A DNA stretch of 38,742 bases from Eledone cirrhosa (taxonomy: Eukaryota), in NCBI GenBank assembly GCA_964016885.1, contig CAXHJY010001124.1, positions 1 to 38,742 on the forward strand. The letters are read 5' to 3'. Positions 1 through 38,742 of the stretch are shown here, one piece after another. The notes beneath the pieces are model-generated. The model did no database searches. It worked only from the letters and a program-made list of their open reading frames with translations, and was not told the origin of the DNA. Both the position numbers and the translations under genes were made by a program. The stretch's first letter is position 1. Each line of letters starts with the position of its first letter.

Positions 1-433
1 AACTTTCAGACTCTTTTCCAGCTATTTCAAGCGTTAAATTAATATATTTCTTCATTGTACTGCGTCGTTTGCTTTATTTCTGTTTACTTATAGGCGGGTT
101 ATGTAGTTTGTTTGAAATATTGTTTAAAGTGTACAAAGTAGTGCTTTTTTTGAAGGTTACCGCAATGTGAATTGGGCGGTAATTGGAAACAACTATGATG
201 ATAACATGTTGGGGTGTTACTTCAGAACGGCAAAAGATATACTGGTCCAAACTAGTTTCTTCGGTTAATCTTTTGATGAAAGTGTTTTATCTGGAAATAT
301 GAGGACCTGTAAAGAACTGCAAGGTAACATCCCAACATCTTTGTTATCCTATTTTTAACATTTGACCCCCCTCCTCATTCACATTGTGGAAACCTTCAAA
401 CAAAACACTATTGTGTGTGTATATATATATATA

Positions 434-1027
434 GAACCAGAGAGCCAAAATCAGAGTATACAAAGGAGCCACGGAGAAATATAAGACCCTCATAGAAATG
501 GACATGAAAGGAATTTTCACATTATACAGGAGCAAATCATGGAATAGCTTAGATAGGACTAAACATAAGATAGGGAAAGCCACTTCATGGTACGACAACC
601 AGAGATACCAGAGTGTCATGTTCGTGGATGCTACCCCTGGAGGGAAATTAGTTAACCAATGTAGAAAGGCCCTAAGAAATACCCATTTAAAGATTAAAGT
701 GGTAGAAAAGCCAGGAACTACCATAAAATCCCTGATCAGCAAAACATACCCCTTTAAGAAAGCCCACTGTACTAAAAGAAATGTGTTATATGTAAAATGA
801 ACCCCCAGATAAACTGTAAAACTAGAAATGTAGTCTATAGCATAAGATGTATAGAGGGTACTTGCAGAAACATGACAACGACATACATAGGTGAGACAGC
901 TCGAAGCATAGGAGAAAGAATAGACCAAGATTGGGGGGGGGGGGGGGGGGGGCTAAAAGGACAACAACAAAAACGGTTCAGTACTGTACGAACACGCCAG
1001 ACAAAGACATGACGGTAATATAGACAA
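434..1027 (+). pseudogene. Penelope-like retroelement ORF fragment (RT C-terminal/thumb region, Cys-rich linker, GIY-YIG endonuclease), frameshifted and truncated
   Basis: ORF 498-800 (open upstream to ~435) reads GIFTLYRSKSW...SVMFVDATPGGKL...IKVVEKPGTTIKSLISKTYPF..C. A frameshift leads into 797-930, CKTRNVVYSIRCIEGTC...YIGETARSIGERI, a GIY-YIG NVVY..C..C..YIGET.R motif. After a 20-G run (933-952), SVLYEHARQRHDG supplies the two His of the CCHH motif. The fragment starts right after a (TA)n tract. Confidence 0.85.
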
Positions 1028-1439
1028 CATATTCTTCGCCCACTTATTCATGAGAGGGTCGTGAGGGCAGAGTCCTCGAATACACATTCCAGCGGCTCCT
1101 GTCAGAAGCAGCTGTCTCCAACTTATTCGGCTAGATCCCTAAGGGAGACCAGCCAAGCTCATGGATTTTATCCAACTATCTTGCTCAGGGTGTACCCCTG
1201 GGTATGCTGTCGGTTGGTTTTGCCCGTAAAATTTGTCCAGTGATTCTTTCCTGGGGCATTCTAAACACATGACAATAGTATCGGAGCTGTGATCTCTCAA
1301 TTCGGAGAGAAATTATTATTATTCTCTACATTTCTTACATCAAACTAAAATATGTTGACAATCTTTTAATAATGTCTTTCTTGTGAAATGTGTGGTCTTG
1401 TTTTGCTTAACTAATGAATATATATATATATATATATAT

Positions 1440-2450
1440 ACAAGTGGAAGCTTAATTAAATCGAAGATTTGGCTGTGGCCAAGCAAAGTCAACCTACAAT
1501 AGGAATGAGTTAGCAAAGCACTCAATAGGGCTAGGTCCTTAGAGTAATAACATACGTTTAAATAGCTTGACAAATTGAACATTGCGGTAGGCAAAACCCA
1601 ACCATACAATAGTAAAGTAACGAAAGAACTAACAGGTTAAAAAACAGACCTGGACAAATCAAACGATATACGTCTGAGGTGTTTCTGTGAAACCGAAATA
1701 ATTTATCCAACTTACGTAACACGTAAGCTTGTGGTATTTTATGATCGAACAGAGGATTCATTTCATCAACAGGGATTCCGTTCTTCCTCAAACTGGTGTG
1801 AACAAACTAAATGCGACCGCTACAGAAGGCAGCCTTCAAACACTTCGTTGTCACGTGTTATTTCCAGCAAGGGAAGCAACCCCCGGTTTTTGGCGGGTAA
1901 ATTCAAAGTGTTAACAAGGGAAATATTATAATTTCCGCTCAAACATTCCGAATAAAAGCTCTCAACCAGATGTTATTAAACAAACACAAATAATTAATCA
2001 ATCAACAGAATTGTCTAATTAAATTAATTAGCTAATTATTAAATCTAGGAAAAAATAATACAAGTGGAAGCTTAGTAAATCGAAGATTTGGCTGTGGCCA
2101 AGCAAAGTCGACCTACAATAGGAATGAGTTAGCAAAGCATTAACATACATTTAAATAGTTTGACAAAGCATTAACATACATTTAAATAGTTGACAAAGCA
2201 TTAACATACATTTAAATAGTTGACAAAGCATTAACATACATTTAAATAGTTGACAAAGCATTAACATACATTTAAATAGTTTGATAAATTGAACATTGCG
2301 GTAGGCAAAACCCAACCATACAATACTAAAGTAACGAAAGAACTAACAGGTTAAAAAACAGACCTGGACAAATCAAACGATGTACGTCTGAGGTGTTTCT
2401 GTGAATCCGAAATCATTTATCCAACTTACATAACACGCAAGCTTGTAGTA
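1440..2450. mobile_element. TA-flanked element with ~300-bp direct repeats (1440-1736 and 2060-2450), pLTR/LTR-like partial tandem
   Basis: acaagtggaagctta..aaatcgaagatttggctgtggccaagc...aagcttgt occurs twice, 620 bp apart. (TA)n lies on both outer sides. Confidence 0.7.
2133..2284. repeat. 30-31 bp minisatellite x5 inside the second direct repeat
   Basis: caaagcattaacatacatttaaatagtt(t)ga units start at 2133, 2164, 2194, 2224 and 2254. Confidence 0.95.
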
Positions 2451-2516
2451 TTATATATATATATATAACTTTGATAGGTTTCGGCCAGTATTGGTCCAGG
2501 CCATGTCTAACTTAAT

Positions 2517-2603
<87 letters not shown>

Positions 2604-2609
<6 letters not shown>

Positions 2610-2895
2610 GATATTAATAAATGGAAACTATATTTATAAAACCATATTTATTTCATTATACATATTTCAGGGATACCAAATTAAATTATGGTATGCCTTC
2701 ATCAAACAAAATACAATATATAACAGTTTTACAAATAAGCTTTGACGTACCCTTTTAAAATGCGACCATTATTTTTGGAGGCCATCTGGATAGTGAATTG
2801 TTTATATTATTTTATTAATTTGGTATCCCTGAAATATGCATAATGAAATAAATATGGTTTTATAAATATAGTTTCCATTTATTAATATCGTATAT
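2604..2895. repeat. 81-bp inverted repeat (2604-2684 / 2815-2895); the right arm carries the 3' half of the family A hammerhead
   Basis: atatacgatattaataaatggaaactata...ggataccaaattaa is the near-perfect reverse complement of ttaatttggtatccctgaaat...attaatatcgtatat. Confidence 0.9.
2649..2713 (-). ncRNA. Type I minimal hammerhead ribozyme motif, family A (C3U core variant)
   Basis: Minus strand reads tattttgt-TTGATGA-aggcatacca(taatttaatt)tggtatccct-GAAA-tatgta-TA-atgaaata. Helix I has 8 bp, helix II 9 of 10 pairs, and helix III is short and near-palindromic. Confidence 0.7.
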
Positions 2896-2977
2896 CTACT
2901 CCAAATACTTGTCGAGTGCTTTATATCAGTTATAAAAATATTTACTTGCTGTATCCCAACAATTTAAATAGAACTTT

Positions 2978-4078
<1,101 letters not shown>

Positions 4079-4325
4079 CCTGTTTGTTTCGTAACTAGTA
4101 GTTCGACAATAAGAGATCGCTAAGTCCCAGGCTTCCAAAAATAAGTACTGAGGTCGATATAATTGATTAAATACCTTTAAGATGGTGTTGGTGTTACAGC
4201 ATGGCCGCAGTCTACCTGAAACGTAAAAAGAATAAAGGAATAGAAAAATGTGTGTACACACATACATACACGCGGAGGCATGCACTTATTTATATACAGG
4301 ATACATTGCCAGACATACACATCTA

Positions 4326-4358
<33 letters not shown>

Positions 4359-4538
4359 TATATATTTATATCAAGGGCGGTGCCCCAGCATGGCCTCAGC
4401 CGGATGGCTGAAACAGGTAAAAGAGTAAAAGAGTATATATTTAAAGGTTCAATGAATATATATTTCAAGGTTCAATGAATAAATCAAAGAGTTAGTTTTA
4501 CAATAGATTGGAATGTCTAATTTTGTTAATATTTTGAA

Positions 4539-4608
<70 letters not shown>

Positions 4609-4633
4609 TGTAATAAACAACATAAGGCAAGTA

Positions 4634-4693
4634 TTCCATTTACCAGTGGTTTCTTAAAAGCAAAAGATTTTGCTTTCAATCCTCAGAATGAAA
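4634..4693 (-). ncRNA. Type I hammerhead ribozyme, family B, canonical core
   Basis: Minus strand reads tttcatt-CTGAGGA-ttgaaagcaaa(atct)tttgcttttaa-GAAA-ccactgg-TA-aatggaa. Helix I has 7 bp and helix II 11 bp; helix III ACCACTGGT is near-palindromic, with a GUA cleavage triplet. A distal helix I extension pairs 4612-4619 with 4705-4712. Confidence 0.85.
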
Positions 4694-4869
4694 AAATCCT
4701 GGTCTGTTTATTGAATTTGGATTTTAAAAACCATTAAGCTCTGTTACCTACATAGAGCACTCTTTTTTCCTGGACTTTTCCGACGGAATTACTTCATTCA
4801 TTTATATATATATATATATACTTTTCATTTATATATATATATATTCATTCATTTAAATTATTCACTCAT

Positions 4870-5102
4870 TCATTTAAATTATTGACGTATTGTTTTATTG
4901 ATATTTTTTATCTGTTTGTCCCGAATCTTCCTTTATCGATTTTTTATCGTATGGTTGATTGTAGACTTGTTCTATATGTGACGGTATTTTAACGATAGTT
5001 ATAGCTCTGATTCATCTGAATTATTGAGCCCTCTGCCGCTCATTTCGAATCTTGTTTATCGTGAACTCGTGCGCCGATTTTTCGATACTCGATCTTTCTA
5101 AT
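4870..5102. repeat. Dispersed TA-flanked repeat; diverged relative at ~23630-23830
   Basis: tctgtttgtcccgaat...ttttaacgatagttatagctctgattca...gagccctctgcc aligns by eye with tttgtttgacccgaat...ttttaacgtatgttgttgctctagttca...gagcgcttgcc. Confidence 0.55.
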
Positions 5103-5225
5103 ATATATATATATATGTATATTTCCTAAATCTTTCGTTAACTACTTTTCCCATCTTGACGTTATAGTCGCATATATGTTATAGAATGCCGTTAGCTTCT
5201 TGCTAAAACAATCTCTATACCTCTC

Positions 5226-5280
<55 letters not shown>

Positions 5281-5380
5281 TATACAGTTATATAACGTGT
5301 CTACAATGTATACATACAATCTTCTTTGTCACGAAAAGTTCGTTTATATTCTAGAGAAAGATACATTATCATTGTGTGAG

Positions 5381-5454
<74 letters not shown>

Positions 5455-5569
5455 CTGCTTAACATATATACACACGCACATATACATACATATATATAGA
5501 TGCGTGTGTGTGTGTAAAAACTGCTTAACATATATAGTTACACACACATATACATACATATATATATAG

Positions 5570-5615
<46 letters not shown>

Positions 5616-6320
5616 TAGTGTAGCGCTGCATTGCACTGAACTTGAGGTATAAATAAGTGCTAATTTGTATGTGTGCGCGTGAGGGTGTGTACATGCATAT
5701 GTATGTATGTATGTAAGTGTAAACGCATATGAAAGAAATCAGTGCATTACACAAGTTAGCTCAACGGTTGTGCGTGCAATAAGGAGAATTAGTTGATGAT
5801 GTCATCATAGCAAACAACCAATGATATACATTAACAGTTGTGGTCACTCGTGACGTCAAAACATTGAATGGCATATGAGGGTAGAGGGTAGAGGAAGGTA
5901 AGATGATAGGATCAGAAACACATGTAAGTAGGAAAGAAAGATGAGAAACAGATAAGCATAACGGGAGGGTGTTAGAATAACGAAGAAAGAGAGAAGGTAT
6001 GAGAAATGGCAGTAAGGATTACATAAAATTATGTTAGCGTCAACCATGTTAGATTGGTAAAGGGAACGAAGAAGGTTAAAGCAAGCCAATCCTTAGTTAG
6101 CTTAACTACTTTATGGGATGGGTGTATGTGTTTGTTTGAGCTGGTGTGTTTATGATATGTATTTATGCACAGAAACATACGTGTGTGGATATGTGTGCGC
6201 GCGCACGCACACACACAGACACACACACATATATATATATATATGACTATCCAGGAAGCTCCAACCGTTAAGGTTGTCTTTTTTCCGGGTATGTCAATAT
6301 TTATTTATAAAACAAATCTG

Positions 6321-6386
6321 TATTTTATCTGATGAAAGCGCACCATAATTTGCCTTGGTTACCCTTGAAATATATATAATAAAATA
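6321..6386 (+). ncRNA. Type I minimal hammerhead ribozyme, family A, canonical core
   Basis: Reads tattttat-CTGATGA(6329-6335)-aagcgcacca...tggttaccctt-GAAA(6367-6370)-tatata-TA-ataaaata. Helix I has 8 bp, helix III is the palindrome ATATATAT, and helix II is partly decayed. The host element 6246-6425 is homologous to 2605-2794 (minus). Confidence 0.78.
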
Positions 6387-6490
6387 AATATGGTTTTATA
6401 AATATAGTTTCCATTTATTAATATATTGTATATATATATATATATATATATGTAAATATTAATTTCAAAAACTTATATTTATCTGAAAAA

Positions 6491-6573
6491 GTAATTATTT
6501 TATCCGATGAACGGGCTGGGCGTTTTTGTAAGAATCGTCTAGTTTCTTGAAACCTTGGTAATGGAATAATTAT
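6491..6573 (+). ncRNA. Type I hammerhead motif, family B (U4C core variant)
   Basis: Reads gtaattattttat-CCGATGA-acgggctgggcg...cgtctagtttctt-GAAA-ccttgg-TA-atggaataattat. Helix I has 13 bp including GU pairs, helix II is GU-rich, and helix III is ACCTTGGT. The 3' flank atggaata...tgttgtttatt matches the 4634 copy. Confidence 0.7.
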
Positions 6574-6593
6574 ATTGTGTTGTTTATTATGTA

Positions 6594-6644
<51 letters not shown>

Positions 6645-6649
<5 letters not shown>

Positions 6650-6760
6650 AACAAGTAAGACCCCGACGGCTGAGCTCAAGCCGTTTCGACGGCTAATTCT
6701 GTCTAGAATTAGCCGTCGAAACGGCTTGAGCTCAGCCGTCGGGGTCTTACTTGTTCCTAT
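6645..6760. repeat. Perfect palindrome with 56-bp arms and a 4-nt loop, containing the 3' half of a hammerhead
   Basis: 6645-6700 is the exact reverse complement of 6705-6760 (loop gtct). The right arm reads agaattagccgtc-GAAA-cggct(tgagctc)agccg-TC-ggggtc. Confidence 0.95.
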
Positions 6761-6836
6761 TACCCACTCTACTACCCTAAGTATTGAGTACTTTGGTGCG
6801 TTATGGTCCACCTGGTTCCTTACCACATTTCCTTCG

Positions 6837-6837
<1 letters not shown>

Positions 6838-6896
<59 letters not shown>

Positions 6897-6905
6897 CTTT
6901 ATTCC

Positions 6906-6940
<35 letters not shown>

Positions 6941-7022
6941 CATATATATATATATATATATATATATTCCATAATATATATATATATATATATATTCCAT
7001 AATATATATATATATATATTCC

Positions 7023-7075
<53 letters not shown>

Positions 7076-7148
7076 CATATATATATATATATATATATAT
7101 ATTATGGAATACTATTGGCTTCTTGCTACAATAATTTCTATACTTTTC

Positions 7149-7190
<42 letters not shown>
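6838..7190. repeat. Compound (TA)n microsatellite with repeated ttccat(a) interruptions
   Basis: (TA)n blocks are separated by ttccat(aa) six times, plus one inverted ttatggaata at ~7102. Confidence 0.95.
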
Positions 7191-7194
<4 letters not shown>

Positions 7195-7330
7195 GGAAAA
7201 AAAATGAAAGAAATTTTATTTCTCACTCTTAGCACGGCTGTTACTTAAATATAAGTATGTACACGTACATTATATATATATATACATACATACACATATG
7301 GGTATATATAGATATAGATTGACAATCCAC
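7191..7330 (+). mobile_element. Partial copy of the 10318-11166 hammerhead-bearing element (lacks the ribozyme)
   Basis: ggaaaaaaaatgaaagaaattttatttctcactcttagcacggctgttacttaaat aligns with ggaaaaaatgaaacgaaacttcacttctcactcctagcacggctgatacttaaat at 10322. Confidence 0.75.
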
Positions 7331-7398
<68 letters not shown>

Positions 7399-7452
7399 TG
7401 AAACACACACATATATATATATATATACATAAATGAGATTTTTGTATGTGTA

Positions 7453-7503
<51 letters not shown>

Positions 7504-7825
7504 GAGAGACTTAAGCTACATTCTTAAGGAATTCAGTCGGTATGATGAAGTAGACGAGGAGCTGGTGAAGGTATCTGTATCAAGGAGCCTTTAAAATAAC
7601 AAAAAGAAAATCAAACAACAACAACAACAACTAAAAGGAAAGCGGATGCTAAGGTCAAAAGACGTGACGACACGAGGATAGCTATTTACCCTTACTAAGT
7701 CAGTGACAGCTGCATTTACGATAACAAAAGAATTGGCGAGAAAAAGGCGGGAAACAAAATCACAGTGAAATGAAATGAAAATTTGTTCTGCTCATCAACG
7801 CTATTGCCACGTTAAAGTTGTAGAT

Positions 7826-8150
7826 GCAGCATGGCGGAATGGTTATGAAGTTCGATTGGCAATCATTAGGTTCCGAGTTCGATCCCACTGCAAATATCAT
7901 TTACTATGTCCTGTGAGAGAAAATGAGTAGACGAAAACTGTTTTGGGAGCCCATTGGATGGGCTGTACTTGTAATTCAAAGGGCCAGCCTTTGCTACAAT
8001 GTGCCACGCAAAATCTTCTTAAGAATTACTTTAGTGCTACAAGTGCATGTAGAATGCTTAGCCACTTACTCGTTAATTTCAAGAACTGGTTGTTCTGTTG
8101 ATCGAACAGTTGGAGCATTAATCGTTGAAACTGACGGAGGTCCATCAAGA
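7826..8150 (+). mobile_element. Old composite tRNA-derived SINE; many other fragments at ~11700-11900, 13380-13690, 18140-18230, 22830-23140, 27430-27680, 28765-29100, 31140-31980, 32485-32800, 34615-34750
   Basis: A tRNA-like head (atggcggaatggttatga...gagttcgatccc, A/B-box-like) is followed by ggaaactgt..ggaagcccgtc-like and aacggaacagcctgctcgtgaaattaac-like segments. These segments recur in both orientations. Confidence 0.6.
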
Positions 8151-8252
8151 TCATACTGAACTTACTGAATTCGATTACTATTTTATCAAGAAAGGGTTGT
8201 GTCCATGGCCCTTTTCAAGCCCCCTTTTCCCGAATTTTGTGGGAGAGAGGCA

Positions 8253-8560
8253 GAGCCCGATTTAGACCTTGGAGGGCCCGGCGCACTTCATGTTTGAGGG
8301 GGGGGGGGGTCCCTCATACACAAAAAATTAGAATACACTGCAAACAAACCCCCAATTTTACATATCAACGTCAGCTTGGCGCAAGTAATTGGAATTGAAA
8401 AGTTATACATACAGGTATTTTAAAAATCTAACTATCCTAAAACTAAATGGCCCAGTAGAAGGCACAAATAAATTGCTATGGCCGTCGCTGGGGGCCCCCT
8501 CCCCCACTGCAGGGGGCCTGGGACAATTTCCCCCACCACCACCACCAATTAAATCCGGTC
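8253..8560. mobile_element. GC-rich MITE-like element
   Basis: Ends gagcccgatttag...ttaaatccggtc form imperfect terminal inverted repeats, with gggccc-rich subtermini. A related terminus gtgccggatttagg lies at ~8723. Confidence 0.4.
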
Positions 8561-9392
8561 ATGGAGGGAGGTAGATATCCTCAAACCGGAGACATGATCG
8601 AAAGCTTGTAACAGAGTGGACTCTGGTTCCTAAGGTGGTCTTAACCCTTACGTTACCATATTTCTAATCAAAGACATTGCCTATGATATTCAAGTAATTT
8701 TGAAAATAATCAAAAATTTTAAGTGCCGGATTTAGGACTAATGAGGCCCTGTGCTAGTTAAGTTATGAGGCCCCTTACTTGGGTCCTGAAGGAGGTAAAA
8801 ATATCTTTTGGCAGGAAGAAGCCCCCCCCCCCCCCCTCAATTAACAGGCATGAGAGACTGTGAGAAATGTTGCATCCTTGCGCAAGAGGGGTGACTGTCC
8901 CTCGCACCTCCTTTGATATGCCTCTGCGCGGCGGGGTTTGAATTCAAAATGCAAAGGACCGGAATAAATATCGAAGGGCATCTCGTTCGACGCTCTAACA
9001 ATTCCGCTAATCCACTGTCAAGGATGGGTACGTTTTCTTATCGACCACAAAAGATAGAAGGCAAAGTTAATTTCGGCGGGATTTGAACTCAGAGCGCAGA
9101 GAAATAACAAATACTGCAAGATATTTACTAAAAGACAAGATTAACCAGAGAATGTCGATAAACAAATAATACATAACGAAGAGTGCTTGTTTGGTTGTTG
9201 TTGCTTTTAGCCTTAAGACCACCTGGGTTGAGGTGGCGAATTGGTAGAATTGTTAGAACGGTGGATAGAATGCTTTGAGGTATTCGTTCCGGCTCTCTCT
9301 GCGCTCTCTAAGAAGACATAGCCCCCGAGGTCAGCTTTGCCTTTTATACTTCCGAAGTCGATAAAAAAAATACTAGACCGGTACTGGGGTAG

Positions 9393-9444
<52 letters not shown>

Positions 9445-9483
9445 ATATATATATATATATATATAGTTAAAGAATGAAGATTA

Positions 9484-9889
9484 ACATGGTTGGCTGTACA
9501 ATAAGGGCTTTATTTAAAGTACTGGCAATTGTTTCGTTGATCATGTGGGTCTAGAGTTCGCTAATCGCTTGATGTTGCGTTATTCGATCTCCAATACATT
9601 ATTCACCTCTGGTCAACACATCAGAGCACGTAGATATGAAAATAATTCACTCGAGGCAAGACTTATATAAAGAAATAGCGTATAATTAAAATAATAACAT
9701 CAATAATAAAATAGCATATAATATAAACAATAACATCAATAATAATACATGATGTGTTGGCCATAGGTGAATAATGTATTGGAGATCGAATAACGCAATA
9801 TGAAGCGATTAGCGAACTCTAGACACACATGATCAACGAAACAATTGTCAGTACTTTAAATAAAGCCCTTATTGTACAGCCAACCATGT
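9484..9889. repeat. 140-bp inverted repeat (9484-9623 / 9750-9889) within a TA-flanked element; each arm holds a long-helix-II hammerhead motif (family D)
   Basis: The arms are near-identical reverse complements. The minus arm reads gtgct-CTGATGT-gttgacca...tgatcaac-GAAA-caattg-CC-agtac. The plus arm reads TGATGT-gttggcca...tgatcaac-GAAA-caattg-TC-agtac. Confidence 0.85.
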
Positions 9890-10186
9890 ATAACCTGCAT
9901 AACAATTACCGCGAACTCGCTGCATAACTATGGAAGCATCTTGTTGAGTCAATCAAAGCCGTACGTTAAAACTATCCACGACGCAGAGCACTCACAACCT
10001 CTAACTGGATTACCTATAGCGATAACTTATTATCCCAAATATATATATATATGTATATATTTAAAGGTTAAACAAGGTTCAATGAATAAATCAATGAATA
10101 AAGTTTTACAATAGGTTAGAAGCACTCCACAAAAATGGTTTTCCGGAGTTATTAATATTAATTCAAAATATTAACAAAAAATTTTT

Positions 10187-10249
10187 TTTTATCTGATGAG
10201 GACGTACTGTTGAAGATAGCTCAGTACCTCTGAAATATGTATAATAAAA
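10187..10249 (+). ncRNA. Type I minimal hammerhead ribozyme, family A-related, canonical core
   Basis: Reads ttttat-CTGATGA(10193-10199)-ggacgtactg(ttgaagatagct)cagtacctct-GAAA-tatgta-TA-ataaaa. Helix II has 9 of 10 pairs. The motif is enclosed by a 24-bp inverted repeat, atattaattcaaaatattaacaaa / tttgttaatattttgaattaatat. Confidence 0.85.
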
Positions 10250-10584
10250 TATACATGATCACACGAATGTCTATATTTGTTAATATTTTGAATTAATATA
10301 TATATATATATATATATAAATGGAAAAAATGAAACGAAACTTCACTTCTCACTCCTAGCACGGCTGATACTTAAATGTAAGCACGTATACGTACATACAT
10401 ATATGTATACAGACGTATAGTAGTATGTATATATACATACATGTATATATATACATACATATGTACGTATGGGTCCACCGAACATTCACCACAATGCTCG
10501 GTTTGTTTATAAACAAACAGCCCGAATTAAGCCGTACAGTGTTTAGCAACCATCGTTGCCCTTTTGTTCAACACTGACAAAAGA

Positions 10585-10627
10585 ACGATGTACTAGTTTC
10601 AAGCTTATTAGCTATCGTCAGCACCGT
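10585..10627 (-). ncRNA. Type I minimal hammerhead ribozyme, family E
   Basis: Exact reverse complement of the 10914-10956 motif. Confidence 0.88.
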
Positions 10628-10913
10628 ATACCTTTCTGCCAGATGATTGAACGTCTGAAAGTATATACTTTCCTTATGCATATTAACGGCTGAGCAGCCT
10701 AATTTGCATATCGAGTGAGTTAGTCAGCCGGGCGCACCGAAAACGATAAATAGAAAAAATGAAACGAAACCTCACTTCTCACTCCTAGCACGGCTGATAC
10801 TTAAATGTAAGCACGTATACGTACATACATATATGTATACAGACGTACAGTAGTATGTATATATATACATACATGCACACATATATATATATGTACGTAT
10901 GGCAGAAAGGTAT

Positions 10914-10956
10914 ACGGTGCTGACGATAGCTAATAAGCTTGAAACTAGTACATCGT
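10914..10956 (+). ncRNA. Type I minimal hammerhead ribozyme, family E
   Basis: Reads acggtg-CTGACGA-tagct(aata)agctt-GAAA-ctag-TA-catcgt. Helix I has 6 bp plus a distal extension (ggcagaa / ttttgtc), and helix III is the palindrome ACTAGT. The GUA site predicts cleavage after A10950. Confidence 0.88.
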
Positions 10957-12227
10957 TCTTTTGTCAGTGTTGAACAAAAGGGCAACGATGGTTGCTAAAC
11001 ACTGTACGGCTTAATTCGGGCTGTTTGTTTACAAACAAACCGAGCATTATGGTGAATGTTCGGTGGACCCATACGTACATATATATATATATGTGTGCAT
11101 GTATGTATATATACATACTACTGTACGTCTGTATACATATATGTATGTGCGTATACGTGCTTACATACATATATATCCTTCTTCTCTGGAAGAAATCAGC
11201 TGTGTTCAGACCTGAATAGGGGATGGACTTTGCCAGGTTTAAAAGACATGCTGTATGTTATGAGGGCGCCCCGACGACTTCATCGGGCGTTTCAGGTCCA
11301 TACATACATATGTCCTTGGTTGAGCAGGTCTATGATCAAATGCGTTCTAGCCATGACCATCATGTTTATTATTATTATCTAGGATTACCTTTTCTAATGT
11401 GTCCTGACTTTTTAAAAGAGGATCGGGAGGATATGATTTGAGAGAGATCTGGTTACTGTTTCTTGCAGATCTTCTGGTACTTATCATCAGAGTTGATAGG
11501 TACCAGTCAAATACTAGAGGCAATTAAAACAACTATATCACCCTCCAAAATGTATATAGCTTTGCTCCAAGATTAATAAAATCATCATTTGGTTCAAGTT
11601 CTACTCTGATTGGACAGACTTATGATCAAAAGCATTCCTATCTTTCTTCAGGGATATCTAAGAATACATTATCCAGTGATAGTGAATTTCCGAGTTTGAT
11701 TCTATTGTGTATCATCTTGGATCTTGTGAACTGGGTGGGTAGAAAACAGTGTGGAAGCTCGCCGGGAAGGCTGTATCAGTAATTCATAGGCCCAGCCTTA
11801 TCATATACCGTGTCACAGCTACTCATAAATTAATTTAATAAGTAGTTAGTTCAGCTGAACGCCCAACTGGAACACTCGTCGTTGAAATTGACGAAAGATC
11901 CATCCTTTAATGTGTCCTTTACTTTGTCAATAGGGAGATTTAGCTACTATTTCTATCAAGTCGGGTAACGACGTCCAAGATTCCTTGTTGGTTGATTATT
12001 ATTGGGTTAAATGAGGGTAGTAGGTTGGCATAGTCGTTAGACTGTTGGACAAATGAGTAGCGGTATTTACGTTCGAAGTTCAAATTCCGCCTCTGTTAAC
12101 TTTGCCTTTCCTCTTCCCAAGGTCGATAAATAAAGTATCAGTAAAGAACCGAGGTCGATATATTCGAATTTACCCTTCCCAAAATGTCTGGCCTTGTGTC
12201 TATATAAGAAACCATTATTAGGTTAAA

Positions 12228-12416
12228 GGCCGGTGGATTGGCAGTATCGGTAGAGGGTCGGACGCCATGCTTTGTAGCATAGTTACGTCCCTTTACGATC
12301 TGAGTTCAAATCCCGCCGAGGTTAACTTTGCCTTTCATCCTTACGGGGTCGATAAAATAAAGTACCAGTAATGCACTGGGTAATTGCTGGCCTTGTGCCT
12401 AAAGTAGAAACAATTA
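12228..12416 (+). mobile_element. Young full-length tRNA-derived SINE with target-site duplication
   Basis: A-box-like tggcagtatcggtag, B-box gagttcaaatccc, core gcctttcatccttacggggtcgataaaataaagtaccag, tail gccttgtgcctaaagtagaaacaatta. attattaggttaaa(gg) lies on both sides (12214 and 12413). It follows an older copy at ~12020-12215. Confidence 0.85.
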
Positions 12417-12894
12417 TTAGGTTAAAGGAAGAAGATGCTTCTCTATAACCTTTGTAGACTCTTCAGAACTGTAGATAGTCGTGCAATCGACGTTCTGTTT
12501 GAACCTCTGCATGCTAATGCTTATAAAGAAAACGTGGGTAAAATAAAAATCCAGTGGGATGCACTTCTGGTGTGGAAAGATTAAAGGAAGTGCATATAGT
12601 ATAGAATATGAAGAGGAGATACAACAGAGATGAGTTCGTCATGAGGTCACAGCGCATACATGGTAATTCAAGGAGGCAGGAACTCAAGTAGTAGTAGTTG
12701 ACGGAGGAGGAGGGAGAGAGAAAGAAAGAGGAAGCGAATGTGAGGGAGAGGAGAAAACAGATACATCACAATGATTGTAGTGTGTACGATCTAGAATGTT
12801 TATGTGCAGGCCAGAACAGTAAGAGGGGCAAGTATGCCAGTTGGCATAGGCCTACAATTTTTAGGGGCCCTATATCCCTAGATCTTCAGTTCTG

Positions 12895-14022
12895 TTATAT
12901 GAAAATAAATCCTGAACACTGCATGTATATGTATATAACAGTAACCCATATAATATAACCCATTATGTATTTAGCACTGATTACTAAGATACATAATTGT
13001 TTCTACGTTAGGCACAAGGCCAGCAATTACCCAGTGTATTACTGGTACTTTATTTTATCGACCCCGTAAGGATGAAAGGCAAAGTTAACCTCAGCGGGAT
13101 TTGAACACAATGACCAGTTTGAAATGGGACCTACTTTTCGTATCTGGCCTGGGTCTATTACCAGCTTTGTATGGGGTTACTTCAGATATTTGGCCTGTCT
13201 ATTGCCAGCTTTGCATGGTCTTACAGTTCACTTTGGGTCTGTTACCTACTTTGCTTGGACCTGTTTGAGTGTACTACAATACTCTCAGGTAAATTTCAGT
13301 TGTGTCTTTTAGGGGGACTAACAACTGTTTATAGTTATAACATTTTAGGGGACGTTTTGGTTGTTATTGTTCAGGAACGGATGTGTGGTTAAGGAGTTCG
13401 CTTTGTAACCACGGCGTTTCGGGGACAGTTCTACTGCATGGCACGTTGGACGGTTGACTAATGCTTTGTGAATGAAATTTGAAAGACGAAAAATATGTGG
13501 GAGTCCATCGTGCGCGTGCGTGTATTTACGTTTGCTATTTATTAGCATAATTTAGTGGTTCGGCAAAAAAGGCGTTCGATGAAATACGTACTAACTTGAA
13601 AAAAAGTATTGAGGTCGATGTGATCGACTAAATCTCTATCTCAGTGCCCCAGCGTGGCCGCAATATAATGGTTGTAATCAGTAAAAGAAGTTTTAACATT
13701 TGTAAAAGTTTGTGTTGGCTGCATGAGCCAAACCCAAATTTAAGTAATTTGAAATATTTCTAAACGTGCTTTAAACCTTTCATCGTGTAAAAGAAACGAC
13801 AATCCTTTCCCATTTGGCATTTAGGTTAAATAAGAATAGAGGGCAATTATATATACAGTATATATATCAGATCTGTTTAAAGCTGGTAATAGTCTCAGGT
13901 CAGATGTGGAATGTAGGTCCCATTTCATTCAAGTGCTTATGAAGTATTTTAGTAATCAGTGCTAAATACATATGATTTATATGGGTTATGGTATATTTCT
14001 GTGCAGTATACATTTTATATAC
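12895..14022. mobile_element. Degenerate long inverted-repeat (foldback/MITE-like) element with a SINE inserted in the left arm
   Basis: tatgtatttagcactgattactaa (~12965) pairs with ttagtaatcagtgctaaatacata (~13949). tgaaatgggacctac...tctattaccagcttt (13120-13168) pairs with aaagctggtaatag...gtaggtcccatttca (13879-13927). Confidence 0.6.
12995..13106 (-). mobile_element. 5'-truncated copy of the same young SINE
   Basis: Near-identical reverse complement of 12305-12416. Confidence 0.85.
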
Positions 14023-14126
14023 GACCACAGCCGTTACTCGCAATCGAGTATGCCTTGTTAGTAAGTATCACGCCTTCTTTAAGCGTCTTTTGTGCCCTTG
14101 CAGACACTTTCTTGGCCATCCCTCCC

Positions 14127-15582
14127 TTGATCCAGTGAAACATCTACGGTGTGGCAGCTTGAAGGAGTGAGGACTACATCTGCACTGGGCTAGGTCTTTC
14201 TTTATCGGCTTCGAAGGTTGATCCAGTGAAAGATCTACGGTGTGGCAGCTTGAAGGAGTGAGGACTACATCTGCACTGGGCTAGGTCTTTCTTTATCGGC
14301 TTCGAAGGTTGATCCAGTGAAAGATCTACGGTGTGGCAGCTTGAAGGAGTGAGGACTACATCTGCACTGGGCTAGGTCTTTCTTTATCGGCTTCGAAGGT
14401 TGATCCAGTGAAAGATCTACGGTGTGGCAGCTTGAAGGAGTGAGGACTACATCAGCACTGGGCTAGGTCTTTCTTTATCGGCTTCGAAGGTTGATCCAGT
14501 GAAAGATCTACGGTGTGGCAGCTTGAAGGAGTGAGGACTACATCAGCACTGGGCTAGGTCTTTCTTTATCGGCTTCGAAGGTTGATCCAGTGAAAGATCT
14601 ACGGTGTGGCAGCTTGAAGGAGTGAGGACTACATCAGCACTGGGCTAGGTCTTTCTTTATCGGCTTCGAAGGTTGATCCAGTGAAAGATCTACGGTGTGG
14701 CAGCTTGAAGGAGTGAGGACTACATCAGCACTGGGCTAGGTCTTTCTTTATCGGCTTCGAAGGTTGATCCAGTGAAAGATCTACGGTGTGGCAGCTTGAA
14801 GGAGTGAGGACTACATCTGCACTGGGCTAGGTCTTTCTTTATCGGCTTCGAAGGTTGATCCAGTGAAAGATCTACGGTGTGGCAGCTTGAAGGAGTGAGG
14901 ACTACATCAGCACTGGGCTAGGTCTTTCTTTATCGGCTTCGAAGGTTGATCCAGTGAAAGATCTACGGTGTGGCAGCTTGAAGGAGTGAGGACTACATCA
15001 GCACTGGGCTAGGTCTTTCTTTATCGGCTTCGAAGGTTGATCCAGTGAAAGATCTACGGTGTGGCAGCTTGAAGGAGTGAGGACTACATCTGCACTGGGC
15101 GAGGTCTTTCTTTATCGGCTTCGAAGGTTGATCCAGTGAAAGATCTACGGTGTGGCAGCTTGAAGGAGTGAGGACTACATCAGCACTGGGCTAGGTCTTT
15201 CTTTATCGGCTTCGAAGGTTGATCCAGTGAAAGATCTACGGTGTGGCAGCTTGAAGGAGTGAGGACTACATCAGCACTGGGCTAGGTCTTTCTTTATCGG
15301 CTTCGAAGGTTGATCCAGTGAAAGATCTACGGTGTGGCAGCTTGAAGGAGTGAGGACTACATCAGCACTGGGCTAGGTCTTTCTTTATCGGCTTCGAAGG
15401 TTGATCCAGTGAAAGATCTACGGTGTGGCAGCTTGAAGGAGTGAGGACTACATCTGCACTGGGCGAGGTCTTTCTTTATCGGCTTCGAAGGTTGATCCAG
15501 TGAAAGATCTACGGTGTGGCAGCTTGAAGGAGTGAGGACTACATCTGCACTGGGCGAGGTCTTTCTTTATCGGCTTCGAAGG
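14127..15582. repeat. 91-bp tandem repeat, 16 near-identical copies
   Basis: Unit gatccagtgaaagatctacggtgtggcagcttgaaggagtgaggactacatc(t/a)gcactgggc(t/g)aggtctttctttatcggcttcgaaggtt starts at 14129+91n (n=0-15). Confidence 0.98.
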
Positions 15583-15655
15583 GATGAAAAGCAACATGAA
15601 CCTAGGTGGGATTTGAACTCATAACGCATTGACCTGCAACAAATATCCAACGTAA

Positions 15656-15836
15656 TAACTGTTTCTACTTTTGGCACAAGGCCAGCAATTACCCAGTGCA
15701 TTACTGGTACTTTATTTTATCGACCCCGTAAGGATGAAAGGCAAAGTTAACCTCGGCGGGATTTGAACTCAGATCATAAAGGGACGTAACTCTATGCTTC
15801 AAAGCATGGTGTCCGACTCTCTACCGATACTGCCAA
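15656..15836 (-). mobile_element. Young SINE copy, near full length
   Basis: Reverse complement of 12238-12415 with few differences. Confidence 0.88.
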
Positions 15837-16369
15837 ATGCCCCAAGTTTGATCCTATTGCATGTCATCTTGGGCAAGTGTCATTTACCATAGTCTAGATT
15901 ATATATCATTCTTAAATATATTGCTTTGAAAACATTGAAGGATTTAAATTGCTTTCTTCAACAAAATCAACTTTTGCTGCACATTCCCTCGGAGACTATT
16001 AATAAAACATTTTAGAAAAGACAGAAGAATAACGAGAGAAAACTTTCCTGGCTGTGAAAGTATATATTCTTTTTGAAAGACAATGCCTAAGAATAAGAAG
16101 AATATATTGTTGTTTAACGGCTGAGTCATGAAGGAAAGGCGTAGTCTTCTGTTTACCAATGCCTCCGCCACCTCGTGTAGGAGACATTACATTCTTTGTC
16201 GAGATATAAATTTTGCTTATAGGAAACAGTTTTACTAGCTTGTAATTGGTGAGACCTAACGATATCATGAATGAATGAATTACTTCGAGTCATTTAAAAC
16301 CAGGGAGGGGGAGGAGACATGATAAATTATAATGTTTCTAGACATAAGAATTTATTGCAGTGAAATTTA

Positions 16370-17570
16370 ATGGTTTAGAACAAGTAGTAAAATGTATTCG
16401 TGGTTGTTTTTTTATATTTCCAGCGATATATTTGTTCCGGTCCTTTGCATTCTGTGTTCACATCATGCCGAGGTCAACTTTGCCTTTCATCATTCCTGGA
16501 TCGATAAAATAAAGTATCAGTCAAGTACTGGGGGTTGATTTAATCAGCTTTGTTATTTCCCCGAAATTTCCTGGCCTTGTGCCTAAATTAGAAATCAATA
16601 TTTCCATCGTTCTATTTATTCCAGCCATTTACGTTCTGAATTGAAATCACACAGAGGTCAACTTCACTTTTCAGCCGTTGCGGGGGGTGGGGGGAAATCG
16701 ATAAATAAATTACCAGTCAAATACTGCGGTAGATTTAATCGACCTTTTCTTTTCCCAAAATTGCTGGTCCTGTGCCTGTAAATAAACATATCTGCTTCGT
16801 TTGGATTTAATATCAGAATATCTCAATCTTTATTAACTTGCAGTCGTTAAAATAGTTAAAATATAGGACAAATTGCCTCACGGTGTTTGTTCTGGCTCTC
16901 TGCACTCAGAGTTCAAATGTCACCAAAGTCTACTTTGCCTTTCATGCATTCGGAGTTAATATAACGTAGCAGTCCAAGAAGGTGGATTGTCAGAATTATT
17001 AGAGTACTGGATGACAGTTTTGAGTTCAAATCTCGCGATGGCCTATTTAGGTGGTACACTTAATCCACCGATCGGTTTAACATCACTACCTGTACTTCGG
17101 GCCTGGTCTCCACTTTGAGGATACCATTCTCTCCCCTTCTCTTACCACTATCGGAATCATTGAAAATGGTCTTGAGCACTGCTCTTTCTTCCCTGACTAA
17201 AACAGTAATAAATAAATAATAGAGTTAACTCATCTCATTTCCAGCGTCATATTCTTGTAGAAAGAAGAAAAAGCTGTTTTTACTCTACGGTGTTACTTTG
17301 CAGGAATAACGGATGTTAACAAGATTGGACGAGCCACTAAAAAAAAAAAGCAGTAAGTGCTAATAAAAGTTTCTAATTTGGACACAAGGACAACGGTTTG
17401 GGATAAGGGGAAAGTCGATCAAATTGGCCCCAGTATTGAACTGGTGTTATATTTTATCGACACCGGAAGGATGAAAGGTAAAGTTGACGTTGGTGGGATT
17501 CGAACGTACAAAGCCAGAGCAAATGTCGCAAAGCCTTTTGTTTGACGCCTTAATTATTCTGACAATTCAC
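16370..17570. mobile_element. Cluster of older diverged copies of the same SINE superfamily; others at ~8930-9395, 20520, 22145-22320, 26750, 29700, 30470, 35230-35380
   Basis: Recurrent gaggtcaactttgcctttcatc...gtcgataaa..aagtaccagtc-like cores occur in both orientations. Confidence 0.75.
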
Positions 17571-18390
17571 GCTCTGACTTGTGCTAACAACACGATATAA
17601 TTTTCTCAATATCAACTTCTGCTGACATTCTTACTCGACTACACCAAGAAAAATGTTTCGCCTGATTAGAATATCCTCCATCTTGCCAATAAATTTCATT
17701 TCTGCAACTTCAGTTTAAATAAAGTACTTTTTCTTTTTATTTCCTTCGGTTACCACTGTACTGTACTACTTTAACTTTCCATTTCTAATTCATATCAATT
17801 TAAATTTCTCATAAATCTACAAATATCTTCTTTAGTGTGTAGTGGTGAGAGGAGCCCCACCCTAATGTACATATTAATTAATATCGGCCTGTCTACTTGG
17901 CAACTTCTCTCTCAAACATATCTTCGCTCCGCGTTAATAGTACATGTATGGACACGGCTTTCTTTTAAACACAGGAAATACTTTGTGCTCTATAAACTCA
18001 AGATTAAATATAGTTCTCTAGTATTGTGGATTCTGTGGTTAGAAGGGTAAAAAAATAAAATAAATAAAAACGTAATGTACCGGCTGATTAGGACTGGGGT
18101 GGCTTCCTCTTGCCACATCAAGGTCTTTGGTGTGTATGTTGGACGACGGATGTTCTAGATACTTGATCAACGGAACAGCCTGGTTGTGAAATTAATTTCA
18201 TAGGCATGTACAGCTTTAACGCAATCTGAATTTTCTGTATATAAGCGTCATTCACATACAACATACCTCAATCCTGTACTACCTCCATAAACATAGATCT
18301 CCACCTTCTTCAATGAGCGTCATGACAATCCAGTTTCTTTCAACATCACTGCTCATAAATTAAGAAAATTATTTTGTATTTCAACAGGCA

Positions 18391-19558
18391 AAATGTAGGC
18401 CACTGAAGCTCGTAATAGACGCAGGCCAGATGTGAAAGTAGACCTTAGGCCAAATGTAGGCCACTGAAGCTCGTAATAGGCGCAGGCCAGATGTGAAAGT
18501 AGACCTTAGGCCAGATGTAGGCCACTGAAGCTCGTAATAGGCGCAGGCCAGATGTGAAAGTAGACCTTAGGCCAAATGTAGGCCACTGAAGCTCGTAATA
18601 GACGCACGCCAGATGTGAAAGTAGACCTTAGGCCAAATGTAAGCCACTGAAGCTCGTAATAGACTCAGGCCAGATGTGAAAGTAAACCTTAGGCCAGATG
18701 TGAAAGTAGACCTTAGGCCAGATGTAGGCCACTGAAGCTCGTAATAGACGCAGGCCAGATGTGAAAGTAGACCTTAGGCCAGATGTAGGCCACTGAAGCT
18801 CGTAATAGACGCAGGCTAGATGTGAAAGTAGACCTTAGGCCAAATGTAAGCCACTGAAGCTCGTAATAGACTCAGGCCAGATGTGAAAGTAAACCTTAGG
18901 CCAGATGTGAAAGTAGACCTTAGGCCAGATGTAGGCCACTGAAGCTCGTAATAGACGCAGGCCAGATGTGAAAGTAGACCTTAGGCCAGATGTAGGCCAC
19001 TGAAGCTCGTAATAGACGCAGGCTAGATGTGAAAGTAGACCTTAGGCCAGATGTAGGCCACTGAAGCTCGTAATAGACGCAGGCTAGATGTGAAAGTAGA
19101 CCTTAGGCCAGATGTAGGCCACTGAAGCTCGTAATAGGCGCAGGCCAGATGTGAAAGTAGACCTTAGGCCAAATGTAGGCCACTGAAGCTCGTAATAGAC
19201 GCAGGCCAGATGTGAAAGTAGACCTTAGGCCAAATGTAGGCCACTGAAGCTCGTAATAGGCGCAGGCCAGATGTGAAAGTAGACCTTAGGCCAAATGTAG
19301 GCCACTGAAGCTCGTAATAGACTCAGGCCAGATGTGAAAGTAAACCTTAGGCCAGATGTGAAAGTAGACCTTAGGCCAGATGTAGGCCACTGAAGCTCGT
19401 AATAGACGCAGGCCAGATGTGAAAGTATACCTTAGGCCACTGAAGCTCGTAATAGACGCAGGCCAGATGTGAAAGTATACCTTAGGCCAAATGTAGGCCA
19501 CTGAAGCTCGTAATAGACGCAGGCCAGATGTGAAAGTAGACCTTATTTCAAACTGCTC
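18391..19558. repeat. 61-bp tandem repeat, ~18 copies with three 24-bp internal duplications
   Basis: Unit a(a/g)atgtaggccactgaagctcgtaatagacgcaggccagatgtgaaagtagaccttaggcc. The array ends in ttatttcaaactgctc. Confidence 0.97.
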
Positions 19559-20699
19559 GTTAAATAAAGTTCCTCCCAGACTGATGAGATGGATGCGGCT
19601 GGTGGTCAGCAGGTACATTTGTCTGTTAATACTTGCAGAAAAAATGTGGTCAGTGTAGATGGTCTGGTCTGAATATTTACAACAGATTGAGTTACCCCAA
19701 GACGTTCTTTTTGTTTCTTTCTGTATATGTGTACCTCGGACTTCGTTATCCAATGTTACCTTTTTTTTTTTTTTTTTTTTTAAAGTCATCATGTGTGCTA
19801 TATTCTGTCATACACCCGACTTGACATCTACAGCGGTGCCGTAGTAATATTTTTCTTTATTCAGAATTATAGAGGGTAGTTCTCTTTTGATGAGAACATT
19901 CCGAACATGCATAAAAGGGTAATCATGTTTGGATTGCTCCTCTGTATACAGACAAAGTGTTTATACTTCATATTTTTCACACAAAAAAAAAAAAAAAAAA
20001 AAAAATGTAGTTATATCTGTTAAATTTACCTTAAATATGCTAATGAAATCATTTACTGCAGTAGTTGCTGCTGTTTTTCATCAGTTAACTTTGATATGAG
20101 AAGTATGTTGGTACTGAGGGTGATATTCGTCCAACTGATTTCAACGTAACACAAGGAGGACGGATCATCTGATGGGCTTCCAAACAATTTGAACAATTTG
20201 TCTCCCCAATTAAATGACACTTGCTCAAGTTATCACGCAGATGGATCGAACCCCGATCATTATGCTTTCAAAATGAACTTCTTAACAATTCTGTCATGTT
20301 GCATCTACGGTAATATTGTATGCATAAACAATTCATATTGCTTCCTACATATTTACAGAAAAACACGTATTTTTTTAAACCCCCATATGAAATCTGGCCC
20401 TTGTGTATTTTGTGCTGTATGGACTCGTAACTCTTGGTGGAGTCATAGGGGCGCCCTTTCTTGGGCATTTAAAACCTTTGATAGAGATGAGATGAGATGA
20501 GAGATATTGAGGAAAAGATATTGGACCTTGAAAGGATGAAAGGCAAAGTTAATCTCGGCGGGATTTGAACAACGACTGCCAATTTAACAACTCTCCGCTT
20601 TGACGGTGGTTTCATATATTCTTAGCCCCCCCCCCTCTCATAAATGTGTGTGGTGGGGGGGGGGGGGGTGTAAATTAAAGATGTTTACTTCAATAAATA

Positions 20700-21555
20700 A
20701 CATTTACTTTCGAACGATTACACAAAATATAATTTCATGACGGTTCTCTGCATTAGCGACATCAGATTAAAAAATATTGTGGAAAATGAGAACAAATACA
20801 AATACTTAATCAAGGATTTTTTGTTATTTTTTACGCTTTCAGTATCGAAAGGGCTAAAAGATGCATCGTCATTTCCTAAAGAAGCGTGAACATCACATGA
20901 TCCTGCTACTTAGGTAAAATATCCAGTGTAAATTGTGCCATTGTAAGAAAATGTTCTCTCGAGACATTTTACCTCTCTTGCTCAATCAAAATCCATTATA
21001 ACATAAAAACATAAACTCCACAGCATTCAATTTTCTATTTAAAATCTTAATGCCTACATAAGAAACAGTGTTATCTCAGTTATGTGCATTACATACTAAG
21101 CGCTAAACCGGTTGATTCTCGGTCGAAGCCTGCTTTCAAAAAACATTACAATTCCGCCATCCAACCACAAATGTTTGTAAGTTTCGTAAAAAGGGGAAAA
21201 GATACATATTATTTTAAGTTTAGGTTGTATTTCCTCAGTGAATGACTTCATGGTGATAAACACCCTTAACGCGAGAGCATATCCGTTGAAACATATATAT
21301 CAAATTGTATCCGCTTCATTGGATACAGTTTCACCACTGAAATTTCTCTCGCACACCATTTCAGTTAATGTGATGTAACCAGACCGGATGTCAATTTCAA
21401 ATTGAATTGAATGAGTAACGATGATAGTGAAGCTAAACAATACTTTGATTACAAGTGTGGAGATTTTTGTCGTTGAATATGTTTTAGTTATTGTTCATTA
21501 TCAAACATGTTTAACAAATTATTCTGAATCCTTTGATGTGAAGTCAAATTTTCTA
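20700..21555 (-). pseudogene. Highly decayed pogo/Tigger (CENP-B HTH + DDE) transposase fossil
   Basis: Minus-strand translation across stops and frameshifts gives motifs in the expected order: IQNNLLNMFD..KISTLVIK, SG-WLHH..GVR-RNFSGETVS (GWL..F..R..SGE), KAGF..NRFS-LVCNA (DR.T...C.NA), KMSRENIFLQW (WMT..IF..W) and IKYLYL..SLMQ. Confidence 0.5.
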
Positions 21556-24500
21556 ATGGATATTAAAAAAAAACAAAAAACGTTAAAGCCTGTCCCAAGA
21601 CCAGAATCTCGTCAGGCCAAGCTTATTTCACTGGCGTTTCGCTAAGCGAATAAGAGAGTACACACTTCCTTCTATACAGAGTTAAGTCCCTCTTGCAGTT
21701 GCTACTCATTCTTTGCCAGCTGAGTAGACTGGAACAACGTGAAATAAAGTATGTAACCCAAAGACACAGTGTACCTCAGGCTGTCCGCCTTCATTGATGG
21801 ATATTGGTATCGGGTATATCTATGGTACTGGATACAAATTCCGTTTTTGTAGAGATGACAGGAGAGAGATGAATATCTTTTAAATATCAAGACCAGAACG
21901 ATGATCAAATACATTCTTGTGACCATCCCGTTCTCAGGAAGAGGGTAGTGGTGGGTTTAGTGTCCCAGACACCATTATCAAATCACAACTTACTGTCTTT
22001 TAGCGTTTTGATACCAACCTACTCAAAACACGCTCTGGTTTTAAGAAACGAAATTATTTATTTTAAAAGGTTCCTATTTAATTTATAACCTTCCAACATA
22101 ATTTGATATGAAACTTTTGTTATATTACAAATACCATCTTAATAATGGTTTCTAATTTAGGCACAAGGTCAGCAATTCTGAAGGAGAACAGCCACACCAA
22201 TCGTAGCACTTTGAAGAACGAAAGTGCAAATTCTACCTAAGCGAGATTCAAACTCAAAACGGGAAGAACCGGAACACGTACTACAAAGCATTTTGTCGGA
22301 CGCTCTAAAATTTCTGTCAATATTCAGTAACTCCAACCAAATTCTTAATTGAAATACGGTGTATTTCATTAGGAATATAGCGAAGAAAGAGTTAAGGCGG
22401 TCGCGTGTGATTTAAGGAAGATTTCACTGCTATTTCTCAGTTCAAGCCACCACACAGGCAATCTTCTTGACGTTTTATTTTTATTAGTAGTCAATACTAA
22501 GGTTGACGCGGACTCAAGTCGATGACAACAAACTGAAATGACAACAACCCACGCTAACCTACTTTTAGTTACAATAATGTTCCCGTTAACTTACGTTATT
22601 ATATCACAACATATGTTCACTGGAGGGCAGGTTAAGCGAGTTATTTTCCACTAAACTATTGTGTAGAAGTGGCACTGACTACTTTAAATCTTTGTACTAT
22701 GAACAACTACTACGCCTAAATATTTCAAGTTGATTCTCCGCAGCGTGTAGTGTACATAGATTAAAAAAAAAAAACTTCATATTTGACGGCAGACCTCAAC
22801 AAGCTTTTTATAATCGCCATATAAATAGGCCTCCGTCAGTTTCGACGAGGTTTGTCCTAGTTGTTCGATCGACGGAACAGCCTGCAAGTGAAGTTAACGT
22901 AAATGGCTTAGCATTCCATAGACACGTGTACTTTCAACGTAATTCTCAGGGAGACTCACTGTGACAAGACTGGCCCTTTGATTTTCAAAGTATAGCCCAT
23001 CCGACGGGTTTCCAAACAGTTTATCAATTAATTTTACTCAGAAGGTGTGGGTTGACCCGACGTCAAGTAAATGCCACACAGTGGGATCGAACCCCTGGAC
23101 CTAAAGATTGTAGAACGAACTTAACTATTTGGCCATGCTGTTTCCATGTAATCGTTATAACTAAACATGTGAATGGCATTGACCACAGATTTAATTGTGT
23201 AAAAAAAAAAAAATCTTTAAAAATAGATTAGAACAATTGTATCGATTTCTTTATATTGCAGACTTCGAGTTTCTGAGAAATGAAATGAAAAGAGCACTAA
23301 CATACCCACATCATTTGATTAACTATTGTTTCCCACAATATACTTATTCAAACTACACGTAACCCTTCCATGGCCATATTTCTAATGCAATATCCATGTG
23401 TTTCAATGAATTTTGGAAATAATCAAGGATTTCAAAATAAGTAAAAATGAAGGAAAGCTGGTGTTTGGAATATGATTTAATAAAATGTTCTTACACAAAA
23501 TTATATCGATTTTAAATAAGAACATTTAAAATTAGAGGCGGTTTCAGGCGGGTTTGCAATATTTTCGCTCATTCCTTTGTTACAAATATTACTCTCGTTA
23601 TATATAACATATATATATAATTTTCAATCATATTTTATTATTTGTTTGACCCGAATAGCTTGTTCTCTTATATGGCTTTGCAGTTAATGGTTTAACCATC
23701 GTCTCAGTGTGTTTGGCCTTTTAACGTATGTTGTTGCTCTAGTTCACTCGTTTCTATGGAGCGCTTGCCACACATCTCGGAAGTTGTTTTTCGTTAATTT
23801 CCAATAGCCGAAATGCGATTCTCGCTAATTTATATATATAATGGAAATACAGAATCCTAGTTTAATATATATATTTGTAGTTCAATAACATTTTATATAT
23901 ACTTTTACGGGTTTCAGTCATTTTGACTGCAGCCATACTGGGGCACGGCCTTAGAAGTTTTATTTTTTAATATCAAACCTGGTACCTATTGTATCGAACT
24001 AAGTTACTATATATACACACACACACACATATTTCCGCACAGTTTTCGCCTTCCAAATTTCACTCACAAGGCATTGGTCAACTGAAGGCTGTAGAGGACA
24101 TGTGCTAATGGCTATTCACGGAGTGAATGAAGTTGATATAACCACAAATCAAATCACGGCCGCAGACTCGATTCCCAAAGACTTTTCCTAATCTGTATTG
24201 CTCACCTCCAGATCAAAAATATGATAAAATTTGCTATATGGATGTTGACAACGACGTATCATTCAGGTTCAGCATTTTAAAGTTCATTTAGATAGAGGAA
24301 AAATTATCATTAGACTTCAAATGGACCCAACGACATCGTTATATAAATGACGGAGGCTCTTAACTAAAGTAAAATTATAAACGTGACGTGAACTTGGCAC
24401 CCTTTTAAACTTGATTATCTACCAATTGCTTTACTATATTTTGTTGAAAAGATCTTCGATAATATTTGGTTTCTTTACATTATGTTTTAGGCTAATGGAA

Positions 24501-25849
24501 CAATATAATTTGCTTGATAAAATTCCTGAAGGATTGTAGGAGGAATTTCCTTTTTCATCTTTTATTTAACACAGTAGAATGTCAGTTATTGAAGCTTGGG
24601 GTTTAAGTATAGAGTAAACCCATTTATACACTCAAAAATAGAACTGCTTTAAATAAAACTCATGATGCAATAAATAAACATGAATAAATAGAAAGAAAGG
24701 AATTAATTCAAATGTTTTTATTATAAAGTCATCGTTTAAAACAATATTTTTTTTACATAGAAAAATAAAAAAAAACTGTAATCGTTTAAAAATAAGAAAC
24801 ATAGCAAGAGTATTTTGGATATTTATATCATTGATCAATTATTTATACTTTTTAACAATGTAACTGTTGGAACAAGGTCAAACAATTGATTTGGAAAAAA
24901 AGTGAATGGATACTACAGATATCGATCTTAAACAACGACAGATTTTCTTGAAACATGTTCACTTGTTGGTAGTGTGAGGTCGGCAATTTCCTTCAATGAT
25001 GGTGGCGTAGGTTCGGCGAGCTCCGTTGACTGTGGTGTTACTCAGCTAGCTCTATACCTTTGCCACTGATAGTCAAGATCACTCAGTGACTGGGGTATAG
25101 GGCAGTTGATAAAAACACCCGTTACAGGAACAATATCTTCAAGCAAAGATAGCAAGACTTATAAGCGAGACAAGAGTCAAATGAAAACGGGTTCATGATC
25201 CAGTATCGAAACAAGGTTCTGTTTCGAACCCAGTCGTCCTCTTAAAACAGAAAAGTAAGAAATTTATTTTGCTTCATTGCATTAAGCAAGCTATCACGCA
25301 CAGAGTGTGTGTATGTTGGGTTGAGAACACCGGGTGATTGTAATTAAGGATGGTTCACAGTAGTTGTCCTATGGTTGAGTTACTGAGTTGCTTGGAAGAC
25401 AAGTGGCGCCAACCCTACGCACTCAAACCATAATAACTTCAATATTTTTTATCGGTGTTGTCCTAGATTTGAGATCACATCTGTTATTTTTACACCAGGA
25501 TACGTATGAGATATTAAGGATTGTATGTAAAGGATATGTTGCTAAGTCACATTGTATACAGTCTAACCTCAAACTTTTAAGACAAAATTACATAAGATTT
25601 CTTTATCACCCATGCATATTACAAAACATTTTTTATACACTAAAGCGACATTTGAACAATAAATTACTATTCACCGGTTCGATCTCCGGTAATCAAATAT
25701 ATTCCTGGAGATATTTTTTCTACAATCTACCCAGCAGTGTTAAATGCTCAATCAGTTAATGTTTGAAATACTATATTTTAAACACACATTCTAACATATA
25801 TCACTGTTTAGTCACGAAGGAAAGAGTAGTTCCCTTGACCCTTTTCAGA

Positions 25850-26220
25850 GCTTCCGAGATTGGTGGTAGAAAGGAAGATGCTCTCAAATCGTAGAACTAG
25901 TTTGAATGCCTCCTCTGGTGGGACTCCGCGAAATGCACTCAACAACCAGATGGAGGTGTTAAAACGAGAACAAAGGGGACTCAGTTAAAGGAACCAAACG
26001 ACTAGATGGTGCTCGTCGAGAGAGAGAGTAATAGAGATGTAAACATTATCAACTGTTTAATGTCCTGAAAACTGGCAGAAAGTTCCAGAAACTTGTGACA
26101 GCTTCTACCTTGTACAGAGAATAGAAAGATGAGAGGTGAGGCGGAGTGGTTTAGGCATTCTCAGGGCTCTTTCTTGTGCATCAAATTGTTGTTGATGCTG
26201 CATTCCAAAACGTTAGTATA
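25850..26220 (-). mobile_element. Possible decayed LINE (RTE-like) ORF fragment
   Basis: Only weak resemblance, across frameshifts, to the EN-RT linker of RTE elements. A PPSLKEI-like stretch lies further along the minus strand at ~24985-25005. Confidence 0.25.
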
Positions 26221-26852
26221 AACAAATAAAAATAAAATAAACTGCACATTCAATTATGTCTTTCAATAGCATGTTCGTGTGTATATGTGTGTGCCTTTCA
26301 ATAGTTGAAATTACGGAACCACTCCCAAGAGTTAAAGTTAGTAGGGTGATGTTTGAAAGTTAATGTCAAATGACATAGGCAGCGACGGGGGTGAAATAGT
26401 GAATGAGAGAATTTGGAGAGAGAGACCCATTATGGCGGAGTAGAGTAATCACGTTATTATATATTTTGAGATTCAAGTTTCTTAAAATTTAAAAATAAAA
26501 AATGAGCTCGAATCGGTGATGGAAATTTAATAATCCACTAGTTGGACACACAAAGTTGCCAGATCAATTTCATTAAAAGTAGCACAAAATGTTCAAAAAG
26601 TAGTGACTCGTGTTAGTATGTGTGGTTGGTTCACATTTCATCATTGTCATCGTTCGAATGCATTAGCAGATGGCCACAATCAGCTGTGATTTGAATCTCT
26701 AGGCAGAATTGAACTCAAGACGCAAATACATAAAGTATCAACTCAGGGCAGTGAATTACTTATTCCAAAAGGATGAACGATAGATGACCTCGGAGCGCAG
26801 ATTGTCGGAACAAATACCACGAGTTATTTCTATCCGACACTCTTACGACTAA

Positions 26853-27357
26853 TCTCTATATATAAAACTGAGGTTGTCTGTCTACTAAAACGGTCGGCAT
26901 ACATCTCCTACTAAATCGTACGTCCAAATTTCGGTGAAATTGCTACACTTATAGATGAAGGTCCGGCGGAATTATCGGTCAAACAAATTTTCAAATGGAC
27001 CACCGCCAAGTGCAAAAATCGAATTTGTAATGTATTGATTTTTTTCAAAATAACTGATAGTTTGGTTACGCTGATGTTTTTCTCTGAGACGAGTGTTGCA
27101 GTGTTTACATTTTCGATTTTTGTTAATAGATTGATTACCAGTGCAGATTTTATCACCAGCATCCTCTTTTGTTTTAACATTCGGGTTATGGTTATGTTTT
27201 CTTAACTTCATACTGTTGGTTGAGGGAATATTAATCAAAAGTACCACATGAAAGTCTACACTGTAGACTACAGTTTTTAAGCCAAGAAAGGGACTTAACA
27301 TTGTAACTTTAACACAGCTACTGAGCAGCCCCGAGCAACGCCGGGCTTTACTGCTCG
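26853..27357 (+). mobile_element. Non-autonomous Helitron (same family as 3058-3981)
   Basis: The 5' end is A^TCtctatatataaaactgaggttgtctgtct. The 3' hairpin gccccgagcaacgccgggc is followed by CTCG^T (decayed CTAG), in an AT target site with no TSD. Confidence 0.72.
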
Positions 27358-29349
27358 TATATATATAAACAAAGAGGACAAGACAACGGGCGAAAAAACG
27401 ATATATATATATATATATATACATATATGACCGAGTGGTTAAGGGGTTCGCTTCGCAACCACGGGGTTCTGGGTTCAATTCTACTACAGCCTAGTGTTAA
27501 CTAATGCTTTATAAGTGGGATTTGGTAAGCAAGAAGCCCGTCGTGGTGTTTACGTCTTGTAATTTAGAGGGTTTATAAAAAGAGGTCGTTAAAGTACTGA
27601 AGTCAATATGATCGACTAAATCAAGACAATGCCCCAGGATGGTTGCAGTCTGACTGAAACCAATAAAAGAATACAAAAATAAAGAGGTAATGAAACATAC
27701 TACCCATCCTACGATATCTACATTCATCATCTTTACATTTTCAATTAATATAATCAAACAAGAGCAGTAGCTTGTTATATTTTATTAACTGAAAATTTTT
27801 TTTTGGGGGGGGGGGACAAAGGACAAAATATACTAATTAATAGTTTTTCGGAAAACTGTCACCTAAATGTTTAAATGTTCATTTGCTTCATTTCAAATGT
27901 AAATATTTTATCAAATTTACAGTGGGGTGGCTGTTGATGGAATATACGAATAATCACTAAAAAGGGAACGATAGAATAAAAAATTTGGAAAACCTCAGGT
28001 TTAGGCTTTATTGAAACAGTATTAATGATAGGTGGTAAATTTATGGGTATAAAAATAACATTTACTGGTGGGGCGAATTCATATATATAGTATAGTCGTA
28101 TTCATTATATCTTGTTTGACTGGTACTCAGCGAAACTCAAGGGCCAGTCAACCAAAATGCACTACATATCTTACAAATAAATTCCCTGCTTTTGCATCGA
28201 TCGTGCAGAACAGAATAGAATAAACGCATTAAGGAGTACATAGATTCACATTAAATATTCCTGTACAAATACCGTTTACATCCACAAAGCATATTCAATG
28301 TTATACTTTTAAGTGCAGTCACATGCATTGTATTGTGTGACATTTGTGTCGTTTATTCAGCGTTGTGCACTTTGCTTTATCTTATCAATATATCTCTTTC
28401 ACACATTTATTTTGTTTCGTTTATATTGGTTTATTTTCTTGTCGGAAACCATTTTTTTAAAATATATAATTATTAATTTAGTGTCAGTATTTACCGCCAA
28501 AATGCGTCGTTCCCATTGGCCAATAATATGATGACGTTTAACCGTTCTGAGTAATGCCAGGGTTCTTGTTTCTTTGTCGCAAATCTTGCGTGCTTCGAAT
28601 GACTAATACTAAGTAATTTCTTTGCCACAGGGGAACCGAGGAGTAAAAAAAGAACTGGAAAAGGGAGTGTTCATTCAATTTCATATAAAATCATAAAATA
28701 TAGTTTATATAAAAATGTAAATAGATACGAAATAAAATATATTTTTAATCATAAGGAAGCAGCAGGGCCGTATTAAGTAGTTTGTTTCATAAACATAGTT
28801 TGGGGTTTAGGTGCATTGCACGGTAACTTAGGCGAGTGTGTACTATGGGCTCAAGGTGACCACTACCTTGTGAGAAAAACTGGTTAATGGAAATTGTGTG
28901 GAAACCTGTCATGTGTGTGTGTGTTTACGATTTGTTCATATGTTATGTAACTTAGCAACTCCACAAACAGGTCGATAAATAAGTATCAGATATGAAAAAA
29001 AGAATCGAAGTCAATATTTGACCAAATCCCTTTAATATATTGCCCCAGCATGACCGTAGTCTAATGACTGAAACCAGTAAAAATTATAAGAGAAAGATGA
29101 AAGAATATATAAATATATCACCACACAGGGTGGATAAGGACACACCGAAACAGAACTGTTTTCAAGCAATATCAAATATTTGCTCCCTCGTTCCCGTCTG
29201 CAACTACTGATAGTACGAGTATTTCGCCCACGTCAAACATCATTCACGAACACCTTTCATAAAACCTCACCCCAAAGAAAAACCAATCCCTCTGTCTCCC
29301 TCCCTCTTTCTTTACGTGATAGTGGAACACCATGATGTAATAATACTAA

Positions 29350-29588
29350 AACCCTTTCATGACCACATTTCTAATGAAATATACTCTATTTTAATTAATT
29401 AATGAAGAATTTCTAAAGATTTACTAAACTTATTAATTATTTCATTATTAAGATATTAACTTAATGTAAGGTTCTTATATAAAATTATGTTGGAAGATTT
29501 TAATTTAAATTGGAAACCTTTAAAATGGGCGGCTTTATTTCATAGAACCAGAGTCACTTTTTGATCAGGTTGGTAACTAAAGGGGTAT
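29350..29588. mobile_element. piggyBac-like MITE family; fragments at 8641-8720, 22000-22125 (inverted) and 23360-23560
   Basis: Termini are accctttcatgacca...tggtaactaaaggggt. The 8641 copy begins TTAA-CCCTT, and copies share cat(a)tttctaat...aattttg(g/a)aaataatcaa. Confidence 0.45.
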
Positions 29589-29868
29589 GAAGATCGCTTC
29601 CATTAACTTAATGGAGTCGTAGGAGCGCCCGTGTTGGGCATTTTAAACCTGGTGGCACCCATCCCTCTCCAGATTGTAATAGCCAATTTAAGAGAGAACT
29701 ATTTCCAGTACTGGACTGGTGCTTTAACGATCTCGAAAGGATAAAGGGCAGGAATGACCTCGGCGGGGATTTAACTCAAAACTCGGTGAGATGTAACAAT
29801 TACCAAAGCATTAAAACTAGTCTCCCATTGTGAACAGTGAGCGCCTATTACAATTTGAAATGTCACAG

Positions 29869-30002
29869 GCATATGACCAAGACTAGGAGCCAATATATTA
29901 CATACACAGAGTCATATGGCCAGGATTAGGGATCGATATATTACATACATTGATAGTCATATGACCAGAACTAGGGACCAATATATAACAAACTGATAGT
30001 CA
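29869..30002. repeat. Degenerate ~44-45 bp tandem repeat x3
   Basis: catatg(a/g)cca..(a/t)(c/t)tagg...atatat...agt occurs three times. Confidence 0.8.
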
Positions 30003-33000
30003 ATTCAGTAGTCGCAGAAGTATGACAAGCAAAGACAACCCCCAGCAAGATATGAAGTCAGAAAGTAAGAAGAGATTATCTATACACACTCTTTGTCCTC
30101 AACTATGGTTGCTTTGCCATGTTTCTCAATAATTATCTCTTATCTGGATAGCTAATTGTTATGGAATAATAATGGAACAATCGATTAAATCGATCTCCAG
30201 CGCTTGGATGCTTTTTTATCTAGTAAATGATGAGGGAAATGAAATTGAGGGAAATGAAGTGAAAAAAAAAAAAAAATCGACTGAGCGTGATTAAAACTCA
30301 GGACATAAAGGGGTATAACTAAATACTGAATAAGACAAAAGACATTCAAACGAGTATGACTTAGTATGTACCACACTTTCTCATGCAATCGTGAGCAGAC
30401 CCAGACACCTTCTCTTGATGTAGCAGAGCATTTAAGATGGGACAGCTAGGAGGACTGCATCAGCATTAAGGCTGGATACTTTATCAGCTCCGAAAAATGA
30501 AAGGCAAAATGAACCTCGGCGGATTTGAACTCAGAGCCAACTCGACCGCCTTTATAATGGTTAATAAATAAATAAAAAGTATTTACAAAGCACAGCAGTT
30601 AAACCATAGAATAACTGAAATAAACTCCTGCTCAGCCTAATCCACAAACTGGACAGAAACACAATTCAATTCTTTTATTGGTTTCAGTCTGTGGCACCGC
30701 TCTGAAAAGAATTAGTCGATTATATCAAACCAAGAATTTTTCTTCTTCAAGTTTTGCACTTATTTTATCGATCTCGTTTTTCAGAAATGTTAAGCTGCGA
30801 TACACGGACACACAATTTCACTCATACGACATTGATTAACGCGAAACTATAGTAGAAGAAATTTTCATAAGGTTCCACACCGTGGGACTGAACTCAAAAC
30901 CTTGTGGTTGCGAAGCTATCTCATAAATAAATGAACGAAACCAAACAAACTCGAACCAACAAGGAATCTTCTACATAACCGTTCGACTCGCTAGAAATAA
31001 CAGCCTAATCTCCCTCGAGCCAAAGACTATCCTTTGAACAAAAGACACATTGGGTAATGTAGTCCGGAGTGCACTATACCTAGAAAGAAAGGTGGAATGG
31101 TCACAACTAGAATATATATGTAAGATTATTCATGTGTTGCATCTCCGTCGGTGGCGAATGTCCTAGCCATTCTAACAACGGGAACGGCCTGCTCGTGAAA
31201 TTAAGGCATTCCACAAACACGTGCACCCTTAATTCAGTTTTCAGGTAGATTCAGCGAGTCAATGTACGATAAGGCTAACTCATTTTTTTCTAGCTCAGTA
31301 AGCTGCAGCAACGTAAAATAGAGTCTCTTACTCAAGAACACAACGCACCGAATCGAACTTGCGTCTTTACGATCGTGAGCCGAACGCAACCACTAATCGC
31401 GTGCCTTCCTATTACTAATAATTTTGTATATATATATATATATATATATATTACACACGCACAAAATACTTTGTCATGTCCCATTACATATTGTACTTTA
31501 TGACAGCTAGAGGTGAACTATGGCAGTTACAATTAGAGCATTGCACCACGTTGTACTTCTTGACACCCGAACCGAAACATGACAAAAGAACAGGTGTCAC
31601 CATAAGAGAACTTTATCAAAATACACGCGCGCACCCATATGACGGCGTTCCGGCGGTTTTGACGATGAGTGTTCCAGTTGTACAATCAACGAAACAGCCT
31701 GCCTCATGAAATTAACATGTAAGTGACTAGACACGATAGACACATTTACCCATAACGTAATTATTGAGTTCAGTGTGACAAGTGTGGGATAAAGCTGGTC
31801 TTTTGAAATTAGAGGTTCAGTCCATCGGACAAGCTTCCAAATAGGTTCCGTCTACCAAATTTCACTCACAAGGCATCGGTCGACTCGATGCTATGCTAAA
31901 TGACACTTGACTAACATGCCACACATTGTGATCGAACACAGCACCTAATGATTGCACAGCGAACTACTTAACCATTCGACTACGCTGCATCCAAAAGGCG
32001 CGCACACAATGTCGCATGTTATTCTTTTAACCGTCACACAAAACTAACTGAACAGGAATTACTTTTGCAATTACATTTAAAACAAGAAAAACATTTCTTC
32101 TGAGTGTGTATGTGTGCTCGCGTGCATTGTACCAGGTGCTTCTACCGGGAAGGTGTCCTGGAGATGTGAAGCTGACCATCTGCGAACAAGGCGTGAGGTA
32201 AGTGTGGAGTGTGTCAGCGACACCCATCAATCTACTGCCGGTGTAAATACAACCTTAATTAACAAGAGGAAGACATAATATCACGTAAGACCTATCATGA
32301 CTATAAAAAAATATTTTAGGGGTCAGCTAGTTACGATTTTGAAGAAAATTTAATTAAAATGTTTGCTTTTTATATATGAATAAATTCGCTTAAACAAATT
32401 TGGTTTCATTTAATGTCTTATTAAAATTGAGAGTTCCGCAGCAAAATGATCAATTTTTAACATTCTAATCCAAAGCAAGAAGGTGCCCCGTCGGTTTCGA
32501 CGACGGTCACTCATTCAATCGTTCGAACTGAACACTCCGACTCGTAAATTAATGAGTAATTCAGATACGTGTCCCTATAAAATAATTCTCATGTAGAATC
32601 AACGGGACACAATATGTGACAAGGCTGACCTTTAATTACATATACAATCTATCCGAGGGGCTTCCACATAATTTCCGTCTACTCGATTTCACTCCTACGG
32701 TTTAGATCAACCCGAGGCTGTGGTAAAGACACTTGCCTAAAGGGTCACGCAGTGGGATCGAACTCGAAACCTCATTATTGCGATGCGAAGTTAACCACGA
32801 TTAAACCATAAACTGTTCTTTTCAAAGAGTCTTAAGACGGCCGAGTATGTTTGAAGGGAGATTCGGCTACTATTTCTACCGGATAGATCTCGTTAGTTTT
32901 CGCTAAGACCAGCACAGTCTTTGAAGAACTCGATGTCAATTCAACACGTACACAGTCTCCCAGTTAACACCGCCGCCTGGCCCTTAGGTGTGGGGTGGGG

Positions 33001-33296
33001 ACTTTAGTGGGGGTGAATTATTGCAAACATGTGGACTAGATATCCGATTTATGGATACTTCACCCTCACCCAGCAGTCTCGGAGGAATATGAAAAGAGGG
33101 TCATGGACATTACCCTTTTCTCTGTTTAAACAGTATAAACACACACAAACACAGTAACTATCGAGAATAAAAAAAAAAAAAAAAGAATCTGGCCCAAACA
33201 CAGAGGCTCACCAGGCCGAACCTTATCCCGGTTTCTTTGGTGTTAAGCGACTAATAGTACAAGCCGGAGACGCTAGTGCATTGCAGGGTACACACT

Positions 33297-33402
33297 ACTG
33301 CCGAGGTTGACTTTGCCTTTCATCCTTACGGGGGTCGATAATATAAAGTACCAGTAATGCACTGGGTAATTGCTGGCCTTGTGCCAAAAGTAGAAACAAT
33401 TA
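33297..33402 (+). mobile_element. 5'-truncated young SINE copy
   Basis: gccgaggttgactttgcctttcatccttacgggggtcgata...ccagtaatgcactgggtaattgctggccttgtgccaaaagtagaaacaatta. Confidence 0.85.
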
Positions 33403-33830
33403 ATTTTTCAGCCGTGTGAACTATCTTGCTCAAGGACATAGCATGCCGTCCGATCCAGGAATCGAACCAATGACATTATGATTGTGATCCGAACGCCCTA
33501 ACCAGTAGGCTGCACACGTGGCAATAGCAGCAGTAACACTTTTCCCTACATCGTCATCATATCGCTACTATTTATATAAATATGAAGCCAAACGGAGTCG
33601 ATACTCTAGTACATGGCTCATCATTTTTATGCCCCTCATCCATACCAATGAAAAGTAAACAAGCAATATTTAAACTCAGAACCCAACAGTACCGTAACCG
33701 AATACCTATGTATTTTAATCTGGCACATAACCATTTTTGCTACTCCACTGTCTTTACTACAGGTGATGAATGGTGTAGTAGTTGTAGTTACTAGTCCTAA
33801 CAATAACAGCAATGATAATGGTAATAATAA

Positions 33831-33942
33831 TTGTTTCTACTTTTGGCACAAGGCCAGCAACTACTCAGTGTATTACTGGTTCTTTATTTTATCGACCCCG
33901 TAAGGATGAAAGGCAAAGTTAACCTTGGCGGGATTTGAACTC
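33831..33942 (-). mobile_element. 5'-truncated young SINE with a 17-bp target-site duplication
   Basis: ataatggtaataataat lies at 33815-33831 and 33943-33959, flanking the SINE body. Confidence 0.88.
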
Positions 33943-36900
33943 ATAATGGTAATAATAATATCTTGAAATTATCGACTATCCATTTATTTATCCAAACATG
34001 AACAAACAACGGAAACAAAAATAGGCAATAAACTCAATGCACACACACTCTGAGTCCATCTTAATTCAGTGGAAATTTATCAAAATTGCTATGTTTAAAA
34101 CTCGTTTAAAATAAATAATCATTTGCTTATTAGAACCGATGTTCTTGATGCGGTTATCTAAACTAGCTACATAACAACTATAATCACTAGAGATTTTAAT
34201 AATGCACCGCTAGCCATGGGCACGTGGTAGGAGTGAATTCCGTTACACTTTCACGCCGTTTACCACGATTGCAGCTTGGAACAATGAACGCTTTGGAGCA
34301 AGCATTAGGGCCAAGTCTCCAGCTAAGGAGATATCTTTTTCTCTACGTATTGGAGACCCCTAAATAAAAGGATCACAGGAAATGCCTCCCTCGCTTCTCC
34401 AACAAACACACAATAGACAAAACAAAAAAAAAAAAAGCATTACGGCCTGGTTTGAATACACGTGAGGGGGAGTCGACATCGATTTACAATAAACTTGATT
34501 GAATTAAAGTAAATATGAATTCCCAGCTGTCAGCTAGGCCAGATACTGTAACAAATAACTGCTTTTGTTAACATTCAATAGTTAATTGCTTAAACAAAGT
34601 AAAAATATGAATGCAGGCATGGTTAACAGGTTTTCTTCCCAATCACGAGGTGCTGAGTTCGATATCGTTGCGTGACAGCATAGCCCCGGGTCGATCCAAG
34701 TCTTGAAAGTGTAATTAGGTAAAAATCAATAATGATTACAGAGACCCGTATCGTGTGCAGTCTGGAACATTCGCAGAAAATTTAAAAAGCTGTAACTCTT
34801 AACGTCCTGTTTCTAAATGAAACCATATCTAACCCCTATTGTCATTAATTTGCTCAACCCGTCCAGAAATTAACGTTATTCTTCCTTCAAAACATCGAAG
34901 TATATAAAGGTTTTAAACGAACACGATTTTTTATAACTCGGGGATTTGATGAGGGGGCGGGAGGACCAATTGACCGCATGTGTATGTCCAGTGCATTTCT
35001 GAATAGGTGAGTAACGGTAAGATTTCTTGCTAAATGCATTTTTTGTTGTTGTTCAGACTGGGAGGGAATGGCAGTACCCATTTAAAAAAAAGCAGGAGAG
35101 GCAAGAAGGTATCCCCAAACTGGAGATCTGGTCCGAATACTTGCAACGAGTGGTCTCCGCCAAAAATAACCGAGGACCAGGCGGTGGTCATAAACTAGGT
35201 GACTGATTAAGTTCTACAACCCAAATAGACCAGATGCGTAATTTGAATTCAGAACAAAGAACCGGAACAAATATCCAATCCACCATCCTCGACTGGTACT
35301 TTATTTTAATAAATCCGAAAGAATGAAAGATAAGTTTGATCTAGGCAAGATTTGAACTTAGAGCAGAGAGAACTAGAACAAACATTTAACGTCGGGTGAA
35401 TAACATTTTTTTTTTCAGACCTACCTGAATGTCAAGCACTTTTGAAACTCATATTTAGAAATGTTATATTACTCTTACGTAAGACGATTCCCTGGTCATT
35501 TCTTTTTGTGATGGTGGTGTGGATCAACTTATTTTCCCTCGTTTACGGCATTGTTTGAGAAGGAAGTGTGTGTTGAGGGATAGAAAGCAGATGTTCCCCA
35601 CCACCACATAATCTTTATCTCTCAGTATACTCCCACACGTATTCTTTGTATAGTTACATCAACAAAAAAGAAAGAAAAATCACACCCAATAAACACCCAC
35701 ATAAATATTTGTGGGAAAGTTCAAATACTCTACCTCCACTATCAATAACACACATGAGTAGTGAGTGTATATATATATATATACACACACATACGCGCTA
35801 AGTCACTGCACTCCCCCGCATATAACACACACACACTAGCAAATCTGATAAGATATCAAGTTAAATGTAGACAATATTCTGTGACTAATATTTTCTAACG
35901 AAACTGTATTCTTCACTATTTGCGATAAGTAAGATCAGATCATGTGATGTAAAATTGCATCAGATTGTACTACCAATTACAGCCGGTTCTTTACTTAAAT
36001 GCTGTGTCTCTACTACACATCTGCATGTAATGATCAAAAGCATTCCAAACATGACCATCCGGTCTTTTAGCAGTATGTAGGACAACATTATCCAATGTGG
36101 TTTTGTTTAAGACGCCGGGATTTGGTTTTAGGGAGATTTTGGCTACTTCTAGTAGGCCGAGATAAGTCTGCTCCTCAATGTATATTGACATGAATCAAAT
36201 AATAAATAGAATATCTTAAAATGTAAATATCAAAACGCACATTGGAAAATATGTGAAATCCTTGATACAGTTAGGTATATTTAAAAAAAAGGAAAAGAAT
36301 GGCTTCACTTATAGTTCTATACAAATTTAATTTTATATTTATGATTTTACAATTTGGTTGTGTAGAAAATCATAATATTAAATTAAATTGTTTAGAACTA
36401 CAAGTGAAGTCATTCTTTTCCTTTTTTTTAAATTATATATATATATATATATATAAATTCCATATGTAAAAATTAATCTAGTTAAAATATTTAAAAGGTT
36501 ATTTGAATTTCGTTTCCAAAATCTGTATTGACTGCCAGAATCGATTCCGTGTGCTGTCGTGTGGTTAGAAATATACTCCAAATGCAAAAATAACATTTTT
36601 TTCCAGACGAAATTTAAGATTTCGATTGTTTCAACTTTTAATATCAGTTTACAATTGTCTATATACTTACAAGGAAATTTTGTTTTTAAGAAACATTTTT
36701 TTACCTGTCATCCGTATTTTCTATAGTCCCGATATTATCATATTGATACAAAATGATATTTCAACAGTAGCAGGATGTATTTTAGTTCAGTAAGTTTTAT
36801 TATATCTTAACGGTACTACGAGATTTTGATAATACTAAAGAACGACATAACGACCGTTTGTTGTACTCCCCACCACCACCATCATTTTGTTACCTCATAA

Positions 36901-38742
36901 CTTTCTTAATGCAGATTTTTCAATTAAATTTTGCAGATACAGATCATGTTGAATTTTTTAAAACAATTTAAAAAAAAAAAAAAAAATTTCGTATTTCATA
37001 GTTGTAGAAATGACAATACGTTCAAGTTATAAGATGTATGATTATCAACATGAAATTGGAAAGCACGATGAAAACATTTCCAAGTTAACGTTTAAAATAC
37101 TGCAAATATGGATCGGAAGTATTCAATAAATCAAATGATTAACGAACAAAAGCCTACAATAAATAAAAATATCTATAAAAAAAAAAATTTAAACTCCAAC
37201 ATTCGCCGGGATACGTATTCTACACTTTGAAATACGTATCCTTTCGAAATTTCTATTAAAAATATGTCTTATAAAGAAAGTAGAGAACAATGTAGGTGGG
37301 GGGGGGGGGGAGACTAAACTGTAGTTATGCCACTAAAGACTACGCGTGAAACAATGATAAAAACAGCCAAACTTTCAAAAATATCCGATTGTTAGAGCAA
37401 TAATAATATATAAAATATTACTAGTCAGATTTGTAAATCTATTATATAATTCTGCTTAAGTTTGACAGTCGGACTTACAAATAACGAATATATACACATA
37501 CATTTAACAAATATAAATATATACACACACACGTGTGTGTGTGTGTCATCATTCCTTTAATTTACAGATATACAAGTGGTTTATTACTCTGGTAGATAAA
37601 AACATTAATGATAATTTTTTTTAAGAATCCAACGAAATCCCATTTCTAAATGGAAAACACGTGAATTCCAGGGGTCCCCCACCCCACGCCTTTTCTCTTT
37701 CTAAATAACTACAAATGTTTTGTTGTTTTTTGCTTTTTTCCTCAAGAACTGCAACACGTGTGGTTTCGAATTTAGTACAAATACTTCGTTATCGCCAGCA
37801 TTTTTTTGAAAACTACGATTTAAATCAACAAACATCACCCCAAACTAATTTAAAGTCTTAATGCGGAAAGAGGTTGTTACTAACATTAAATAAACGATCT
37901 AAAAATGTTTTTCTACCTGGGTTTATCTTATATAATTGTTTGGATTCAGTTTCTTAAGAAAAGCTTAAAGAAACAAGGTTCACTTCCATTCCCTTAAGGG
38001 AGTGAAAGAAAAGAAAAATATAGACAAAATACATTAAAAAAAAAAAAAAGAATAAACAAGCCCTCCGAAAAGTAACTTTAAGAAAATACAGAAAAGAATG
38101 TATGAAAAATGTGAATACAGCGTGTCACCGATGAAAGAAATTCGCACGCTGAGAAATATTGTTATGTAATAAAAGAAGATAAATACACCTCACCTGTTAT
38201 GTCTGTTTGGAGGCCATCGTAACATAAGAGTAATGCTGTTTACGAAAGAAAAGAAAAGAAAAATGTACTGCATCGTCGTCCGTATGTCAATAAAACTACC
38301 GTCTGTCAATCAGTCAGTCAGTCAGTGAGGAGACACCCACGTTGGACTTTCGTTAAGTGTTTGCTACTGTAAAATACTACGCCAGCAGCTATGTGTCGAC
38401 CAATGCCAGCCAGATTGTGTACTTTAACTGGTTTTATTTGGTATGAAGCTTCGTCATGGTTTAAATCTCGTGGGCTACCACAGTCCCCCCCACCGCCTGC
38501 GTCTTACTCAACTCTGACATCATAAAGTTATATTTATAACAGCGGTGGAATTCCCTCGCTGTCCGACGATATGGCGTCTGTCGTTTTCGTTTAAAATTTC
38601 GCCCTTAAAACAAATCCTGTGTAAATAGAGACAAATGCGTCATAACAAAAAATACGCAGATGAAAAGTAAATATAAACTATATTCTGTCTGGGTATTATC
38701 AACAATAGATCTTTGAAGAAAATGAAAATATCTCGTCCGATT

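What the first reader, a model, noticed from the sequence alone, without database searches (positions are those of the whole stretch)
10318..11166. Young element with Penelope-type direct-plus-inverted architecture and two identical 43-nt hammerheads on opposite strands
Seen: a 430-bp unit is followed by a 155-bp restart and then a 267-bp inverted copy, joined at a short tgg microhomology (~10900-10902). Both hammerheads are intact (CUGACGA, GAAA, GUA, helix III ACUAGU) but have a U-U first pair in helix II. Known: partial tandem and inverted pLTR copies are characteristic of PLE insertions. Inference: the 430-nt period may be the monomer length of a self-cleaved or circular RNA intermediate. 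A read-through transcript would instead fold into a long dsRNA.
Basis: partly seen in the sequence, partly recalled or inferred. Interest (0 to 1): 0.8.

Follow-up and report, generated by a model that had tools for sequence, protein, structure and literature searches.

The report
Hammerhead repeat copied from edited dimer
This is one young copy of a very abundant non-coding repeat that carries a conserved self-cutting-RNA (hammerhead) motif and sits as two back-to-back arms in the way Penelope-type jumping genes insert, and the differences between its three part-copies suggest that it was likely copied from an RNA holding two differently edited units rather than from a one-unit circle.

Summary
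Observation confirmed: a 430-bp unit, a 157-bp restart, a 267-bp inverted arm, a TGG junction and two identical 43-nt type I hammerheads. The ribozyme strand is the minus strand. The repeat is a high-copy family (7,227 contigs laid in one run; 24,000-29,000 reads in each of three DNA runs). Its hammerhead varies only at position 7, loop 2 and one covarying helix I pair among the rows shown. The U-U in helix II is family-wide and known from axolotl. The tandem junction and head-to-head inversions occur in other copies. It works like a non-LTR retrozyme inserted by Penelope-type machinery; no partner was found. New here: restart and inverted arm share at least five alleles that the full unit lacks. 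Nine of 11 differences are A/G on the ribozyme strand, and each unit has G's the other lacks. The locus has one sense hammerhead per arm, so it cannot release a 430-nt monomer itself. Expression and cleavage are untested. Earlier notes of this scan report such two-armed, edited retrozymes on other DNA of this genome.

The parts
10297..10318 (.). (TA)n tract at the left end of the insertion (target; overlaps the element end by ATA)
10316..10745 (-). Unit A, one full 430-nt monomer; first lap of the left arm; RNA sense is the minus strand, 3' end at 10316
10746..10902 (-). Restart A2, 3' 157 nt of a second monomer (unit B), 5'-truncated before its hammerhead
   Evidence: junction 10745|10746 also in other copies
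10900..11166 (+). Inverted right arm, 267 nt, equivalent to 10375-10641, carrying unit B alleles
10900..10902 (.). TGG microhomology at the head-to-head junction
10585..10627 (-). Type I hammerhead in unit A, predicted cut between 10591 and 10590
   Evidence: family variation
10914..10956 (+). Identical hammerhead in the inverted arm, predicted cut after A10950
10574..10642 (-). Hammerhead with predicted extended helix I beyond an internal loop
   Evidence: folds
10676..10709 (-). Second well-covered block: imperfect hairpin with an octamer (ATGCAAAT on the RNA-sense strand, 10709-10702); candidate promoter element, untested
   Evidence: depth peak; only such octamer in the window; no allele of 5% or more shown inside it in run X1
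10385..10470 (-). Internal TA/CA-rich self-complementary tract; holds 7 of the 9 differences between A and the inverted arm
10316..10374 (-). 59-nt offset between the outer ends of the two arms; candidate Penelope-type tail
   Evidence: left end repeated at 7189; right end not shown to be fixed
10340..10359 (-). Cluster of A-to-G changes on the RNA-sense strand relative to the family (4 in A; 5 at the matching 10770-10789 in A2)
   Evidence: paralog at 7189 has the family letter at 4 of the 5 sites
10475..10492 (-). Second cluster of six A-to-G changes relative to a loose-end consensus of 23 contigs
   Evidence: (table 7)
11167..11176 (.). Short TA run at the right flank; no target-site duplication can be read in the microsatellite
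7189..7314 (-). Older, 5'-truncated copy of the same family ending at the same site in (TA)n

Best explanation
The locus is one young, two-armed insertion of an abundant non-coding 430-nt hammerhead repeat, likely pasted in by a borrowed Penelope-type reverse transcriptase/endonuclease that probably copied an A-to-I-edited RNA holding at least two units. Shown: the layout, the conserved ribozyme motif, the high copy number, head-to-head joints in other copies, and the two allele sets. Inferred steps: (1) a tandem source locus is transcribed into a multimer whose units are edited independently; (2) the endonuclease cuts a (TA)n tract and both DNA ends prime reverse transcription; (3) the left end starts at the fixed site (10316) of the downstream unit A and copies 587 nt into unit B; (4) the right end starts 59 nt further upstream in unit B and copies 267 nt; (5) both arms pass a hammerhead cut site without a scar, so the template was uncut there (an uncleaved linear multimer or a circle of two or more units); (6) the two 5'-truncated arms are joined at TGG. 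The hammerhead, with a 2-bp palindromic helix III, would cut as a dimer in tandem source copies; this copy has one sense hammerhead per arm and a read-through RNA would bury it in a ~260-bp duplex, so it is likely a dead end. Odds: retrozyme moved by Penelope-type machinery about 0.85; two-unit uncut template about 0.55.
For: Family: 7,227, 3,483, 39 and 9 contigs laid in 4 of 4 runs of four organism labels; 29,175 of 12.47M, 26,999 of 12.79M and 23,835 of 12.65M reads. Ribozyme: of 40 variant rows shown (of 56), those in 10585-10627 are position 7 (C/U), loop 2, and both sides of one helix I pair, read as G.U, U.G or A-U, with matching counts for the two U.G changes in three individuals (6077/5800, 5924/5928, 5131/4734 on one read direction). 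Tandem: about 4,500 reads in X16 run on to 10750-10758 against 5,800 at 10741-10749, and one listed contig (X1 record 8) bridges the junction with 31 or more letters on each side. Inversions: 9 of 11 listed joints are opposite-strand, 4 of the 9 recur in all three individuals. Two units: A2 and the inverted arm differ at 1 of 96 aligned sites plus two 2-nt indels, but share alleles at 10418, 10444, 10446, 10448, 10458 (and 10454 in one alignment) against A. Editing: 9 of 11 differences are T/C on plus (p 0.036); against near-fixed family letters, T>C 5 and A>G 0 (p 0.021), 11 and 0 with the loose-end sites (p 0.0002); 18 of 18 candidate sites have a 5' U or A, 11 of 11 outside the TA tract. 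In print: a Penelope-type enzyme cuts and extends both strands, prefers AT-rich DNA, starts at two internal sites, is predicted to be a dimer and uses mainly uncut RNA (PMC11167929).
Against: One locus and 11 informative sites, 7 of them in a microsatellite-like tract where alignment and mutation are irregular. No difference at all between A and the inverted arm over 10510-10641, so the point where unit A gives way to unit B is not located and a template jump fits equally. Four near-fixed plus-strand G>A differences (10509, 10582, 10726, 10752; C>U on the RNA strand, p 0.036) are not explained by ADAR. Sites 10487-10492 are unpaired in the fold of the left arm, so they need another duplex. The neighbour test is lenient: the background comes from the already changed sequence and 3 neighbours were themselves counted as edited. 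The six loose-end sites rest on 23 contigs that may be a subfamily. 16 variant rows were not shown, and the run tallies did not reconcile between (C>T in X1: 11 against 13 rows seen). Same-read phase of the U.G changes was not shown. No autonomous partner was found, the right end was not shown to be fixed, 59 nt exceeds the usual 30-40-nt tail (PMC8557442), and Rfam did not recognise the hammerhead. Only 1 of 9 Xenopus retrozyme dimers cleaved in vitro (bioRxiv 10.64898/2026.07.22.740005).
Confidence: 0.55

Rival explanations
1. Same element and enzyme, but the template was two cut monomers (or a monomer and a circle): the left arm copied molecule 1 to its cut 5' end at 10590 and jumped to molecule 2, on which the right arm also started.
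For: All A-specific alleles lie in 10316-10509, between the start site and the cut site; none lies beyond it.
Against: No scar at either crossing of the cut site; the right arm also crosses it by 51 nt, which needs a second jump or a circle; in vitro uncut RNA is the main substrate (PMC11167929).
Confidence: 0.2
2. One reading: a single 430-nt circle copied round more than once; the A-specific and B-specific alleles arose later by mutation or gene conversion between the nearby arms.
For: The family sequence is continuous across the unit junction; circles are shown for coral, mussel and axolotl retrozymes (PMC7229834); A and the inverted arm are identical over 132 nt and share rare alleles such as 10582; earlier notes report sister families whose units share all marks.
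Against: Editing is irreversible, so laps of one circle should give nested allele sets; A has G at 10458 and 10492 (and 10454) where B has A, and B has G at 10341, 10418, 10444, 10446, 10448 where A has A. Later mutation would have to place 9 of 9 differences in one half of the arm (p 0.002) with a strand bias.
Confidence: 0.1
3. The repeat is the pseudo-LTR of an autonomous Penelope-like element, and this locus is simply a heavily 5'-truncated copy.
For: Architecture and target match Penelope-like insertions; solo and opposite-strand hammerheads 100-700 bp apart are described for truncated elements (PMC4209133).
Against: In the family the sequence runs from the unit end back into the unit start, not into an ORF; in run X1 the share of laid contigs running on into unlike sequence rounds to 0; no coding frame in the unit.
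Confidence: 0.08
4. An older monomer was duplicated and folded back at the DNA level (replication template switch), and the differences are ordinary mutation and slippage.
For: Microhomology at the junction; most differences sit in a slippage-prone tract; all are transitions.
Against: The restart junction is shared with thousands of reads from other copies, inverted joints with varying breakpoints occur at other loci, the left end recurs at 7189, and the changes are strand-biased also outside the tract.
Confidence: 0.07

Closest known systems
Metazoan non-LTR retrozymes (Cervera and de la Pena 2020, PMC7229834: passages and sections 14-17 read; Li, Clavereau, Pollet 2026, bioRxiv 10.64898/2026.07.22.740005: parts 1-3 of 5 read, supplements not seen)
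   Same: Non-coding, low-GC (38.6%), highly self-paired (70% in the circular fold) unit with a type I hammerhead and weak palindromic helix III; unit length within the 51-972 bp range of the preprint; axolotl HHR_Amex2 also has U.U at the base of helix II and cuts 22% in an hour as a monomer, better as a dimer; Penelope-like elements are the proposed movers.
   Different: This locus has 1.37 units and fails the preprint's test of two consecutive hammerhead units. It has an inverted second arm and a (TA)n end; the word 'inverted' does not occur in PMC7229834. Its allele pattern points to a two-unit template, whereas the published model has a monomer circle as template. Expression and circles are untested here.
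EN+ Penelope-like element insertions (Craig et al. 2021, PMC8557442: 12 of 14 passages; Arkhipova et al. 2013, PMC3846280: 10 passages; Cervera and de la Pena 2014, PMC4209133: parts 1-2 of 4)
   Same: Partial tandem plus adjacent inverted 5'-truncated copy, head-to-head junction with microhomology, (TA)n target, different outer ends, hammerhead in the repeat.
   Different: No RT or endonuclease ORF; the end offset is 59 nt against 30-40; the hammerhead has a 4-bp helix II on U.U rather than the long helix II with G10.1-C11.1 of minimal Penelope hammerheads; Naiads, which target (TA)n, lack hammerheads.
PAc Poseidon element in vitro (Frangieh et al. 2024, PMC11167929: parts 1-2 of 4)
   Same: Both strands cut and extended, AT-rich targets, two internal start sites, hammerhead cleavage not needed, predicted dimer.
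   Different: Autonomous element; both start sites were mapped on one template copy, whereas here the two arms appear to start on different units.

Membership tests
Non-LTR retrozyme | Type I hammerhead with full core and helices I-III | tested here: met
   conservation and helix I covariation. Rfam gave no match.
Non-LTR retrozyme | Short non-coding, low-GC unit without ORF | tested here: met
   430 nt, 38.6% GC; no stop-to-stop frame of 100 aa within the unit; one 108-aa frame (11056-11382) runs from the TA tract into the flank
Non-LTR retrozyme | Head-to-tail tandem units in the family | tested here: met
   Unit end-to-start junction continues in thousands of reads and one listed contig with 31 or more letters each side; array lengths not measured
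Non-LTR retrozyme | Two consecutive hammerhead-bearing units at the locus ('active' by Li et al. 2026) | tested here: not met
   One sense hammerhead per arm
Non-LTR retrozyme | Dispersed, high copy number | tested here: met
   (no copy number can be given from these data)
Non-LTR retrozyme | Transcribed, self-cleaved and circularised | not testable with these tools
   No RNA run was available to lay
Penelope-like element insertion | Partial tandem with adjacent inverted 5'-truncated copy | tested here: met
   inverted joints in other copies
Penelope-like element insertion | AT-rich or (TA)n target | tested here: met
   2 of 2 copies in the window end in (TA)n at the same site
Penelope-like element insertion | Tail: two fixed 3' ends 30-40 nt apart | tested here: inconclusive
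   59-nt offset at this locus; left end recurs once; right end seen once
Penelope-like element insertion | Target-site duplication (optional) | tested here: inconclusive
   Both flanks are TA repeats
Autonomous Penelope-like element | ORF with RT and GIY-YIG endonuclease | tested here: not met
Non-autonomous derivative of a Penelope-like element | Sequence homology to the pseudo-LTR of an autonomous partner | not testable with these tools
   No whole genome held
Viroid-like RNA with ribozymes in both polarities | A ribozyme on each strand of the unit | tested here: not met
   The unit has one hammerhead; the second is its inverted DNA copy

The most novel reading that the evidence does not exclude
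Inherited DNA here records A-to-I editing of a retrozyme transcript, and the record shows that the two arms of a Penelope-type insertion were started on two different units of one multimeric RNA, as a dimeric reverse transcriptase gripping two units would do; multimers, not the abundant monomer circles, would then be a real transposition substrate of retrozymes.
Probability: 0.35. Interest if true: 0.72.

Novelty: new variant of a known kind. Interest (0 to 1): 0.52.

Why it matters
How animal retrozymes get back into the genome is proposed but not shown in the papers read: PMC7229834 proposes reverse transcription of monomer circles by Penelope-like elements, and the 2026 preprint adds phylogenetic support while saying the mechanism is open. 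A non-coding hammerhead repeat with the Penelope insertion layout ties the two together physically. Editing marks that differ between units act as barcodes for the RNA molecules that were copied, so a genome-wide count over young copies could tell monomer circle, multimer and template jump apart without any bench work. It would also show RNA edits becoming heritable sequence. The parts themselves (retrozyme, U.U hammerhead, tandem/inverted layout) are each known.

Tried and rejected
No whole genome is held, so no copy census, empty-site search or partner search was possible. Only 10470-10810 and 10570-10810 were laid, so the TA tract and both outer ends were not examined in other copies. Read ends piling up at 10701/10704 and 10769 fall on AATT and are read as restriction ends of the reduced-representation library, which also inflates the 0.19-0.23% read share; rejected as biology and as copy number. 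Rfam: 71 matches in the window and 2 at the hammerhead, all below gathering score, microRNA or snoRNA models on simple repeats; no hammerhead family. Exact hammerhead pattern in metagenome contigs: 0 matches. Earlier findings by sequence: 0 look-alikes twice; near this place: none, so I cannot say whether the 422-nt family of note e1-8665316 is this family. The coding remnant at 435-1020 gave no Pfam match (0 of 2 pieces) and no homolog among 39 longer candidates, so it is not used as a partner. Paper searches: octopus + Penelope + hammerhead (5 papers, 4 listed), octopus + hammerhead ribozyme (5 papers, 4 listed), retrozyme/A-to-I editing/retrotransposition (171 papers with 2 of 3 terms, 20 listed) and ADAR/retrotransposon/cephalopod (3 papers) showed no title or abstract start describing a cephalopod retrozyme or edited retrozyme copies; these were listings only, and the library lacks most subscription papers. 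A search for the snRNA-type promoter of newt satellite 2 (recalled) listed 10 papers, none evidently on it, so the octamer stays a lead. In one search one candidate site was mis-indexed (10474 for 10476); corrected. Rejected: U.U as a private lesion; the two hammerheads as cis dimer partners (they are never sense in the same RNA); a viroid-like two-polarity RNA.

Full report
Observation. Unit A spans 10316-10745 and restarts at 10746, a period of exactly 430. The restart A2 runs to 10902. The inverted arm 10900-11166 matches 10375-10641 at 258 of 267 sites, and the arms overlap by TGG. A descriptor scan finds the same 43-nt type I hammerhead at 10585-10627 (minus) and 10914-10956 (plus); the strict descriptor gives 2 hits in the window and none in 200 of 200 shuffles. 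Rfam does not recognise it. Read on the ribozyme strand, the left arm is 587 nt ending in (TA)n and the right arm is 267 nt ending in a short TA run; the arms meet head to head. A second copy at about 7189-7314 ends at the same site in (TA)n. The host is called an octopus in earlier notes of this scan and its repeats look cephalopod from my recall; I did not test this.

Family. No genome was held, so I used public runs. On 10470-10810, 7,227, 9, 3,483 and 39 contigs were laid in runs X1, X4, X5 and X6, four organism labels. On 10570-10810, 29,175 of 12.47M, 26,999 of 12.79M and 23,835 of 12.65M raw reads were laid in three reduced-representation DNA runs. These figures show a very abundant family but are not copy numbers. 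Depth peaks at the hammerhead and at 10662-10721. Reads continue across the 10745|10746 junction (about 5,800 at 10741-10749 and 4,500 at 10750-10758 in X16), and one listed contig bridges it with 31 or more letters on each side; others in X1, X5 and X6 cross it by 6-24 letters. So the restart is a family trait and the unit sequence closes on itself. Nine of 11 listed joints change strand, at varied breakpoints, and 4 of the 9 recur in all three individuals, so head-to-head inversions occur at other loci too.

Ribozyme. Among the 40 variant rows shown of 56, those inside the hammerhead are position 7 (CUGACGA/CUGAUGA), one loop 2 base, and both sides of the third pair of helix I. That pair reads G.U in the window, A-U in some copies and U.G in others; the two changes needed for U.G have matching counts in three individuals, though same-read phase was not shown. 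No row falls on the other core bases, helix II, helix III or the U.U. By the run's own tally 34 of 35 calls in X1 are among the rows shown, but the tallies did not reconcile for C>T, so this is not proof of invariance. The U.U at the base of helix II is known from axolotl HHR_Amex2, which cuts weakly alone and better as a dimer (PMC7229834 section 15). Helix III has two pairs and a 2-nt loop and is palindromic (self-duplex -6.8 kcal/mol), the dimer type of PMC4209133. This locus has one sense hammerhead per arm, so it cannot give a cut-to-cut monomer, and a read-through RNA of either strand is predicted to form about 260 long-range pairs that include the ribozyme. Cleavage itself is untested; only 1 of 9 Xenopus dimers cut in vitro.

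Two units. A2 and the inverted arm overlap by 98 nt and differ there by 1 substitution and two 2-nt indels. Both differ from A at 10418, 10444, 10446, 10448 and 10458 (10454 too in one alignment). So they come from a second unit, B. Of 11 substitutions between A and B copies, 9 are T/C on plus, that is A/G on the ribozyme strand (p 0.036). Family letters give the direction outside the TA tract: at 10770, 10771, 10775, 10785 and 10789 the family has T almost throughout (99.6% or more of depth in X1; in raw reads about 96% or more at the last three, about 87-97% at 10770 and 55-69% at 10771, where some reads have G) and the window has C; the paralog at 7189 has T at four of these five. A loose-end consensus of 23 contigs adds six more T-to-C sites at 10475-10492. 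T>C against A>G is 5 to 0 (p 0.021), or 11 to 0 with the loose-end sites (p 0.0002); 18 of 18 candidate sites have a 5' U or A, the ADAR preference as I recall it, though that test is lenient. A has G's that B lacks and B has G's that A lacks. Editing cannot be undone, so successive laps of one monomer circle would give nested sets; these are not nested. Against this reading: 7 of the 9 A-versus-arm differences lie in a slippage-prone tract and their direction there is assumed; four plus-strand G>A changes are unexplained; four candidate sites are unpaired in the fold of the left arm; and it is one locus. Leaving out the putative edits, A and the inverted arm differ at 1 of 267 sites, so the insertion is young.

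Mechanism. The layout is that described for Penelope-like insertions: partial tandem, adjacent inverted 5'-truncated copy, optional tail, (TA)n bias (PMC8557442 passages; PMC3846280 passages). In vitro a Poseidon protein cuts and extends both strands, prefers AT-rich DNA, starts at two internal sites that define the tail, is predicted to be a dimer, and uses mainly uncut RNA (PMC11167929). I infer that both ends of a break in (TA)n primed copying: the left from the fixed end of unit A on into unit B, the right from a site 59 nt upstream in unit B, with joining at TGG. Both arms cross a cut site without a scar, which favours an uncut multimer or a circle of two or more units (0.55) over a jump between cut monomers (0.2) or a monomer circle with later change (0.1). 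I first read the right end as chance internal priming; note e1-8665316 (two fixed ends 59 nt apart in a 422-nt family) made me read it as a tail. I confirmed the 59-nt offset here but could not test whether the right end is fixed.

Comparison and novelty. It works like a non-LTR retrozyme and meets the testable family-level features, but this locus fails the two-consecutive-hammerhead test of the 2026 preprint, and expression and circles are untested. It is not an autonomous Penelope-like element, and no partner was found. The published model has monomer circles as templates and names Penelope-like elements as candidates (PMC7229834 section 17). Four paper searches (listings only) showed nothing on cephalopod retrozymes or edited retrozyme copies; supplements of the preprint were not seen and may list inverted copies. 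Earlier notes of this scan describe two-armed, edited retrozymes of 310-522 nt on other pieces of this genome; most favour a single circle, one a circular dimer and one a template jump. They are leads, not support. What this locus adds from my own tests is a conserved, covarying hammerhead and an allele pattern that disfavours a monomer circle for this insertion.

Verdict. Real, and a new variant of a known kind. Interest 0.52; the most novel reading has probability 0.35 and would merit 0.72.

Noticed in passing
window 10155-10299, 6320-6455, 2601-2898, 4511-4567: A second, more degenerate family of short hammerhead-like elements ending in (TA)n: CUGAUGA...GAAA at 10193 and 6329; the copy at 10155 has a 24-nt inverted arm and the one at 2601-2898 has 84-nt arms at 98%. 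The finding's element is inserted in the (TA)n end of the 10155 copy.
   Followed up: partly
window 435-1020 (+): Broken coding remnant with a CxxC-like motif and VVYSIRC...YIGETARS words that resemble the GIY-YIG endonuclease of Penelope-like elements (recalled). No Pfam match, no homolog found. A degenerate hammerhead-like stretch follows at about 1045-1085 (by eye).
   Followed up: partly
window 4641-4686 (-): Hammerhead-like motif (CUGAGGA, 12-bp helix II, 7-bp helix I) near a (TA)n tract.
   Followed up: no
window 9484-9623 and 9750-9889: Inverted repeat of 140 nt, 96% complementary, around a 126-nt AT-rich spacer.
   Followed up: no
window 6645-6760: Near-perfect fold-back of about 56 bp per arm directly after a (TA)n tract (by eye).
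   Followed up: no
window 14036-15700 and 18264-19552: Tandem arrays with 91-bp units (about 99% identical) and 61-bp units.
   Followed up: no
window 13030, 15692, 17429, 20494, 29699, 33864, 35281, 12281-12423: Dispersed SINE-like family in both orientations, 62-100% identical over 77 nt.
   Followed up: no
window 10676-10709: Hairpin with the window's only exact octamer, 112-119 nt upstream of the hammerhead cut; well covered in the family. Recalls the snRNA-type promoter of newt satellite 2 (recalled; not retrieved).
   Followed up: partly
window 10509, 10582, 10726, 10752: Four plus-strand G>A differences from near-fixed family letters (C>U on the RNA strand), with no C>T counterpart; only one is at a CpG.
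   Followed up: partly
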